A stretch of DNA of 64,000 nt from an uncultured bacterium (GTDB taxonomy: Bacteria > Cyanobacteriota > Vampirovibrionia > Gastranaerophilales > Gastranaerophilaceae): assembly GCA_905216055.1 (NCBI GenBank), contig CAJMSH010000002.1:167079-231078 (forward strand), read 5' to 3'. Shown here piece after piece: positions 1-64,000 of the stretch; positions within the stretch are counted from its first letter, which is position 1; each line of letters begins with the position of its first letter. The translations under genes were made by a program, and so were the position numbers. Under the pieces are notes generated by a model, which did not search any database, was not told where the DNA came from, and saw only the letters and a list, made by a program, of their open reading frames with translations.

Positions 1-1041
1 GCAGGTCCTGGTATGAAACAAGAACTTGACGGAGTTGATCCTCAAACTGAAAAAACTTATATGCACAAATACATCTTCCCAGGATTTTCAGTAGGTGAAG
101 TAAAACCTCTAAGAGGCCCAGGAAGACGTGAAGTAGGTCACGGGAATTTAGCAGAAAGAGCAAATATTCCAGCCCTTCCATCTCAAGAAGAATTCGGATA
201 TACAATTCGTGTAACATCTGATGTATTAGAATCAAACGGTTCAACATCAATGGCATCAACTTGCGGTTCATCTATGGCTCTAATGAATGCTGGTGTTCCT
301 GTAAAATGTATGATAGGCGGTGTTGCAATGGGTATGATTACCGAACCCGGCAGAGAACCTGTTGTTCTAACAGATATTCAAGGTATCGAAGATTTCTTGG
401 GTGATATGGACTTCAAAGTTACAGGTAATGATACAGGAATTACAGCCCTACAAATGGATATGAAAGCTAAAGGTATTGCAAATGAAACATTACGCCGTGC
501 CCTAGCTCAAGCTAAAGAAGGCAGATTACATATCTTGGGCAAAATGAGAGAAGTAATTTCAGCTCCTGCTGATCATCTATCACCATTTGCACCAAGTATT
601 ATGACAATGACAATTCCAACTGAAGATATCGGAACAGTAATCGGACCTGGCGGAAAACAAATCAGATCAATTATTGATGCTTCAGGTGCAGAAATCGATA
701 TTCAAGATAACGGAGTTGTTACAATAACTTCTAACGACCAAGAAGGTGCTCAAATCGCTAAGAAAATGATTAAAGATTTAACATTCAAAGCTGAACCGGG
801 AATGGTTGTTAAAGGTAAAGTTGTTAAAATAATTCCAATCGGTGCATTTGTTGAACTTGCTCCGGGAAAAGATGGAATGGTTCATATTTCTCAAGTTTGC
901 AACGAAAAAATTGACACTATTGAACCACATCTTCATATAGGAGATGAAGTTATCGTTAAAGTAATTAAAATTGATGACAAAGGTAGAGTTAACCTTACAA
1001 TCAAAGGCGTTTCTGAAGAAGAAAAAGCACAATTTAATTAA
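1..1041 (+). CDS. pnp: Polynucleotide phosphorylase (PNPase), C-terminal ~340 aa including KH and S1 domains; 5' end lies outside the window
   Basis: Open frame from nt 1; the translation matches the PNPase catalytic core 2 and the KH/S1 tail (GPGGKQIRSI, S1 motif MVHISQV); stop TAA at 1039-1041. Confidence 0.9.
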   Translation, partial: AGPGMKQELDGVDPQTEKTYMHKYIFPGFSVGEVKPLRGPGRREVGHGNLAERANIPALPSQEEFGYTIRVTSDVLESNGSTSMASTCGSSMALMNAGVPVKCMIGGVAMGMITEPGREPVVLTDIQGIEDFLGDMDFKVTGNDTGITALQMDMKAKGIANETLRRALAQAKEGRLHILGKMREVISAPADHLSPFAPSIMTMTIPTEDIGTVIGPGGKQIRSIIDASGAEIDIQDNGVVTITSNDQEGAQIAKKMIKDLTFKAEPGMVVKGKVVKIIPIGAFVELAPGKDGMVHISQVCNEKIDTIEPHLHIGDEVIVKVIKIDDKGRVNLTIKGVSEEEKAQFN

Positions 1042-1071
1042 GCTAACTGATAACAAAATTTAACCATTTAA

Positions 1072-1113
1072 AACAACAGTTGAAAATATCAACTGTTGTT
1101 TTATTTTATTTTG
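1072..1113 (+). terminator. Rho-independent terminator downstream of pnp
   Basis: Hairpin aacaacagttg/caactgttgtt followed by ttttattttattttg. Confidence 0.7.
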
Positions 1114-1146
1114 TGCTAAGCTAAAATTAACTGGAGGACATTTAAG

Positions 1147-2193
1147 ATGTGCGATGTTATTACTATCGGAAGCGCAACAATGGATGTATTTGTTGAAAGT
1201 GATGATGCAAACATTGTTTCAGTATCCACAAAAAACAAAAAATCAGAATTTATGAGTTACCCCTACGGAGCCAAAGTTGAAATTAGTGAATTTACATCAC
1301 AAGTAGGCGGAGGCGGAATTAACACAGCATGTAATTTCGCAAATCTGGGACTTAAAACCAGTGCCATTTTCAAAATAGGAGATGACATTTATTCTGAAGG
1401 TATTTTAGAATCCTTTAAAAATAAAAATGTAGATTTATCAAATATAATTCAAAACCCTGAAGAAAGCACAGGTTTTTCAATAATTTTAGTAAGTTTCCAA
1501 GGTGATAGAACTGTACTGGCTCACCGTGGAGCAAACGCTACTATTAAAAAAGAAGATATAAATTTTGACACAATAAAAAATGCAAAATTACTATATATTG
1601 CACCACTTAACGGTGAAAGTACAAAAGTTCTTGACGATATTGTAAATTTTGCAAAAGAAAATCATGTAAAAGTTTGCTTTAATGCAGGTTCATCAAGTTT
1701 GAAAAAAGGATTTAGCTATCTTAAAAAGATATTAGAAAACGCACATATTGTTGTGATGAATAAAGAAGAAGCTTCAATGGCAACTCAAATCCTTGTTAGA
1801 CCTGATACAAGAGAAGAAAAATTCTCTGATGCACTTATTCACCCTGACGTTAAAGAAATGTTTAAAAAATTAAAAGTCAGAGATTATCAAATTATTGTAA
1901 TAACTGACGGTGGCAAAGGTGCTTATGCCTATGACGGCAAAAAATATTATTATTGTCCAGTATTTGACGGACCTGTTGTTTCAACATTAGGAGCTGGAGA
2001 TGCTTTTGCATCAACCTTCTGCGCAGCTCTTGGCAAAACCAAATTAGATATAGGCAAAGCTTTGATGTACGCATCAGTTAATTCATCAGGTGTAGTTTCA
2101 GAATTTGGGGCTACACAAGGGCTTTTAACATTTGATGAAATCGAAAAAAGATTAAAAGCAAAACCAGAATATACATACCAAATTGATAAATAG
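1147..2193 (+). CDS. PfkB-family carbohydrate kinase (ribokinase/fructokinase-like)
   Basis: 348 aa; N-terminal GG dipeptide region and C-terminal PfkB signature TLGAGDAFAS; RBS ggagga 6 nt upstream. Confidence 0.75.
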   Translation: MCDVITIGSATMDVFVESDDANIVSVSTKNKKSEFMSYPYGAKVEISEFTSQVGGGGINTACNFANLGLKTSAIFKIGDDIYSEGILESFKNKNVDLSNIIQNPEESTGFSIILVSFQGDRTVLAHRGANATIKKEDINFDTIKNAKLLYIAPLNGESTKVLDDIVNFAKENHVKVCFNAGSSSLKKGFSYLKKILENAHIVVMNKEEASMATQILVRPDTREEKFSDALIHPDVKEMFKKLKVRDYQIIVITDGGKGAYAYDGKKYYYCPVFDGPVVSTLGAGDAFASTFCAALGKTKLDIGKALMYASVNSSGVVSEFGATQGLLTFDEIEKRLKAKPEYTYQIDK

Positions 2194-2204
2194 ATATTAA
2201 ATAT

Positions 2205-2750
2205 TTAATTTAAATATTTTAAGACTTTACAAGGTGTTCCCACAGCTACAACGTTTGCGGGAACACTTTTGTCAACAACACTACCTGCTCCGATTATAGA
2301 ATTATCACCAATCGTAACACCGGGGAGTATTGTAACATTTCCACATATCCAAACATTATTCCCAATTATGACAGGCTTTGTATAAATAACACCTTTTTCT
2401 CGTAAATCCGCATCAAATGGATGTGTACTTGTATAAATCGCGCAATTTGGTCCGACAAGTACATTATCTCCAAAAATAACTTTGTCAGCATCTAAAATAA
2501 TCAGATTGTGATTGGAATAAAAATTTTCGCCAATCTCAATATTGTACCCGTAATCACACAAAAAAGGCTGTTCTAATAAAAAAACTGATTTTGTTTTTGC
2601 CAATATGCTTTTTAATAATTCTAACCTTGCACCAATCATTTCAGGCGAAATTGAATTATATTTATGACAAAGAGCCTTGCATTTAGTACGTTCATAAAAC
2701 AACTTTTTTGTATCATCCGAAGATTTTGAATTTTTATTAATATTATCCAT
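2205..2750 (-). CDS. Sugar O-acetyltransferase (maltose/galactoside acetyltransferase family, hexapeptide repeat)
   Basis: 181 aa; left-handed beta-helix hexapeptide repeats (IGDNSIIGAGSVV, VGTPCKV) typical of the Maa/LacA family. Confidence 0.75.
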   Translation of the reverse strand: MDNINKNSKSSDDTKKLFYERTKCKALCHKYNSISPEMIGARLELLKSILAKTKSVFLLEQPFLCDYGYNIEIGENFYSNHNLIILDADKVIFGDNVLVGPNCAIYTSTHPFDADLREKGVIYTKPVIIGNNVWICGNVTILPGVTIGDNSIIGAGSVVDKSVPANVVAVGTPCKVLKYLN

Positions 2751-2923
2751 ATCTTAAAATAACCTGTAAATTAAGCACTAAATTATCTACAACAACCAAA
2801 ATAAACCACTTCAATATAAATTTCCTTAGCAGAATAACTAATTTAAGTTATTATATTAATTTTTAATAACTATTTTAATTTCCGCATTTTATAGTATAAT
2901 ATAGGTATAAGAAGGAGAAAATT

Positions 2924-3775
2924 ATGGGATATAAAATTTTATCAAAAAAAGAGCTTTGTCCCAACCAATATGAAATTACGGTTTTAGCACCTTATGTAGT
3001 AAGAAATGCAAAAGCAGGACAATTTATAATATTTAGGGCAAAAGAAAACAGCGAAAGAGTTCCACTTACAATAGCTGATGTAAACAAAGAAAAAGGTGAA
3101 CTTACGCTTGTATTTATGGCAGTAGGATATTCTACAAAACAACTTGCCTCATTGAATGTAGGTGATGAAATTCATGATATAGTAGGGCCTTTAGGTCAAC
3201 CGACACATATTAAAAAATACGGTACTGTTGTATGCTTAGCAGGCGGATACGGTGCTGCACCATGTTATTTGATTGCAAAAGCGTTTAAAGAAGCCGGTAA
3301 CAAAGTATACATGATTATGGGTGCCAGAAATAAAGACTTAATATTCTGGCAAGATAAAATGAAAGATACTTGTACTGAGCTCTTTATAACAACAGATGAC
3401 GGCAGTTTAGGCGAAAAAGGTTTTGTAACCCAAGTTTTAGACAGAATTATGAAACAAGAAAAAGTTGATTATGCAATAGCCGTAGGGCCAATGCCAATGA
3501 TGCGCGCAGTGGCTGATTTAACCAGAGATAAAGGAATTTATACTGAAGCAAGTATGAATCCTATTATGGTAGACGGAACAGGTATGTGCGGAGCTTGTCG
3601 TATCACAGTAGGCGGAGAAACAAAATTTGCCTGCGTAGATGGACCTGACTTTGACGCACACAAAATTGACTTTGACGAAGTTATAAACAGAACAAAAATT
3701 TATAAAGACCAAGAGAAAAAACGTGATGAAAATTGTAACTTGTTGAAACAAGCTGACAAGTTAGCAAATAAATAA
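2924..3775 (+). CDS. PyrK-like FAD/NAD-binding oxidoreductase with C-terminal 2Fe-2S motif (dihydroorotate dehydrogenase electron-transfer subunit / NfnA / SudB-like)
   Basis: 283 aa; ferredoxin-NADP reductase-like fold motifs and C-terminal Cys cluster CGACRITVGGETKFACVDGP; strong RBS aaggagaaaatt before the ATG. Confidence 0.7.
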   Translation: MGYKILSKKELCPNQYEITVLAPYVVRNAKAGQFIIFRAKENSERVPLTIADVNKEKGELTLVFMAVGYSTKQLASLNVGDEIHDIVGPLGQPTHIKKYGTVVCLAGGYGAAPCYLIAKAFKEAGNKVYMIMGARNKDLIFWQDKMKDTCTELFITTDDGSLGEKGFVTQVLDRIMKQEKVDYAIAVGPMPMMRAVADLTRDKGIYTEASMNPIMVDGTGMCGACRITVGGETKFACVDGPDFDAHKIDFDEVINRTKIYKDQEKKRDENCNLLKQADKLANK

Positions 3776-3789
3776 AAAGGAGAGACATA

Positions 3790-3975
3790 ATGGCTAGAGA
3801 TATACCATACTGCCCATTAATGAGTGCAGGATCTGATATAGATAAAGTTTGTACACTTGAAAGCTGTGCCTGGTATTTGCCAAGTGTCAGAAAATGTTCA
3901 ATGTACATGCTTGCTTATAATGCTTTAGTAGAAACTAATGCAAGACAAAAAGCAGCTCACCAAAACAACAGATAA
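3790..3975 (+). CDS. Small Cys-containing hypothetical protein (61 aa)
   Basis: ORF with RBS aaaaggagagacataATG; four Cys (Cx12Cx4Cx9C); sits between the pyrK-like gene and etfB. Confidence 0.35.
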   Translation: MARDIPYCPLMSAGSDIDKVCTLESCAWYLPSVRKCSMYMLAYNALVETNARQKAAHQNNR

Positions 3976-3983
3976 GGTCTTAT

Positions 3984-4769
3984 ATGAAAATAATTGTCTG
4001 TATAAAACAGGTTCCTGATACAACAGATATTAAGTGGACCGAAAATAACACTATTCAAAGAGAAGGGGTTGAAAGTATTATAAACCCCTACGATGTTTAT
4101 GCACTTGAAGAGGCAATCAAGCTTAAAAAAGCACTTAATGATGTTGAAATAACCGCCTTAACAATGGGACCTTTGCAAGCAGAAAGTATGCTAAAAAAAG
4201 CGATTGCTATCGGTTGTGACAATGCTGTTTTAATCTCTGATAAGAAATTTGCAGGAGCTGACACTTATGCGACAGGCAAAACTATTGCAACTGCGATAAA
4301 AAACAAATTAGCGGATTTTGATTTAATCATCTGCGGGCAATTCGCAATTGACGGAGATACAGCGCAAACCGGACCTAGTATTGCCAATCAACTTGGCATT
4401 CCGCAAGTTACTTATGTAAAAGAACTAAAAAAATGCGATGGAGAATGTGTTTACGCGACACGAGAAATTGAAGAAGGTTTAGAAACCGTTAGGGTTGAAT
4501 TTCCTGCACTGATATGCGTTTTAAAAGGTTTTGAAGAACCTACAAGACCAAGAATTAATGGATTTATAAAAGCTCAAAATACAGATATCACAATATATTC
4601 AATGGAAGATATAGGATTAACTCCGGATGAAACAGGGATTAAAGGTTCTCCGACTTATGTAAGCAAAGCTTTTCGTCCTGAACACAATAGGGGAGAATGT
4701 GAAATCTGTCCTGATTGCAATATTCTTGCTCAAAAAATAAAAGAATTTGGAGGGCTTTCTAATGAGTAA
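3984..4769 (+). CDS. etfB: Electron transfer flavoprotein beta subunit
   Basis: 261 aa; N-terminus MKIIVCIKQVPDTTDIKW is typical of EtfB/FixA. Confidence 0.85.
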   Translation: MKIIVCIKQVPDTTDIKWTENNTIQREGVESIINPYDVYALEEAIKLKKALNDVEITALTMGPLQAESMLKKAIAIGCDNAVLISDKKFAGADTYATGKTIATAIKNKLADFDLIICGQFAIDGDTAQTGPSIANQLGIPQVTYVKELKKCDGECVYATREIEEGLETVRVEFPALICVLKGFEEPTRPRINGFIKAQNTDITIYSMEDIGLTPDETGIKGSPTYVSKAFRPEHNRGECEICPDCNILAQKIKEFGGLSNE

Positions 4770-5787
4770 TATTATGTTGTATGCAGAAGTTACAAAAGAA
4801 AACTACCTTCATACTGTTGTTTTTGAGCTTGCAAACAAAGCTCAGGAGCTTTCTAAAAAATTGAATAACGCATCTGTTTCTGCTCTTTTGATATGCAAAA
4901 CAGGACTTGCTGAAAACTTTAAAGAAGCATTTATAAATTCAGGCTTTGATTATGTTTATATTGCAGAAAACAACAGATTAACTCATTATTCAACAGAATT
5001 ATATTCAAAAATTGCAATTGACATTATAAATGAAGTCAAACCTGACATAATCCTTGTTGGTGCAACAACTCAAGGAAGAGATATTGCCCCAAGAATTTCG
5101 GCCTCATTACATACAGGTCTGACAGCAGATTGTATAGAACTTGATATTAATGAAAAAGGTCAACTGGCAGCGACCAGACCAACATTTGGCGGGCAATTAA
5201 TGGCTACAATATTATGCAAAACTTTACCGCAAATGGCAACTGTCAGACCAAAAGTTTTTAAACCTGCACCTGAAAATATTGTCAAAGATACGCAATTTAT
5301 TTATTTTAAACCTGAAATCGATAATATTCAAAAGAAAGTTGAATTTATTGAATTTGTAAAAGGTGTAAATACTGCAATTAATGAGCTTGATAGTGCAGAA
5401 ATAATTGTTGCAGGCGGCAAGGGAATGAAAAATGAAGCAGGATTTGAGCTTTTAAGGAATTTTGCAGAATGCCTCGGCGCATGTGTAGGTGCAAGCAGAG
5501 GTGCAGTTGATATGGGACTTGCACCTGTTGATATTCAAATAGGTCAAACAGGCAAAACCGTAACCCCAAAATTATATATAGCTTGCGGAATATCAGGAGC
5601 TATTCAACATATAGTCGGCATGCAAAACAGCGATAAAATTATTGCAATAAATAATGATGCAAATGCACCAATTTTTAAAAATTGTGATTGCGGATTTGTC
5701 GGAGATGTTTTTGAGGTTATCCCCGAATTGATAAAAATAATAAAACAGTCAAATGGGGAAAATGAACCGGATATCAATATATCGTAA
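4762..5787 (+). CDS. etfA: Electron transfer flavoprotein alpha subunit
   Basis: EtfA FAD-binding C-terminal motifs (PKLYIACGISGAIQH); probable start at internal ATG 4762 with RBS ggaggg, overlapping the etfB stop. Confidence 0.85.
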   Translation: MSNIMLYAEVTKENYLHTVVFELANKAQELSKKLNNASVSALLICKTGLAENFKEAFINSGFDYVYIAENNRLTHYSTELYSKIAIDIINEVKPDIILVGATTQGRDIAPRISASLHTGLTADCIELDINEKGQLAATRPTFGGQLMATILCKTLPQMATVRPKVFKPAPENIVKDTQFIYFKPEIDNIQKKVEFIEFVKGVNTAINELDSAEIIVAGGKGMKNEAGFELLRNFAECLGACVGASRGAVDMGLAPVDIQIGQTGKTVTPKLYIACGISGAIQHIVGMQNSDKIIAINNDANAPIFKNCDCGFVGDVFEVIPELIKIIKQSNGENEPDINIS

Positions 5788-5840
5788 ATTTATAATAATA
5801 AAAGCCAAGCAAATCGCATTTTAAATAGAAAAACTACCTC

Positions 5841-5870
5841 TTGACAAAAATTTCTAAATCATAAATAATA
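5841..5870 (+). promoter_or_regulatory. Sigma-70-like promoter candidate (TTGACA -35 with AT-rich -10 region)
   Basis: Perfect TTGACA at 5841-5846 followed 14-18 nt later by ataaat/aataat. Confidence 0.3.
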
Positions 5871-5901
5871 AAGATATTGGAAGCATAAGAGGAGTTTAAA
5901 A

Positions 5902-5949
5902 ATGAGTAATAATAAGGCTTTGAAAGTGCCCCCCCCCCGAGAAACGTAA
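5902..5949 (+). CDS. 15-codon mini-ORF (MSNNKALKVPPPRET) carrying a C10 homopolymer
   Basis: Strong RBS aagaggag 8 nt upstream of the ATG; the ORF contains the poly-C tract; the frame depends on tract length. Confidence 0.3.
   Translation: MSNNKALKVPPPRET
5929..5938 (+). repeat. Homopolymeric C10 tract (candidate slipped-strand phase-variation site)
   Basis: Ten consecutive C in a ~30% GC genome, inside a mini-ORF ~75 nt upstream of a pilin-like gene. Confidence 0.6.
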
Positions 5950-6011
5950 GTATAGCAACAATCTCCAATAATTATATTTACTTTTTAAAAGAAATGTGTC
6001 ATAATTGTGAT

Positions 6012-6680
6012 ATGAAACATCACGTAAATAAGTTTTTGGGTTTTACACTTGCTGAAATTTTAATAACACTTGGCATTATTGGTATAGTTGCAGCATTAAC
6101 TATACCCGCATTAATTGGGAATTATCAAAAGCAATAAACAATTACTAGCTTAAAAAAAGCATATAGCATTATTAATCAAGCAAAAACATTATCTACTATA
6201 GATAATGGAGAATTTGAATATTGGGACAATACACTGCCACCTGAACAATATTTAAACAAATATTGGACACCATATTTTAAAGGGGCAATAATTTGTTTTG
6301 AACACACTCAATGTGGGTATAAAGAATCTACTCCTTGGGAATCTCCAAACTGGTCTTATACTCAATTTGCGTATCCTGATTTCCGTGTACCCTTTATAAC
6401 TGAAGATGGTATTTTATATAGTATTTCTTTGAATGATACACAAGACACAGATATTGGGAAAAAACTAATTTTAATTGATACAAATGGACCTAAAAGACCA
6501 AATAAATCAGGCAATGATTTCTTTTTCCTTATAAGAACAGATGAAGGAAAGATTATGCCATACGGATATGACAAATCTCCCGATGAGATTGATGCAAACT
6601 GTATATCAGGCAATAAAGAATATTGTGCAGCAAAAATATTTAAAGACGGTTGGACTATAACAAAAGACTATCCATGGTAA
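6012..6680 (+). pseudogene. Prepilin-type (type IV pilin/pseudopilin-like) protein gene interrupted by an in-frame TAA at codon 42 (6135-6137)
   Basis: N-terminus MKHHVNKFLG|FTLAEILITLGIIGIVAALTIPALIGNYQKQ, then TAA, then the same frame continues TITSLKKAYSIINQA... to the stop at 6678-6680; the architecture parallels the intact pilin-like gene at 39133-39792. Confidence 0.6.
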
Positions 6681-6748
6681 ACAATCATTTTCTTTTGTGC
6701 TAAAATAAATTAGTAATTGACCTATTTTCAAAGAAAGGATTAAGGGAT

Positions 6749-8029
6749 ATGAACAAAGTAGTTGTTGGCGCACAATGGGGCGATGAAGGGAAAGCTAAAA
6801 TTACTGATTTGTTAGCTCAAGATGCAGATTTAATTATCAGATACCAAGGTGGCTGTAATGCAGGACACACAGTTGTTGCAAATAACAAAACTTTTAAATT
6901 TCACCTAATCCCATCAGGAATTTTATATAAAGGCAAAATTTGTTTTATAGGAGCAGGTACAGTTATTCTGCCTGAATATTTTGAAGAAGAAATTCAAGGT
7001 CTTATAAAAGAAGGGATTGATGTTTCAGGGCTTAAAATTAACCCGCTTGCATCTATCACAATGCCTTATCACACAGAAGTTGACGGATATTCTGAAAGCA
7101 CTGCAACTAAAGGCAAAATCGGGACTACTAAAAAAGGTATCGGGCCTACTTATACCGACAAAATGGCTAGAACAGGTTTGAAAGTTGAAGATTTGTATTC
7201 TGAAGATGCTTTATCAGAGAAATTAGATATAATCCTTCCTTTGAAAAATAAAACATTAAAAGAAGTTTACGGACTAAAAACATATTCTAAAGCTGAAATT
7301 TTAGAACTTTGCAAAAAATATGCAGAAATATTCAGACCTTACGTCTGCTTTGATTGGCAAAAGACTTTAGAAGATGCAAAAAGAGAAAAGAAAGCAATCC
7401 TTTTTGAAGGTGCACAAGGGGTAATGCTTGATATAGATTACGGTACATACCCTTTTGTAACCTCATCAAACCCAATCGGTGGCGGTGCAGCAACAGGTTC
7501 AGGTTACGGACCGACGATGATTGATGAAGTAATCGGAGTTGCAAAAGCTTATGTAACAAGGGTTGGAGAAGGGCCTTTTGTTACAGAACTAAAAGATGAA
7601 ACAGGTGATAAAATTCGAGAAATCGGTCATGAATACGGTGTTACAACTGGCAGAGCAAGACGTTGCGGCTGGTTTGATGCTGTTACAATGAAATATGCAG
7701 TTTTAGTCGGAGGTTTAACCTCAGTTGCGCTAACCAAAATTGATGTATTTGATACATTTGACGAAATCAAAGTTTGTACAGCATATAAAGACACAAGAAA
7801 CGGTAAAATTTACACAAGCTACCCGACAGATGTGTTTATCCACAAATATTTAGAACCAATATATGAAACACATAAAGGCTGGGGACAAGACATTACAGGG
7901 ATTACTGATTTTAACAAGCTTCCTGAAAATGCTAAAAAATATCTTGCAAGATTGGAAGAATTACTTGAAGTACCAATTTCTATCGTAAGCGTAGGCCCTG
8001 ATAGAGATCAAACCATTTTCAAAAAATAA
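6749..8029 (+). CDS. purA: Adenylosuccinate synthetase
   Basis: 426 aa; QWGDEGKAK P-loop, GGCNAGHTV, GTTKKGIGP motifs. Confidence 0.95.
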   Translation: MNKVVVGAQWGDEGKAKITDLLAQDADLIIRYQGGCNAGHTVVANNKTFKFHLIPSGILYKGKICFIGAGTVILPEYFEEEIQGLIKEGIDVSGLKINPLASITMPYHTEVDGYSESTATKGKIGTTKKGIGPTYTDKMARTGLKVEDLYSEDALSEKLDIILPLKNKTLKEVYGLKTYSKAEILELCKKYAEIFRPYVCFDWQKTLEDAKREKKAILFEGAQGVMLDIDYGTYPFVTSSNPIGGGAATGSGYGPTMIDEVIGVAKAYVTRVGEGPFVTELKDETGDKIREIGHEYGVTTGRARRCGWFDAVTMKYAVLVGGLTSVALTKIDVFDTFDEIKVCTAYKDTRNGKIYTSYPTDVFIHKYLEPIYETHKGWGQDITGITDFNKLPENAKKYLARLEELLEVPISIVSVGPDRDQTIFKK

Positions 8030-8080
8030 ACTCAAAAATAACTTTAGCAATTTTTTCATTCTTCATGTTTTAATATACAT

Positions 8081-10882
8081 GTGGCTAGAATAAATTCAAT
8101 TAATTGTGTAAATAATTATTTAATAAATAACAAACCTGCGTTTAAAGGTAACGAAACTCAAACAACAAATCCTCAACAGATAAAGGAATTGTCTAATGTT
8201 CAACCTGATTATGCAGTAAAAACGCCAATGCAGTATTCTAAAATCGGAGAAATTAATTTTCCTTACGATACAAAAGCATACTGCTATAAACTTGCAAATG
8301 GTCAAAAAGTAATTATTGTGCCTCAAGAGGGTGAAACAGTTTTAAGAACCTATGTAAATACAGGCTCTATGAACGAACCTGATAAACTTAGAGGAATAAG
8401 TCACTATATAGAACATAACTTATTCAACGGCTCAAAAGGTTTGGAAGAAGGAGATTTCTTTAAACAAATAGATAAAATGGGGGCGTCTACAAACGCATCC
8501 ACAGGTTTTGCAGAAACTAATTATTATATTAGTTCAAATTTATTGAATGATTCTGATTTAGAAAACAAAATTAAGCTTCACGCATCTATGATTGAAACCC
8601 CGATTTTTGCAGCGGATAAACTTGAAAAAGAAAAAGGTATCGTAAATTCTGAAATCAACATGATTACCTCTGATCCGGAAAATCTTGCAATAAATAAAAT
8701 GATTAAAAATCTATACGGGATTAATACAAGTTCAACCGATATGATTGGCGGAACAACAGATAATATAACAAATCTTACAAGAGATGATGTTGTAAATTAT
8801 TTCAATAACAATTACTATCCGGCAAATATGGTAACAGTTGTAACAGGAGATGTAAAACCCGATGAAACAATGAAACTTATTTCAAAATATTTTACATCTA
8901 AAAAACAACCAGCCCAAACAAGACATATTGAGAAATTTAACCCGATACAAAAAACCGTAAGAGAAGATTTTATTTCTGATAAAGCAAATGCAACACATAT
9001 CGTTGTAGGCTTTAACGGACCATCTTCTGATAATGCAAAAGATAGAATTTATGCGGAAGCAATTACAAGACTTCTTGCACGATCAGCAACTTCAAGAATA
9101 GATAAAAAAATTAAGCCATATAACACCTCTACTTGGGCTGAAGAAGAAAAAATCAGTACAAATCCAAAAGATGGACGAGTCTTAATGATTATGTCAGAAT
9201 GCTCTGATGAAAATTCCGAAAAAGTTTTAAAAACAATTTTCAACGAAATCGGAAATATTGCAAATAATCCGCCAACAGATGAAGAATTACAAATCGTAAA
9301 AAAACAAATGCTTAACGGATTTTCTAGTATGTTTGAAGAATCTTTTGCGACAAACAACGCAATCGGGACTTCTATACTTGAAAATAATGAAGAATATCTG
9401 AATAATTTTGAAAATATTGTAAAATCAATGACATCTCAAGATCTTGTAAATGCAGCAAAAAAATATTTAGATGTAAATAAAGCTTCAGTAACTCTAATTC
9501 ACCCACCATCAGCAACAGAAGAAAGCATTAAGCAAAATTATAAAAACATTTCTTTTACAGGAGCTAAAAAAGAAGCAATAAATATGGCAACCGTAAAAGA
9601 ATACAATATGCCAAACAATTACAGACTTGCAACGATAAATACCAAAACAAACAATGCAACTATAAACTTTGAAATAACCACAAACAAACCTTTAAATGCC
9701 AGACCGTCAGCAGAATTTATACTTAACAAAATTTTAGACGAAGGCTCAATATTTAAAACTCAAGAACAATATAAAACAGATATCGCAAAATCAGGAATTG
9801 CCAGCTCAGTTGGGGCAAGCAATAAATCAATCTATGCCAGCGTATACTGTGACAGCAACGACATAAAAAAAGCTTTAAACAGCTTGCAAGAAGTTGTCGA
9901 AAATCCAAGATTTACTCAAGATGTATTTGATCAAGCTAAAGCAGAACTTAAAGAAGCAATCTCAACATCAGACAAATCAGCATTTGACAAACTTGCAACA
10001 GAATTATACAAAGGACAACCTGCAGGTTATTCAAAAGAAGACATTTTAAAAGATCTTGAAACCATAACTCTTAATGATGTAAAAGCGCTTTATGATTACA
10101 CAATTAAAAACGGAAAAGGTGAAATTTCAATTGCTGCACCTTTTGATAGAAAACCTGAGTTAAATAATGTAATCTTTAATACGCTTGGACAATTCAAACC
10201 TGTAACTGAACACTATCAAAAAGAATTACAACAATTCTACAAACCTGTTGAAAAAACAAAAGTACTAACTGATACAGATTTCAAAAACCAAGCAGAAATC
10301 GTTGAAGCATATAAATTTAAAATTAACCAAAATATAAAAGATAAAGTAACTATAGAACTATTGAATACAATCCTTGGTGGCAACCCATCATCACGACTCT
10401 TTACGGATTTACGTGAAAAACAAAAACTTGCATACCACGTTAAATCAAATTACGAAACAAATGACGATATAGGATTGCTTACTCTAAAAATCAAAACAAC
10501 AACCGACAACAAAGAAACAGGTGAACAAAGTTTTGATAATATTCAAAAATCTATTGACGGATTTAACAAACATATTGAAAAAATAAAAAACGAAAAAGTT
10601 ACTGATGAAGAATTAAATAACGCAAAATTAAGCTTGAAAAACAGCTTACTGAATGCAAGCCATACTCCACATGGAAAAACAATGAGTATCTTAACAGGTA
10701 TGGATTCACCTTATGGAATTTCATTAGATAATCAACTTTTTGAAGAAATAGACAAAATTACGGCAGACGATATTTATAATGCAGCAAACTACATTTTTGC
10801 AGGAAAACCGACCTACTCAATTCTTGCAACCGAAGATACACTTAATGCCAATAAAGAATATTTTGAAAATCTGGCTAAATAA
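8081..10882 (+). CDS. M16-family zinc metallopeptidase (insulinase/pitrilysin-like, two-module)
   Basis: 933 aa; inverzincin motif HYIEH (HxxEH) near the N-terminus; length fits tandem M16 active and inactive domains. Confidence 0.75.
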   Translation: MARINSINCVNNYLINNKPAFKGNETQTTNPQQIKELSNVQPDYAVKTPMQYSKIGEINFPYDTKAYCYKLANGQKVIIVPQEGETVLRTYVNTGSMNEPDKLRGISHYIEHNLFNGSKGLEEGDFFKQIDKMGASTNASTGFAETNYYISSNLLNDSDLENKIKLHASMIETPIFAADKLEKEKGIVNSEINMITSDPENLAINKMIKNLYGINTSSTDMIGGTTDNITNLTRDDVVNYFNNNYYPANMVTVVTGDVKPDETMKLISKYFTSKKQPAQTRHIEKFNPIQKTVREDFISDKANATHIVVGFNGPSSDNAKDRIYAEAITRLLARSATSRIDKKIKPYNTSTWAEEEKISTNPKDGRVLMIMSECSDENSEKVLKTIFNEIGNIANNPPTDEELQIVKKQMLNGFSSMFEESFATNNAIGTSILENNEEYLNNFENIVKSMTSQDLVNAAKKYLDVNKASVTLIHPPSATEESIKQNYKNISFTGAKKEAINMATVKEYNMPNNYRLATINTKTNNATINFEITTNKPLNARPSAEFILNKILDEGSIFKTQEQYKTDIAKSGIASSVGASNKSIYASVYCDSNDIKKALNSLQEVVENPRFTQDVFDQAKAELKEAISTSDKSAFDKLATELYKGQPAGYSKEDILKDLETITLNDVKALYDYTIKNGKGEISIAAPFDRKPELNNVIFNTLGQFKPVTEHYQKELQQFYKPVEKTKVLTDTDFKNQAEIVEAYKFKINQNIKDKVTIELLNTILGGNPSSRLFTDLREKQKLAYHVKSNYETNDDIGLLTLKIKTTTDNKETGEQSFDNIQKSIDGFNKHIEKIKNEKVTDEELNNAKLSLKNSLLNASHTPHGKTMSILTGMDSPYGISLDNQLFEEIDKITADDIYNAANYIFAGKPTYSILATEDTLNANKEYFENLAK

Positions 10883-10889
10883 TTGCTAA

Positions 10890-11264
10890 TTATTTAACAT
10901 TTTGAATATCATATTTTACGCCGTGGCCGGTTATTGTAAAATTCACAGGAACTACATATTTTACACCACAAGCATAGACAGTCCATTCCTCAGACCAATT
11001 TCCGCCAATTTCTCTACCATTTCTGTTATATACAACATCCTCTTTTTCTTTGACAACTTTTGTATCCGAAAGCATTATATTCCTGCAACCTTTTGCCTCA
11101 CGAGCAACTTTTGAATAAACAAAGCCAAGCACAACTGCCTGCATATTTTGCGGAAGTATAGTTTTGCCAACAAGCGGAAGCTCTGTTCCTAAATAAGATT
11201 GTGCAAAAACAACAGTTGGACAAACCATCAATAATACAATAAAAGATAATAAACTCTTTTTCAT
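10890..11264 (-). CDS. Secreted hypothetical protein (124 aa)
   Basis: N-terminal signal peptide MKKSLLSFIVLLMVCPTVVFA; no recognisable domain. Confidence 0.45.
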   Translation of the reverse strand: MKKSLLSFIVLLMVCPTVVFAQSYLGTELPLVGKTILPQNMQAVVLGFVYSKVAREAKGCRNIMLSDTKVVKEKEDVVYNRNGREIGGNWSEEWTVYACGVKYVVPVNFTITGHGVKYDIQNVK

Positions 11265-11311
11265 ACAAAATCCTTTCGCAAAATATATTCTATTTTAACA
11301 TATTACACTAT

Positions 11312-11346
11312 AAAAGACAAGCCTATACAAAACAAGCCTGTCTTTT
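11312..11346 (-). terminator. Intrinsic terminator hairpin downstream of the DUF378 gene
   Basis: aaagacaagc ... gcctgtcttt stem with a T-tract on the minus strand. Confidence 0.5.
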
Positions 11347-11374
11347 ATCAAGTTTTTCCCACTAAAATTCACCC

Positions 11375-11578
11375 TTAATTATTTTCAAAAACATCACGAT
11401 AAGAAGCAATAGTATAAAGAATAGCACTAATTCCGACTAATCCATATACAATTCTTGAAATCAAGGTCATATCACCAAAAATTAAAGCGACTAAATCAAT
11501 GTTGAAAAATCCAACAAGCCCCCAATTTAAAGCCCCTATCAAAACTAAAATATAGCTGATAATTTTCACAATCTGCAT
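11375..11578 (-). CDS. Small membrane protein, DUF378-like
   Basis: 67 aa, two TM helices; GALNWGLVG motif characteristic of the DUF378 family. Confidence 0.55.
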   Translation of the reverse strand: MQIVKIISYILVLIGALNWGLVGFFNIDLVALIFGDMTLISRIVYGLVGISAILYTIASYRDVFENN

Positions 11579-11644
11579 AAATTTACCTCACTTTCAAACT
11601 CAATAATTTAATGAATTAAAAAATTTTTAAATTGGTAAATTGGA

Positions 11645-11690
11645 CAATAAAAAAGAGCCTGTAAAAAATTACAGACTCTTTTTTCTTTTA
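11645..11690 (-). terminator. Rho-independent terminator downstream of gap (bidirectional-looking)
   Basis: aaaagagcctgt / acagactctttt hairpin flanked by A/T tracts on both sides. Confidence 0.65.
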
Positions 11691-11704
11691 TAATCTTCTA
11701 CAAA

Positions 11705-12754
<1,050 letters not shown>

Positions 12755-12978
12755 TCATCAACAAAAAAACTAATCAAGTAGGTATGAAGGTTTAAATTGT
12801 TAAAAAAAAGTTAATTATTCTCAAAACGATTGTACTTAAAAAATTCAAATCTATATCAATTCATAAATTTGAAATATAAATATAGCTTGAAACAATAAAT
12901 TACTTGTGCTATGCTCTGGATTGTAGAATTCAGGACATTTTTGAATATATTCCTGACAAAGATTAGGGTAAAACAACA

Positions 12979-13323
12979 ATGAGAATAGCAAGTATTTCAA
13001 ACTATCAGCATTTTAATGGTACTTACAACAATAACAACAAAAAAGAATCTTTTTTGGACAAATTTCACACTTACGCTAAAAATTCAGCAGATATGACAGA
13101 CACAATTGTTGTTGCGCGTACAATTTTCAAAGGATACCTTGGAATTATGGCAGGTACAACACTTGTAACTTTAGGCGGACTCGTAAACAAAGCCAAACAT
13201 CCAAAATTGTTTAAAGGCACAATGATTGCAGGTCTATTATCATCTTTATACGGAACTTACGCATTTGTAAGACCTTTTATAATTAAAGATGCACCTGGAG
13301 TTGAAACAAAAAAAGATAAATAA
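12979..13323 (+). CDS. Hypothetical membrane protein (114 aa)
   Basis: ORF with two predicted TM helices; weak RBS; no known domain. Confidence 0.4.
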   Translation: MRIASISNYQHFNGTYNNNNKKESFLDKFHTYAKNSADMTDTIVVARTIFKGYLGIMAGTTLVTLGGLVNKAKHPKLFKGTMIAGLLSSLYGTYAFVRPFIIKDAPGVETKKDK

Positions 13324-13330
13324 TAAAAAT

Positions 13331-14716
13331 TTAGACAGGTGAAACACAAGCTGAAATTGCATCAATCAGTCGCTTAACAGGTACTATTTCAATTCTTTTA
13401 TCATCAATTTTGTTAGCATAAGGAATTATTGCTTTTTTAAAGCCAGTCATAACAGCTTCATTCAAGCGTTTTTCAATATTATTAACAGGATGAATTTCTC
13501 CTGACAGACCTATTTCTCCAATTATAACGGTTTGCGGATCAACAACAACATCTCTTGCACATGTTGCAACGGCCAAAGCAATTCCTAAATCGGCAGAAGG
13601 CTCATATACATCAATCCCGCCCATAACATTAACGTAAACATCTTGTTTTGAAAGGTTTAAGCCAACTCTTTTTTCAAGTACAGCAAGAATTTGCAACACT
13701 CTGCTTGTATCAACCCCGTTCGTAACTCTTCTTGGAGAAGGATAAGGAGTTGTTCCGACAAGAGCCTGAATTTCTACCAATAACGGTCTTGTTCCCTCAT
13801 TTGTAACAACAATTGCGCTTCCCGGGACTGATACTTGCGATCTTTCATTTAAAAATAATTCATTAGGGTTTGTCACACATTTCAAACCGTCAGTACCCAT
13901 TTCAAAAATTCCAACCTCTGAAGTGTTCCCAAAACGATTTTTCATAGAACGAAGCATTCTATAAGATTTATACTTATCGCCTTCAAAATATATAACAGTA
14001 TCAACCATGTGCTCAAGCACCTTTGGACCTGCTATATTTCCGTCCTTTGTAACATGACCGATTACAATTACGGTAATATTTTTTGATTTTGCAATATGCA
14101 TCAAAAGGTTTGTACATTCACGGATTTGAGAAACGCTGCCGGCAGAGCTTGCAACATTTTGAGAATAAATTGCTTGAATACTGTCAATCACAACGACATC
14201 AGGCATTAAATCTTCAATTTGAGATTTTATATTTTCCATTGAAGTCTGCGGATAAATATACAAGTTATCTGCATTAATAGAAAGTCTTTGCGCCCTTAAT
14301 TTTAATTGGCTTGCGCTTTCTTCCGCAGAAACATACAAAACTTTTTTATTATTTTTGCAAAGCTCACCGCTTGTTTGTAACAATATTGTAGATTTACCTA
14401 TTCCTGGATCACCAGCTATTAAGACAAGAGAGCCTTGAACCAATCCGCCGCCTAAAATTCTGTCAAATTCAGAAATATTTGTCGGAACTCGAACTTCTTC
14501 TCCGATATGAATATCTTTCAAAAGTTCAGGTTTTTCGGTATTTATAAATTCATCATGCACTGATACCTGTTGAGGTTTAGCATTAAACTGAACTTCTTCG
14601 GTTAATGTTCCCCAAGCACCGCATTCAGGACATTTCCCAAGATATCCTGCCGTTTCATACCCGCATTCTGTACATACCCATTTTGATTTAACTTTTGCCA
14701 TAGAAAAATTATACAA
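13331..14716 (-). CDS. radA: DNA repair protein RadA/Sms
   Basis: 461 aa; N-terminal C4 zinc finger CTECGYETAGYLGKCPEC, Walker A GDPGIGKST, KNRFG motif, Lon-like C-terminal domain. Confidence 0.95.
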   Translation of the reverse strand: MYNFSMAKVKSKWVCTECGYETAGYLGKCPECGAWGTLTEEVQFNAKPQQVSVHDEFINTEKPELLKDIHIGEEVRVPTNISEFDRILGGGLVQGSLVLIAGDPGIGKSTILLQTSGELCKNNKKVLYVSAEESASQLKLRAQRLSINADNLYIYPQTSMENIKSQIEDLMPDVVVIDSIQAIYSQNVASSAGSVSQIRECTNLLMHIAKSKNITVIVIGHVTKDGNIAGPKVLEHMVDTVIYFEGDKYKSYRMLRSMKNRFGNTSEVGIFEMGTDGLKCVTNPNELFLNERSQVSVPGSAIVVTNEGTRPLLVEIQALVGTTPYPSPRRVTNGVDTSRVLQILAVLEKRVGLNLSKQDVYVNVMGGIDVYEPSADLGIALAVATCARDVVVDPQTVIIGEIGLSGEIHPVNNIEKRLNEAVMTGFKKAIIPYANKIDDKRIEIVPVKRLIDAISACVSPV

Positions 14717-14761
14717 TAATTGCGTAAATCTTACAACATCGATTATTTTAAAATCTATATA

Positions 14762-14812
14762 ACAAAAAGGGCGGTCAAATTGTGACCGCCACCTTTATAT
14801 TTTTGTATTTTT
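14762..14812 (-). terminator. GC-rich hairpin terminator between the serpin gene and radA
   Basis: ggcggtca aattg tgaccgcc stem with T-tracts on both flanks. Confidence 0.65.
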
Positions 14813-14819
14813 TATGTTT

Positions 14820-15860
14820 TTATTTTCTGCCTGTTTTATTTATCAAAGATACATCATCAACTCTCAATGCAAAGTATGGTTTGATTTTATCAGATTCTTG
14901 CAAGAACATTACAAATGTATCGTCAAAATTGAAATCACGAGATTTTACTCTTTCAGGTATCAAAGATGACATTGTAACCGCGATTGCAGCTTCCGATTTC
15001 AATTTAACCCCTTCATTATCCATTTTAAAATCTATTGTTTCCAATGCTTGAGAAATCAGCATATCAGTTCCTTGAATTTTGTGATTACACAATTCATCAA
15101 AAGATTTTTCTCTATATAAGTTGATATTAGGAATTTTTAATTCATCATCAGAATTGAATTTTCTTGGTCCTTCATAAGTGTCTTTCTTCCTTAACATATC
15201 AGCATATAATTTATCGAAAGTCTTGTTATCTTCTGTTCTGTACAGATAAACAACATCATTACCATCAGTTCTGATTGAAACAGCAAAATCATCTTTTGAA
15301 TTATAGAACAATACATTAACCATATTATCCAAAACTCTATCGCTATTTTTATCAATTCCGAAATAATCAACTTTTTTGAAAGAATGAGCAAATCTTGCAG
15401 GTTTCAACTTATCAAATGCAGTCAAGAATTTAAAATCCTTTTTCAACATTGCATACAAGAAATATTTTCCAGGTCCAGGAGTCCAGTCAACAGAATCTAA
15501 AATATCACTTGTTTCATCAAATTTTTCTTTTATGCCTTCTTCAATCTGTTTTTTTAGCTCTGGAGAAGTTTCACCATAAGCCTTATAATATGAATCTTCA
15601 GAAAGCTGATCTACATTAAATTTTTTCTTGTTTAATTGTTTTACAAGCGGAGATTTGTAACCTTCAAACTTTACAGGTCCTTTTACAATTCCATCCATCA
15701 AATCATTCCATACAAGCTGAAATGTACCAACCCAAACTCTGTTAGCCTGAGATGATTCATAAGACATTACCGGCAAAACGTCCAAATTTTTATCTGTTTT
15801 AGCCATTACCGAACCACTTGCTAAAAGCATAATACTTAACAATAATACTAATTTTTTCAT
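14820..15860 (-). CDS. Secreted serpin-family protein (serine protease inhibitor-like)
   Basis: 346 aa with signal peptide; C-terminal hinge/reactive-centre-loop-like SEAAIAVTMSS, then FNFDDTFVMFL and PYFALRVDD, resembling serpin consensus EAAAATA / F.ADHPFLFFI / LFMGRV. Confidence 0.6.
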   Translation of the reverse strand: MKKLVLLLSIMLLASGSVMAKTDKNLDVLPVMSYESSQANRVWVGTFQLVWNDLMDGIVKGPVKFEGYKSPLVKQLNKKKFNVDQLSEDSYYKAYGETSPELKKQIEEGIKEKFDETSDILDSVDWTPGPGKYFLYAMLKKDFKFLTAFDKLKPARFAHSFKKVDYFGIDKNSDRVLDNMVNVLFYNSKDDFAVSIRTDGNDVVYLYRTEDNKTFDKLYADMLRKKDTYEGPRKFNSDDELKIPNINLYREKSFDELCNHKIQGTDMLISQALETIDFKMDNEGVKLKSEAAIAVTMSSLIPERVKSRDFNFDDTFVMFLQESDKIKPYFALRVDDVSLINKTGRK

Positions 15861-15884
15861 CTTTTCTCCTTATTTAACTCTCTG

Positions 15885-16250
15885 CTATTTTATATTCAGA
15901 AATCTCAAAAAACTTTTCAAGAAACCTTTTACATTTTTTTCATGAGGAATATTAGCACACGCATAATATTTTTCATAATTATTTATAATATTTTCAGGCA
16001 AATTTTTTCCTCTTTCAAGAATATTCGAAATAAATTCAAGATAATCATCCTGTTCCTCACGGTATAATTTATCTCTTGCGCGAATATCCTCATCAGCCTC
16101 ATAATGAATTAGAGCATGATAAGCCGCCTGAATACTTTTATCTTCAGTATCACGCGGAAAATTTAAAATTGCTTCCCTCACACACATACGAGAAATTAAC
16201 ACCTGACGTATAAGCGATGCAACAAATTGTCTATCTTTAATTAAATCCAT
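15885..16250 (-). CDS. Hypothetical protein (121 aa), translationally coupled to the upstream repressor gene
   Basis: 7-nt gap to the BlaI-like gene; no TM segment, no HExxH, no recognisable domain. Confidence 0.5.
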   Translation of the reverse strand: MDLIKDRQFVASLIRQVLISRMCVREAILNFPRDTEDKSIQAAYHALIHYEADEDIRARDKLYREEQDDYLEFISNILERGKNLPENIINNYEKYYACANIPHEKNVKGFLKSFLRFLNIK

Positions 16251-16257
16251 TTGTTTA

Positions 16258-16599
16258 CTACACTAACACGTCTTGAATATTCTTATCAATGAACTTAATC
16301 ATATTAGTATAATTACCGTCAAAATAGTTTTCGGCAACAGTTTTAATAGCTTCTGAAGCCATTTCAGACTTACTCATTGCAGCTTTATAAAAGAATTTTT
16401 TTCCAACCTTATAACGTACAAGAACAGATTTTACAGTAAGTCTGTCCATAACGGTTTTTATTGTTGTGTAAGCACGTAAAACACCGTTTGCAGACAAATC
16501 ATCAACAATATCTTGAATGGAAATATCTCTATCTTCATCATTCTCAGTCAATTTCCAGAATGAATTTAAAATATCAATTTCCAACTTGCCGCACACCAT
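16258..16599 (-). CDS. BlaI/MecI/CopY-family transcriptional repressor (penicillinase-repressor winged helix)
   Basis: 113 aa; pattern LEIDILNSFW...DIVDDL...AYTTIKTVMDRLTVKSVLVRYKVGKKFFY matches the BlaI family fold. Confidence 0.75.
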   Translation of the reverse strand: MVCGKLEIDILNSFWKLTENDEDRDISIQDIVDDLSANGVLRAYTTIKTVMDRLTVKSVLVRYKVGKKFFYKAAMSKSEMASEAIKTVAENYFDGNYTNMIKFIDKNIQDVLV

Positions 16600-16639
16600 A
16601 TATTCCTCTACTTTCTTTGTTTCATTATCAACTACTAAT

Positions 16640-16693
16640 ATTGTAACACAAAATTATTTTATTGCAACCAAATTTTACAAAAATCGTTACAAT
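16640..16693 (-). promoter_or_regulatory. Candidate operator for the BlaI-like repressor: inverted repeat ATTGTAAC ... GTTACAAT with internal TTGCAA/TTACAA half-sites
   Basis: 8-bp perfect inverted repeat ~40-90 nt upstream of the repressor start; TGTAA/TTACA half-sites resemble BlaI/MecI operators. Confidence 0.4.
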
Positions 16694-17166
16694 CACTGAA
16701 TATCAAGAAGATCTTCTTCTTTCTTAAAATTAGTTTTTCTTCTTCTTAATCTTAAATTTTTCTTTTTAGTTTTTTCAGGCACACTACGATAAGCATTATC
16801 TAAAGAAATTTTAGTTAAAGCTGTTCCCTTTCTCCTATCATAAAATGTCAACCAAAAACTTCTGTTCACATTATCAACAGCAAATGACACACGACCTGCA
16901 AACTTATCTCCCGGACGGATTTGTTTAAACATCAACTTTGTATCACCAAATATTGACGGTCTGAAAACTGAATTGTAATCATTTACTAAAGCCATATCAA
17001 GTCCTGAAAATGTCTTGTCAGACATATTTGAAATCATAACAGTAAGTGTAATTGTATTAACTTCTCCAAAAGGATCTTTTTCATGTTTGATATCGCTTAT
17101 ATGAATATCAAGTCCCGGGTAAAACATTTCATGTTGCATTAATGCAGATTCTTTATAAACAGGCAA
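16693..17166 (-). CDS. Hypothetical protein (157 aa), possible beta-sandwich domain with basic C-terminal tail
   Basis: ORF; K/R-rich C-terminus (KKKNLRLRRRKTNFKKEE); no confident family. Confidence 0.45.
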   Translation of the reverse strand: MPVYKESALMQHEMFYPGLDIHISDIKHEKDPFGEVNTITLTVMISNMSDKTFSGLDMALVNDYNSVFRPSIFGDTKLMFKQIRPGDKFAGRVSFAVDNVNRSFWLTFYDRRKGTALTKISLDNAYRSVPEKTKKKNLRLRRRKTNFKKEEDLLDIQ

Positions 17167-17214
17167 AGGAACAGAAGTATTAATTTTTAATCTTATTTCA
17201 TCTCCGGGAGATAT

Positions 17215-17865
17215 CTAAAAGTCATTTACTTTTCTTATCAAAGCCATCCCAAGACCAATCGCTCCGCCTATTGCAGCGCCTCCAGCAACAGTATAACCTT
17301 GAGATGCAATAGCTGCTTCAAGTCCCAACCAATTCAACGCCATAAAACCGCCAACAGCCCCACCTGCCAATGTATAACCGACATCTTGGGCTACAATTTT
17401 TGAAGTTTCCGCGATAGGATGAAGCTTCGTGGACATTTTACCCTCAATAGGAATTTCACGACCATCAGGTGTAACCAAATAGTCAAAATCCAAAGATATC
17501 CATGCCTGACGTCCAAGACGTTTTGCATCACCTGTTTGGGAAATTCTGCCATGAGCAATAGTTCCTTTCGGAATAATTACCCCGGTATCACCCATAACTT
17601 CATCAGTAACTTCCGCAAAGAATTCATCACCTTCCATATTAATGTTACTGTCAAGAACCTGAGAAACTGTCATATTAATAACATCTTTTCTCTCTAAATG
17701 TTCAACTTGTCCGGTAAATAATTCTTTTTGAAGTTGCTGCTCATAAACATCTGTTTTTTCAGCATGACCTTCTAAAACTTCAGCATAAACTAAAGTGTTA
17801 CAAGATAAAAAAGATACTAATAATAACGAGGCAATAAATTTTTTCATAGCAAAATTATACAACAC
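17215..17865 (-). CDS. Secreted/lipoprotein-like protein with C-terminal glycine-zipper transmembrane motif (SlyB/17-kDa-antigen-like)
   Basis: 216 aa; signal peptide MKKFIASLLLVSFLSC; C-terminal GGAVGGFMALNWLGLEAAIASQGYTVAGGAAIGGAIGLGMAL glycine zipper. Confidence 0.55.
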   Translation of the reverse strand: MLYNFAMKKFIASLLLVSFLSCNTLVYAEVLEGHAEKTDVYEQQLQKELFTGQVEHLERKDVINMTVSQVLDSNINMEGDEFFAEVTDEVMGDTGVIIPKGTIAHGRISQTGDAKRLGRQAWISLDFDYLVTPDGREIPIEGKMSTKLHPIAETSKIVAQDVGYTLAGGAVGGFMALNWLGLEAAIASQGYTVAGGAAIGGAIGLGMALIRKVNDF

Positions 17866-17978
17866 TTATATATAAATTCAAAATTAATTAATTAAAAAAC
17901 ATTACAATATTTTTTATATTGTTTTATTTTATAAAAATATGGGCATAATAATTTTACAGATGAAAGGGAGGAAGCTTA

Positions 17979-18278
17979 ATGCGTTGGTATGATTTAGAGC
18001 CAGATGTTTGCATGGCAATTAGTATGATTGAGTGTGCACCGCCTAATGCACAAGTTGAATATGCTGAATATATTATTAAACTTGTTCAAGAAAAAGATAA
18101 AGATTTCGATTATCTCAAAAACATTACAAAAACAAACTTAGCAAACAGATATCAAAGATGGTATGATAGAAATGAAACGGTTTCTAAAGCTTTTGCCTAT
18201 TTAAAAGAAACAAAAAAAGAATTACAAAAAGAAATTTCTCTATCTGTACTTGCATATATGAATTCTGCAGTTGCTTAG
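17979..18278 (+). CDS. Small hypothetical protein with internally duplicated RWYD motif (99 aa)
   Basis: RBS gggaggaagcttaATG; RWYDLEPDV... and RWYDRNETVSKAF... internal repeat. Confidence 0.55.
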   Translation: MRWYDLEPDVCMAISMIECAPPNAQVEYAEYIIKLVQEKDKDFDYLKNITKTNLANRYQRWYDRNETVSKAFAYLKETKKELQKEISLSVLAYMNSAVA

Positions 18279-18316
18279 AACTTGACAAGATATAAAAAAA
18301 TCAGTATTATGAATGT

Positions 18317-18631
18317 ATGAAAAAGCGTTGGTATGATTTTGATCCAACAGTAAGTAGAGCTGTTGCCGAACTTGAAAAAGCTGAAGAATACATTCAGGTT
18401 CGTTGTGCTGACTTTATTATAGACAAATTAAAAGATATTGATTTCAATATCGAAATGTCTTTAGATGATCAGTACAACTATATTATGCGAAGATGGTACG
18501 ATAAGAATATTAAAGTTTCACATGCAATGGAATATCTAAAAAATGCCCCAATAGATATTAGAAAAGAACTTGCGCTTGAAATTATTGACTTTATAAAAGA
18601 ATACAAAGACTACGAGAAAAAATTTAAGTAG
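18317..18631 (+). CDS. Paralog of the upstream RWYD-repeat small protein (104 aa)
   Basis: KRWYDFDPTVSRAV... and RRWYDKNIKVSHAM...; same two-repeat architecture as the 17979 gene. Confidence 0.55.
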   Translation: MKKRWYDFDPTVSRAVAELEKAEEYIQVRCADFIIDKLKDIDFNIEMSLDDQYNYIMRRWYDKNIKVSHAMEYLKNAPIDIRKELALEIIDFIKEYKDYEKKFK

Positions 18632-19352
18632 ACTTTAATGATTCAACATACTGCCAGTAAGGCAAAACAGACCAGCTTGTATTCTTATCTTTTATAATAC
18701 TTGCAGGAATTCCGCCAATAATAGTATTTGTTTTTTCAAATGACTTTGTAACATAAGCTTTTGAAGCTACAATTGTATCTTTTGGAAGTTTTACACCCTT
18801 TTTTATTGTAACATCCTCACATAACCAACAATGATTTCCTATATTTATATCTTCAGGCGGATTTAATACTTGTTTTGTTTCATTATCAATTACAGTATGA
18901 AAATCTGTTGTCAAAAGTCTTACTCCATTTGCAATAAGACAATCATCTCCAATATTAACAGATATACCTGATTTGTCCGTACTTGCAATAAAAATTCCCC
19001 TAATAAAATTGTTTTTACCAATATTTATATTGGACTCTGATGCAGTAGCGCAGATATGTGAATTAGCTATACGATGTTTTGACCCGCCTATACTAACGCA
19101 TACGTTATCTCCACAAGTTATTGTTGTATTTTCAAATTTTGGGCAAGGCTTGTGAATTCTAATAACAGAATTTGCGCCACGAAAATCAACTTTTAATCCA
19201 TTTATTTTTTCAACTCTGGTTTCATTGCCTTTTTCATCAATTAACAATATTTTATTATTTTGAAATGCTAAACGATTTCTAAAACGAACTTTTATACCAA
19301 AAATATTTATTTTAAATGAATGATTTGCTGTACCTTTTTCTATAATTTTCAA
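18624..19352 (-). CDS. Hexapeptide-repeat (LbH) acetyltransferase
   Basis: 242 aa; C-terminal IGNHCWLCEDVTIKKGVKLPKDTIVASKAYV...IIGGIPA typical of sugar/capsule O-acetyltransferases. Confidence 0.65.
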   Translation of the reverse strand: MKIIEKGTANHSFKINIFGIKVRFRNRLAFQNNKILLIDEKGNETRVEKINGLKVDFRGANSVIRIHKPCPKFENTTITCGDNVCVSIGGSKHRIANSHICATASESNINIGKNNFIRGIFIASTDKSGISVNIGDDCLIANGVRLLTTDFHTVIDNETKQVLNPPEDINIGNHCWLCEDVTIKKGVKLPKDTIVASKAYVTKSFEKTNTIIGGIPASIIKDKNTSWSVLPYWQYVESLKST

Positions 19353-19507
19353 TCTTCCACATCCTATAATATATATATTATTACACTCAAAAAGATTTAT
19401 AATAAATTAGCCATAAGGCTATTTATAGAAATTAATTGAAAAATAATTATACAAAGACTAAAAACAAAAATCTATCACTCTAAAGAATAATATTTTCGCG
19501 TACGAGA

Positions 19508-20449
19508 TTATTCAATTGTAGCAATAATTTGTTCATAATACTTTTTGTCTTTACAAGGAACAATGTGGCTTTTATTACGTTCTTCATTGAATACAATTTT
19601 CCCTTCAATCGGGATACTCTTTGTCGCTTTTCTTAAAAACCACTCATACATAGTATCAACATGTCCTACATCTAATGCTCTAAACCCTGATTGAGAAAGA
19701 TCGTAGGCTAGAATTGTCGCAGTAGGGCCAAGTGCAATTATATACAATTCAGCTTTTGCATTTTTGCAGGCATTTAATATTTCATCATATTTTGAAAAAG
19801 CATCTTTTATCGGGCATATAATTCGTCTTATCGACTTTGTATTGGAGAATAAGTCGTTTCCTATACCTAGTCTGCTTCCTGCTCCTTCAACTATCACAAT
19901 ATCCTTATCATTCCATAATTTTTTCAAATTATTATAATAGTCATTTCCCTTTGTTTCACTTGAGAATTTTGACTGTCGGGTTAAAAAAGCGTCACCGTAT
20001 GATTTTTCAAAATTTATATATTTATATAAAAAATCTCTGCTAGAAATTAACACACGTCTAAAATAATCACTCGGACAATATCCAAATACATCAGGAATAC
20101 CAACCATCAAATTATCAAAATTATTAGTTAAAACTTCACATAATCGTTTTGAAAGCTTTGCATCATACTGTTGAAAATTAATACTTTCACCCATCATTAT
20201 TTTAAATTCACCATCTCCAAAACGAGCCAAAGACTTTTCAGAATCAATAAGTTCATACATTGTATCATACAAATTTAAAACTTTTGGCAATTTCACATTT
20301 TGCAGAGTTCTCGGATCAGCCAGTTCATATAAAAGATTTGCGAATTTTTCATCCATTTTATTTTTATTCACTGGTAATCGAAATTTCAAGCGTAAACCAA
20401 ATATATTAACTATTAACCTTCCAGTAAGCTTATTCTTTTTAATAAACAC
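19508..20449 (-). CDS. GT-D-type glycosyltransferase-like protein (DUF1792 family)
   Basis: 313 aa; signature SLARFGDGEF characteristic of DUF1792/GT-D. Confidence 0.5.
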   Translation of the reverse strand: MFIKKNKLTGRLIVNIFGLRLKFRLPVNKNKMDEKFANLLYELADPRTLQNVKLPKVLNLYDTMYELIDSEKSLARFGDGEFKIMMGESINFQQYDAKLSKRLCEVLTNNFDNLMVGIPDVFGYCPSDYFRRVLISSRDFLYKYINFEKSYGDAFLTRQSKFSSETKGNDYYNNLKKLWNDKDIVIVEGAGSRLGIGNDLFSNTKSIRRIICPIKDAFSKYDEILNACKNAKAELYIIALGPTATILAYDLSQSGFRALDVGHVDTMYEWFLRKATKSIPIEGKIVFNEERNKSHIVPCKDKKYYEQIIATIE

Positions 20450-20535
20450 AAAAATTTCTCCTTAATTACTTGTTATTATATCACAAATTGTTAACATTTT
20501 AGCCATGCCTGTCTTAAATATAGTTAAATATAAAT

Positions 20536-20880
20536 ATGAGTGATGAAATTAACAAAAAAGTTATTGATATATTTTCAAAGCATAATAATAATGTTTCAGA
20601 AGAAACTAAAGAAAAAGTAAAATATTATGCAGGATTCAGTTATGTTAGAATAGACAAAGACCATAACGGTAACAAATTTATTCCTGAACACTTGTTAAAA
20701 TATGCAGAAAAATGCCATTATATAGTCCGAGTAATGAGAGAATATAAAGGGGAAACAGTACTTTATAATTATGATGTGCCAAACAGTGACCTTTTTAAAT
20801 TTATGAAATCTTTTGAAGAAAATACTCTTGATGGCACTATAATTGAAATAGATAAATATTTCCCGGAGGATTTAGCATAA
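20536..20880 (+). CDS. Hypothetical protein (114 aa)
   Basis: ORF, no known domain. Confidence 0.4.
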   Translation: MSDEINKKVIDIFSKHNNNVSEETKEKVKYYAGFSYVRIDKDHNGNKFIPEHLLKYAEKCHYIVRVMREYKGETVLYNYDVPNSDLFKFMKSFEENTLDGTIIEIDKYFPEDLA

Positions 20881-20883
20881 CAA

Positions 20884-23448
20884 ATGAATTGTTTTTTTAG
20901 AGAAAATCACGAAGCCTTATATAAATGCAATAAACCTTATCAATACGTAGGTGGAGAATTTCTTTCCTATAACAAAGATTTTGATTCTGCAAAAGTCAGA
21001 TTTGCACTTGCATTCCCTGATAAATATGAAATAGGTATAAGCAATTTAGGACTTAGAGTATTATATGATTTAATCAATAAACAGCCCAATTTTATGGCAG
21101 ACAGAGTTTACGCACCGGAAGCCGACTTTCAGCCCAAACTTTTATATGGACTTGAGAGTAAACGTTATGTAAAAGATTTTGATGCAATTGGATTTTCTCT
21201 GCAATATGAAATGGCATATCCGACAGTTTTAAAAATGCTTGAAATGGCAGGAATTCCTTATCGTAATGATATGAGAGGAAATAATGATCCGATTGTTATT
21301 GCAGGCGGTCCTTGTGCATTTAACCCATTACCCGTTCAAGATTTTATTGACGTTTTTATGATCGGTGACGGAGAAGATAGCATTGTTGAAGTTTGCGAAA
21401 TTTTAGAAAAAACAAAAGGCTTGCCAAGAAAAGACAGAATTGAAGCACTTTGCGAAGGTGAAAATTCCGGCCGATGGTCAGCTTCAATTGGCGGAACGGT
21501 TACAAAGAGAATTGCTCAATTAAAATACGATACAGCTTTAAAATCTTATCCAATACCATTTTCAACCTCAGTCCAAGATAGGGCCGTTGTAGAAATAAGA
21601 CGAGGCTGCGGAAGAATGTGTCGTTTTTGTCAACCCGGACACGTTACTTTGCCGATTAGAGAAAGAGAAGCGGAAGATATTATAAAAATAGCAAAAGAGC
21701 TTGTAAAAAATACAGGATATGATGAATATTCACTACTTTCGCTTTCATCAAACGATTATAAAAATATTAACGAAGTAATAAAAGAGCTTGCAGTTGATTT
21801 TAATGAAAAGAAAATTTCCGTATCACTTCCAAGCCAAAGAATTGACGGCTTTAACCTTGAGCTTGCAAACCTTGTACAAAGTGTCAGAAAATCCACAATG
21901 ACACTTGCTCCTGAAGCAGGAAGCCAAAGACTAAGAAACGTTATCAAAAAAAATATTACAGAAGAACAAATTTTAAATGCGGTATTAACCCTCTATGAAA
22001 ACGGTTGGTCAAAAATCAAATTCTATTTTATCTGCGGACTTCCGACAGAAACCTTAGAAGATATGGACGAAATGGCAGAACTTTTGAATAGAATAAAATA
22101 CCGTTGCCGCCAAATCAAAAGAGAAAAAGGAATAAATCACGGACTTGATATAACCTGCACTTTATCAATTTTTGTTCCAAAACCTTTCACGCCATTCCAA
22201 TGGCACGGACAAATGTGTTTGGAAAAAGTTGATGAACATATTCGCTATTTAAGAGAAAAAACTGCACACATTAAAGGACTAAAAATTAATTATCACGAGG
22301 ATACAATCTCTCAAATTGAAGCGGTTTTAACAAGAGGCGACAAATCTCTTTGCAAATATATTGAAGCTCTTTATAAAAAAGGCTGCTACTTAGATGCGTG
22401 GGGAGAATACTTTAAAAAAGAAGTTTGGCACGACACTGCAAAAGAGCTTGGAATTAATCTTGCAGAGCTTGCTCAAAAGCAATATTCAACAGAAGAAAAT
22501 CTTCCTTGGGATTTTATAAATATCGGTGTTGACAAAGAATGGTTTATAAACGAATACAAAACAGCACTTTCAGAACAAAATTCAACAGATACACCAACAA
22601 TTGTTCCGACCTGCGAAACAAAATGTGTAAACTGCGGAGTTTGCAAAAACCTAAAAACTCACAAAATACTTGCAAAACCCTTTAGAGCAAGTGAAAAAGC
22701 TCAAAACTTAAAAATTGAAATAAAAGATCCCAAAACAATAAACGGCTATGATAGAGAAATCTATAAATATAGAATTAAATTAACAAAAACTGGTATTTTA
22801 AAATATTTTTCACATTTGGATTGGCAAAACACATTTTTTAAAGCACTTGCCAGAACCGACTTGAATATTGTATATTCACTAGGCTACAACCCATCAATGA
22901 AGGTATCAATGGGAATAGCATTACCTCTGTTTGCAGAAAGTGAGTGCGAACTTGTAGATATTGAATTATTTGACAATATTTCAACAGATGAACTCAAACT
23001 AAAGTTAGAGAAAGTCTTACCGGAACAATCAAGAGTAATAAGTATTGTAAAAATAGAAAAAAATGCACCTGCGATTGATATAACAGCTCAATGGGCAGAA
23101 TATAAAATTGATATTTTTAGCAAATCACTTTACGATTTTGAAAATTTACGATATAATACAGACAAAGTTTTATCTTCCAAAGAAATTTTTATTGAGAAGA
23201 AAAACAAAAAAGGTTTAATCAAAAAAACAGACATTAAAAAGTCAATAAAATCATATAGATTTGAAGGCGAAAGTCTGTTCATAGTGTTAAAAAGCGGGCA
23301 ATCCGCAATTAATCAAAAAGACGGGACGACAGAAGAGGGAATTCCCGCACTGAGAGCAGATGTTTTAATGAATTTAATTGCACCCGATGTAACCTTTGAT
23401 ATTAAGCGTATTCGCTTTTTTGACAAAGATTTTAAAAAATTACAGTAA
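20884..23448 (+). CDS. B12-binding-domain radical SAM protein fused to a DUF2344-like domain (TIGR03960/TIGR03936-type), as found next to rne/rng
   Basis: 854 aa; radical SAM CGRMCRFCQPG; conserved placement immediately upstream of an RNase E/G gene. Confidence 0.75.
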   Translation: MNCFFRENHEALYKCNKPYQYVGGEFLSYNKDFDSAKVRFALAFPDKYEIGISNLGLRVLYDLINKQPNFMADRVYAPEADFQPKLLYGLESKRYVKDFDAIGFSLQYEMAYPTVLKMLEMAGIPYRNDMRGNNDPIVIAGGPCAFNPLPVQDFIDVFMIGDGEDSIVEVCEILEKTKGLPRKDRIEALCEGENSGRWSASIGGTVTKRIAQLKYDTALKSYPIPFSTSVQDRAVVEIRRGCGRMCRFCQPGHVTLPIREREAEDIIKIAKELVKNTGYDEYSLLSLSSNDYKNINEVIKELAVDFNEKKISVSLPSQRIDGFNLELANLVQSVRKSTMTLAPEAGSQRLRNVIKKNITEEQILNAVLTLYENGWSKIKFYFICGLPTETLEDMDEMAELLNRIKYRCRQIKREKGINHGLDITCTLSIFVPKPFTPFQWHGQMCLEKVDEHIRYLREKTAHIKGLKINYHEDTISQIEAVLTRGDKSLCKYIEALYKKGCYLDAWGEYFKKEVWHDTAKELGINLAELAQKQYSTEENLPWDFINIGVDKEWFINEYKTALSEQNSTDTPTIVPTCETKCVNCGVCKNLKTHKILAKPFRASEKAQNLKIEIKDPKTINGYDREIYKYRIKLTKTGILKYFSHLDWQNTFFKALARTDLNIVYSLGYNPSMKVSMGIALPLFAESECELVDIELFDNISTDELKLKLEKVLPEQSRVISIVKIEKNAPAIDITAQWAEYKIDIFSKSLYDFENLRYNTDKVLSSKEIFIEKKNKKGLIKKTDIKKSIKSYRFEGESLFIVLKSGQSAINQKDGTTEEGIPALRADVLMNLIAPDVTFDIKRIRFFDKDFKKLQ

Positions 23449-23460
23449 AGGATTTTATTT

Positions 23461-25314
23461 ATGACAAACGACAAACACAACAAAAACGGAAATGTTGAGA
23501 AAAAAATCATCATTGCTGAACGGGACAACATTGCCGCAGTAATGGAAAACGGTAAAGTAACCGACTTTTTTATTTCAAGAGGAGAAGTAATTTTAGGAGA
23601 TGTTTACCTCGCAACAGTTGATAACATCTTACCAAGTATTGATGCTGCATTCGTTAACGTAGGCACTGATAAAATGGGCTTTTTACACGCACAAGATGTT
23701 ATGGGAAAAGGTGCTCTAAAAGACAAACTTACTCCAAAACAAAGACTTATTGTACAAGTTGTAAAAGAACCGACAGGTCATAAAGGACCAAGAGTTACAA
23801 CAGAAATAAGCTTGCCGGGAAGATTTTTGGTATTAATGCCTTATGAACCGGGTATCAGCATAAGTAAAAAAATTGAAAATTCAAAAGAAAGAGCAAGACT
23901 AAAATCAGTTGTTAGCCTTATCAAACCTGTTGGAGTAGGCGTAATTATCAGAACTGAAGCAGAAGGTCAATCAGAAGCTGATATCCAAGAAGATTTGGAA
24001 ATCTTACTTGAAAAATGGAACAACATAATTACGGCTGCAGAAACAATGACACCTCCAAATCTTTTGTATAGAGATCAAGACTTGTTATATAGAACAATTA
24101 GAGAAGCTTGCACGGAAGATGTAAAAGAAATCGTTGTAGATACAGCTTTTGCAATGCAAAGAGTTCAAAATATTTTGCAAAACTGGCACATGAATAAAAA
24201 TGTTCAAGTAACTCTTTACAAAGGAACAGAACCGCTTTTAATTGCAACAGATGTACACAAAGAAATAAAAGCAGCTTTGAATGTAAAAGTTAATATGCCA
24301 TCAGGCGGATATCTGTTTATTCAACAAACTGAAGCTTTGACAGTAATTGACGTAAACAGCGGTAAATTTACAAGTTCTTCAACTCAAGATGAAACAATTT
24401 TAAAAACAAATATTGAAGCAGTACATGAAATTGCAAGACAATTAAGATTAAGAAACATCGGCGGAATGATTATCGTAGACTTTATTGATATGATGTCACG
24501 AGCAGATAAGCTTGCAATGCTTGAAGAACTTGAAATTGCTCTTGAACCTGATAAAGCAAAACCTCAAGTCGGACAAATTTCAGATTTGGGCTTGGTAGAA
24601 TTAACAAGACACAGACAAGGTCAATCTCTTTCTGAAATCTTTACAAGAAAATGTCCGCACTGCCAAGGAACAGGTTATTTCATGAACGAATTTAACTTCT
24701 CAACTCCAACAGCAGAAGGTGAATACAGAGCAAAAGCTGCAAAAATGAAGTTACCTGTAAACAACTTCAAAAAGAATAAAAACAAAAATAACAACAACAA
24801 TAATCAACCTGTACCTCAACAAGATAATCAGGTTGCAGAACAACAAGAAATTCAACAAACACCTGAAATAGATGTTGAAAATCCATCTGCTATTGCAATT
24901 CAAGAAACAGAAAAACGAGATACAAGAAAAAAACGCGGAAACAGAAAAAATAAATTTGAAAAGAAACCGGAAACCGAAAATGTATCAACAACACCATCTG
25001 CTGAAGTTGAAACTGCACAAACAGTGCTTAAACCAAATGAAGAAATTAAGCCAACAATAGAACCGGAAGCAGAAAAACAACAGGAAACAAATACTCAACC
25101 AAAAGAAGAAGAACAATCTCCTAAACAAACGGTTGAAAAAGAAGTAACAGAAGCTTCTGAAAACACAGAAACACCTGCAGAACCTGCTGAAAAAGAAGTT
25201 AAAAAGACACGCAGACCAAATAGAGGTGCTTCTAAAGCTAAAAAAACAAGAACAAGAAAAACTAAAGAAGCTAAAGAAACACCAGAAACAACAGAGGCAA
25301 AAGTTGAAGAATAA
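23461..25314 (+). CDS. rne: RNase E/G-family endoribonuclease with long low-complexity C-terminal tail
   Basis: 617 aa; S1 domain, catalytic DVNSGKF and DFIDM motifs, zinc-link CPHCQGTG; C-terminal ~180 aa K/E/T/P/N-rich. Confidence 0.85.
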   Translation: MTNDKHNKNGNVEKKIIIAERDNIAAVMENGKVTDFFISRGEVILGDVYLATVDNILPSIDAAFVNVGTDKMGFLHAQDVMGKGALKDKLTPKQRLIVQVVKEPTGHKGPRVTTEISLPGRFLVLMPYEPGISISKKIENSKERARLKSVVSLIKPVGVGVIIRTEAEGQSEADIQEDLEILLEKWNNIITAAETMTPPNLLYRDQDLLYRTIREACTEDVKEIVVDTAFAMQRVQNILQNWHMNKNVQVTLYKGTEPLLIATDVHKEIKAALNVKVNMPSGGYLFIQQTEALTVIDVNSGKFTSSSTQDETILKTNIEAVHEIARQLRLRNIGGMIIVDFIDMMSRADKLAMLEELEIALEPDKAKPQVGQISDLGLVELTRHRQGQSLSEIFTRKCPHCQGTGYFMNEFNFSTPTAEGEYRAKAAKMKLPVNNFKKNKNKNNNNNNQPVPQQDNQVAEQQEIQQTPEIDVENPSAIAIQETEKRDTRKKRGNRKNKFEKKPETENVSTTPSAEVETAQTVLKPNEEIKPTIEPEAEKQQETNTQPKEEEQSPKQTVEKEVTEASENTETPAEPAEKEVKKTRRPNRGASKAKKTRTRKTKEAKETPETTEAKVEE

Positions 25315-25390
25315 AATATTTAATACAATATTTACATTATTATTTTTAACAGCGAATGCGGGCTTGTGCGAACAAACCCGCACAGCTGTA

Positions 25391-25594
25391 ATGCCAAATC
25401 CGTTAATAAAATTTGCACTTGCAATGGGCGGAGTAATTTTATCATCAGTTGTTATTTTGGTCGGCTTAAAAATTTATAAAAAAATCTTTGTTGATAAACG
25501 AAATACAAATATAATAAAAGATGAAATTTTAAAAACACCAAGAACAACTGAAGAAGCTATTAAATTTTTTATAAACAAAAACAAATTAAATTAA
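25391..25594 (+). CDS. Small single-TM hypothetical protein
   Basis: Internal ATG of the track ORF; TM helix IKFALAMGGVILSSVVILVGL; no clear RBS. Confidence 0.3.
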   Translation: MPNPLIKFALAMGGVILSSVVILVGLKIYKKIFVDKRNTNIIKDEILKTPRTTEEAIKFFINKNKLN

Positions 25595-25602
25595 GGTATA
25601 TT

Positions 25603-25836
25603 ATGAAAAGACAAGCTTTTGGCGCAATAGATTTATTGATAAGCCTTTTAGTTTCATCCGTAATAATTTTAATAGGCATAAATGCAATAAAAGGCATATC
25701 TTCCATTAAATTAAACGGTTCATCAGTAAATCAAAAAAGCGTTGAAGAACAAGTTGACAAACAAGTTGAAGATATACAAAATATGCGTCAACAAACAATT
25801 GATTATAACAATCAAATGCAACAAGATAGTTTTTAA
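25603..25836 (+). CDS. Small membrane protein (77 aa), weakly prepilin-like N-terminus
   Basis: MKRQAFGAIDLLISLLVSSVIILIGINAI hydrophobic N-terminus. Confidence 0.35.
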   Translation: MKRQAFGAIDLLISLLVSSVIILIGINAIKGISSIKLNGSSVNQKSVEEQVDKQVEDIQNMRQQTIDYNNQMQQDSF

Positions 25837-25860
25837 AATTCCTGTTATGTTTTAACCCAA

Positions 25861-26610
25861 TTATCTTGCTTTTTTCATTGTTTTTTGTAATTCTAATCTT
25901 AACTGATTATTTTCCTGTTTCGAAAGTTTACCCTTAACAGAATAAGGATACTGATTTTCCCTTATTGTGCCATTTGGATCAATCTTATAATCATAACCGT
26001 ATTTATTTAAATTTTTCTTACTATTTTCGAGATAAACATTATTTATCTTCTTATGTTCATTAACACTAAATGACATAACCATATTATTTTTATTTATAAA
26101 GCCATATTTTGTTTTTTCTTCATTGCTTACATGGTACATATCACTAAGATAAAGATCTACTTTTTCGACTTTTACCGTTTTATCATTTTTTATAGTATTT
26201 AATGCAGAATTAACACTTTGCACAGCTTCAGATTTTTGAGGGACTACCTTAGCTTTAGAAGTATAATTATTATCTGAAGTTTTTTTCTTCTCTAAATTGT
26301 TTTTTCCAACAACATTTCTGGAGTTTTTATTATTTACTGCCTCTTTTTTTGTAGAAGGGAGATATATTTTTTGCTTTACTTTAAGATTATTCATCTCTTC
26401 TATTGTGTCAAACTCATTAATTTTAGCAATCAATAGCATTCGATTATTAATTTCATTGTTTGTAGCTTTTTTCTTATTTAAATTTTTTTTAGCTAAACTC
26501 CATAATGTTTCACCTTTTTTTACAGTATGAATTTCTTTATTTTTTACATCAGGCAATTTTGCCATAACAGCATTCAAATAAGCTTGTTGCTTAGAAATTT
26601 TATCAACCAT
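25861..26610 (-). CDS. LysM-domain protein, K/N-rich
   Basis: 249 aa; N-terminal LysM (HTVKKGETLWSLAKKNL...). Confidence 0.65.
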   Translation of the reverse strand: MVDKISKQQAYLNAVMAKLPDVKNKEIHTVKKGETLWSLAKKNLNKKKATNNEINNRMLLIAKINEFDTIEEMNNLKVKQKIYLPSTKKEAVNNKNSRNVVGKNNLEKKKTSDNNYTSKAKVVPQKSEAVQSVNSALNTIKNDKTVKVEKVDLYLSDMYHVSNEEKTKYGFINKNNMVMSFSVNEHKKINNVYLENSKKNLNKYGYDYKIDPNGTIRENQYPYSVKGKLSKQENNQLRLELQKTMKKAR

Positions 26611-26675
26611 AATATTCTCCTATAAAATTCCCCGTATTTTAATAAAAGAAATTATGAGAAAAAAATTGCTTATTA

Positions 26676-27644
26676 TTAACAAATATTAAGTATCTGTTTT
26701 TCAACATCAAGTCCTTGTTGTTTTTGTATAATTTCAATCATTTCTTTAACAATTTTATTATAAGGAGTTGCAATACCATGTTCTAAGCCAAGCTTTATAA
26801 CAGTACCTGCAAACATTTCAACTTCAGTTTTTCTTCCGGCTTCAACGTCTTGAAGCATTGATGTTTTTCCGTCAGGAATCATTTTATTTAAATTTTCGAT
26901 AGTTTCATCAATCATTACATCTGTATTTTTAACCCCTTCTGCTTTGGCAACCAACTGAACCTCTTTCATCAGATTTATGGCAAATTCCATACATTTATCA
27001 TTTTCTAAAAACTCACCGAACGTAAATCTTAAGATTGCAGTTGTCTGATTTGCCGCAACATTCAACATAAATTTTAACCATAATGAATGAATTATATCCT
27101 CAGGAATTTTATAGTTAATCCCGACACGTTCAAAATATTCTTTAACTCTTTGAACATTATCAAAATCCGCAGAATTTTCAGAACCATAGACAATTGTATT
27201 TACATCATCATGAACTATATTTCTGCCTGCTCTGACAGCACTATGCCCGATAAAATATGAATATAAAAGTTTTTCACGTCCATAAGTTTGAGCAATAATT
27301 TTTTCACTTGTAACACCATTCAAAAGCGACATTATAACAGTATCGTCCTGAACAAAATTTTTAATATTTTCAATTACATCAAACAAACCGTCATATTTTG
27401 TAGCTATTATAATTAAGTCTGCTTTAAAATTGTTATCATCTGGCAATACATAATTAAAATTTAATTCTTTACCGTTAAAAATCGTAGGATTTTTAATATA
27501 TCTTTCATATCGTTGCTTATCAACCAAAACCCTTAAATTTTCAGCATCATAATTTTGGATTTTATTGGCATAAATACTGCCTACTGCCCCTATACCGCAT
27601 ATTAAAACATTTTTTATATCTTTCATATTTTTATAATAACACAC
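26676..27644 (-). CDS. panE: 2-dehydropantoate 2-reductase (ketopantoate reductase, ApbA/PanE family)
   Basis: 322 aa; GIGAVGS Rossmann motif, LLNG motif, SMLQDVEAGRKTEVE signature. Confidence 0.8.
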   Translation of the reverse strand: MCYYKNMKDIKNVLICGIGAVGSIYANKIQNYDAENLRVLVDKQRYERYIKNPTIFNGKELNFNYVLPDDNNFKADLIIIATKYDGLFDVIENIKNFVQDDTVIMSLLNGVTSEKIIAQTYGREKLLYSYFIGHSAVRAGRNIVHDDVNTIVYGSENSADFDNVQRVKEYFERVGINYKIPEDIIHSLWLKFMLNVAANQTTAILRFTFGEFLENDKCMEFAINLMKEVQLVAKAEGVKNTDVMIDETIENLNKMIPDGKTSMLQDVEAGRKTEVEMFAGTVIKLGLEHGIATPYNKIVKEMIEIIQKQQGLDVEKQILNIC

Positions 27645-27794
27645 GAAATCTGAAAAAAAATTATTCTTTATATATATTTAATCCCAATTTGTTAAAAATT
27701 GTACACATGGACAAGTTTTAAGACAATTTTCAAATAGAAAAACACTTTATAAATATATATTAGTAGTGTAGTAAATTTATAGTGTAGAATTCTA

Positions 27795-28574
27795 ATGGGA
27801 TTGGAAATTTCAAAAGCGTTTAGTGTAGGCGCAATACAACCGAATATTTATGTTAACCGAAACAGATATAATGTAGGCTTTTTCGGCGACTTATATTCTG
27901 ATAAATTTGAGAGCAACTCTCCACAAAGATATACATCAGAACCTGTTATAAGAAAAATGATTAATTCAAATCCAAAAATAAAAAATCTTGTAAAAGATTT
28001 CAACCCTGAATTAAACTTGAATATGCAGGAATTAGAACAACTTTTGGCACAACATGCAACAGATACAAAAAATATTGCAAAAGGAATAACTCAAAATCTT
28101 CCGTTTTCTCTACAAACAAAAGTAAATACTCAAGCCATAGAATCAGCAGCATACCTTCATGATCTTGGCAAAGTTCTTATACCTGCAGAAATTTTAAACA
28201 AGCCTGACAGACTTAATGAAGCTGAAACACAAATTATGCATAAGCATTCACAATTAAGTTATGAGCTTTTAAAGAATTCAAGCCTTGATGAAAAAACATT
28301 AAACCTAATCAGAAACCACCATCAAAATGCTAAAAAGACAGGCTATCCTTGGGTTGGCAAAGATTTTAATGCAGATTTAGACTTGCAAATTTTATCAACA
28401 GCAGACAAATACTCTGCGCTGACAGAAACTCGTACATATAAAGCACCAATGAGTTCAAAAGAAGCTTTGACAATAATTTACCAAGACGTGAAAGAAGGCA
28501 AACTTCATCCGTTTGTATTCAAAGCACTCGTAAATTATGCAAATGACACAACACCAATGGCAAAAGCAATATAG
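27795..28574 (+). CDS. Stand-alone HD-GYP domain protein (putative c-di-GMP phosphodiesterase)
   Basis: 259 aa; HDLGKV metal-binding motif and HHQNAKKTGYPWVG (HHExxDGxGYP-like). Confidence 0.65.
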   Translation: MGLEISKAFSVGAIQPNIYVNRNRYNVGFFGDLYSDKFESNSPQRYTSEPVIRKMINSNPKIKNLVKDFNPELNLNMQELEQLLAQHATDTKNIAKGITQNLPFSLQTKVNTQAIESAAYLHDLGKVLIPAEILNKPDRLNEAETQIMHKHSQLSYELLKNSSLDEKTLNLIRNHHQNAKKTGYPWVGKDFNADLDLQILSTADKYSALTETRTYKAPMSSKEALTIIYQDVKEGKLHPFVFKALVNYANDTTPMAKAI

Positions 28575-28586
28575 CTGTTTATTTTG

Positions 28587-28625
28587 AGATACTGAAACAA
28601 TTTCAGTATAATATAATTTTTATAT
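28587..28625 (+). terminator. Terminator after the HD-GYP gene
   Basis: agatactgaaa / tttcagtat hairpin followed by aatataatttttata. Confidence 0.5.
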
Positions 28626-28658
28626 TTATCTAATATTACGCTTTTAGCTTTTAATGCA

Positions 28659-30260
<1,602 letters not shown>

Positions 30261-30311
30261 TTATCCCTTTCCAACAATACAATTAAATTTTTAATAAAAA
30301 TTTTTATATTA

Positions 30312-30362
30312 ATTCCCTAAAGTAATTTTGTAAAATTACAAAATACAAAGCCTTTAGGGAAT
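30312..30362 (-). promoter_or_regulatory. Nested palindrome in the gatC-pyrG intergenic region (possible terminator or pyrG leader attenuator)
   Basis: Perfect 11-bp inverted repeat attccctaaag/ctttagggaat enclosing the inner palindrome ttttgtaa/ttacaaaa. Confidence 0.45.
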
Positions 30363-30376
30363 ATAAATATACAATT

Positions 30377-30658
30377 CTAGTTAATTTTAGGTACTTTAAA
30401 AAATCCGTTTTCAACTTCAGGAGCATTAGCCATCAAGTCTTCCTTACTAATTTCTTGAACGACTTTATCTTCTCTCATTACATTACAGAAATCAATAACC
30501 TGACACATTGGCTTAACGTTTGAAGTATCAACTTCATTCATCTGATCAACATACTTTAAAACATCACCTAATTGTTTTGTATATAACTCTTTTTCTTCTT
30601 CTGTTAATTCAAGTCTTGCAAGTTTTGCAACATGTTCTACATCTTTAATCGTAATCAT
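30377..30658 (-). CDS. gatC: Glu-tRNA(Gln)/Asp-tRNA(Asn) amidotransferase subunit C
   Basis: 93 aa; VEHVAKLARLELTEEE motif. Confidence 0.85.
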   Translation of the reverse strand: MITIKDVEHVAKLARLELTEEEKELYTKQLGDVLKYVDQMNEVDTSNVKPMCQVIDFCNVMREDKVVQEISKEDLMANAPEVENGFFKVPKIN

Positions 30659-30724
30659 TTTTCCACTCCGTTATTCTATTATAGTAGCATAAAAATATTA
30701 CATGATGTAAAATTATTACATAAA

Positions 30725-30761
30725 TTTAATGATTTCTAAAATAAAAATGTTATGCTATAAT
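30725..30761 (+). promoter_or_regulatory. Extended -10 promoter (TGcTATAAT) upstream of the sigma factor gene
   Basis: TGCTATAAT at 30753-30761, ~10 nt before the TTG start region. Confidence 0.45.
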
Positions 30762-30771
30762 ACTATTATTA

Positions 30772-31575
30772 TTGGAGATTAATTCGTTGGAGATTAAAGC
30801 AAAAAGACATACAGACGATTTAGATGAACAACTTCTTGCATACAAAGATTGTACTGATGAGAAGAAAAAGCGTATGCTTCATATTAATATTGTTGAAAGC
30901 GGTATGAATCTTGTAAAAAAAATTGCAGGAAATATTTCTGCTCAATCAGGTATTTCTAATGAAGATTTGGTGCAAGTCGGCTCTATTGGATTAATCAAGG
31001 CTATTGAATTTTTTAACCCTCAAAAAAACACAAAATTCAAAACTTATGCCTCTTATTTTATTAGAGGTGAAATCAAACACTATTTGAGAGATAAGGCCTC
31101 TATGATAAAGGCTCCAAGGGAATTACAAGAACTTGTATTCAAAATCAGTTCTGCTGTTAAACAGTTGAAAGAAAAAGGAATTGAAGATCCGTCAGAAGAT
31201 CAAATTGCTGATATTGTCGGAGTTTCCGTTGAAAAGATACATGAAGTAATGGAAATAGAGCTTTGCAAAAGCACACTATCTCTTGATCAAGCAATATCAA
31301 ACGTTGATGATGATGATTTGACTCTTATTGATAAAATCCCGTCTGGCGATTATCAAGAATTTATGAATTCTTATGAAAATAAAATGATGCTTGCTGCTGC
31401 AATAAAAAAATTGCCAAATGATTTACAACAAATTATCGAAATGAGTTATTATGAAGATTTAAACCAGCGTGAAATTTCCGAAAGAATTCATATTTCACAA
31501 ATGCAGGTTTCAAGAAGACTGAAAAAAGCCTTAAGCAAAATGTATGAAATAATTACGTCTAAAGATGAAAAATAA
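30772..31575 (+). CDS. Sigma-70 family sigma factor, group 3 (SigF/SigB-like)
   Basis: 267 aa; regions 2, 3 and 4 recognisable (YASYFIRGEIKHYLRD; C-terminal HTH ISQMQVSRRLKKAL); the start could be either of two tandem TTG codons in the ttggagattaa direct repeat. Confidence 0.75.
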   Translation: MEINSLEIKAKRHTDDLDEQLLAYKDCTDEKKKRMLHINIVESGMNLVKKIAGNISAQSGISNEDLVQVGSIGLIKAIEFFNPQKNTKFKTYASYFIRGEIKHYLRDKASMIKAPRELQELVFKISSAVKQLKEKGIEDPSEDQIADIVGVSVEKIHEVMEIELCKSTLSLDQAISNVDDDDLTLIDKIPSGDYQEFMNSYENKMMLAAAIKKLPNDLQQIIEMSYYEDLNQREISERIHISQMQVSRRLKKALSKMYEIITSKDEK

Positions 31576-31590
31576 AAGGAGACATTAAAA

Positions 31591-32586
31591 ATGGGAGCTT
31601 TAATAGCGATTTTAGCATTTGTTTTTATTATCGGCTTGTGCATTGGAAGTTTTTTAAATGTTGTTATTTTAAGAACTTTAAGCGAGGAATCCATTGTATT
31701 TCCGGCTTCTAAATGCCCAAAATGCCAACACCCGTTAAAATGGTGGCATAATATACCGGTTTTATCTTATATCTTTTTAAGAGGGAAATGTGCTTTTTGT
31801 AAAGAACACATTAGCATTCAATATCCAATTGTTGAACTTTTAACAGGTATAATTTTTACATTATTATTTATGAAATTCGGAGTAAGCGCAGATACACTGT
31901 TTGCGTGGATAATTTCATCATTACTTATCGTAATTGCAGGAACAGATATTAAGGAAAAAGTTGTTTATGATGTTCACACATATACATTAATAGCTATCGG
32001 ACTTTTATACGCGATTGTTGTAACTGCAGTATCTATTTTCCAAACACACATTGCAGGAACTCCAATGGAATTTACAAAATATTTTGTACTTAACAATCCA
32101 ATATTTATGTCACTTATGGGTATGCTTTTAGGTGCTGCTATTCTTGAAATATGCGCAAGAGCAGGATATTTAATTGTTGGGACAAGAGCTTTTGGAGAAG
32201 GTGATACTTTTATCGCTGCAGGTTTAGGTTCAATTTTTGGATGGAGATCTTTAATTGTTGTACTTGCAATGTCAGTTCTTATTCAAGTAATCATATTTTT
32301 ACCTATATTTATAAAAGGACTTGTTAAAAATAAAGATTGGAAAACTCTTACAACCTTCACTGTTTTTGTAATATTTGCAATTGCATTCTACGCATTACAA
32401 AATTACAGAGTTATAACTGTTGAAAATATTGCGCTATACACAGTATTTGCAATAATCCTTGCAGCTCTTGGTATTATATCTTGCGTATTTATCTTTAAAG
32501 GATTACGCGAACACCCTGAAAATAGAACTTATATGCCGTTTGGACCAGCAATGGTTGTTGCAGCATTCATTGCTCTAATTTTATAA
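31591..32586 (+). CDS. pilD: Prepilin peptidase (A24 family, PilD-like)
   Basis: 331 aa; N-terminal CPKCQHPL...CAFC zinc motif and polytopic membrane domain; 15 nt after the sigma gene. Confidence 0.85.
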   Translation: MGALIAILAFVFIIGLCIGSFLNVVILRTLSEESIVFPASKCPKCQHPLKWWHNIPVLSYIFLRGKCAFCKEHISIQYPIVELLTGIIFTLLFMKFGVSADTLFAWIISSLLIVIAGTDIKEKVVYDVHTYTLIAIGLLYAIVVTAVSIFQTHIAGTPMEFTKYFVLNNPIFMSLMGMLLGAAILEICARAGYLIVGTRAFGEGDTFIAAGLGSIFGWRSLIVVLAMSVLIQVIIFLPIFIKGLVKNKDWKTLTTFTVFVIFAIAFYALQNYRVITVENIALYTVFAIILAALGIISCVFIFKGLREHPENRTYMPFGPAMVVAAFIALIL

Positions 32587-32613
32587 AAAATTATTATTTT
32601 CAAAATATATGAT

Positions 32614-32647
32614 AAAAAACTCTTTGAATATATCAAAGAGTTTTTTA
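32614..32647 (+). terminator. Bidirectional terminator between pilD and ruvA
   Basis: aaaaactctttga / tcaaagagtttttt hairpin. Confidence 0.65.
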
Positions 32648-32671
32648 TTATTACAAATTTTTTTTACATCT

Positions 32672-33310
32672 TTAAACAGCAGACAAAATCTTTAATGCTT
32701 CTTTTAAAATTTCTTCTGCAGAAGCTTTATCTCCCAAAATAGAAAGAGCTTTTGACAGAGCATCTTGAATTTCTTTTCTCTCATAACCTAGAGAAACAAG
32801 CACCATTTGAGCATCTTCAACAGCTTTATCATCAATTTTTGCAGGAGTAATTGAAGTAATTTTTATAGGTTCTTTTGTTTGATAATTCATCAACTTATCT
32901 TTTAGTTCAAGAATAATTTTTTGAGCTAATTTAGGCCCTACCCCTTTTGCTCTTGTAAGTTCTTTATAATTCCCGTCTATTACAAAACCAATAAGCTCGG
33001 AAGATTCAAATTCATCAAGCAAAGTCAAAGCCATTTTAGAGCCAACACCGGAAACAGATGTCAAAATATTGAAAATATCCCGATCTTCCTTGTGCAAAAA
33101 TCCGCAAAGACTCATTTTATCTTCCCTATGCAACAAAACTGTGTAAATTTTTATATCACCGTCAGGCATTTGAGAAAAATCTCTTGTTGTAACCTCTAAA
33201 AGATAACCTATTCCTGAAGTTTCAACCGTTACAAATGTACCTTTTGAAGAATTTGATTTATTTGTTAAAATTCCCTTGATATAATCGTACATAAAATTTC
33301 CTCTACTCAA
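32672..33310 (-). CDS. ruvA: Holliday junction DNA helicase subunit RuvA
   Basis: 212 aa; MYDYIKG N-terminus, HhH motifs LTSVSGVGSKMA and KGVGPKLAQKI. Confidence 0.9.
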   Translation of the reverse strand: MSRGNFMYDYIKGILTNKSNSSKGTFVTVETSGIGYLLEVTTRDFSQMPDGDIKIYTVLLHREDKMSLCGFLHKEDRDIFNILTSVSGVGSKMALTLLDEFESSELIGFVIDGNYKELTRAKGVGPKLAQKIILELKDKLMNYQTKEPIKITSITPAKIDDKAVEDAQMVLVSLGYERKEIQDALSKALSILGDKASAEEILKEALKILSAV

Positions 33311-33326
33311 TAAAATTTTAATCTTT

Positions 33327-34706
33327 TTATTTTTCTAAAGTTCGCCTTATTGTATATACAGCATTTTCCAAATCTTTATTCGTCCTCAATTCATCTTTAA
33401 TTTTTTCATAAGAATAAAGCATAGTAGTATGTTTTTTCTTGAAAAATTCTGCAATACTTTCAAAACTTTTTTGTGTCAATTCACGTGACATATAAACTGC
33501 AATATGACGGGCTGAAGAAACTCTTTGATTTCTTGCTGAGCTTAAAAAATCACTCAAAGAAACGCCATAATAATCGCCCACAGCTCTTGCGACCTTTTCA
33601 ATTGTTAATTCTTCTCTTGCAGCTTCACAATTCAAAACTTTTTTTGCATAAGCAAGCGTTAAATCAACTTTTTCGATGTCTGCATAAGCACTAACTTTAT
33701 TAAATGCGCCTTCAAGTTCTCTCACATTATTCACAAAATTTTTAGCAATATATTCAAACACATCAAAATCAGCTTTTACATTTGCCTGTTCAGCAAGATT
33801 CTTCAAAATTGCAACTCTAGTTTCAAAATCAGGCGGTGTAATATCAACCATTAACCCCATTTCAAAACGAGTTCTCAACCTGTCTGGAAGTGTCGGAATA
33901 TCCTTTGGCAATCTGTCTGATGTTATTACTATCTGCTTATTTTTGTTATGCAAACTGTCAAATGTATGGAATATTTCTTCCATAGTATAAGTTTTACTTT
34001 CCAAAAACTGAATATCATCAATTAATAAAACATCAACATTTCTATATTTCTGACGAAATTTTTCCATACGGGCATTTCTGTCATTCCCGCCACATTGAAT
34101 ATTCTTGATTAACTCATTAACATACTCTTCTGTTTTAATATATTTTACTTTCAATTTCGGCTTATTAAAAATTATATAATGCCCGATTGCTTGCATCAAA
34201 TGGGTTTTGCCAAGACCTGAAGCTCCATATATAAACAAAGGATTATATTTTTTTGCAGGATTTTGAGCTACCGCAAAAGCTGCAGCATGAGCAAATCTGC
34301 TATTTTCTCCAACTACAAAATTTGAAAATTTATATTTCAAATTCAAATTAGCAGAAGACTGCATCTGAGCAAGATTATCCATAATCCTGTTGTCATCTGA
34401 TTCAGAAAGAGCTTTTTTCTGTTTTTGAAGTTCTTTTTTCTTTTCTTTCTGATAACGGTCTGCAAATTCCTCGTCATACACAACGTTATAGCTTATATTT
34501 TTACCGTAAGCATTTTTTAAAGCTTCTAAAATTTTTGCATCATGCTGTGATTTTATTGCTTGCGGGGCAAGTGCATGAGCTGTAATTAAAGTTAAAACAT
34601 TACCGTCAAAAGAAACAGGTTCCAAAGGTTCTATCCACATCTTAAATGTCGGAACCGTCTCGGCTAACTCCTCTTTTGCTTTGCTCCATATCTCTTTTTC
34701 ATCCAT
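33327..34706 (-). CDS. dnaA: Chromosomal replication initiator DnaA
   Basis: 459 aa; Walker A NPLFIYGASGLGKTHL, Walker B LLIDDIQFL, C-terminal DNA-binding domain. Confidence 0.95.
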   Translation of the reverse strand: MDEKEIWSKAKEELAETVPTFKMWIEPLEPVSFDGNVLTLITAHALAPQAIKSQHDAKILEALKNAYGKNISYNVVYDEEFADRYQKEKKKELQKQKKALSESDDNRIMDNLAQMQSSANLNLKYKFSNFVVGENSRFAHAAAFAVAQNPAKKYNPLFIYGASGLGKTHLMQAIGHYIIFNKPKLKVKYIKTEEYVNELIKNIQCGGNDRNARMEKFRQKYRNVDVLLIDDIQFLESKTYTMEEIFHTFDSLHNKNKQIVITSDRLPKDIPTLPDRLRTRFEMGLMVDITPPDFETRVAILKNLAEQANVKADFDVFEYIAKNFVNNVRELEGAFNKVSAYADIEKVDLTLAYAKKVLNCEAAREELTIEKVARAVGDYYGVSLSDFLSSARNQRVSSARHIAVYMSRELTQKSFESIAEFFKKKHTTMLYSYEKIKDELRTNKDLENAVYTIRRTLEK

Positions 34707-34754
34707 AATTTAATTTTACTATAAAAATAATTTTTATAATGCTTAGAAAATTTT

Positions 34755-35507
34755 TTATACAAACAATTTATATAAAATAACTGCACATGAAATTGACAAA
34801 TTCAAAGATTCAACATTTGGTGCCATTTCAATTTTTACACTTTTTGTTGCAAAATTTATCAACTCATCAGACAACCCGTCAGCTTCAGAGCCAAACATCA
34901 CAAGCAAAGGTTCTTTTACTTTAATATCTTTCAAGTATTCTTTTGCTCTCGGCAAAGTTGCAACACGTTCAAACCCGCTAAATTCATTCTTTAATTCACT
35001 AAAATCACTGATATAAACAACAGGAATTTTCCATAAATTTCCAACAGATGAACGCACACATTTAGGATTATAAATATCAGCGCACTCACTGCCGTATAAT
35101 ATAATAGCATCAACTCCAAATGCAGTTGACGTTCTTAAAATTGTTCCAAGATTGCCTAAATCTTTAATATTTTCAAGTAAAACAACTTTTTTTAAGTTTT
35201 TCAAATCTCTGATTGAACATATTTTTTTAACGGCAACACCAACAACTTCAGGTGCGGAATCTGTTGTTGAAATCTTTTTTAAAACAGCTTCATCAGTCAA
35301 AATTAATTTATCTTCAAGATACTTATATTCTTCAAATTTTTCTTTATGAACAAATACGTAATCAATTTCAAGTCCTGCCTGAAAAGCTTCTTCAACACAT
35401 TTTTTACCTTCCAGCAAAAATTTATTTTCCTTATCTCTATATTTTTTTTGCTGTAATTTTACGGTTTCTTTAACAAGATTATTATTTACGCTTGTAATCT
35501 CTTGCAT
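34755..35507 (-). CDS. TrmH/SpoU-family RNA 2'-O-methyltransferase
   Basis: 250 aa; SPOUT motifs (LENIKDLGNLGTILRT, LVMFGSEADGLS). Confidence 0.75.
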   Translation of the reverse strand: MQEITSVNNNLVKETVKLQQKKYRDKENKFLLEGKKCVEEAFQAGLEIDYVFVHKEKFEEYKYLEDKLILTDEAVLKKISTTDSAPEVVGVAVKKICSIRDLKNLKKVVLLENIKDLGNLGTILRTSTAFGVDAIILYGSECADIYNPKCVRSSVGNLWKIPVVYISDFSELKNEFSGFERVATLPRAKEYLKDIKVKEPLLVMFGSEADGLSDELINFATKSVKIEMAPNVESLNLSISCAVILYKLFV

Positions 35508-37031
35508 CTATAAGACCTCAAATTCCTTAAGCCATTCTTTTTCCTGTTCAGAGAGCAATGAAAAATCAATAAGTTTTTTCTCATAATTCATGTGAACAAA
35601 AGATGTTTTCTTTCCATTATTCATATAACAAGAATTTTCAAGTCTTACTCCGAAATAATTTTCGTTATACAAACCGGGTTCAATTGTAAAACACATGTTA
35701 TCTTTTATCTCAATTTTAGCCATTTCATTTTTGCTCAAATTTGGCGGATACTCATGAACACTCACACCAATTCCATGACCTAAGCCGTGATTAAATACAA
35801 AACCATCAATTTCATTTTCAGAATATATTTTTCTTGCAAGAGCATCGACTTCATACCCGTTTGTCAAATTGGAATTATAAGCATTCAAAAACATTTTCAA
35901 AACAGTTGTATAAACTCTCCTTTGCAATTCAGAAGGAGTTCCTTTTACAAACACTCTTGTAATATCTGTTGCAAGTCCCTGTTCATAATACGCACCGCAA
36001 TCAATCAAAACAAGAGATCCGTCTTTTAAGATTTCATCTTTAGAGCATTTTGAATAATGTGCCAATGCAGAATTTTCATCCTTTGCTACAATTGATTTAA
36101 AGCTCAAACTTTTTGCACCAAAATGTCTAAATTGTTTTTCCAATTCTTGAGCGATATCAAATTCAGAAATATTATCGTTATTTTCAATATAATCGCGAAT
36201 TGCCTTAACTGCCATATCTGTACGTTTGAAAGCATCTATATAATGTTTTATTTCATCATCAGTTTTTACAGATTTCATCAACTTTATAGGGCTATCCGCC
36301 AAAACTCTGACCTTGTCGCCTATCAATGCGTAATCATAAGCATTAATAGTAGATTTATCTACAAAAATATTTCCCTGATAACTTTCAACAAAATCATCAA
36401 TATCATCTAACAAGCGAGCTCTGCCTGCCAAAATAACGGCTTTTCCCCTAATTTTACTTGAATAATTTTTTGAAAAATCTCTTAAATTAAATAAATAAGA
36501 AACTTCCTCTAAATCAGTAATTAAAACAGCACCGTCAAAATTTATATTCTTAATTTTTTCTTCAACAGGAACACCCTCAACCTGAACAATATTTGAATTA
36601 TCATAAGGTATATTTTTATCTAAAGGATCGATATCAAAATACTTAAGCTCAACTCCTAAAGCTTTCAAAACCTCAACTCTTTTTTGAGAATTTTTCTTTG
36701 AAAATATACCAAGAGTCTTACCTTCAGGAATTTTTTTCACAAGTTCTTGTAAAAAAATCTGTCCTGTTTGAAGTTTCACAACAGTAACAATATTATGATC
36801 AACCTCTAAATCAGCCTGAATATGATAACGTCCGTCAACAAAAAGATAAATATTATCGAAAGTCACAAGCGCATCACCAGTTGAGCCTGAAAAATCAGTC
36901 AGTTCATAACGGGAATTTTCATCTAATGAAGTATATTCTTCTAAATATTTGTTTGTTGCATTAACAAGAAGATATTCAACTCCTTGCGCCTTCATAAATT
37001 CACGAATTTTATTTACAGCACTAATCATCAA
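35508..37031 (-). CDS. Xaa-Pro aminopeptidase (M24B family, creatinase-like N-terminal domain)
   Basis: 507 aa; metal-ligand motifs HGLGHGIGVSVHE and pita-bread fold. Confidence 0.8.
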   Translation of the reverse strand: MMISAVNKIREFMKAQGVEYLLVNATNKYLEEYTSLDENSRYELTDFSGSTGDALVTFDNIYLFVDGRYHIQADLEVDHNIVTVVKLQTGQIFLQELVKKIPEGKTLGIFSKKNSQKRVEVLKALGVELKYFDIDPLDKNIPYDNSNIVQVEGVPVEEKIKNINFDGAVLITDLEEVSYLFNLRDFSKNYSSKIRGKAVILAGRARLLDDIDDFVESYQGNIFVDKSTINAYDYALIGDKVRVLADSPIKLMKSVKTDDEIKHYIDAFKRTDMAVKAIRDYIENNDNISEFDIAQELEKQFRHFGAKSLSFKSIVAKDENSALAHYSKCSKDEILKDGSLVLIDCGAYYEQGLATDITRVFVKGTPSELQRRVYTTVLKMFLNAYNSNLTNGYEVDALARKIYSENEIDGFVFNHGLGHGIGVSVHEYPPNLSKNEMAKIEIKDNMCFTIEPGLYNENYFGVRLENSCYMNNGKKTSFVHMNYEKKLIDFSLLSEQEKEWLKEFEVL

Positions 37032-37341
37032 TCATACCTGTCATTTGAATTAAATGCCAACCGAATTGAGTTTGTACAGGTTCAGAAATATCTCCGACCT
37101 TTTTCAAAGCAAAAGCAGCATCTTCAAAAGGTTTTACCATAACTCCGCGTTTAAAAAATCCTAAATCTCCACCATCACGTCCGGAAGGGCAAAGAGAATG
37201 TTCTTTTGCAGCTTCGGCAAAAGATTTTCCACCTTTAATTTCTTCTAACAAATTTTTTGCTTCATCTTCAGTTTTTACCAAAATATGACTTGCTCTTACT
37301 TCTTTCAACATTATAAAAACTCCTTTTTTATTTGTACACAA
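37021..37341 (-). CDS. Parvulin-type peptidyl-prolyl cis-trans isomerase (PpiC)
   Basis: 106 aa; SHILVKTEDEA ... GGDLGFF ... FGWHLIQ motifs. Confidence 0.85.
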   Translation of the reverse strand: MCTNKKGVFIMLKEVRASHILVKTEDEAKNLLEEIKGGKSFAEAAKEHSLCPSGRDGGDLGFFKRGVMVKPFEDAAFALKKVGDISEPVQTQFGWHLIQMTGMIDD

Positions 37342-37455
37342 TTATGATAACACTAAAAAAGAGTTTCTTCAATTTACTTTAAATAAAAAAACTTGTCTGA
37401 AATCAATCAAACAAGTTTCACATATCAAACATAGAGTTTGTAAATCTTAGGAAAT

Positions 37456-37537
37456 AAGCTTGTTATATTTTCAACCAAACCGCAAAAAGAAAAAATCTTG
37501 TCGCAACCCCGAAAAAGTGCCTGGATATAACAAGCTT
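37456..37537. repeat. 82-bp element bounded by perfect 13-bp inverted repeats (aagcttgttatat / atataacaagctt)
   Basis: Seen directly in the sequence; lies in the largest intergenic region (351 bp) upstream of tRNA-Gly; contains internal a-rich direct repeats. Confidence 0.5.
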
Positions 37538-37692
37538 ACATATATTATATTAACGCTTTTTTCAATGGTTTTCACCACTCGTGAGAATAACTTTTATACA
37601 GAAAAACTAACAAAAATGAGCTAATTCTAAAGGATTAGATTTTTTAGTTTTAGCTATTGCAAAAAATTTTTTTTATATTATATTAGAGATAT

Positions 37693-37764
37693 GCGGAAGT
37701 AACTCAATGGCTAGAGTACCTGCCTTCCAAGCAGGCTGTTGCGAGTTCGAGTCTCGTCTTCCGC
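37693..37764 (+). tRNA. tRNA-Gly (anticodon UCC)
   Basis: Manually folded cloverleaf: 7-bp acceptor stem GCGGAAG/CUUCCGC, D stem ACUC/GAGU, anticodon stem CCUGC/GCAGG, loop CUUCCAA, T loop UUCGAGU; no encoded CCA; followed by a T6 tract. Confidence 0.9.
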
Positions 37765-37814
37765 TTTTTTTGTACCTGTAATATCTCTTTTGATTAGTTC
37801 TAAGTGAGGGAAAT

Positions 37815-38669
37815 ATGATTAATGAAATTACTGATTTTTCTGATAAGATAGAAAAACTTCTTACTGCATTACGAATTAAATTTGTATTTGAAATCATTGT
37901 AATTTTCATTATCGGTGCAGTCGTTTTCAAATTAATAGACATATTTGATGCTCATTTAAAATCAAAATTATCAGGTGGCAAAAATTCTCCGCTTACAAGA
38001 TTTGTCCCGATATTGAGTAATATATTAAAGGGAATTGTACTATTCTTTTTAGTTGCCTCATTCTTGCAAAGTCATGGTTATTCAATGTCATCACTTATTG
38101 CAGGTTTCGGAATTACAGGTTTGGCTGTTGGTTTTGCAGCTCAACATACTATCGCAAACGTGTTTGGAACATTTGGAATATTATCTGACCATTCTTACAA
38201 ACTCGGAGATTATGTATCAATCAACGGCTTTGAAGGAAACGTTGAAGAAATCAATATGAGATCAACTAAAATCCGAGCTCTTGACAATTCACTAATTATA
38301 TTACCTAACGATGTTGTAGCAGGGACTGTTATCAAAAACGTAACTAACGGCGAAAAAAGAAGAATTTTTGAAACTTTTGGAGTAACTTATGATACTTCTG
38401 ATGAAAAATTAAAAAGAGCAATTTCAATACTTGAAAGCATCTTAAAAGAAAACCCTAATGTACATGATGACTATATCGTATATTTAGAAACACTTTCATC
38501 AAGTTCAATCGATATAAAAGTAAACGCATACACAAAAACTAACGTATACAAAGACTATTTAAAAATAAAAGAACAGGTAATATTAGAAGCGGTAAAACGT
38601 TTCAGAGAAGAAGGAATTGATTTTGCATTCCCTTCAACAACTGTTTATATGGCTAAAGATGAAAATTAA
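37815..38669 (+). CDS. mscS: Small-conductance mechanosensitive channel (MscS family)
   Basis: 284 aa; TM helices and conserved pore/beta-domain region AQHTIANVFG...INMRSTKIRALDNSLIILPN. Confidence 0.85.
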   Translation: MINEITDFSDKIEKLLTALRIKFVFEIIVIFIIGAVVFKLIDIFDAHLKSKLSGGKNSPLTRFVPILSNILKGIVLFFLVASFLQSHGYSMSSLIAGFGITGLAVGFAAQHTIANVFGTFGILSDHSYKLGDYVSINGFEGNVEEINMRSTKIRALDNSLIILPNDVVAGTVIKNVTNGEKRRIFETFGVTYDTSDEKLKRAISILESILKENPNVHDDYIVYLETLSSSSIDIKVNAYTKTNVYKDYLKIKEQVILEAVKRFREEGIDFAFPSTTVYMAKDEN

Positions 38670-39129
38670 AATTATAGCTCTCGGAAAAATTAAAGAAAAA
38701 TATTTGAAAGAAGGAATTGACGAATTTTTAAAACGCCTGACTCCTTATGCCTCATTAGAGATTATCGAAATTCCTCCAATAGAGATAAAAGATGAAAATT
38801 TAACCGCAAAAATTTTGGAACAGGAGGGGGAAAAAATCCTTTCTCACATAAAACCTCAATCCTATGTGATAACAATGGAAATAAAAGGGAAAATGTTTTC
38901 CTCTGAAGAATTTGCACAAAAAATAGAAGAATTAACAAATGACGGGACATCTGAAATTGTATTTGTAATCGGATCTTCCTGCGGAATTTCACCAATAGTG
39001 TCCGAACGTGCAAATTTAAAAATGAGCATGTCAAAAATGACATTTCTGCACCAATTTGCACGCCTAATACTTGTCGAACAAATTTATAGAGCTTTCAAAA
39101 TAATCAAAGGCGAAACTTACCACAAATAA
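38659..39129 (+). CDS. rlmH: 23S rRNA (pseudouridine1915-N3)-methyltransferase RlmH
   Basis: MKIKIIALGKIKEKYLKEGIDEF matches the RlmH N-terminus; start at internal ATG 38659 overlapping the mscS stop. Confidence 0.85.
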   Translation: MKIKIIALGKIKEKYLKEGIDEFLKRLTPYASLEIIEIPPIEIKDENLTAKILEQEGEKILSHIKPQSYVITMEIKGKMFSSEEFAQKIEELTNDGTSEIVFVIGSSCGISPIVSERANLKMSMSKMTFLHQFARLILVEQIYRAFKIIKGETYHK

Positions 39130-39132
39130 TTT

Positions 39133-39792
39133 CTAATAAGTCATTTCCCAATTATCATTAAGGAGTTTGCCAAAGCAGCCCCAACCACTACCCTCAGCAC
39201 CTGCATTACATTGAGAATTAAACATGTTATTCCGTTCTTCTTCTGTCAATGGCGCATTACAACCTGCAATATTTGTATAATCATCGATTAAACCATTTTT
39301 ATAAACAGCAAAAAATATTAAATCTCTTCCTAAAATATTCGGACCACTTTTCCCATTAACATCAATACCAACATTAAGCAACTTATTTTTACCATCATTG
39401 GAATATGAAGGTCTTATTACCGCCCCACTGCTTAGAACAAAAGACTTGACATTTCTTTCATAACTACTATAAACAGTACCTTGTAAAGAATTATACTCAT
39501 CAGCAAAACAATCATCCATTGAATCACATTCTTTTACTATTTTAAAATATGATTTCATAAATGAATTTGTCTCATTTTGAGATACAAGCCCTGCCTCAGT
39601 TAAATTTAAAGCATTTTTATCATTTCTATATTTTAACAAAGCTTGCGAAAATTCATTATATACTTTATGCAACTGAGTTACATAACTCTTACGCTGATAA
39701 TTTTGCGTCAGCGTTGGAAGAGTCATTGCTGAAACAACCCCAATAATTCCTAAAGTGACCAATACCTCTGCTAAAGTGAATGCTCTTCTCAT
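39133..39792 (-). CDS. Prepilin-type N-terminal cleavage/methylation domain protein (type IV pilin/pseudopilin-like)
   Basis: 219 aa; MRRAFTLAEVLVTLGIIGVVSAMTLPTL... class III signal and hydrophobic helix. Confidence 0.8.
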   Translation of the reverse strand: MRRAFTLAEVLVTLGIIGVVSAMTLPTLTQNYQRKSYVTQLHKVYNEFSQALLKYRNDKNALNLTEAGLVSQNETNSFMKSYFKIVKECDSMDDCFADEYNSLQGTVYSSYERNVKSFVLSSGAVIRPSYSNDGKNKLLNVGIDVNGKSGPNILGRDLIFFAVYKNGLIDDYTNIAGCNAPLTEEERNNMFNSQCNAGAEGSGWGCFGKLLNDNWEMTY

Positions 39793-39951
39793 CTTTCCTC
39801 AATACAATTATAGACTTATTATAATAATTATAACAAATTCTGACATTTTTACAAGTCTTTATCAATTTATCAAGCATATTCATCTGTTTGGTCTAATATA
39901 AATTAAATTTCCTATGTTATAATTGCAACAACAAAAAAAGGAGAAATTATA

Positions 39952-41676
39952 ATGAGAGAGTTTGAATTTAATCTTTCTATGGAAGAATTAGAAAAACGTA
40001 CCAGCAAAGATTACTTAATGACAAAAAAGATGCTTAAATGTGATGCACCTGAATATTTAGAGCTTGCAGACGGCGATAAAGAAGCTCTTAAACATCTTGT
40101 TAAAGCTGCTTATATCTTAGAAAAAATCAATATGCAAATTGACTGCCATCACAACCTTGAATTCAAAGCGTTTTTAGAAGAAGAAATCAAAAAAGGAAAC
40201 AAACAAGCTGAACTTACAAAAATTCTTTTTGATGCGCAGAAAGGTATGAACGCAATAGATACAATGTCTAACAAAATTAATCTTGCAAAAGGAATAAAAG
40301 AATTCCCAGGTAAAGGCGTTTACCCTGAAGACTTGTCAAAAGAAGAGTTCCACAGCATTCTAACTAAAATGGTTAATGAAGGTAAAATTGATGAAGTCAA
40401 AAAAATATTAACTCAACGTTCAGTTGTTGAAAGAAAAGGCGATGAATTAATCGGAATAGATTATATTGATAAATTCAAAGATGATTTTTCAAAAATGGCT
40501 GATGAAATTGAAAAAGCATCAGAAACATCTACCAACGAAGATTTCAACGAATACTTAAAACTTCAAGCCAAAGCTCTTAGAAAAGCTGATCCAATGCTTG
40601 ATGCTTACGCAGATAAAAAATGGGCAACACTTCAAGACACCCCTCTTGAATTTACAATCACAAGAGAAAACTACGAAGACGAAATGACAGGAACAATTGT
40701 TGAAAATAAAGAACTTTCAGAACTTCTTGAAAAACACGGTATCAAAGCTACTCCAAAAGATTTTCTCGGCGGCAGAGTCGGAATTGTAAACAAAAAAGGA
40801 ACAGATGCTCTTATGGCAATAAAAAAATATCTTCCGACACTTGCAAAAAATATGCCTTATGCTGATGAGTATGAACAAAACATTAACCCTAACAGTGATG
40901 CAAAACAAACAATGGTTGATGTTGATTTGGTAGCTGTAACAGGAGATGTCGGCGCATATAGAGGCGGTATTACACTTGCAGAAAACTTACCGAATGATGA
41001 CAAATTGTCACTTACAATAGGTGGTGGCAGACGCAACGTTTACCATAGACAAATCCGTTTCATAAGCGATATGAAAAAGCTTCAAGAAAGATTAGATGCA
41101 ATCTTGGATAAAGACCAACACAAATATTATTTAGATGAAGCAGATCACTGGTTCACAATCGGACATGAAAATGCGCATTCTCTCGGACCTAAAAAAGCTT
41201 GTGAAACTCTTGGCAAATACAGAAATATTATTGAAGAAAACAAAGCCGATATGGGTTCTTTAGCATTTGTTGACTTATTGACAGAACTTGGGATGTACAC
41301 GGATGAACAAAGGAAACAAATTATTGTAACAACAGTTACAGACAATTTCTTAAAATCAAAACCGACTCTTAGCCAAGCTCACAGAGTCCGCACAGTAATG
41401 CAAAATAAATATTTTGCAGACCGCAAAGGCTATGAAATTATTGACGGGAAAATTCATGTAAATATCGACAAAGTAGTTCCTATTGCAAAAGAAATGCTTG
41501 CTGAAATTGTACGTATTCAAATTGATGGAAGCTTTGACAAAGCAGAAAAATACGTACTTGATAATTTTGTATGGACAGACAATATGGAATTTATTGCTCA
41601 AAAATTACAAAAAATAAGCAAAACATTAAATGGTAGAACAGAATCAGAACTTGCAGAAAAACTACTTAACGAATAA
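39952..41676 (+). CDS. Hypothetical protein with HExxH zinc-metallopeptidase-like motif (574 aa)
   Basis: WFTIGHENAHSLGP with downstream EENKAD (possible third ligand); no signal peptide; family not recognised. Confidence 0.5.
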   Translation: MREFEFNLSMEELEKRTSKDYLMTKKMLKCDAPEYLELADGDKEALKHLVKAAYILEKINMQIDCHHNLEFKAFLEEEIKKGNKQAELTKILFDAQKGMNAIDTMSNKINLAKGIKEFPGKGVYPEDLSKEEFHSILTKMVNEGKIDEVKKILTQRSVVERKGDELIGIDYIDKFKDDFSKMADEIEKASETSTNEDFNEYLKLQAKALRKADPMLDAYADKKWATLQDTPLEFTITRENYEDEMTGTIVENKELSELLEKHGIKATPKDFLGGRVGIVNKKGTDALMAIKKYLPTLAKNMPYADEYEQNINPNSDAKQTMVDVDLVAVTGDVGAYRGGITLAENLPNDDKLSLTIGGGRRNVYHRQIRFISDMKKLQERLDAILDKDQHKYYLDEADHWFTIGHENAHSLGPKKACETLGKYRNIIEENKADMGSLAFVDLLTELGMYTDEQRKQIIVTTVTDNFLKSKPTLSQAHRVRTVMQNKYFADRKGYEIIDGKIHVNIDKVVPIAKEMLAEIVRIQIDGSFDKAEKYVLDNFVWTDNMEFIAQKLQKISKTLNGRTESELAEKLLNE

Positions 41677-41707
41677 AATAAAAAATAAACTAATAAGCAA
41701 AATTCAA

Positions 41708-41741
41708 ACAAGGACAAACAAACTTTGTCCTTGTTTTTTAT
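41708..41741 (+). terminator. Rho-independent terminator
   Basis: acaaggacaaa / tttgtccttgt hairpin followed by ttttttatat. Confidence 0.7.
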
Positions 41742-41816
41742 ATTTCTTCAAATCTAAGCAATTTTTCTACCCAAAAAACGTTTATTAATACAAGGGATAT
41801 AACAAAGGGGATATTA

Positions 41817-42348
41817 TGGCAGAACCATTAAAAACAGTTGGGAATGTTTCAGTTTCAAGTTATCAATCATTTGATGGCTCAAATTTTACAGTTGCAGGAG
41901 CAGAACAAAAAATAAAATTAAATTAAATAAAGGTTATGTATCAACATTTGTTGGAGCCGGCACAAATTTCAAAAATGATGCAATGTTTGTTGTTGATTTA
42001 AAAGGTGGCTATAACTACGATAAAAAAGGGATTTTTAACCAAAATTTAAGAATAAGAAACAAAATGGGGGAAAACACAGAATCAACACAAATAAGATATT
42101 CCCCAATATCCGTTGATGTACCTGTAAGCAAAAATACGAATATTTACATAAATCCTCACTATTCAGGGCAATATGACTACAAAAAAGACAAATGGACAAA
42201 CAGTGTTGGAGCATTTGCAGGGGTTTCTCAAAAAATCAATGATAACACCACAATATCACTAGAAGGAGAAAGATATAACCTTCAAGATATTAAAGATAAC
42301 AGTGGGAAAAACTGGAGTATTAACGCAATTGTATCTTACAAATTTTAG
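41817..42348 (+). pseudogene. OMP-like beta-barrel fragment gene split by a frameshift in an A6 tract (41907-41912)
   Basis: ORF A (MAEPLKTV...AGAEQKIKLN*) and ORF B (41983-42348, ends ...NAIVSYKF with aromatic C-terminus) are joined in-frame by adding one A to the A6 run. Confidence 0.45.
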
Positions 42349-43127
42349 TTTTTAATTTCGTGCTGGAAAGCCCAAGCAGAGTGATTGTGAATACTTTCAA
42401 AAGCTTCACATTCAACCTCAAACTCTTTAATAATCGGATGATTTCTTAGTTTAACAACAACATCACGCAATACATCCTCAACAAACTTTGGATTATCCCA
42501 AGCTTTTTCAGTCACAAATTTTTCATCTTCTCGCTTTAATAAAGGATAAACAGGACAAGAAGAACAACCCTCAATCAAATCAATTAAATCTTCAATCCAA
42601 ACCTGTTCGCTCTCATCATAAGAAACTTTAACCTTTATAAAAGCTCTTTGGTTATGCGCACCGTTATCAGAAATCTCCTTAGAGCAAGGACAAAGCGTAG
42701 TAACGGGAACTACAACTCCAAGAATAAACTTGTAATCCCCGTTTTCAATACGTCCTTCAAAAAGACATTCGTAACTCATAGGAGCTGACAATCCTGTTAC
42801 AGGCGATTTTTTATCGATAAAATAAGTAAACTTAAATTCCAATTCACCGCTTTGAGCATCAAGGTTATTTATAATTTTTTCTAAACAACCTTTTATATCA
42901 ACACCTAACAGGTTTTTATTTTTCCACTCAGCAAGTACCTCAACGAATCTTGACATGTGAGTTCCCTTATAATCCCTTGGCAAAGAAACATTTACCCTTG
43001 CCTTTGCACAAACAACTTGATTAGAATTGTTTTTACGCTGAATTATAAGAGGCAGTTCAAGATTTTTTATACCTACCTTTTGAATATCAACATTCCTATT
43101 ATCTTTTAAGTTTTGAATATCTTTCAT
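42345..43127 (-). CDS. folE2: GTP cyclohydrolase FolE2/MptA (type 2 GTP cyclohydrolase I)
   Basis: 260 aa; conserved TTLCPCSKEIS and ESIHNHSA motifs. Confidence 0.85.
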   Translation of the reverse strand: MKDIQNLKDNRNVDIQKVGIKNLELPLIIQRKNNSNQVVCAKARVNVSLPRDYKGTHMSRFVEVLAEWKNKNLLGVDIKGCLEKIINNLDAQSGELEFKFTYFIDKKSPVTGLSAPMSYECLFEGRIENGDYKFILGVVVPVTTLCPCSKEISDNGAHNQRAFIKVKVSYDESEQVWIEDLIDLIEGCSSCPVYPLLKREDEKFVTEKAWDNPKFVEDVLRDVVVKLRNHPIIKEFEVECEAFESIHNHSAWAFQHEIKN

Positions 43128-43232
43128 AATTTATTGTTAAAATTTCTTAATAATTGAACATAAAAATAGCAATTTTTTATTACATCCGTACTTTATATAA
43201 ATATAAAGCTCTCTCTTCTTATTTAAACGGAT

Positions 43233-43268
43233 AGGCCTTGAATATAAATATCAAGGTCTTTTTTTTAT
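43233..43268 (+). terminator. Strong plus-strand intrinsic terminator with no plus-strand gene upstream
   Basis: aggccttga / tcaaggtct hairpin followed by T8. Confidence 0.6.
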
Positions 43269-43270
43269 GC

Positions 43271-43756
43271 TTATTTTTTATCTTCGGCAGTTGCTTTATC
43301 TAACAAAGCTCTAATTCTTAAATATCTATCTAATTCAATTCTAAATTTTTTCAAATTATGATAGAAATTGTTTGACATTAAAACTCTGTTATCATATTTC
43401 GGATCTAGGATATAAACAGTTGGGAAACCTGAAATACCAACATCATCAATTAAATTTTTATATCTTTCATCTTCAACATTAATCATTACAAAATTATATT
43501 TATTTTTATAAATAGAACTCAAAGCTTTATATTTTGGCATAAATTTCATACAATATCCGCACCAATCAGCATAAAATAAAGCAAGCATTGGTTTGTCAGA
43601 AACAGTAGCTTTCTCATAAGTAATACCGATTTTGTAATCTGACGGATGTTTTGGTGTATTCATTGCTGCAACTGCAAAGCCTACAACAGATGAAACAGCC
43701 ATTGCAATAATAATTCCTAAAGTAATAATTAATTTTTTCTTCATAATATCCTCCAT
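43271..43756 (-). CDS. Membrane-anchored thioredoxin-family protein
   Basis: 161 aa; N-terminal TM helix; WCGYC active site. Confidence 0.75.
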   Translation of the reverse strand: MEDIMKKKLIITLGIIIAMAVSSVVGFAVAAMNTPKHPSDYKIGITYEKATVSDKPMLALFYADWCGYCMKFMPKYKALSSIYKNKYNFVMINVEDERYKNLIDDVGISGFPTVYILDPKYDNRVLMSNNFYHNLKKFRIELDRYLRIRALLDKATAEDKK

Positions 43757-43938
43757 TACAATTATTATACAATAAAACTTTTGTCTGACAAATTATTAAA
43801 ATCCGAAATAAAACTTTACATAAATGTTTAAGAAAGTATATATTATGGTATATACTTAATATATACTATAATATTGAAGTATATAATCTCTGTGTATCGT
43901 CTTGTGTTCCCCAAAATAACGAAGGAGTTTAAATAGGT

Positions 43939-44838
43939 ATGAAAAACAATTTACCCGTCAAAATGAAAAAAGCCGGACAATTATCAAATCCATCAAAAAA
44001 CGAAATTTTAGACGGTTCAAATGACAGCGTGTTATCTAATTATCTGAGAGAAATTGCTGATTACAGATCACTTACACCGTCTGAAGAAAAAGAATTAGCA
44101 AAAAGAGCAAAGAATGGTGATGAAGAAGCAAAAAAAAAGCTTATTAATGCAAATTTGAAACTTGTAATTACAATTGCAAAAAAAGCAATCCACATGTCAA
44201 ACCTTCCTATGACAGATTTAATTCAGGAAGGAAATTTAGGCTTAATGATTGCGGCTGAAAAATTCAACTACAAACTTGGTTACAAATTTGCAACTTATGC
44301 AAGCTGGTGGATTAAACAATCAATGTTTAAAGCAATTTCTGAGCAATCACATTGCATGAAAATTCCTGTATATATTCAAGAAACCTTATCAAGATTTTCA
44401 AAACTTAAACATCAAATGGAACGTGAAAATAATTGTTATGTAAAAAATGAAGATGTTGCAAAAAGAATGAATATTTCATCAGATAAAATTGATTTGTTTT
44501 TAAACGCATATTCAAAAACAATTTCAATTGAAAGCAGTATGGAAAACAACAACGGCAAAGAAATGAATATTGCAGATATTCTTGAAGACAAAAAAGCATC
44601 TGCAACAGATAACGCAGAATACGAAGATTTAAAAACAGACATTTTGAATGTAATTTCAACATTAAAAGAACGTGAACAAGAAGTTGTAAAAATGCGTTAT
44701 GGTCTTGAAGGCGATGAGAAAAAGACTCTTGAAGAAATCGGTAATATTTATGGAGTCACAAAAGAATGTATAAGACAAACAGAATTAAGAGCATTGAAAA
44801 AAATGAGATTCTCCGTGTTAGGTCAATATGTTGACTAA
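43939..44838 (+). CDS. Sigma-70 family sigma factor, group 1/2-like (RpoD/SigA-related, short form)
   Basis: 299 aa; region 2 DLIQEGNLGLMIAAEKFNYKLGYKFATYASWWIKQSM, region 4 HTH TLEEIGNIYGVTKECIRQTELRALKKMR. Confidence 0.75.
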   Translation: MKNNLPVKMKKAGQLSNPSKNEILDGSNDSVLSNYLREIADYRSLTPSEEKELAKRAKNGDEEAKKKLINANLKLVITIAKKAIHMSNLPMTDLIQEGNLGLMIAAEKFNYKLGYKFATYASWWIKQSMFKAISEQSHCMKIPVYIQETLSRFSKLKHQMERENNCYVKNEDVAKRMNISSDKIDLFLNAYSKTISIESSMENNNGKEMNIADILEDKKASATDNAEYEDLKTDILNVISTLKEREQEVVKMRYGLEGDEKKTLEEIGNIYGVTKECIRQTELRALKKMRFSVLGQYVD

Positions 44839-44883
44839 GTGTGTACTATTTATTTTATTTTGTGTTTAACTGAAAAGTTTTTA

Positions 44884-44932
44884 AAAGGAGGTATTTTTTA
44901 ACCTCCTTTATTTATATTCATATAAATAAAGG
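44884..44932 (+). terminator. Tandem hairpins (terminator) after the sigma factor gene
   Basis: aaggaggt/acctcctt stem followed by tttatttatat/atataaataaa stem. Confidence 0.6.
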
Positions 44933-44967
44933 TATACTTTTTTATAAAAATCATTAAAATATAAAGT

Positions 44968-45501
44968 ATGAGAAAGGCTTTTACAATCTTATTAATTTTG
45001 CTTTTTGCAACTGTAAATATCGCAGTTGCAGAAGATGATTTGTGGGACAATTACGGAGATACAAACGTTTACGGGCAAAAGCCGGTTAGTGATGAAGAAT
45101 TTCAAAAAGCATTAGAAAGTAAAAAAGGAAAACCCAAACGAGATAAAAATATTCCGAAAGGCGAAAACTTTTCACAAAGTAACGAAACAGAAGCTCTCAA
45201 TTCAACTGCAAAAGAGCCTCAAATTTTACTTATTCCGCTTGAATTAAAAATCGGCGAAGATACAGTTATCCCTCCGGGACACTATGAAGTCGAAGGAGTA
45301 AAAGAAAACGGGAAACCATATCTGAAATTATATCAATCACACTATATGATTGCAAAGCTTCCTGCAACAGAAACAAATGACGATTTTGGAGAACCTACGA
45401 TAAATTTTGTAAAACTTATACCCCATGGGGATTATCACGTACAAATTATATTCGGTAGTATTGATTTTAACGCATATTCAGTAATTGACATTGCCGGTTA
45501 A
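44968..45501 (+). CDS. Secreted hypothetical protein (177 aa)
   Basis: Signal peptide MRKAFTILLILLFATVNIAVA. Confidence 0.45.
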   Translation: MRKAFTILLILLFATVNIAVAEDDLWDNYGDTNVYGQKPVSDEEFQKALESKKGKPKRDKNIPKGENFSQSNETEALNSTAKEPQILLIPLELKIGEDTVIPPGHYEVEGVKENGKPYLKLYQSHYMIAKLPATETNDDFGEPTINFVKLIPHGDYHVQIIFGSIDFNAYSVIDIAG

Positions 45502-45503
45502 GA

Positions 45504-46721
45504 TTGATAAAATTAACTTGTACTGAAGGGGTAAAAATTATGAAAAGAGCAATAGTAATGGTGATAGATTCTATGGGAACAGGTGCAATGCCTGATTGCC
45601 AAGAATTTAATGACACACCGAAATGTAACACATTAAAACACGTATGTGAATTTAACAACGGATTAAATGTTCCTAATATGGAAAAAATGGGACTTGGAAA
45701 TATCCAAGATTACGAAGGGATAAAAAAAGTTGATAATCCGACAGCTCAATATGGGATTATGGAAGAAAAATCAAAAGGCAAAGATACAACAACAGGTCAC
45801 TGGGAGATGGCAGGTTTGGTATCAGACAGACCTTTTGCAACTTTCCCGAACGGGTTTCCTGATGAATTAATACAAGAATTTATAAAACAAACAAATTGTG
45901 GTGGCGTACTTGCAAATATTCCTGCAAGTGGAACTGCAATTATCACAGAATTGAATGAAGAACATCACAAAACAAAATTTCCGATTGTATATACAAGTGC
46001 TGACAGCGTTTTTCAAATTGCGCTTGATACAGATTTAATTCCACTTGAAACACTATACAAATGGTGCGAAATTGCAAGAAAAATATTGGATGAAGGTAAT
46101 TGGAATGTCTCAAGAGTAATTGCTCGTCCGTATAAAATTATTGACGGAAAGCCAACCAGAATTTCAAAAGACAGAAGAGATTATTCAATGGTCCCAGCAC
46201 ATACAGTCTTAAACGAAATAAAAGACAAAGGCGGAAAAGTTATTGGCATAGGCAAAATTGAAGATATATTCTCAAAATCAGGTATAACACATGCTATTCA
46301 CACAGGCTCTAACAAAGAAGGACTTGAATTAACACTTAAAGCAGTTAAAAATGAACTTGATTTAGATAAAATTGCTTATCCATCATCACATAATAAAACC
46401 TTTAATGATAAAACATTTATATTCACAAATCTTGTGGATACCGATATGTTATACGGACACAGAAATGATGCAAAAGGCTACGGAAAAGCTATTGAAGAAA
46501 TAGATACATACGTTGATGATATTATAAATTCAATGAATGATGATGATTTGTTAATAATTACGGCTGACCACGGTTGCGACCCGACAGTTGAAGGAACAGA
46601 TCATACAAGAGAATATGTGCCAATCCTTGTTTATCACAAAAATATAAAAGGCGAAAACCTCGGTATGATAAAAGGTTTTGACTATATTTCAAATAGAATT
46701 AAACAATGGCTTAATATTTAA
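45504..46721 (+). CDS. deoB: Phosphopentomutase
   Basis: 405 aa; MKRAIVMVIDSMGTGAMPD N-terminus and metal-binding TADHGCDP. Confidence 0.9.
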   Translation: MIKLTCTEGVKIMKRAIVMVIDSMGTGAMPDCQEFNDTPKCNTLKHVCEFNNGLNVPNMEKMGLGNIQDYEGIKKVDNPTAQYGIMEEKSKGKDTTTGHWEMAGLVSDRPFATFPNGFPDELIQEFIKQTNCGGVLANIPASGTAIITELNEEHHKTKFPIVYTSADSVFQIALDTDLIPLETLYKWCEIARKILDEGNWNVSRVIARPYKIIDGKPTRISKDRRDYSMVPAHTVLNEIKDKGGKVIGIGKIEDIFSKSGITHAIHTGSNKEGLELTLKAVKNELDLDKIAYPSSHNKTFNDKTFIFTNLVDTDMLYGHRNDAKGYGKAIEEIDTYVDDIINSMNDDDLLIITADHGCDPTVEGTDHTREYVPILVYHKNIKGENLGMIKGFDYISNRIKQWLNI

Positions 46722-46811
46722 AAAGTATAATTGAAATTTTAAAAGTTTTATATTATAATTTTTTAGGTGAAGGAATTCACACTGTATTTAAAATATAAGG
46801 AGAAAGTAAAA

Positions 46812-46988
46812 TGACAGTAAAAGTAAATGATTCTTGTATCGGATGCGGCGCTTGCGAATCAATTTGTGACGCAGTATTTTCAGTAGACGGTGTTGCTCAA
46901 GTTGATGAAGCAGCAGTTGCAGATAATATGGATTGTGTAAAAGAAGCAGCAGAAGCTTGCCCAGTATCAGCAATCGAAGTTGAATAAT
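46812..46988 (+). CDS. fdx: Small 4Fe-4S ferredoxin (58 aa), below the ORF-track length cutoff
   Basis: Hand translation MTVKVNDSCIGCGACESICDAVFSVDGVAQVDEAAVADNMDCVKEAAEACPVSAIEVE; RBS aaggagaaagtaaaATG; CxxCxxC...CP pattern. Confidence 0.8.
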
Positions 46989-47015
46989 TTTAAACAATTT
47001 AATTTAATAAAAAAT

Positions 47016-47058
47016 AAACCGTTTGTATATTATGTACAAACGGTTTATTTTATTTATT
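47016..47058 (+). terminator. Bidirectional terminator
   Basis: aaaccgtttgta / tacaaacggttt hairpin with flanking A/T tracts. Confidence 0.65.
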
Positions 47059-47578
47059 CTTTATAATCACACACAAATACAATTTTTTGTTTTTTATCTG
47101 ATTTCATCACTGATTTGCTATCAAGAGGAATTAAATTACCCTCAGCATCCAAATTACCTTCAATGGTGCAAACAAATTTATCAGAAATCTCACCCTTTGA
47201 AGATTGAGTCTGTTCAGATGAATTATTACTGATAGCTTCTCTTTGATTTGATTCAAGCTCTCTAATTCTTATATTAAATTCAGTTTCAAGCCGTCTTATT
47301 CTATTACTCAAATCCAGCACATCGCGTTCTGTTACATTTCCAACAGAATTATTATAATCTTCACTATCAGGAGCATGTCTTTCTTCCCTGTTTTGATAAT
47401 CTGATGAATTTTGAGGATTATTTTTATTTCCTACCTTATAACTGTCAATTATCATAGGAGTGCTAATAATCATGATGACACCAAGCACAATTACAGAAAT
47501 AATTGCATAACCCATATTCGACATAGCATTTCTTTTTTGCATAAAAACTACCTTTTCTTCACTACACAGGAATTTCAC
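47054..47578 (-). CDS. Membrane-anchored coiled-coil hypothetical protein
   Basis: 174 aa (GTG start per track; internal ATGs possible); TM helix YAIISVIVLGVIMIISTPMII and RIRRLETEFNIRIRELE coiled coil. Confidence 0.45.
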   Translation of the reverse strand: MKFLCSEEKVVFMQKRNAMSNMGYAIISVIVLGVIMIISTPMIIDSYKVGNKNNPQNSSDYQNREERHAPDSEDYNNSVGNVTERDVLDLSNRIRRLETEFNIRIRELESNQREAISNNSSEQTQSSKGEISDKFVCTIEGNLDAEGNLIPLDSKSVMKSDKKQKIVFVCDYKE

Positions 47579-49211
47579 TTATAACTGAATTTAAAGCTTC
47601 CAAAGCATCTGCAGGAAGTTTATCACGACCTGCTTTTTCAGTTTCACGAGATTTTACAAACTCAATTCTATCATTCATACGAGCCTTGAATTGCTTTGCA
47701 TAATCCGCATTAGAAAAAGATGTATCTAACCCTTCAATATCCATAATTTGAATATCTGAGAAATTTTCCCACTTATGGAACTTTGCATTTCCTTCAACTA
47801 TAGCTTCTATAATAGCTAAAGTCGTTTCTTTTTTAACTTTTGTTCCCATATAATCTCCTGTATTCAAGATATAGCAATCTACACCATCAGAGATTAATTT
47901 TTTAAACCTTTCATAATCAACAGAAAGCGGATAAACTCTGAATGGATTTGCATAAGGTTCTACAACCAAGGCATTTGGATCAACCCCTTTAGCAAGCCTC
48001 TCTGCAGAAGATCTTTTAGTCGCCAGAGTAGCGCCCATTGCAGAACCTAAGGAAGGTCCAGACAGCTTTAAAACAGGTGGAATTGTAGGATCTTTCATAA
48101 GCCAAAATATAGCGTTTATCGGCTCATCAATTCTATCAACCCTATTAGGCGACCAGAGTTTTGATTTAACTGCACGTCCGTTTCCGTTTCTGATATCTTC
48201 TGTAACAGATACAATCTTACCGTCAGGGAAAGCTATTGCACCTGCATTTTGCTGAGTTAAAATAAATTTATTATCTTCACTTCCGATTGGATAATCTGCA
48301 GTTTTATCAAAATAAGCAGGTTCCAATGCAATAGAATATTTTTTATCTACATTTATTATAAAAGCATCATCGTGTAAAACTGTAATATTGAATTTGTTAC
48401 CATGTTTTGCATGAGTAATAGTAGATTTACCTGAGCCTGAAAGGCCAAACACTGCTGTTCTAAAAGATTTCCCATCTCCAAGATTGTAACGTTTCATACC
48501 ACCGTGGCAAGAGGCATAACCGTTACGAGAAGCACAACCCCAAGCAAGAGTTAAAGTACCTTTTTTATGTTCCCCAAAATATCGCATACCTAAAATTGCT
48601 GCACAATTATGTTCCGGATCAAAGAAGGTCAAACCGTATGGGAAATCAGGATGTGACCAATCAGGATCTGAGAATACAAAAATATCTCCTTCATCAATAT
48701 TTCTTGAATCTGAATATAATTCTGCATAAACTTCATTTATATATTGAAAATTCAGCATCCAACTATATAAAATATTTTCAAAACCTTCAGGAATAAGCAA
48801 ATGCGCTTTTACCATAAAATCTTTGTCAAGTCCGATTAGCGCTTCTGTTCTATACATTAGCCTGTCTCTTGTACGGTAAATTGCTTCTCTTATAACAGGC
48901 AACAAAACTTGTAAATCACAATCAGGATCACCAACAATATTTCTTGCCGCAGCACATCTTCCAACGACAGCGCCATCATTAAATAAAAGCTGATTAGCTC
49001 CCTTTGGCAATCCGATTTTTTCAGGTTCATAAACAGGCATACCTGTCAACTCAATAGTCCCGGGACTATTTTTTGCCAATTTATAAGCTTCCGCAACTGT
49101 TTTTATCTCCTCAACATTATTTCCAAAAAACGGAGCAATAATAGTCGCCCTCGCTGCAGACATAAGCTTTTTTAAGTCCTCAGAAGTTGAAAAAAATTCT
49201 TTTGTAGCCAT
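47562..49211 (-). CDS. pckA: Phosphoenolpyruvate carboxykinase (ATP)-family protein, divergent
   Basis: 549 aa; RYFGEHKKG, kinase-1a AVFGLSGSGKST, and HDDAFI region parallel to PckA motifs YGGEMKKG / FFGLSGTGKTT / IGDDEHGW. Confidence 0.6.
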   Translation of the reverse strand: MATKEFFSTSEDLKKLMSAARATIIAPFFGNNVEEIKTVAEAYKLAKNSPGTIELTGMPVYEPEKIGLPKGANQLLFNDGAVVGRCAAARNIVGDPDCDLQVLLPVIREAIYRTRDRLMYRTEALIGLDKDFMVKAHLLIPEGFENILYSWMLNFQYINEVYAELYSDSRNIDEGDIFVFSDPDWSHPDFPYGLTFFDPEHNCAAILGMRYFGEHKKGTLTLAWGCASRNGYASCHGGMKRYNLGDGKSFRTAVFGLSGSGKSTITHAKHGNKFNITVLHDDAFIINVDKKYSIALEPAYFDKTADYPIGSEDNKFILTQQNAGAIAFPDGKIVSVTEDIRNGNGRAVKSKLWSPNRVDRIDEPINAIFWLMKDPTIPPVLKLSGPSLGSAMGATLATKRSSAERLAKGVDPNALVVEPYANPFRVYPLSVDYERFKKLISDGVDCYILNTGDYMGTKVKKETTLAIIEAIVEGNAKFHKWENFSDIQIMDIEGLDTSFSNADYAKQFKARMNDRIEFVKSRETEKAGRDKLPADALEALNSVISEIPV

Positions 49212-49391
49212 AAAACCCGAACTCTCCTATTTTCTAAAAAATAATATCACAAAACGCACATTCGCGCAATAATTTAAAAAAAAACTAACATATAAAAATT
49301 TTTCACAAATATCATAAATACGGGTAGTTACAAAAAACAAATATTGTGCTAATATATTGATGTAAAAAAATTAGAGAAGGGGATTCTATTA

Positions 49392-49886
49392 ATGAATTTG
49401 AAAAATTTTAAAATTCTTATATTAATACTAGCTATCGCAGCAGGAACAAATATATTTGCAGCTACATCAGGCTATACTATTGTAAGTGCAAACGGAGTTC
49501 AAACACAAAGTTCAACTCCTGCTTATTCAACAGTAAACCCACTTGATATTGTTGCAAGACCAAACTTTTATCTTAATAAAAATGTTAAAATAAAAGCTAA
49601 ATTCGATAAATTTTCAACACTTGGGCTAGACTACAAACCAGCAATGAGAAGCTCTCAGGATTACATCTCATTCTTAATTCAACGTCCGGATGTTACAGAT
49701 CACAACATTCCGCTTTCAGAATTGAAAATATTTATCAAAAGAGCAGAAGCTGAAAAATATATCGACTTGAATTCAGGCGACATCGTAGAATTTAGCGGCA
49801 AAGTATTTTCTAATGCCTTGGGAGATGCTTGGATGGACGCTGAAAAATTCACAGTAATCAGCACTAAGCCAAAAGAAGAGAAATAA
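49392..49886 (+). CDS. Secreted hypothetical protein (164 aa)
   Basis: Signal peptide MNLKNFKILILILAIAAGTNIFA; upstream extended -10 TGCTAATAT. Confidence 0.45.
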   Translation: MNLKNFKILILILAIAAGTNIFAATSGYTIVSANGVQTQSSTPAYSTVNPLDIVARPNFYLNKNVKIKAKFDKFSTLGLDYKPAMRSSQDYISFLIQRPDVTDHNIPLSELKIFIKRAEAEKYIDLNSGDIVEFSGKVFSNALGDAWMDAEKFTVISTKPKEEK

Positions 49887-49918
49887 AAAAACACAATAAT
49901 TTATAACGGAGTTAAGAA

Positions 49919-52420
49919 ATGAGCGATAAAAAAAATGAAGTCTTTTTAACAATACATGGACACTTTTACCAACCTCCAAGAGAAAATCCTTGGCTTGAAG
50001 CAATTGAGCTTCAAGATAGTGCCCTACCTTTCCACGATTGGAATGAAAGAATTAACAAAGAATGCTACAACCCTAACTCCGTTTCTAAAATAGTTGACAG
50101 CAGAAACAGAATTCTTGATGTTGTTAACAACTACGAACACATGAGCTTTAACTTCGGTCCTACGCTTCTTTCTTGGATGGAACATTATGCACCTTTAACT
50201 TATGAAAGAATTATTAAAGCCGATATCGAAAGTATTTCTCAACATAACGGACATGGAAACGCAATAGCTCAAGTTTACAACCATATCATTATGCCTCTTG
50301 CTAATGAAAAGGATAAAGAAACCCAAATAAAATGGGGTATTAGAGATTTTGAATACCGCTTTGGGCGCAAACCTGAAGGAATGTGGCTTGCAGAAACTGC
50401 TGTTGATGATGATACCTTAAGACTTTTAGTCGAAAACGGCATTAAATTTACAATTTTGTCACCATATCAGGCTTTAAAATTCAAAAAAGAAAAAGATAAA
50501 GACTGGACTGATGTAAGCTGGGGCAACATTGATCCTGCACGCTCTTACAAATATAATATTAAATCAGCACCTGGAAAATCAATTGACTTATTCTTCTACG
50601 ACGGTGCAATATCACGCTCTGTTGCTTTTGACGAACTTTTAAAAGACGGTAACAAGTTTATTAAACGTTTAAAAGAAGGGGTATCTGATTTAAGAGATTA
50701 TCCTCAATTAGTTCATATCGCAACAGATGGTGAAAGTTACGGACACCATACAAAATTTGGCGATATGGCTCTTGCATATATTTTAAAAATAAAAGCTAAA
50801 GATGAAGGCTTTACAATCACAAATTACGGTGAATACCTCGAAAAATACAGAAGCGATTGTGAAGTTGATATAAAACAAGCATCAAGCTGGAGTTGTTTCC
50901 ACGGTGTAGGTCGTTGGAAAGAAGACTGCGGATGCTCAACAGGCGGACATCCGGGGTGGAATCAAAAATGGAGAAAACCTTTAAGAGAAGCCTTAGACTA
51001 CCTTAGAGATGAACTTGTTGTCCTTTTTGAACAAGAAGGTGCAAAATATTTCGATAATGTTTGGGAAGTACGTAACAACTATATCAACGTTATTTTAGAC
51101 AGAAACGAAATAAATGTAAAAAAATTCCAACATGATAATTTCAAACCTGATTTATCAGATGAACAAAAAGTTCATGCGATGGAATTGTTGGAAATTCAAC
51201 GACAAGCACTTCTTATGTACACAAGCTGCGGCTGGTTCTTCTCAGAAATTTCAGGGATTGAAACAGTACAAATAATGAAATATGCAGCCAGAGCAATGCA
51301 ACTTGCATCTAAATTTACAACAAAAAATCTTGAAGAAAAATTCTTGAACATTCTTGCAGAAGCAAAAAGTAATATTCCTGAACACGGAACAGGAAAAGAT
51401 ATCTTTGAAAGATTTGTCAAACCATCAATTGTTACAACAAAACAAATTGCAAGTTTATGGGCTTTGTCATCTTTATATGAAGATTTTGAAGATGAAGAAA
51501 GCGTTTATTGCTATACAATTACACGCCACGCATACAAAAAAGTACAAAAAGCCCTATCAACATTTGTTGTCGGACATATTGAAATTCAATCAAAAATTAC
51601 ATTGCAAAAATCAAATGTTATGTTTGCTCTAATGCAATATTCAGGCGGAGATTTCCATTGTTCAATAAAAGAATATTCAGATGATGCTGAATTCAACAGA
51701 ATAAAAACAGATCTTATAAAAACATTCTTGATGAATCCTTTGACTGAAATTATTAGAGCTCTTGATGAATATTTTGGAAAAGAATACTTTACATTAAAAG
51801 ATATATTTATCGAAGAAAGACGTAAAATTTTACAAATTCTTCTTAGAGGTAAACTTGAAAAATTCTCTCAAACATACCAGGAAATGTATGATGAAGGCAA
51901 AGGTTCAATTTACCACTTGCAAGGCTTGGGATTAAAAATTCCTGATGAATTCAAAATTTCAGCAGCTTATGCACTAAGCCACAAATTCAATGATATCGTA
52001 ATACATTCAGACGGCTTTATTGATGATGAACTTATACAACAAGCAGTTGACTTGAATTATGAAGCTAAGAAAATAGATATTCAACTTGATAAATCACCTT
52101 CTAACTTGATATTCGGGAAGAAAATTCTTCAAAATATCAACAGGCTTGTTCACAGTTTTGAAATTCAACAAGCTGATGTTGTATTAGAAATTTTTGATAA
52201 CATTAGAAAATTAGAATTACAAATCGATATTTCTGAAGCCCAAAACACATATTTCACTAAAATTTATCACAGAATAGGTGAAATTCTAGAATCAGAAGAC
52301 TTTAATAAAAAACGTTCTTCAACCAAAAGATTTGTGGAAATGCTTCTTGATATCGGAGAAAACTTGAATATCAATACAGAATTTTACAGAAAAAAATTAG
52401 ATAAATTAATGCTGCAATAA
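49919..52420 (+). CDS. Glycoside hydrolase family 57-like protein with large C-terminal extension
   Basis: 833 aa; N-terminal LTIHGHFYQPPRENPW and ATDGESYGHH motifs typical of the GH57 catalytic domain. Confidence 0.6.
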   Translation: MSDKKNEVFLTIHGHFYQPPRENPWLEAIELQDSALPFHDWNERINKECYNPNSVSKIVDSRNRILDVVNNYEHMSFNFGPTLLSWMEHYAPLTYERIIKADIESISQHNGHGNAIAQVYNHIIMPLANEKDKETQIKWGIRDFEYRFGRKPEGMWLAETAVDDDTLRLLVENGIKFTILSPYQALKFKKEKDKDWTDVSWGNIDPARSYKYNIKSAPGKSIDLFFYDGAISRSVAFDELLKDGNKFIKRLKEGVSDLRDYPQLVHIATDGESYGHHTKFGDMALAYILKIKAKDEGFTITNYGEYLEKYRSDCEVDIKQASSWSCFHGVGRWKEDCGCSTGGHPGWNQKWRKPLREALDYLRDELVVLFEQEGAKYFDNVWEVRNNYINVILDRNEINVKKFQHDNFKPDLSDEQKVHAMELLEIQRQALLMYTSCGWFFSEISGIETVQIMKYAARAMQLASKFTTKNLEEKFLNILAEAKSNIPEHGTGKDIFERFVKPSIVTTKQIASLWALSSLYEDFEDEESVYCYTITRHAYKKVQKALSTFVVGHIEIQSKITLQKSNVMFALMQYSGGDFHCSIKEYSDDAEFNRIKTDLIKTFLMNPLTEIIRALDEYFGKEYFTLKDIFIEERRKILQILLRGKLEKFSQTYQEMYDEGKGSIYHLQGLGLKIPDEFKISAAYALSHKFNDIVIHSDGFIDDELIQQAVDLNYEAKKIDIQLDKSPSNLIFGKKILQNINRLVHSFEIQQADVVLEIFDNIRKLELQIDISEAQNTYFTKIYHRIGEILESEDFNKKRSSTKRFVEMLLDIGENLNINTEFYRKKLDKLMLQ

Positions 52421-52435
52421 TAAAGTTTTAGGATT

Positions 52436-53041
52436 TTACCAATTTTCTGAACCATACTTTTTATAAGCATTAATATTATTCAAAATTTTATTCTCAACAG
52501 AAGATATTTTTTGCAAAGTATCTTTATCATTTGTTCGCATACGCAAAAGTTTGAGTTCAAGCAAATCCTCTTTAGACCGCCTTATTTTTTGCTTAATTTC
52601 TTCTCTTTGCCAAAAGAGCCACCCCTCAAACCCGCATCCCGGCGGAACAATTGACCAAGGAGAAGACGGACAATGCTTACATAAATCTAAACGAGTTTCA
52701 TATCTTGAACACAAATTATCATCCTGAAGATATTTGCAAGTATAAAATGTAATCTCATTTTCATTATATTTTCCATCATCTATCAGGCGATTAATAATGT
52801 TATCAACAATTCCTGCATCGACTTTTCTTGCTTCTTCAATTGAATTAAAAGGAACAAACAGTGATAGAAAATCTTTTGCACCTTTATCACCGGAATTTGC
52901 CATTTCGAGTAATTTTTTATACGGGGTTGAAGTTGTAACGACACGACAGCATTTTCCGCACATGTGGCACAAATGTTGCGGACGTTTATTCAAATAGTTT
53001 TCTTCATAATTACCCATACAAAAATTATAGCTATCATGCAA
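52436..53041 (-). CDS. YkgJ/UPF0153-family Fe-S or zinc-binding protein (CxxCxxCC)
   Basis: 201 aa; CHMCGKCC motif; paralog of the 58493 gene (shared FVPxxSxEEARKV). Confidence 0.55.
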   Translation of the reverse strand: MHDSYNFCMGNYEENYLNKRPQHLCHMCGKCCRVVTTSTPYKKLLEMANSGDKGAKDFLSLFVPFNSIEEARKVDAGIVDNIINRLIDDGKYNENEITFYTCKYLQDDNLCSRYETRLDLCKHCPSSPWSIVPPGCGFEGWLFWQREEIKQKIRRSKEDLLELKLLRMRTNDKDTLQKISSVENKILNNINAYKKYGSENW

Positions 53042-53135
53042 AATATAAAAAATAATGTAACATTTCTTAAAATAAACGCAATAAATTATAACATATTTAC
53101 TTTATTAATATAGTAAGTAGTAAAGGGTAGTTTTT

Positions 53136-54095
53136 ATGCAAAGTTCTGTAGGACAACAAAACATACAACAGCAACCGTTAAAGGCGCAGGTACAAACTGC
53201 ACCACAACAGCATACTCAAAATGTAACTCAAGCGGTACAAACATCTGTACCTCAACAAACTACAATGGCTCAACCGACACAACAATATATGTCGGCACAA
53301 CCTCAATATCAAACATCACCGATTAATTCTCCACAACCACAAAGCCAAAATGTTCAAGTTCCGAATTATTCAGGTGTAAATATACAGATATTTAATCCGA
53401 CAGTAACTCCTCCAGGATCAACTGCTCCGGTATATAATGTTAATGCTCCAAATTATGGAAATACACCTGTTTCAGGCTGTTATCCTTCAAACTATTATAC
53501 AAATGATTGGGGTAAAGGCAACCTTGACGGGCAAAATATAAATAACAATAATGGAAATAATACAACAAATTCAACCAATACAACTAATACAACAGAAAAC
53601 AAAACAACAAATAAAAAGACAGAAAAACGAGAAATAGTACAATTAACAGATGACTATATAAGAAATCTTGAAAATTACTTAAACAGTCAGGATAAAGAAG
53701 TTCGACTAATGGGTGCAAAAGAAGTAATTGCAAGACTTGAAGAAGATCATTCAAGAAAAGATGATAAAGCATTAAATGCCTTAGTAAACAAAATGCTTCA
53801 AGACCCTTCAACTCCTGTAAAAATACTTGCACTTAGCGCACTTGATGCAGGAGTAGTATCAGGCGATGACTATACAGTAGGTCTGTTAAAACAAATGCAA
53901 AATTCAACATCAGGCTACGGACAAGATGCAATGCAAGCAACAAATATCTTACTGAAAATGTCAGGCAAGAAAGTTGAAAAAGAATTTGAAGTAAAAGATA
54001 ACAAAAACAATCAAACACAAACAACTTCAAACTCAACAAAAACAGCAAATACAACTGAAAACAAAGCTGAAACAGCAACAACAGCAGCAAAATAG
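53136..54095 (+). CDS. Q/P/T/N-rich low-complexity protein with HEAT-like repeat core
   Basis: 319 aa; N-terminal Q/P-rich segment, N/T repeats, central KEVRLMGAKEVIARL...VKILALSALDAG HEAT-like repeats. Confidence 0.45.
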   Translation: MQSSVGQQNIQQQPLKAQVQTAPQQHTQNVTQAVQTSVPQQTTMAQPTQQYMSAQPQYQTSPINSPQPQSQNVQVPNYSGVNIQIFNPTVTPPGSTAPVYNVNAPNYGNTPVSGCYPSNYYTNDWGKGNLDGQNINNNNGNNTTNSTNTTNTTENKTTNKKTEKREIVQLTDDYIRNLENYLNSQDKEVRLMGAKEVIARLEEDHSRKDDKALNALVNKMLQDPSTPVKILALSALDAGVVSGDDYTVGLLKQMQNSTSGYGQDAMQATNILLKMSGKKVEKEFEVKDNKNNQTQTTSNSTKTANTTENKAETATTAAK

Positions 54096-54105
54096 TAGGT
54101 AAAGT

Positions 54106-54582
54106 ATGAGTATTAGTACAGCACTAAAATCAGTAAAAAGTAATATTCCAAAATATATATACAAAGGAGCAGGCGTAGCTGCTTTAGGTATAATTGGTTA
54201 TGATGCTCATGTTTTAGGGAAACTTCAATCAGATGTATATTCTAAAACAGGAGATGCAGATGCTTGTATGTCCGCATTCAACAATTCTCAATATTTAACA
54301 AGTCCAAGTATTACAATGTCTAATTTAAAAAAAGGAGTCTTCAACTGGGAAGTTGACAGTAACATACGCCACTTTGTAAATTCAGGCATCGGATACTTTA
54401 AAGGTTTTGGCTCAATGCTTGTTGACAGCGTCATTCCATTAGGTCTTGGTCTTGGTGCACTTTTAGGGAAAGGGAAATGGTCTAAATTTTCAGCTATCGG
54501 TTTAGGCGTATTCGGTGTCGTTAAAATTTTCAAAGACGTATTAGGCTTCGGCCATTATAACGACTTAAACAAGAAATATTAA
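54106..54582 (+). CDS. Gly-rich hypothetical membrane protein (158 aa)
   Basis: ORF 10 nt after the previous gene; hydrophobic G-rich segments. Confidence 0.4.
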   Translation: MSISTALKSVKSNIPKYIYKGAGVAALGIIGYDAHVLGKLQSDVYSKTGDADACMSAFNNSQYLTSPSITMSNLKKGVFNWEVDSNIRHFVNSGIGYFKGFGSMLVDSVIPLGLGLGALLGKGKWSKFSAIGLGVFGVVKIFKDVLGFGHYNDLNKKY

Positions 54583-55274
54583 CCGTCTGAGCTTTCCATA
54601 TAAGCTTTGTACAAATCAGGACGTTTAATTTTGGTTCTTTTAATACTTTCATTTAAACGAAATTCATTTATCTCTTTATGATTGCCATTTAACAAAACTT
54701 CAGGGACCTTCAGACCTCTAAATTCTCTTGGTTTTGTATATTGAGGATATTCAATAAGCCCGTTTGCAAAGCTATCTTCCTCAGCAGATTCAATCTTGCC
54801 AAGCGTACCTTCAAGTTTTCGACTGACTGCATCTATAAGACACAAAGCTGGCAATTCGCCTCCTGTCAAAACAAAATCGCCAATAGAAATTTCTCTTGGC
54901 TTTATTATTTCTCTTATTCTTTCATCAAAACCTTCATAATGACCGCAAAGCATGATTATTTGTTCAAATCCTGCAAGCTCATTTACAATCTTATCTGTCA
55001 AAGGTTCACCCTGTGGAGAAAGCATTACCGTCAATGAATTATCCATCCTTTTTACACTTTCATAAGCATCAACATAAGGCTGAGCCATCAAAACCATACC
55101 TGCCCCGCCTCCGTATGGAGTATCATCAACTTTTTTGTGCTTATCCAATGTAAAATCTCTTGGATTAATTGTATTAACTTTCAAAATTCCGCTTTCAACA
55201 GCACGTTTTAAAATACTATAATTACAACTCTGCTCAATCATTTCAGGGAATAAAGTTAACACATCAAATATCAT
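54579..55274 (-). CDS. trmD: tRNA (guanine37-N1)-methyltransferase
   Basis: 231 aa; MIFDVLTLFPEM N-terminus and SPOUT knot motifs. Confidence 0.95.
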   Translation of the reverse strand: MIFDVLTLFPEMIEQSCNYSILKRAVESGILKVNTINPRDFTLDKHKKVDDTPYGGGAGMVLMAQPYVDAYESVKRMDNSLTVMLSPQGEPLTDKIVNELAGFEQIIMLCGHYEGFDERIREIIKPREISIGDFVLTGGELPALCLIDAVSRKLEGTLGKIESAEEDSFANGLIEYPQYTKPREFRGLKVPEVLLNGNHKEINEFRLNESIKRTKIKRPDLYKAYMESSDG

Positions 55275-55786
55275 TATTCAATCAATCCTTCAATATTGTT
55301 TATTGTAATTTTGCGTTCTTTAATATTTACATCAGTGACAATTGCCTTAACAAACGGAATTAATACAATATTTTTGGAATTTGTTTTAACTGATAACAAA
55401 TCACTCGCCCCATTATTGGAAACCCCAACAACAAAGCCTTGCTTCACACCGTTTTGATCAAAAACTTCAAGGCTCACAAGCTCATCAATTAAAAATTCAT
55501 CTTCCTCTAAAGCCTCTCTTATAGTTGATTCCTCTACATATAAAAAAGCACCTTTATATTCCATCAATTCATTTATTGAATTAATTTCCTTAAATTTCAC
55601 TAGGGCAAAATTTTTGTGTAGCCTTGTACTTTGAATATTTAAAGGCAAATAATCGTGATCTTTTTTAATAAAAACTTTATCAAGTGAGCAGAAAAAATCT
55701 GCCTGATTTTTAGTAAAACCGACTTTAGCTTCGCCTTTTATACCGTGAAAATTCAAAATTTTACCGACTGATACAAACTTTGTCAT
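55274..55786 (-). CDS. rimM: 16S rRNA processing protein RimM
   Basis: 170 aa; GKILNFHGIKGEAKV N-terminus and PRC barrel; TAATG overlap with trmD. Confidence 0.9.
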   Translation of the reverse strand: MTKFVSVGKILNFHGIKGEAKVGFTKNQADFFCSLDKVFIKKDHDYLPLNIQSTRLHKNFALVKFKEINSINELMEYKGAFLYVEESTIREALEEDEFLIDELVSLEVFDQNGVKQGFVVGVSNNGASDLLSVKTNSKNIVLIPFVKAIVTDVNIKERKITINNIEGLIE

Positions 55787-55791
55787 AAATC

Positions 55792-56844
55792 CTAATCCGA
55801 AGTTTCTTCAACCTTTTTTGGTTTTCTTCCTCTTTTAGGTTTAGCAGGTTCTTCAGCAGGTTTTGCATCTTCTGACTTTTTATCTTCTTCAACAACCGGA
55901 GCTTTTTCTTCTTTGTCAGCTTGTTTAGCTTTTTCAGCTTCTTCTTTTTGCTTTTTAAATTCTTCCGGCAAATCAGGTCTATCTTGATTCCATCTTGCTA
56001 ATCCCATTTGAGAGCGGATTAAGCCGATACCAACATGGACTCTCCATTCATCCATTTTTAATTGAGCTGCAATAATTTTGTGGCAACCAATCGGAGGTAA
56101 AGGTAAAAGTGGTTCATATAAATTCTTTATTGCAAAAAGTTGATCCGGAGAAATTGCCAATTTACGTTTAGGGAACGGCAATTTCGGAAGCATCATTTTT
56201 TGTCTTACAAGATTTATACCAAAGAAAACTTTTCTTGGTTCCAAACCGATTTTTTCACCGATTACTTCGTGACAATCAGGGTTTGGCAAAGGAAGCATAG
56301 CTTTATAAAGCTTTTCAATTTGTTCTAATTGCTCCTTACTTACCAAAAGTTGTTTTGGTGCTTTTTTCTGTGGACGTTTATTAAAGTTATTTCTGTTATT
56401 AAATCCACCGCCTTGAGGGCGTCTGTTGTTGTTAAATCCCGGTCTTTGGCTTCTGTTATTGTTATAACCGCCTTGACCTCTGTTATTATAACCTGAGCGA
56501 TTATAACCGCCTTGATTTCTGTTATAACTTGGTCGGTTATTGTTGTAATTATTTCTGCTATAACCGCCTTGATTGTTATAAGGTCTTGGATTTCTGTTAT
56601 ATCTTTGCGGTTCAGGATCTCCGCCTGCGCTATAGTATCGTGGAGCTTCTTCTGTTCCACCTGCGCTGTAACCGTTTAAAGGTTGTTCTTTAGCAGGAGT
56701 TGAAGCCTGACTTATTGTTTCATCAGTTGATGAATGTGACAACATCATTTTTTTATCCGGATACAAACAATCTGGACAAATAACTCTTTTGGGGTTTTTA
56801 GTTTCAAATTCACGACCGCATTTGATACACTTGTTTACATACAT
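55792..56844 (-). CDS. Zinc-ribbon protein with RGG/N-rich disordered region, tandem duplicated ~50-aa domain and K/E-rich tail
   Basis: 350 aa; CIKCG...CPDC zinc ribbon; GGY/NR repeats; two homologous units ...LYKAMLPLPNPDCHEVIG... and ...LYEPLLPLPPIGCHKIIA...; 5 nt upstream of rimM. Confidence 0.5.
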   Translation of the reverse strand: MYVNKCIKCGREFETKNPKRVICPDCLYPDKKMMLSHSSTDETISQASTPAKEQPLNGYSAGGTEEAPRYYSAGGDPEPQRYNRNPRPYNNQGGYSRNNYNNNRPSYNRNQGGYNRSGYNNRGQGGYNNNRSQRPGFNNNRRPQGGGFNNRNNFNKRPQKKAPKQLLVSKEQLEQIEKLYKAMLPLPNPDCHEVIGEKIGLEPRKVFFGINLVRQKMMLPKLPFPKRKLAISPDQLFAIKNLYEPLLPLPPIGCHKIIAAQLKMDEWRVHVGIGLIRSQMGLARWNQDRPDLPEEFKKQKEEAEKAKQADKEEKAPVVEEDKKSEDAKPAEEPAKPKRGRKPKKVEETSD

Positions 56845-56990
56845 AATGAAAGCCTCTTAATTAAAAAAATAATAACGTAATTCCGGGTTAATAAAGTAAA
56901 AAATTTCTCCTCAGTAAAAATATATATTTTCTAACTCTATATCAATGTTTACATTATAACATGCTTTATAATTTTTTGCAACATGCCAAC

Positions 56991-57428
56991 TTATTTTTCA
57001 AGCCAAAATGTAACAGGACCATCGTTGACAAGCTCTACATCCATCATTGCGCGAAATTTTCCTGTTTCGACTTTTATGTTTTGTTCTTTCAGATATTTAA
57101 TAAAATATTCATATAAGTCAACAGCATCTTGTGGAGAAGCAGCTTTATCAAAAGATGGGCGGGTACCTTTTTTACAATCACCGCATAGCGTAAATTGAGA
57201 AACTACAAGGAGTTCGCCATTTACATCTTTTACGGATAAATTCATTTTTTCATTTTCATCTTCAAATATACGCAGTTTCAAAATTTTATCAGCCAATTTT
57301 TCTGCATTAACTTTTTCATCTTCCTTTTCCACACCGAGAAAAATAAGAATTCCTTTGTTTATAGACGAATATAATTTTCCTGAAATACTTACAGATGCTC
57401 TTTTTACTCTTTGAATTAATGCTTTCAA
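56991..57428 (-). CDS. dtd: D-aminoacyl-tRNA deacylase
   Basis: 145 aa; MKALIQRV N-terminus, SQFTL motif. Confidence 0.9.
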   Translation of the reverse strand: MKALIQRVKRASVSISGKLYSSINKGILIFLGVEKEDEKVNAEKLADKILKLRIFEDENEKMNLSVKDVNGELLVVSQFTLCGDCKKGTRPSFDKAASPQDAVDLYEYFIKYLKEQNIKVETGKFRAMMDVELVNDGPVTFWLEK

Positions 57429-57433
57429 TTTTG

Positions 57434-58453
57434 TTAATTAACCTTTCCTCTTAATTGTCCGCAAGCCGCATCAATATCAGCTCCGCGTTCCAATCTTACA
57501 GTAACCTTTTTACCTGATTGTTCCAAAAGTGATTTAAAACGCATTATTGAATTACCTGAAGGCTTTTTATAATCATTTTTCTCTGTCGGATTATATGGAA
57601 TTAAATTTATATTACATTTCAAATCGTGCAAATACGCAACCAATTCTTTTGCACTTTGCAACGTATCATTCAAATCTTTTATCAAAAGATATTCAATTGT
57701 AATTCTTCTTCCTGTCTTTTCAATATATCTTTTCAAAACCTTTTTAAGTTCAGCCATAGGATATTTATTTTCAATAGGCATTAATTGTTTTCTGATTTCA
57801 TGGTTTGGCGCATGCAAAGAAATTGCAAGAGTTGATTGCATATCCTCATTTGCAAGTCTTTCAATTCCGGGGATTATTCCGGATGTAGATACTGTCAATC
57901 GTCTTGCACCTATTTGAAAATTTTCATTAAATATTTCCATAGCCTTTAAGACATTATCAAGATTTAAAAGCGGCTCGCCTTGCCCCATAAAAACAACATT
58001 GGTAACCTTCAATCCTGTATCACGTTGAATCATCAACACTTGTTCAATAATTTCTTTATAAGTTAAATTTCTTATAAAACCGCGCTTTCCTGTTGCGCAA
58101 AAAGAACAATTAACGGCACAACCAACCTGAGAGCTTACACAAGCCGTTAAATTTGCACGATTATCAAAACGCATCAATACAGTTTCAACACACTCTCCAT
58201 CAGGGTATTCAAGAAGATATTTCAACGTTCCGTCACTGCTTTCTTGCTTAACCTTTATTTTTGTATCCGTAACAGTTGCTACTTTTTTTAATTCTTCCCT
58301 GAATTTTACGGATAAATCAGTCATTTCATCAATACTTTTAACCGATTTTAAATAAATCCAATTATGAATTTGACGCGCTCTGAACTTTGAAGCTTTTAAT
58401 TCGTCTGTAATTTTTTCTATTTCTTGTAAATTTAAACCTGATAAAGTAATCAT
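57434..58453 (-). CDS. rlmN: Radical SAM 23S rRNA/tRNA methyltransferase RlmN (RlmN/Cfr family)
   Basis: 339 aa; CVSSQVGCAVNCSFCATG radical SAM motif and C-terminal conserved Cys. Confidence 0.85.
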   Translation of the reverse strand: MITLSGLNLQEIEKITDELKASKFRARQIHNWIYLKSVKSIDEMTDLSVKFREELKKVATVTDTKIKVKQESSDGTLKYLLEYPDGECVETVLMRFDNRANLTACVSSQVGCAVNCSFCATGKRGFIRNLTYKEIIEQVLMIQRDTGLKVTNVVFMGQGEPLLNLDNVLKAMEIFNENFQIGARRLTVSTSGIIPGIERLANEDMQSTLAISLHAPNHEIRKQLMPIENKYPMAELKKVLKRYIEKTGRRITIEYLLIKDLNDTLQSAKELVAYLHDLKCNINLIPYNPTEKNDYKKPSGNSIMRFKSLLEQSGKKVTVRLERGADIDAACGQLRGKVN

Positions 58454-58492
58454 AATCTTTTTAACTTAAACTTTCTCCTGACGCAAAGATTT

Positions 58493-59173
58493 TTAATTCT
58501 TTGAAACAGGTATTTTTTGTTTATAATAATCTATTATTTCAACCATTGCATGAAGCATCATAGCAACAGGTTCAGCAAGTTTTCGCCACTCATAATATCC
58601 GCAGGATTTCGGCAAAATGCTCAAAGGATTGTCAGGGAAATCCCTGCATATTTGAGGACGATTTTCATAATCCGAACATCTTTTGCAATCATTTAGTTTT
58701 GGACAATGATAAAAATAAACTTCTTCATCTACACTACTATCCAAAAGCTCAATATATTGAGGATAAACTTTTCTTGCTTCTTCCTTTGACTTATAAGGGA
58801 CAAATATTCCTGTAAATTGTGTTGCAAATTTATCACCATTTTTTGCTCTTTTCGTTAATTCATCATAAGAAAATTCAGAACAAGCCAAATTACAGCAAGT
58901 AGCGCAACCATTGCAGGAATAATTTTCTCTCAATTTCAATATTTCATTCCATTTTCGATAAATTTCATGAGAAATATCTTTTTCAAACATATCTAAAACG
59001 GCATACTGCCATTTTTGCCCTTCGGAACCTTTTTCATAACTGTCAAAAATATCCCCCTCAATCCCTTCAGGTTTTATTTTATCAACACGATCTTTTATAG
59101 CATCTGAAGATTTGAGAAAAATTTCTCGATACATCTGCTTCATATTATTAACAGTATCTTTTAAGCTATCCAT
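58493..59173 (-). CDS. YkgJ/UPF0153-family protein, paralog
   Basis: 226 aa; CNGCATCC motif and shared FVPYKSKEEARKV block with the 52436 gene. Confidence 0.55.
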   Translation of the reverse strand: MDSLKDTVNNMKQMYREIFLKSSDAIKDRVDKIKPEGIEGDIFDSYEKGSEGQKWQYAVLDMFEKDISHEIYRKWNEILKLRENYSCNGCATCCNLACSEFSYDELTKRAKNGDKFATQFTGIFVPYKSKEEARKVYPQYIELLDSSVDEEVYFYHCPKLNDCKRCSDYENRPQICRDFPDNPLSILPKSCGYYEWRKLAEPVAMMLHAMVEIIDYYKQKIPVSKN

Positions 59174-59278
59174 AGCTATATGATATCATAAATTTTTAAG
59201 GATTGTAAAAATTTTCCATAAAATATAAAAAAATTTTATTTTTCAATTTAAAATGTGTATGCGAAAAGGAGATTTTTT

Positions 59279-59995
59279 ATGAAAATTTCTGCAATCGGTC
59301 CTCATACATATTTTAATGGCTCTGAACAAAATTATAAAGATACAATAAAAGAGAAATCCAATACAACTCTTAAACTTGCAATAGGAACAGCTATTGCAGG
59401 CGCAGGGCTGCTTGCTGCATATTATATAACGAAAAAACCGCCTAAAATTAATCAAAAAAATACAACATCTAAAACTTTACAAGAAACAACGAACAATATA
59501 AAAGAATCTGCTCAAAATCTACAAGAAAAAGCAGACGACATAAAAGAATCTACCCAAACAATTCTTAAGGAAAATGGTCAAAAAATTATAAAAAAATATT
59601 TCTATGACGGAGCAACTGAAAAAATAGAAAAATCATTCTATGATAAACACGGCAAAAAAATAAAAAAACAACAAGTAATAACAGAGCTTATATATACCTC
59701 AAAAATCCCAACTGGTTATAAAAAGACTATAACAAACTTTAAAGATAATAAGCAAACAACACAACGTGTTACTTATTTAAGTTTGGACGAAAAACCGAAA
59801 AAAACAATCTCTAACAATAAAACAGTAGATTACTTCTATGATTTAGACGAACCAAACAAAATAATTGGACACGCTTTCTCTACAGGTGATAAAAAACTTA
59901 TTTTACAACTTGAAAAAGATAAAAATTTCAAAAAAGAATTTTCTAACCTTGAAAATATTCATAAATGGATTAATACCAACTATGAAAATTTATAA
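59279..59995 (+). CDS. K-rich hypothetical protein with N-terminal TM anchor
   Basis: Start chosen at ATG 59279 with RBS aaaaggag; TM helix LKLAIGTAIAGAGLLAAYYI. Confidence 0.45.
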   Translation: MKISAIGPHTYFNGSEQNYKDTIKEKSNTTLKLAIGTAIAGAGLLAAYYITKKPPKINQKNTTSKTLQETTNNIKESAQNLQEKADDIKESTQTILKENGQKIIKKYFYDGATEKIEKSFYDKHGKKIKKQQVITELIYTSKIPTGYKKTITNFKDNKQTTQRVTYLSLDEKPKKTISNNKTVDYFYDLDEPNKIIGHAFSTGDKKLILQLEKDKNFKKEFSNLENIHKWINTNYENL

Positions 59996-60008
59996 ATTTT
60001 CGAATATT

Positions 60009-61013
60009 CTATGAAATATCCCATCTTCCGCAAGTTCCGCCCCAACGAGCGATAATATTACCTTTGATATCTTTAATTTTATCAACGTGGTGAATATCTT
60101 CTCCGCCTTCAACAATTGTAATAACTTCACAATTGTTTGAGCAACCTGTACAATCACAAGTTATAGAATGGAAGTTCATCTCACCAACTTCCCAACCTTT
60201 GAAAGTTGTATGAGCATCTGTATATTGATGATTTTCCATTGCAAGCAATGCAGCACCAATTGCACCCATTGTCTGATGATGATCAGGAACAACAACTTTA
60301 TGACCTAAAGCTTCTTCAAAAGCTTTTACCATACCTGAATTTGTTGCAACACCGCCTTGGAAAGAGAATACAGGCAAGAGTTCTTTACCTAAAGCAAGGT
60401 TAGCAAGGTAATTACGAACAAGAGCCTGACAAAGTCCGTATAACAAATCTTCAACAGGATATCCAAGCTGTTGTTTGTGAATCAAGTCACTTTCAGCAAA
60501 TACACCGCAACGACCTGCAATACGAGCAGGGTTTTCTGACTTTAACGCAGTATCACCAAATTCTTCGATAGGAACATTCAATCTTTGAGCCTGATGGTCA
60601 AGAAAACTTCCTGTACCAGCAGCACATACAGTGTTCATTGCAAAATCAGTAACAATACCATCTCTTAAAATAATAATTTTACTATCTTGACCTCCAATTT
60701 CAAGAATAGTCTGCACACCCGGGACATTAATACTTGCAGCAACAGCATGCGCTGTAATTTCATTTTTAATAATATCAGCACCAACTAAAGCCCCAGCCAA
60801 GTTACGACCTGAACCTGTTGTGCCAACCCCCATTACATCATAATCTGTAAGCTTTTTAGCATAAAGCTCATTCAAACCTTTTTGAACTGCCATAACAGGC
60901 TTACCGGCAGTTCTAAGCATGTAACTGTCTACATATTTACCTTTTTCATCAACTAATGCTAATTTTGTTGTTACCGAACCAACATCTATCCCTAAGTATA
61001 CTGTTAAACTCAT
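60009..61013 (-). CDS. BadF/BadG/BcrA/BcrD/HgdC-family ATPase (CoA-substrate-specific enzyme activase-like) with Cys-rich C-terminal extension
   Basis: 334 aa; LGIDVGSVTTK, IGGQDSKII, NTVCAAGTGSF, GRCGVFAESD (cluster Cys) motifs; extra C-terminal CDCTGCSNNC...GGTCGRWD. Confidence 0.65.
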   Translation of the reverse strand: MSLTVYLGIDVGSVTTKLALVDEKGKYVDSYMLRTAGKPVMAVQKGLNELYAKKLTDYDVMGVGTTGSGRNLAGALVGADIIKNEITAHAVAASINVPGVQTILEIGGQDSKIIILRDGIVTDFAMNTVCAAGTGSFLDHQAQRLNVPIEEFGDTALKSENPARIAGRCGVFAESDLIHKQQLGYPVEDLLYGLCQALVRNYLANLALGKELLPVFSFQGGVATNSGMVKAFEEALGHKVVVPDHHQTMGAIGAALLAMENHQYTDAHTTFKGWEVGEMNFHSITCDCTGCSNNCEVITIVEGGEDIHHVDKIKDIKGNIIARWGGTCGRWDIS

Positions 61014-61104
61014 ACATTTCCCTCTATCTATATTGAATATAACTTTATACTAACACAAAAAAAAATAAAAACTACGTTATTTTTACTGATTTATTAAAAC
61101 ATAT

Positions 61105-61150
61105 AACAAAAACGGCCACCCATTTTCAAGAGTGGCCGTTTTTAATTTTT
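61105..61150 (-). terminator. Terminator downstream of hppA
   Basis: aacggccac / gtggccgtt GC-rich hairpin followed by ttttaattttt. Confidence 0.7.
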
Positions 61151-61166
61151 GAGTTTATCCTCAATA

Positions 61167-63596
61167 CTATTTAGCAGATTTTGAAGGAATTCTCATTGCA
61201 TAGAATGAACGAACAACAAATACTAATGCAACGATTAAGAATACCCATCCTGCAATAGGTGCAATACTTCTAAAGTTTTCAGAAATTGCAATTTCCATAG
61301 CTAATAAACCGAACAATGTTGTAAATTTGATAATCGGGTTCATAGCAACTGAAGAAGTATCTTTGAAAGGATCACCAACAGTATCACCAACAACTGTTGC
61401 TTCATGAAGCGGAGTACCTTTTTCTGCTAAGTCAACTTCAACAATTTTCTTAGCGTTATCCCAACATCCGCCTGCGTTTGCCATAAACACAGCTTGGAAC
61501 AAACCGAATACGGCAATTGCAATCAAGTAGCTTACAAAGAATGCAACAGGAGCTGATGTTAAACAATTTGGAGCTGACAAGCAAGCAAATGCAAGAGCAA
61601 ATGCGAACAATGCGATAAAGATATTAATCATACCTTTTTGAGCATATTGAGTACAAATTTTTACAACTTCTTTTGAATTTGCAACATTTGCGCTCTTAGA
61701 ATCAGCATCACCAAGTTTAATGTTATCTTTGATATATTCAGTTGCAGAATAAGCACCTGTTGTTACAGCCTGCATAGAAGCACCTGAGAACCAGTAGATA
61801 ACCGCACCACCTGATAAGAAACCAAGTAATGTATATGGGTTTAATACGTTCAAAATCATTTCAGGATCAATACCTAAAGTTGTTTTGATAACCAAAATCA
61901 ATGAGAAAATCATTGTAGTAGCACCAACAACAGCTGTACCGATTAATACAGGTTTTGAAGTTGCTTTGAATGTGTTACCTGCGCCGTCATTTTCTTCTAA
62001 GTATTTTTTAGCGTTATCAAAATCAGGTTTGAAACCGAATTCTTTTTCAATTTCTTCGCCAACATTTGGAATATCTTCGATTAAAGATAATTCATAAACT
62101 GATTGAGCGTTATCTGTTACAGGTCCATAAGAGTCAACTGCAATTGTTACTGGCCCCATACCTAAGAAACCGAATGCTACAAGTCCGAATGCAAATACAG
62201 ACGGATAGATCATTACAGCTTCAGGAATATGAATTGATGCAACATAAGCAAGTCCCATCAATAATACAATTACCATACCAATCCAAAATGCTGAGAAATT
62301 ACCTGCTACAATACCTGAAAGAATTGTCAAAGAAGCACCGCCTTCGCGTGATGCAGTAACAACTTCTTCGGTATGTTTAGCTTTAGGAGAAGTAAATATT
62401 TTGGTAAATTCAGGAATCAAAGCTGCGCCTAAAGTACCGCAAGAAATGATTGTAGATAATACTAACCATAATTTACCGCCCATATCAGCTAATAACCAGT
62501 GGCTTACGCCAAAAGTCATAGCGATTGAAAGAATTGAAGTTAACCAAACAAGGTTAGTTAACGGTTTTTCAAAGTCAAATTTATCTGTTTTAGCAGCATA
62601 GAATTTGTCAACTATACCGTTAATCCAGTATGCAACAACTGATGTTACAATCATCAAGAATCTCATTACGAAAATCCAAGTCAATAATTGAACCTGATTA
62701 GCTTCACCAACAACAGCTAAAAGAATAAATGAAACAAGAGCAACACCTGTTACACCGTAAGTTTCAAAACCATCAGCTGTAGGCCCTACAGAATCACCGG
62801 CGTTATCACCTGTACAATCGGCAATTACACCAGGGTTTCTAGGGTCGTCTTCTTTAATACCGAATTGAATTTTCATCAAGTCAGAACCGATATCGGCAAT
62901 TTTTGTAAAAATACCACCTGCAACACGAAGAGCAGAAGCACCTAAAGATTCACCGATTGCAAAACCAATAAAGCAAGCACCTGCGATATCGCCAGGAACG
63001 AATAACAAAATTGTCAACATCAAAATAAGTTCAACAGATACAAGGCAAACACCAATTGACATACCTGCTTTTAAAGGAATATTTAAAATATTCAAAGGGT
63101 TTCCTTTTAAAGAAACAAAAGCAGTTCTTGCATTTGCCAAAGTGTTCATTCTGATACCGAACCAAGCAACTGCATAAGAACCTAAAATACCGATTACAGA
63201 CCATGCCAAAATAATTAAAACATTTTTCAAAGGCATATTCTGCAAGTAACCGAAGTAAAAAGCGATACATAAACCGATTAATACTTCCAAAACAAGTAAA
63301 AATTTACCTTGTTGAATCAAGTAAGTTTTACAAGTTTCAAAAATTGTATTACCCACTTCAGCCATAGCTTTGTGAACATCCAATTTTTTAATTCTGAAAA
63401 ATTCAATAAATCCAAATATCAAACCTACAACAGAAATTGCAATTCCGATTAACAAATAGTTAAAGAAACTGCCATTCACGTCTCTGATACTTGGAACAAC
63501 CAAATCTGCTTCGCTTGCAAGAACAGGCGAAACACCCATTAGCAATGTAGCAAAAAGAGCCATCAATGCTTTTGGAGAAGTCAACTTTTTAATCAT
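61167..63596 (-). CDS. hppA: Membrane-bound proton/sodium-translocating pyrophosphatase
   Basis: 809 aa; ~16 TM helices; conserved GGIFTKIADIGSDL, DCTGDNAGD, GDTVGDPFKDT motifs. Confidence 0.95.
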   Translation of the reverse strand: MIKKLTSPKALMALFATLLMGVSPVLASEADLVVPSIRDVNGSFFNYLLIGIAISVVGLIFGFIEFFRIKKLDVHKAMAEVGNTIFETCKTYLIQQGKFLLVLEVLIGLCIAFYFGYLQNMPLKNVLIILAWSVIGILGSYAVAWFGIRMNTLANARTAFVSLKGNPLNILNIPLKAGMSIGVCLVSVELILMLTILLFVPGDIAGACFIGFAIGESLGASALRVAGGIFTKIADIGSDLMKIQFGIKEDDPRNPGVIADCTGDNAGDSVGPTADGFETYGVTGVALVSFILLAVVGEANQVQLLTWIFVMRFLMIVTSVVAYWINGIVDKFYAAKTDKFDFEKPLTNLVWLTSILSIAMTFGVSHWLLADMGGKLWLVLSTIISCGTLGAALIPEFTKIFTSPKAKHTEEVVTASREGGASLTILSGIVAGNFSAFWIGMVIVLLMGLAYVASIHIPEAVMIYPSVFAFGLVAFGFLGMGPVTIAVDSYGPVTDNAQSVYELSLIEDIPNVGEEIEKEFGFKPDFDNAKKYLEENDGAGNTFKATSKPVLIGTAVVGATTMIFSLILVIKTTLGIDPEMILNVLNPYTLLGFLSGGAVIYWFSGASMQAVTTGAYSATEYIKDNIKLGDADSKSANVANSKEVVKICTQYAQKGMINIFIALFAFALAFACLSAPNCLTSAPVAFFVSYLIAIAVFGLFQAVFMANAGGCWDNAKKIVEVDLAEKGTPLHEATVVGDTVGDPFKDTSSVAMNPIIKFTTLFGLLAMEIAISENFRSIAPIAGWVFLIVALVFVVRSFYAMRIPSKSAK

Positions 63597-63734
63597 AATC
63601 TCTCCTTCACTAAAAATAAGTTGTCCTACTACTAATAATTAATAGTAATATTATAAAACAAATTTAAATATTTACAATAATGTAAAGAAAAAAACATCTA
63701 ATACTTCTTTAAAATAATATAGAGTTTTTCCAAA

Positions 63735-64000
63735 TTAATACAAATAAACATCTTCCAACAGCTTAATTTCAAATTCGCTACCTGCAGGAATTGAAATTCG
63801 AGCGCCTTTAGACCAGATTGCAAACAATGGAGAGCCTACAAAATTTACTGCATAAACTAAAATTCCGGTAATTGTCGGAATAGGAGAAACAATTACACCA
63901 ACAGGGTTATCAGCAAGTTTTGACGATGTTCTGCGTGTTTTTTTGTAGAAGTTTTCACCTTTATCAATTTGATTTGCAACACCTTTCCAGTAACTGCGCT
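63735..64000 (-). CDS. Hypothetical protein, C-terminal fragment (5' end outside the window)
   Basis: Open minus-strand frame to the window edge ending ...IWSKGARISIPAGSEFEIKLLEDVYLY*; stop TAA at 63735-63737. Confidence 0.4.
   Translation of the reverse strand, partial: RSYWKGVANQIDKGENFYKKTRRTSSKLADNPVGVIVSPIPTITGILVYAVNFVGSPLFAIWSKGARISIPAGSEFEIKLLEDVYLY

What the first reader, a model, noticed from the sequence alone, without database searches (positions are those of the whole stretch)
5902..6014. C10 homopolymer inside a mini-ORF upstream of a pilin-like gene: candidate slipped-strand phase-variation switch
A run of ten C (5929-5938) in a ~30% GC genome is highly improbable by composition. 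It lies within a 15-codon ORF that has a strong RBS (aagaggag). Reading the sequence with one extra C places this mini-ORF in the same frame as the pilin-like gene ATG at 6012, with no intervening stop. I checked every codon from 5940 to 6011. A +1 slip would therefore fuse the leader ORF to the pilin-like gene, and -1 or 0 states would terminate early. This is the classic architecture of polyG/polyC contingency loci controlling surface structures.
Basis: partly seen in the sequence, partly recalled or inferred. Interest (0 to 1): 0.65.

Follow-up and report, generated by a model that had tools for sequence, protein, structure and literature searches.

The report
Poly-C switch in a pilin leader
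The ten-C run is real and belongs to a conserved leader placed in front of dozens of pilin-like surface-protein genes in gut Melainabacteria, where a one-base change in run length puts the gene in or out of frame; in this window the switch reads "off" and the pilin gene behind it also carries a premature stop.

Summary
C10 at 5929-5938 is the only G/C run longer than 5 in 64 kb (about 0.002 expected). It lies in a 15-codon ORF (5902-5949) behind a TTGACA/AATAAT promoter-like site and an AAGAGGAG ribosome-binding site. One extra C fuses that ORF to the prepilin-like gene at 6012.

In Gastranaerophilales (gut Melainabacteria) contigs, about 45 distinct DUF6613 prepilin-like loci carry the same 5' module:
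- **Layout:** promoter, ribosome-binding site, ATG, about 8 codons, a C or G run, then a stop-free linker into G|FTLAE.
- **Linkers:** 59 of 59 are open in the pilin frame.
- **Specificity:** 71 of 75 G/C runs of 8 or more lie just upstream of a pilin.
- **In-frame alleles:** they exist at C11, C8, G9 and G12.
- **Polymorphism at one locus:** C9/C10/C11 and G9-G12. The window's own leader is C10 in 11 assemblies and C9 in 1.

Two caveats apply:
- The window's pilin gene has an in-frame TAA at 6135-6137 (GAA or GTA in intact orthologues), so even "on" it would give only a 78-residue product.
- The run is exactly 10 in about 80-90% of copies. Programmed transcriptional slippage therefore remains a serious rival to heritable phase variation.

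The parts
5841..5869 (+). Promoter-like site TTGACA-17-AATAAT that drives the leader and pilin transcript
   Evidence: It is the best match in the region, 11 of 12 positions. The same TTGACAAA...AATAATAAATAAT block is conserved in front of the module in L024-L041 and other loci.
5887..5894 (+). Ribosome-binding site AAGAGGAG, 7 nt before ATG 5902
   Evidence: Read directly from the sequence. Paralogous modules have GGAGG 7 nt before their ATG.
5902..5949 (+). Leader ORF as read at C10: MSNNKALKVPPPRET*. This is the 'off' reading, and its ATG is the conserved translational start of the family
   Evidence: The equivalent ORF MF(I/R/K)QEALRVPPPRET* is found in paralogues. Substitutions before the run are conservative in this frame only: A-L-R/K-V/I/L.
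5929..5938 (+). C10 homopolymer, the frame-setting run. C11 or C8 would fuse the leader ATG to the pilin frame
   Evidence: Window-type leader: C10 in 11 assemblies and C9 in 1. The allele at the same chromosomal position in L023 is C8 and in frame.
5939..6038 (+). Linker, which is the rest of a long prepilin leader in the pilin frame (..RNVSIATISNNYIYFLKEMCHNCDMKHHVNKFLG). It ends at the Gly before the predicted prepilin cleavage site
   Evidence: It is stop-free here and in 59 of 59 related leaders. In-frame relatives show the same peptide pattern: P0093, P0120, P0174.
5977..6005 (+). Internal promoter-like site TTTACT-17-CATAAT, 6 nt before ATG 6012. It could allow a leaderless start, but its status is doubtful
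   Evidence: 9 of 12 positions, TG present. The codon at 6012 is ATG in some orthologous assemblies and ATA in others, and ATA, ACA or ATC in paralogues.
6012..6134 (+). 5' part of the prepilin-like gene: short-leader start MKHHVNKFLG, then the FTLAE... N-terminal hydrophobic helix (mature residue 1 = F at 6039)
   Evidence: The window protein scores 20.1 bits on Pfam N_methyl, just below the 21.2 cut-off, and 24.5 on DUF6613. TIGR02532 passes its cut-off for the intact orthologues P0001 and P0128.
6135..6137 (+). In-frame TAA, a premature stop after mature residue 31
   Evidence: The codon is GAA in L003/P0001 and GTA in L023, L176 and L177. TAA is present in the window and in 12 related assemblies, L002 and L013-L022 minus none.
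6138..6680 (+). Remainder of the pilin-like ORF, in frame and otherwise intact, ending at TAA 6678-6680
   Evidence: It is 98% identical to the intact 222-aa P0001. The terminal 83-aa ORF (P0121) is identical on at least 20 contigs.
31591..32586 (+). Prepilin peptidase gene (context): the enzyme expected to remove the leader
   Evidence: Pfam A24_N_bact 1.7e-36 and Peptidase_A24 3.3e-08.

Best explanation
The C10 run is the frame-setting element of a conserved 5' module that precedes most DUF6613 prepilin-like genes of gut Gastranaerophilales (Melainabacteria).

**How it would work.** Transcription starts at the TTGACA/AATAAT promoter and translation at the ATG behind the strong ribosome-binding site. 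The first 9 codons, the run, and the following 8-60 codons together encode an extended prepilin leader peptide, which the prepilin peptidase would remove at G|FTLAE. Slipped-strand mispairing during replication changes the run length.
- At C11 or C8 the leader is in frame and a full prepilin is made ('on').
- At C10 or C9 translation stops after a few codons ('off').

With many such genes per genome, each cell would display a different subset of pilin-like proteins.

**State of this window.** The switch is 'off' (C10). The pilin gene is also inactivated by a nonsense codon at 6135-6137, so this copy is a switch in front of a recently disabled gene.

**Shown:** the anatomy, the family-wide conservation, the open linkers, the existence of in-frame alleles, and length polymorphism between samples.

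**Inferred:** that switching is frequent and reversible within populations, that 'on' alleles are expressed and processed, and that the system is adaptive.
For: **Run and frame arithmetic.**

**The same module elsewhere.**
- 19 of 19 metagenome matches.
- 28 copies in species-representative genomes titled Candidatus Gastranaerophilales, 'uncultured Clostridium sp.' MAGs, or Clostridium sp. CAG:768.
- A poly-G class carries the same layout.

**Coding evidence.**
- 59 of 59 linkers are stop-free in the pilin frame.
- Substitutions are conservative in the ATG frame before the run and in the pilin frame after it.

**Specificity.** 71 of 75 distinct G/C runs of 8 or more in 562 kb lie within 260 nt upstream of a pilin N-terminus.

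**In-frame alleles.**
- C11 in L007-L010, L084 and L178-L180.
- C8 in L023, at the window's own position between the ETF-alpha and purA genes.
- Protein pairs within 90%-identity clusters differ exactly as a length change predicts: P0160 vs P0169, P0117 vs P0174, P0103 vs P0137, and P0203 vs P0204.

**Polymorphism at one locus with identical flanks.**
- G10 in 5 samples and G11 in 2.
- C9 in 3 samples, C10 and C11.
- Window-type leader C10 in 11 assemblies and C9 in 1.

**The genes are otherwise kept intact.** Run-linked pilins have 190-244-aa mature ORFs, apart from the window lineage and some cut by contig ends.

**Surface-protein identity.** TIGR02532 passes its cut-off, DUF6613 matches, and a prepilin peptidase is encoded in the window.

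**Precedents.**
- A poly-G run lies in the signal-peptide region of Neisseria pilC (PMC2193922, citing Jonsson 1991).
- C. jejuni polyG tracts have a modal length and length-dependent insertion/deletion bias (PMC3401435).
Against: - **The run length is too uniform.** It is exactly 10 in about 80% of 97 instances, and in about 60 of 65 instances from surveys not biased by protein length. For comparison, rates measured in C. jejuni predict a neutral equilibrium of about 52% at the mode (my calculation from PMC3401435).
- **The frame state is too uniform.** 49 of 59 leaders are in the same state, 'N10, needs +1 nt'. That looks more like a conserved recoding site than a randomly drifting switch.
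- **Little variation at this locus.** 11 of 12 assemblies with the window's leader are C10.
- **Key properties untested.** There are no read-level data on heterogeneity within a population and no expression data.
- **This copy cannot be functional.** Because of the TAA at 6135-6137, a working switch cannot be claimed for this particular copy.
Confidence: 0.58

Rival explanations
1. **Programmed recoding at a fixed N10 run.** The genomic state C10/G10, one base short of in frame, is the selected functional state. RNA polymerase slips on the 10-nt homopolymer, which is at least as long as the RNA:DNA hybrid, and adds one base to a fraction of transcripts. Less likely, ribosomes shift -1 on C CCC CCC. 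Either way a set fraction of leader-pilin fusion is made from every copy. The DNA-level length variants would then be by-products.
For: - 49 of 59 leaders share exactly 'N10, needs +1 nt', in both the C and the G orientation and across diverged leaders.
- About 60 of 65 unbiased instances are length 10.
- The frame transition is conserved, with coding signatures on both sides of the run. A conserved frameshift site is the criterion for programmed frameshift clusters in PMC3711429.
- It works in both orientations, which favours a polymerase-based mechanism over a tRNA-specific one.
Against: - In-frame DNA alleles (C11, C8, G9, G12) recur in independent samples.
- At one locus N10 needs -1 nt rather than +1, and lengths 9 to 12 all occur there.
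- No conserved RNA hairpin or downstream structure was found: alifold -5.8 kcal/mol with no covariation, and z = 0.02 for the window RNA.
- Known productive slippage sites are mostly A/T runs (PMC3711429). C or G in the YYY position of a -1 slippery heptamer is regarded as poor (my own knowledge).
Confidence: 0.24
2. **Independent upstream ORF.** The mini-ORF is a separate regulatory leader peptide, for example with Pro-Pro-Pro stalling that depends on EF-P. The pilin is translated on its own from ATG 6012, possibly on a leaderless mRNA from the internal TTTACT-17-CATAAT promoter. The run would matter for the peptide it encodes, not for the frame.
For: - An internal promoter-like site ends 6 nt before ATG 6012.
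- The leader encodes PPP.
- Many family members have short leaders of 5-9 residues with their own ATG.
Against: - Short-linker copies have no start codon at all between the run and FTLAE.
- The codon equivalent to 6012 is ATA, ACA or ATC in many orthologues and paralogues.
- The poly-G class would encode GGG, not PPP.
- The linker stays open in the pilin frame in 59 of 59 cases.
- In-frame fusion alleles exist.
Confidence: 0.07
3. **Decay without function.** The runs are merely mutation-prone sequence in a pilin family that is being lost. The out-of-frame state reflects pseudogenisation rather than a switch.
For: The window copy is clearly disabled by the TAA at 6135-6137. The whole cassette is absent from L001. 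Most copies are out of frame.
Against: - Apart from the window lineage and copies cut by contig ends, run-linked pilins keep full-length ORFs.
- All linkers stay open.
- The promoter, ribosome-binding site, ATG and run are conserved across species while the mature proteins have diverged to about 35-50% identity.
- A run that was not maintained would be expected to be interrupted by substitutions, and this is rarely seen.
Confidence: 0.08
4. **Sequencing or assembly artefact** at a homopolymer.
For: Homopolymers are error-prone, and some contigs have low coverage, about 2-6x according to their names.
Against: The same C10 appears in the window and in 10 independent assemblies of this leader, and in dozens of paralogues from different projects. 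The variant lengths recur in independent samples.
Confidence: 0.01

Closest known systems
Neisseria gonorrhoeae/meningitidis pilC: poly-G run in the signal-peptide coding region (Jonsson et al. 1991, as cited in PMC2193922)
   Same: A G/C homopolymer of about 10 nt sits in the part of the ORF that encodes a cleaved N-terminal leader of a pilus-related protein. One-base length changes switch translation on and off.
   Different: - PilC is a single or duplicated pilus-tip/assembly protein with a Sec signal peptide. Here the run sits in a class III (prepilin) leader of the pilin-like subunits themselves.
- Here it is repeated as a conserved module in front of dozens of paralogues, with its own promoter and ribosome-binding site.
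- The host is an uncultured gut commensal lineage, not a pathogen.
- Switching has not been demonstrated here.
Campylobacter jejuni polyG/polyC contingency genes (PMC3401435, PMC4965091)
   Same: Both are low-GC genomes in which G/C runs of 8-11 nt are otherwise very rare. Both have many such loci per genome, a modal run length, and surface-structure genes as targets.
   Different: - In C. jejuni the mode is 9 with a broad spread, and the runs sit in unrelated genes (capsule, LOS, flagellar modification, restriction-modification).
- Here the mode is 10, much sharper, and the runs are almost exclusively in one gene family within a shared leader module.
Bordetella pertussis fim2/fim3 and Neisseria opc/porA promoter poly-C/G tracts (opc/porA: PMC2193922, PMC3960869; fim: my own knowledge)
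   Same: A poly-C run controls fimbrial or outer-membrane protein expression by changes in length.
   Different: Those runs lie within or next to the promoter (between the -35 and -10 hexamers in porA) and tune transcription. Here the run lies 60 nt downstream of the -10 hexamer, after the ribosome-binding site and ATG, inside a reading frame.
Programmed transcriptional realignment/slippage sites (Thermus dnaX, IS elements, Shigella mxiE; overview in PMC3711429)
   Same: A homopolymer of 9 or more nt lies at a conserved frame transition between two coding segments, with the genomic sequence kept out of frame.
   Different: Known cases use A or T runs, and the genomic length is essentially invariant. 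Here the runs are C or G, and DNA alleles of different lengths, including in-frame ones, occur in nature.

Membership tests
Homopolymer (SSR) contingency locus with translational phase variation | A mononucleotide run of about 7 nt or more inside the 5' coding region | tested here: met
   C10 at 5929-5938 inside the ORF that starts at 5902.
Homopolymer (SSR) contingency locus with translational phase variation | Changes of +/-1 unit alternate between a full-length and a truncated reading frame | tested here: met
   The frame arithmetic holds here. In-frame C11, C8, G9 and G12 alleles give full prepilins in relatives. In this window the 'on' product would still be cut short by the TAA at 6135.
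Homopolymer (SSR) contingency locus with translational phase variation | Run length is polymorphic among closely related strains at the same locus | tested here: met
   Window-type leader: C10 in 11 assemblies, C9 in 1. Locus next to the response regulator: C9, C10 and C11. P0197 locus: G10/G11 in DNA and G9/G12 inferred from protein N-termini. 5 of 21 loci sampled at least twice are polymorphic.
Homopolymer (SSR) contingency locus with translational phase variation | High-frequency, reversible switching within a clonal population | not testable with these tools
   Only consensus assemblies are available, with no reads and no cultures.
Homopolymer (SSR) contingency locus with translational phase variation | Expression of the product depends on run length | not testable with these tools
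   This needs reporter fusions, proteomics or transcriptomics.
Prepilin-type (type IV pilin / T2SS pseudopilin-like) protein | An N-terminal G|FxxxE cleavage/methylation motif followed by a hydrophobic helix | tested here: met
   The window protein has LG|FTLAEILITLGIIGIVAAL. TIGR02532 scores 18.7-20.5 bits against a cut-off of 16.3 for the orthologues P0001 and P0128. The window protein scores 20.1 on Pfam N_methyl against a cut-off of 21.2, just below.
Prepilin-type (type IV pilin / T2SS pseudopilin-like) protein | A cognate prepilin peptidase is present in the genome | tested here: met
   Window 31591-32586 matches A24_N_bact and Peptidase_A24. A T2SSE-type ATPase lies next to a paralogue in L162.
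Prepilin-type (type IV pilin / T2SS pseudopilin-like) protein | An intact mature (globular) domain | tested here: not met
   The in-frame TAA at 6135-6137 ends the protein after mature residue 31. The domain is intact in the orthologues P0001, P0124 and P0128.
Programmed transcriptional slippage / -1 frameshift site | The frameshift site and direction are conserved across homologues | tested here: met
   49 of 59 leaders are N10 needing +1 nt.
Programmed transcriptional slippage / -1 frameshift site | A stimulatory RNA structure or element lies next to the slippery run | tested here: not met
   No conserved structure or covariation was found. The window RNA folds no better than shuffles, z = 0.02. 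There is no Rfam match.
Programmed transcriptional slippage / -1 frameshift site | mRNA or protein is heterogeneous from a single DNA length | not testable with these tools
   This needs a comparison of RNA and DNA run lengths, or mass spectrometry.
Promoter-spacer homopolymer switch (Bordetella fim, Neisseria porA type) | The run lies between or next to the -35 and -10 hexamers | tested here: not met
   The promoter-like site is at 5841-5869. The run starts 60 nt further downstream, after the ribosome-binding site and ATG.

The most novel reading that the evidence does not exclude
Gut Gastranaerophilales use one conserved leader module, with a run held at exactly 10 C or G, to express a repertoire of dozens of pilin-like genes stochastically. 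This would work through programmed RNA-polymerase slippage on a G/C homopolymer, alone or layered on heritable DNA slippage. It would be a family-wide recoding system on G/C runs, of a kind not described before, in a lineage with no known phase variation.
Probability: 0.22. Interest if true: 0.78.

Novelty: new member of a known kind. Interest (0 to 1): 0.58.

Why it matters
Melainabacteria (Gastranaerophilales) are uncultured, non-photosynthetic relatives of cyanobacteria that are common in human and animal guts, and little is known about how they interact with the host. This finding indicates that they carry a large set of pilin-like surface-protein genes, nearly every one behind a mutable C/G run in a shared leader. 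That would make it a 'phasome' devoted to a single protein family.

- **If the runs switch as predicted:** these commensals vary their surface filaments cell by cell, much as Neisseria or Campylobacter do. That bears on immune evasion, phage resistance and adhesion in the gut.
- **A practical consequence for annotation:** gene callers currently give these genes wrong or truncated N-termini. Examples are 'MKNV..FESAPPPRN' starts from a TTG that abuts the ribosome-binding site, or 199-202-aa fragments starting inside the transmembrane helix.
- **An open question:** the unusually sharp mode at 10 nt, which the paired DNA/RNA reads listed under next steps could address.

Tried and rejected
- **Known RNA family or riboswitch:** an Rfam scan of 5700-6200 at a permissive E-value gave only chance-level hits.
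- **Conserved RNA structure:** RNAalifold on 15 module copies and a single-sequence fold of the window leader found no supported structure. The predicted pairing between the ribosome-binding site and the poly-C run rests only on invariant columns.
- **TTG start at C10:** the TTG directly after GGAGG, which gene callers use at C10, is rejected as the real start.
  - It has no spacing from the ribosome-binding site.
  - It is closed by TAG or TAA in many copies.
  - Substitutions before the run are conservative only in the ATG frame.
- **Invertible element:** the C and G classes do share an inverted core flank. However, the surrounding leaders differ entirely, and no flanking inverted repeats were examined or evident, so this was not pursued.
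- **Genome scan pattern too short:** Only 28 matches were real module copies.
- **ETF-alpha look-up:** the exact-protein look-up of the ETF-alpha neighbour found nothing, because the start codon was called differently.
- **PDB sequence search:** it matched only the generic N-terminal pilin helix. No structure prediction was run because it would not bear on the switch.
- **Cassette junction:** alignment against the empty site in L001 showed no obvious target duplication or repeats.
- **Literature:** searches found no report of pilin phase variation in Melainabacteria or Gastranaerophilales.
Full report
**1. The observation**

The window has ten consecutive C at 5929-5938. It is the only C or G run longer than five bases in 64 kb of 32% GC sequence, and composition predicts about 0.002 such runs.

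The run lies in a 15-codon ORF, ATG 5902 to TAA 5947-5949, encoding MSNNKALKVPPPRET*. AAGAGGAG sits 7 nt upstream of that ATG. The best promoter-like site of the region, TTGACA-17-AATAAT, lies at 5841-5869.

The downstream gene (ATG 6012) begins MKHHVNKFLG|FTLAEILITLGIIGIVAAL.., a prepilin-type N-terminus. The supporting scores are:
- Pfam N_methyl 20.1 bits, just below the 21.2 cut-off, and DUF6613 24.5 bits.
- TIGR02532 above its cut-off for the intact orthologues.

ATG 6012 is 110 nt after ATG 5902, so the pilin frame is -1 relative to the mini-ORF. One added C, or two removed, joins them. The pilin frame is open from 5916.

After it, the same frame continues intact to the natural stop at 6678-6680.

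**2. This locus in other assemblies**

Exact-protein look-ups through the neighbouring purA gene and through the 83-aa C-terminal ORF recovered the same chromosomal position, between the ETF-alpha and purA genes, from many human-gut assemblies.

- **Run length:** sequences with the window-type leader carry C10 in 11 cases, the window included, and C9 in one, L177.
- **Premature stop:** the TAA is present in the window and in 12 related assemblies. The codon is GAA in L003 (protein P0001, 222 aa, 98% identical) and GTA in L023, L176 and L177. The window copy is therefore a nonsense mutant of an otherwise intact gene.
- **Start codon at 6012:** it is ATG in some of these assemblies and ATA in others.
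- **An in-frame allele at this position:** L023 (GCA_902472585.1) has C8 and a short linker. The leader ATG is in frame: MSNNKALRLPPPRNVNSSKA|FTLAE.., 232 aa.
- **Cassette presence or absence:** L001 lacks the whole cassette of about 890 bp. L003 has a second cassette between purA and the M16 peptidase gene, where the window has only 51 bp.

**3. A family-wide module**

A homologue search returned 775 DUF6613 prepilin-like proteins. About 23 of the top 120 have PPP or GGG(G) near the N-terminus of an extended leader. The DNA shows why.

In front of these genes lies a conserved module of about 120 nt: TTGACAAA..AATAATAAATAAT..GGAGGTTGAAAAATGTTTATTCAAGAAGCTTTGAGAGTG-C10-GCGAAACATAA..TTCTAAGGCTTTCAC(T)CTTGCAGAAGT. 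A second class has a poly-G run with varied upstream leaders.

The source records name the organisms as Candidatus Gastranaerophilales, Candidatus Melainabacteria, Clostridium sp. CAG:768, 'Fusobacterium sp. CAG:439', and Candidatus Stercorousia/Scatenecus. All are gut Melainabacteria MAG lineages.

Several results show that the leader ATG and the pilin belong to one gene split at the run:
- **Open linkers:** all 59 distinct linkers of 7-59 codons between run and FTLAE are stop-free in the pilin frame. A single 24-codon linker would be open about 15% of the time by chance (my calculation from the composition).
- **Substitution pattern:** before the run, substitutions are conservative in the ATG frame (A-L-R/K-V/I/L) and not in the other frames. 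After the run they are conservative in the pilin frame (P-R/Q/K-N/S-I/V/L).
- **No alternative start:** short-linker copies have no start codon between run and FTLAE. The TTG abutting GGAGG, which gene callers use at C10, is closed by TAG or TAA in many copies.
- **Specificity:** 71 of 75 distinct G/C runs of 8 or more in 562 kb of these loci lie within 260 nt upstream of a pilin N-terminus. The other four look like the same module at contig ends or in front of disrupted genes.
- **Genes kept intact:** run-linked pilins keep 190-244-aa mature ORFs, apart from the window lineage and some cut by contig ends.

The 'mini-ORF' is therefore best read as the start of a long prepilin leader peptide. 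In the window's C11 form it would be 47 residues, removed at G|F by the prepilin peptidase. The window encodes that enzyme at 31591-32586.

**4. Does the run vary?**

Yes.

- **In-frame alleles:**
  - C11 in L007-L010, four samples.
  - C11 in L084, whose orthologue in L026 is C10.
  - C11 in L178-L180, three samples.
  - C8 in L023.
  - G9 and G12, inferred from P0016, P0203 and P0204.
- **Out-of-frame variants with identical flanks:** C9 in L170, L172 and L174; G11 in L163 and L167 against G10 in five other samples; C9 in L177 for the window's own leader.
- **Protein clusters:** within 90%-identity clusters the called N-termini differ exactly as length changes predict.
- **Overall:** five of 21 loci sampled at least twice are polymorphic.

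**5. The complication: the run is nearly always ten**

Of 97 instances the counts are C10 62, G10 17, C11 8, C9 5, G11 2, G9 2 and C8 1. Several of the non-10 cases were retrieved by protein look-ups biased towards them.

In surveys that did not depend on run length, about 60 of 65 instances are 10. Those surveys were:
- the metagenome pattern allowing C6-C15, which gave 19 of 19 at C10;
- the genome pattern upstream of the run, which gave C10 in 25 copies, C9 in 1, C11 in 1, and one uninformative C9 at a contig end;
- look-ups through the C-terminal ORFs.

In addition, 49 of 59 leaders are in the same state, 'N10, needs +1 nt'.

*Comparison with C. jejuni.* There, polyG tracts also have a mode (G9). 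Insertion bias at G8/G9 and deletion bias at G10/G11 produce it (PMC3401435). From the published rates I calculate a neutral equilibrium of roughly 15%, 52%, 30% and 3% for G8 to G11, which is broader than seen here.

*How a DNA-only model could still fit.* It needs the insertion/deletion cross-over in these bacteria to lie between 10 and 11, and 'on' (11) to be the minority state at most loci. At the one locus where both 10 and 11 are 'off', G11 is indeed common, in 2 of 7 samples.

*What remains open.* A conserved frame transition at a conserved site is also the signature of programmed recoding (criteria in PMC3711429). A run of 10 exceeds the RNA:DNA hybrid length, so RNA-polymerase slippage is mechanistically plausible.
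- **Against recoding as the sole mechanism:** in-frame DNA alleles recur, one locus needs the opposite direction of shift, no stimulatory RNA structure was found, and known productive slippage sites are A/T runs.
- **Against ribosomal -1 frameshifting in particular:** the element works as poly-C and as poly-G, which argues against a tRNA-specific mechanism.

**6. Best explanation**

The run is a slipped-strand, heritable on/off switch placed in the cleavable leader of prepilin-like genes. It is replicated across a large paralogous family, so that cells display different subsets of these proteins.

For the window itself, the switch reads 'off' (C10). The gene behind it is also knocked out by a nonsense codon, so C11 would give only a 78-residue product. 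Confidences:

| Explanation | Confidence |
|---|---|
| DNA-level switch | about 0.58 |
| Programmed slippage at a fixed N10 | about 0.24 |
| Independent upstream-ORF regulation with a separate start at 6012 | about 0.07 |
| Functionless decay | about 0.08 |
| Artefact | about 0.01 |

**7. Comparison with known systems**

- **Closest analogue:** the poly-G run in the signal-peptide coding region of Neisseria pilC (PMC2193922, citing Jonsson 1991).
- **Closest genome-wide analogue:** the C. jejuni polyG/C contingency genes (PMC3401435).
- **Not a promoter-spacer switch:** the run lies after the ribosome-binding site and ATG, unlike the Bordetella fim or Neisseria porA type.
- **Membership status:** the sequence-level criteria for an SSR contingency locus are met, namely the run, the frame logic, polymorphism between strains, and a surface-protein target. 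The population-level and expression criteria cannot be tested here.
- **Literature:** searches found no report of such a system in Melainabacteria or Gastranaerophilales.

**8. Verdict**

I file it as a new member of a known kind. Three aspects are of wider interest:
- the lineage, an uncultured group of gut commensals;
- the near-exclusive association of the run with one large pilin-like family through a shared leader module;
- the unexplained fixation of the run at 10 nt.

The particular copy in this window is a disabled one.

Noticed in passing
window 6135-6137: An in-frame TAA interrupts the pilin-like ORF after mature residue 31, yet the following 540 nt stay in frame and intact. The same TAA is in 12 other gut-metagenome assemblies, while intact orthologues have GAA or GTA. 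This looks like a recent nonsense mutation that has spread widely.
   Followed up: yes
window 5788-6680; L001 3914-3935; L003 5060-5812: The whole promoter, leader and pilin cassette of about 890 bp is missing from an otherwise syntenic strain, L001, which has only 87 bp between the ETF-alpha and purA genes. L003 has an extra cassette between purA and the M16 peptidase gene, where the window has 51 bp. Pilin cassettes are therefore present or absent between strains. No repeats were seen at the junction.
   Followed up: partly
window 5977-6014: TTTACT-17-CATAAT ends 6 nt before ATG 6012, which would suit a leaderless transcript. However, that codon is ATA in about half of the same-locus assemblies, and ATA, ACA or ATC in paralogues. 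The surrounding peptide block, C-x-N-S-D-[M/I/T]-K-H-H, is conserved in long leaders of both the poly-C and poly-G classes, and its function is unknown.
   Followed up: partly
window 39133-39792 (- strand): A second DUF6613 prepilin-like gene (MRRA|FTLAEVL.., 219 aa) has no G/C run. A close relative in Clostridium sp. CAG:768 (L120, around position 5290) carries a G10 leader. The run-bearing leader can therefore be present or absent in front of closely related genes.
   Followed up: partly
L027, L033, L038, L042, L083, L090, L120, L128, L130 (poly-G leaders) compared with window 5917-5939: The poly-G class carries the same core flank as the poly-C class, but inverted: G10-CAnnTTTWRAGCTY against RAGCTYWAAAnnTG-C10. 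An orientation-independent role at the DNA level or an ancestral inversion could explain it, but neither was tested.
   Followed up: no
L004 2997-3010; L024, L169-L175; proteins P0093, P0112, P0160 (CDE43035.1 'lspG'): At C10, gene callers start these genes at a TTG directly abutting GGAGG, giving 'MKNV..FESAPPPRN' N-termini, or at a Met inside the transmembrane helix, giving 199-202-aa fragments. Public annotations of this family therefore carry systematically wrong N-termini.
   Followed up: yes
window 28659-32586: The genes for CTP synthase, GatC, a sigma-70-family factor (30772-31575) and a prepilin peptidase (31591-32586) lie in the same order as in L004. In L004 a C10-leader pilin (P0093) sits next to the CTP synthase gene, whereas the window has an HD-domain gene (27795-28574) there instead.
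   Followed up: partly
L162-L168: One poly-G pilin locus lies between a Glyco_transf_28-family (PF03033/PF04101) glycosyltransferase gene and a T2SSE/MshEN-type secretion ATPase gene, which links at least this paralogue physically to pilus or secretion machinery.
   Followed up: no

Follow-up and report, generated by a model that had tools for sequence, protein, structure and literature searches.

A BlaI-family repressor gene without an adjacent M56 protease gene, in a very probable operon with the gene of a secreted serpin-superfamily protein

Judged from the DNA, the gene of a BlaI-family repressor is very probably co-transcribed with that of a secreted protein of the serpin superfamily, with no gene for an M56 protease adjacent to them. 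Between the two lies the gene of a 121-aa protein that is the repressor's invariant partner, in the place of BlaR1. The genes were analysed within a stretch of 64 kb (the window), on the minus strand of which five open reading frames run in the same direction from 17865 to 14820, flanked by radA (14716-13331) and two RWYD genes. The features of the locus are:

16693..17865 (-), gene of an envelope protein upstream of the operon (in relatives ~384-391 aa): signal peptide, beta-rich domain, glycine-zipper hydrophobic region, weak DUF4352-like domain and Lys-rich tail
16640..16667 (-), sigma-70-type promoter of the operon, from a promoter scan: -35 TTGCAA, 16-nt spacer, extended -10 TGtTACAAT
16631..16649 (-), candidate operator ATGTTACAATATTAGTAGT (family consensus ATGTTACAATGTTAGTAAT), overlapping the -10 and the likely transcription start, with a TACA-N-TGTt core
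16258..16599 (-), winged-helix repressor of the BlaI/MecI/CopY family (PF03965): cytoplasmic protein of 113 aa whose C-terminal domain is short
15885..16250 (-), 121-aa partner protein: helical bundle (residues 1-99) and C-terminal cationic amphipathic helix (107-117)
14820..15860 (-), 346-aa secreted protein from a divergent clade of the serpin superfamily: signal peptide 1-20, mature protein of ~325 aa
14934..15011 (-), segment corresponding to the hinge and reactive-centre loop, GVKLKSEAAIAVTMSSLIPERVKSRD (residues 284-309), from translation, alignment and entropy
14770..14790 (-), intrinsic terminator 3' of the serpin-like gene: 8-bp stem with 6 GC pairs, then the T-run CTTTTTGTT

The gaps between the genes were measured again and were 7 nt (repressor to 121-aa gene) and 24 nt (121-aa to 346-aa gene), as the initial annotation had claimed. 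No terminator-like site was detected between the repressor, 121-aa and serpin-like genes in a scan of the window, and the hairpin that had been placed after the serpin gene was recovered at 14790-14770, with its T-run and an RNA folding energy of -18.5 kcal/mol (z=-4.7). The earlier proposal that the three genes are co-transcribed agrees with these data, because the gaps are short, no internal terminator-like site is present, and a single conserved promoter/operator upstream is matched by a single terminator downstream. The operon would begin at the repressor gene, since the sigma-70-type promoter lies directly upstream of it. The gene block 391 - BlaI - 121 - serpin-like - radA - gap - M16 lies in a conserved part of the core genome. 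A role in anti-phage defence was also considered and was rejected, as the PADLOC output held no meaningful match.

The five reading frames and their common direction were as first annotated, but the first two, described as a glycine-zipper lipoprotein and a separate 157-aa unknown, proved to be the two halves (216 and 157 aa) of one gene of ~384-391 aa. In the window an in-frame TAG at 17217-17215 interrupts this gene; relatives have TTG at that codon. Both halves were found in 69 of 95 loci, and the frame is unbroken at the TAG position in all 69 other loci with both halves, including L007, which is 97% identical and has TTG. The change from TTG to TAG is a single T>A substitution inside a cluster of substitutions relative to L007, and an assembly artefact is a possible cause of the split. 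A glycine-zipper region is present; the lipoprotein call was rejected, the cysteine that had suggested it being missing from at least one intact ortholog, L001. Searches of Pfam, NCBIfam, PDB and PHROGs gave no family for the 391-aa protein; its C-terminal half shows no more than a weak resemblance to DUF4352. The gene has its own conserved promoter, whose -10 lies six nt upstream of the ATG at 17847, and this promoter contains no copy of the operator.

The promoter element TTGAAA-N17-TATGTTACAAT of the operon is kept across 63 distinct upstream sequences of related loci, and in these 63 loci the 9 nt past the -10 hexamer are near-invariant as well. The operator core GTTACAATRTTAGTA (16633-16647) occurs once in the 64-kb window when up to 2 mismatches are allowed; matches with 3 mismatches were at chance level (8 found, 7.1 expected). 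Upstream of the repressor gene the core was present with at most 2 mismatches in the cassette loci except the divergent L071, where a search at this setting gave no match, and it was absent from all 17 serpin-only loci. Such an element could simply be a signal of the promoter and the initially transcribed region. We read it as an operator because its conservation goes further than a promoter requires, because the window has no second copy and because it travels with the pair of repressor and 121-aa genes; the repressor would then be the putative ligand of the conserved ATGTTACAATGTTAGTAAT element. Operators of the BlaI/MecI family contain TACA/TGTA boxes, which the TACA...TGT core resembles.

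The assignment of the 113-aa protein to the winged-helix BlaI family was upheld by the Pfam model Penicillinase_R (PF03965), which scored 61.8 bits (cut-off 22.6; E=9.6e-17) and aligned residues 4-103 with positions 2-94 of its 115. Residues 8-107 aligned with residues 13-105 of S. aureus BlaI (1sd4, E=0.006), and neither a signal peptide nor a transmembrane segment is present. With the NCBIfam models of BlaI/MecI the protein scored 14.9-22.2 bits, far below the cut-offs of 180-250. Its best NCBIfam match was CopY_TcrY (TIGR02698; E=7.7e-9), at 35.9 bits against a cut-off of 121.95. Two paradigms are established for control of the BlaI family, namely cleavage by an M56 sensor-protease and, in CopY, metal exchange; CopY needs no M56 protease and has a small accessory protein, CopZ, as its partner. 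The repressor studied here shares its Pfam family with CopY/TcrY but lies outside the copper repressors proper: it falls below the equivalog cut-off, neither CxC nor the C-terminal metal motif CxCxxxxCxC was found in a consensus built from 66 orthologs, residue 3 is the only cysteine of the window protein, and the operon contains no copper ATPase.

With the S. aureus systems BlaI/BlaR1 and MecI/MecR1(/MecR2) the locus shares the Penicillinase_R winged-helix repressor and, it appears, autoregulation through a conserved element over the promoter. It differs from them in the missing sensor-protease, in the repressor's C-terminal part, in the partner and in the cargo, which is neither a beta-lactamase nor a PBP. 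In line with the initial annotation, no M56/BlaR1 gene was found in the operon or the 64-kb window, where the only HExxH-containing ORF of at least 80 aa (39952-41676) belongs to no Pfam or NCBIfam family; none was called in the flanks of the related context loci either. The cleavage site of S. aureus BlaI, which we take to be N101-F102, aligns with K102-F103 of the repressor, so that a K-F pair replaces the N-F pair. The C-terminal part is truncated, because the protein stops 10 residues past this pair, at residue 113 as compared to 126 in BlaI, which makes the C-terminal domain ~13 residues shorter. Inactivation by cleavage is not supported by the aligned sequences, because of the K-F pair and the truncation. 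Without an M56 gene in the 64 kb covered or an N-F pair, and with the NCBIfam cut-offs missed, the protein is probably not a BlaI/MecI repressor of the BlaR1/MecR1-dependent type, although an M56 protease may be encoded elsewhere in the genome.

The 121-aa gene had been listed as an incidental unknown, which overlooked its constant association with the repressor gene: the spacing ranges from a 25 nt overlap to a 7 nt gap (-25 to +7) in 76 loci. In L087-L089 and L092 the pair is kept although the serpin-like gene is missing, and in L080 and L092 although the 391-aa gene is. To date, this clade of BlaI-type repressor with its 121-aa protein is known from Gastranaerophilales and their close relatives only. 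The predicted structure of the 121-aa protein is a confident, soluble helical bundle, for which no informative structural or sequence relative was found. The protein is strongly conserved overall, with H45, H49, E51, D53, E54, E66, Q67, D69 and E72 invariant, and the resulting HxxxHxE...E/D cluster in the acidic bundle may be a site for a metal or small ligand. The C-terminal amphipathic helix could hold the protein at the membrane. As a guess from linkage, we regard the 121-aa protein as a candidate sensor or anti-repressor; MecR2 is a precedent for an anti-repressor as third component. The locus points to a third way of controlling the BlaI family, because the repressor fits neither paradigm and is locked instead to this partner.

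On balance we consider it somewhat more likely than not that the locus is an autoregulated three-gene operon. The promoter at 16667-16640 would drive the repressor, 121-aa and serpin-like genes, and transcription would stop at the hairpin at 14790-14770. By sitting on ATGTTACAATGTTAGTAAT, over the -10 and the start site, the repressor would shut off its own operon, and the 121-aa protein would replace BlaR1 as the component that senses the signal or counteracts the repressor. The serpin-like gene would be a cargo of the lineage, carried between the pair and radA in gut Melainabacteria (Gastranaerophilales).

The signal peptide and the fold of the 346-aa protein agree with its annotation as a secreted serpin. 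The predicted structure has the serpin fold, which is marked by three sheets with a five- or six-stranded sheet A and by the C-terminal s4B-s5B. The protein is exported by Sec and would probably end up in the periplasm or on the surface of a diderm cell. The Pfam Serpin model (PF00079) did not confirm the call, as it scored 13.6 bits against a threshold of 27 and matched the C-terminal residues 262-333 only; because this match is below threshold, the call rests on the fold and on a weak but consistent C-terminal signature. Sixteen of 78 diverse family members reached E<=0.01 with PF00079 (best 3.5e-7). Nothing was found in a PDB search with a profile of close orthologs, and a broader family profile recovered serpins, weakly. 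Compared with the canonical bacterial serpins (thermopin, tengpin, miropin, siropins and the Bifidobacterium serpin), the protein is below the Pfam threshold, ~45-75 residues shorter and 9-15% identical, the latter being its range against solved serpins; it is known here from its sequence and a model, which is in the loop-inserted state.

HMMER aligned residues 284-309 to the reactive centre loop (RCL) of miropin and alpha-1-antitrypsin. The hinge (284-297) is conserved, with an entropy of 0.56, and residues 298-309 are hypervariable, with indels and an entropy of 1.73 (protein mean 0.99); the pLDDT is below 50 at residues 300-308. The conserved EG-VKL-KSEAAIA hinge, the hypervariable segment and the conserved FNFDDTF...PYF align to the RCL region of these two serpins, in which the loop is followed by the signature F-x-x-D-x-P-F...P-x-F; depending on the register, however, the hinge has either three extra residues or bulky ones, and the loop is inserted in the model. 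From the serpin fold, the conserved hinge and the hypervariable, bait-like loop, the protein is therefore most likely protease-directed, as an inhibitor or as a bait cleaved by proteases; its inhibitory activity is one that we infer. Somewhat short of an even chance is the view that the serpin fold is used without inhibition, the protein being stable and constitutively loop-inserted and its hypervariable loop serving binding, recognition or sensing. Conserved hinge, hypervariable segment and then F-x-F-D-D-T-F...P-Y-F is, however, the pattern of inhibitory serpins, the loop, at 25 residues by our count, is close in length to that of the inhibitory bacterial serpin miropin (23 residues), and AF2 is unreliable at picking between serpin conformers.

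The serpin-like family is large: clustered at 50% identity, ~1,500 groups reach E<=1e-10, and matches came from 494 species genomes. In public resources the proteins have no precomputed Pfam domain, and the one named ortholog is called 'hypothetical' or 'DUF4340 domain-containing'. Serpin surveys that rely on annotations, for instance of the gut microbiome, probably miss this family, because its members carry no Serpin annotation. In some proteins of other bacteria the serpin-like domain is preceded by an N-terminal ECF sigma factor and a hydrophobic segment (P0257, P0267, P0319, P0350, P0357 and P0375). These fusions suggest that serpin-type loops may be used for signalling as well as for inhibition.

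The initial annotation had proposed that a protease-cleavable repressor directly controls the inhibitor, and that exogenous proteases, such as those of a gut lumen, would cleave it and thereby derepress the secreted serpin. We hold this to be extremely unlikely. Classical members of the family are inactivated by proteolysis, BlaI being cleaved within the cytosol by BlaR1's metalloprotease domain (PMC7593790), the repressor gene is very probably co-transcribed with that of a serpin-fold protein, and a Phe is kept at the position aligned to BlaI F102; but the aligned P1 residue is Lys and not Asn, the C-terminal domain is truncated, and direct cleavage by proteases of the lumen is topologically implausible because the repressor is cytoplasmic and out of reach of external proteases. 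In addition, the co-occurrence of BlaI-like and serpin genes in related genomes turned out not to be obligate: of 78 informative species loci, 16 have the serpin-like gene but neither repressor nor operator, as does L090 in addition, and the pair occurs without the serpin-like gene in the loci named above. A dedicated BlaI-serpin circuit for protease sensing is not supported, because the two genes occur apart in this way. A literature search gave no paper linking Melainabacteria with serpins, or BlaI with serpins. Proteases might also act from the envelope, where an exported component (the 391-aa protein, or the serpin-like protein with its loop as bait), once damaged or cleaved, would alter a membrane-associated 121-aa protein, which would then free the repressor without BlaR1. 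For such a relay speak the gene of the exported 391-aa protein directly upstream in most cassette loci, the amphipathic helix of the 121-aa protein, the ECF sigma fusions, whose layout is that expected of an extracytoplasmic sensor domain, and the protease-induced, two-component-controlled serpin transcription in Bifidobacterium described in a passage of PMC8201313. Yet a nonsense codon interrupts the 391-aa gene in the window genome, the pair persists without it and without the serpin-like gene, and the protein contacts are hypothetical, so that we rate this relay as quite improbable.

The gene order could partly reflect inherited synteny, because all examples come from one order, Gastranaerophilales. 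In the extreme case the pair would regulate itself only, or radA downstream, and the serpin-like gene would be an inherited neighbour read from a signal of its own inside the 121-aa gene. The conserved core-genome setting of the locus and the fact that each element can be missing by itself are in keeping with this, as is the position of the pair in L092, where 8 nt separate it from radA; several loci have a serpin-like gene that overlaps radA or all but reaches it. In 71 loci, however, the 121-aa and serpin-like genes are at most 57 nt apart (range -11 to +57) and often overlap, which leaves no room for an intergenic promoter, and no terminator separates the two genes in the window. We therefore regard regulation that bypasses the serpin-like gene as unlikely, and favour the autoregulated operon.

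A wider reading, to which we give a very low probability, joins BlaR1-independent control of a BlaI repressor by a membrane-peripheral, possibly metal-binding helical bundle of 121 aa with a large unrecognised branch of bacterial serpins, the loop domain of which would serve as extracytoplasmic protease bait or sensor. The latter part is supported by the relatives in which the same domain comes after an ECF sigma domain plus a hydrophobic segment. If both parts were true, the operon would be protease-responsive after all, with the serpin-like protein as the sensing element, the 121-aa protein as the relay, and the repressor not the substrate.

According to the same passage of PMC8201313, which cites Turroni 2010 and Alvarez-Martin 2012, the serpin of Bifidobacterium breve is under dedicated, autoregulated two-component control and is induced by host and bacterial proteases. 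As far as that passage goes, both are gut bacteria with a serpin or serpin-like gene under a dedicated autoregulated system, which is predicted in the present case; unlike the membrane histidine kinase and response regulator of B. breve, the system described here consists of a one-component BlaI-type repressor with a small partner, and its linkage to the serpin-like gene is not obligate.

The window belongs to a human-gut bacterium of the Gastranaerophilales (Melainabacteria/Vampirovibrionia). Between radA and two RWYD genes, the ORF table places five minus-strand ORFs, listed here with the associated regulatory elements:

17865-17215, minus strand, 216-aa ORF
17166-16693, minus strand, 157-aa ORF
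16649-16631, minus strand, conserved element, candidate operator
16599-16258, minus strand, 113-aa ORF, BlaI-like repressor
16250-15885, minus strand, 121-aa ORF, partner protein
15860-14820, minus strand, 346-aa ORF, serpin-like protein
14790-14770, minus strand, GC-rich hairpin with T-run, terminator (RNA fold of -18.5 kcal/mol, z=-4.7)

The initial annotation described this layout correctly, since the ORFs, the gaps (7 nt between the 113-aa and 121-aa ORFs; 24 nt between the 121-aa and 346-aa ORFs) and the hairpin are all as stated there. A MAG contig, L007, matches the window at 97% identity in the serpin-like gene and at 100% in radA. It was deposited as 'uncultured Clostridium sp.', but the labels on its relatives read Gastranaerophilales or Melainabacteria. 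The public labels of L020, L029, L048, L063 and L007 are 'Clostridium sp. CAG:768/967', 'Brachyspira sp. CAG:484' and 'uncultured Clostridium sp.'; their synteny and gene content agree with the Gastranaerophilales-labelled loci. The RWYD genes (17979-18278 and 18317-18631, plus strand), to which no family was assigned, are paralogues with 37% identity, each duplicated internally (residues 2-38 resemble 59-95). Among 95 related loci, 67-68 carry homologues (L001 and L093 are examples), which lie just upstream of the 391-aa envelope-protein gene and on the opposite strand.

In relatives, one ORF of 384-391 aa spans what appear in the window as the 216-aa and 157-aa ORFs, which here share a frame with one TAG between them (17217-17215, minus strand). 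L007 (97% identical) and others have TTG at this position, and the ORF is unbroken there in the other 69 loci having both halves. The two 'genes' are thus evidently one broken gene within 17865-16693 (minus strand). Several further substitutions cluster near the TAG, which reflects a true nonsense mutation or else an error in the assembly. The 391-aa gene has its own conserved promoter (TTGAAT-16-TATAAT after TGTTG; 17854-17881, minus strand). Because the -10 lies only 6 nt ahead of a conserved ATG at 17847, a leaderless or near-leaderless mRNA is suggested, and the listed GTG start is probably wrong. The encoded protein carries a signal peptide and a hydrophobic region of the glycine-zipper type, and matched no recognisable family.

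The 113-aa protein matches Pfam Penicillinase_R (E=9.6e-17), its residues 8-107 aligning with residues 13-105 of S. aureus BlaI (1sd4). It is not closely related to any characterised member, and the NCBIfam BlaI, MecI and CopY models scored only 15-36 bits against cut-offs of 122-250. The N101-F102 cleavage site of BlaI aligns with K102-F103; as the protein stops 10 residues further on, its C-terminal domain is truncated. The repressor contains one Cys and lacks a CopY-type metal motif. Lacking both a signal peptide and any hydrophobic segment, it is predicted to be cytoplasmic. No M56 gene (the family of the sensor-protease BlaR1) was found within 5-6 kb of the related loci with inspected gene tables. 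In the 64-kb window, HExxH occurs in a single ORF of at least 80 aa (39952-41676), which matched no Pfam or NCBIfam family. This plus-strand ORF of 574 aa, with the motif within GHENAHSLGP, may encode an uncharacterised metallopeptidase.

Upstream of the repressor, 63 distinct sequences have TTGAAA-N17-TATGTTACAATGTTAGTAAT in common, and the near-invariance reaches 9 nt beyond the -10 hexamer, apparently more than a promoter requires. The conserved stretch holds a TACA-N-TGTt core, which resembles the TACA/TGTA boxes of the repressor's family. In the window this site is 16649-16631, and the core of the site is the sole match with fewer than 3 mismatches in the 64 kb. We infer that it is the autoregulatory operator. 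A conserved TAATTGTAAC (~16683-16692, minus strand), found where the 391-aa gene has its stop codon, contains the reverse complement of the operator's GTTACAA. In 44 of the 63 sequences it precedes the operator by 44-45 nt, and it may give the repressor a second half-site or a site for looping.

The serpin assignment of the 346-aa protein fails by sequence alone but passes by predicted structure. Pfam Serpin gave 13.6 bits (cut-off 27) over the last 70 residues only, and a profile of close orthologs found nothing in the PDB. The AF2 model, built from 37 orthologs, had a mean pLDDT of 85.3, and the top 50 Foldseek matches in the PDB were all serpins, with E down to 2e-10. A broader family profile, made from 78 sequences that share 29-60% identity with the window's own protein, retrieved only serpins from the PDB, weakly (miropin, E=0.043; alpha-1-antitrypsin, E=0.1), with alignments falling exactly on s5A, hinge, reactive-centre loop and s4B-s5B. 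Pfam Serpin matched 16 of these 78 members at E<=0.01 (best 3.5e-7). Among orthologs, the hinge (residues 284-297, GVKLKSEAAIAVTM) is better conserved than average (entropy 0.56 versus 0.99), a hypervariable stretch of 12 residues with indels follows (298-309; entropy 1.73), and the FNFDDTFVMFLQE...PYF block is conserved again, a pattern consistent with a serpin bait loop. The distance from hinge Gly to F-x-F is 25 residues by our own count, compared to 19 in alpha-1-antitrypsin and 23 in miropin, and the hinge contains, according to the register chosen, either three additional residues or bulky ones. The protein is a candidate metastable inhibitor, with loop length and hinge register as caveats.

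A scan of genome contigs for the serpin-like family yielded 494 matching stretches, from which the best 80 species loci were examined; in 78 of them the upstream sequence was long enough for a judgement. In 62 of these 78 the serpin-like gene directly follows the BlaI-like and 121-aa genes. In the other 16 the serpin-like gene occupies the same relA...radA neighbourhood without either; in L048, where the ORFs were read, it follows a DUF167-type gene by 18 nt. L090 is a further locus lacking the pair, and the operator motif was absent within the 5-kb flanks of 17/17 serpin-only loci. Conversely, L087-L089 and L092 (6001-7771) have the pair but no serpin-like gene: a convergent HD-domain gene follows the pair in L087-L089, and radA, 8 nt on, in L092. 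In L080 and L092 the pair is present without the 391-aa gene. In all 76 loci, the 121-aa ORF starts between 25 nt inside and 7 nt past the repressor ORF. The pair is the one invariant of the locus. The window has a terminator between the serpin-like gene and radA. In several lineages the serpin-like gene and radA overlap or nearly touch. Where the serpin-like gene or the pair lies this close to radA, the operon may extend into radA, an arrangement reminiscent of the ctsR-mcsA-mcsB-clpC-radA operon of B. subtilis.

Homologues of the 121-aa protein number 626; among the best 120 listed, identity is 66-92% and Pfam domains are absent, and the loci examined have a Gastranaerophilales-type neighbourhood or such labels. 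H45, H49, E51, D53, E54, E66, Q67, D69 and E72 are invariant. AF2 predicts, with confidence, a helical bundle over residues 1-99, and its only structural matches are generic or designed bundles. The last 15 residues (KGFLKSFLRFLNIK), the most amphipathic segment, are similar to helices that target proteins to the membrane, for example the one in MinD. The databases searched returned no function. Because its gene is obligately coupled to the repressor, the protein could be a sensing or anti-repressor component, which is the weakest step of our argument. Overall, the locus is a real, conserved and lineage-restricted operon of a BlaI-family repressor with an obligate 121-aa partner standing in the place of BlaR1, and in this genome it carries a divergent serpin-superfamily cargo gene.

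Co-transcription of the repressor with a serpin-fold protein, as initially proposed, is well supported in this lineage. The specific circuit, in which exogenous proteases would cut the repressor and derepress the serpin, is not supported, because the repressor is intracellular, the aligned site is altered (K102-F103) and the C-terminal domain truncated, and repressor and serpin-like gene are evolutionarily separable, which speaks against a dedicated circuit. In known systems BlaI is cut by the cytosolic domain of BlaR1 (PMC7593790). Serpin expression in gut Bifidobacterium is protease-induced through a two-component system (PMC8201313), and the concept alone therefore already has precedent.

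A search of 1.84 billion cluster representatives with the serpin-like profile gave 2,459 clusters at E<=1e-3, of which 1,511 reached E<=1e-10. Precomputed Pfam annotation was empty in all 120 homologues listed, and the single ortholog with a name goes under 'hypothetical protein' or 'DUF4340 domain-containing'. An N-terminal ECF-type sigma-70 domain with regions 2 and 4 is present in six of the best 150 representatives (P0257, P0267, P0319, P0350, P0357 and P0375). In P0257 (loci L096-L098) the sigma domain, which scores above the NCBIfam sigma70-ECF cut-off, precedes a hydrophobic segment that looks TM-like in the sequence, and the serpin-like domain comes after that; the intact fusion is found on 10 metagenome contigs. 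To our knowledge, this architecture has not been described. The sigma fusions point to a possible role of the serpin-like domain as an extracytoplasmic sensor, for instance for a membrane-tethered sigma factor via a serpin-type loop, and they keep alive a modified protease-sensing reading, to which we assign a low probability. In P0275, P0281, P0365 and P0337 the serpin-like domain is joined to long arrays of ankyrin repeats at the C-terminus or to Sel1 repeats at the N-terminus.
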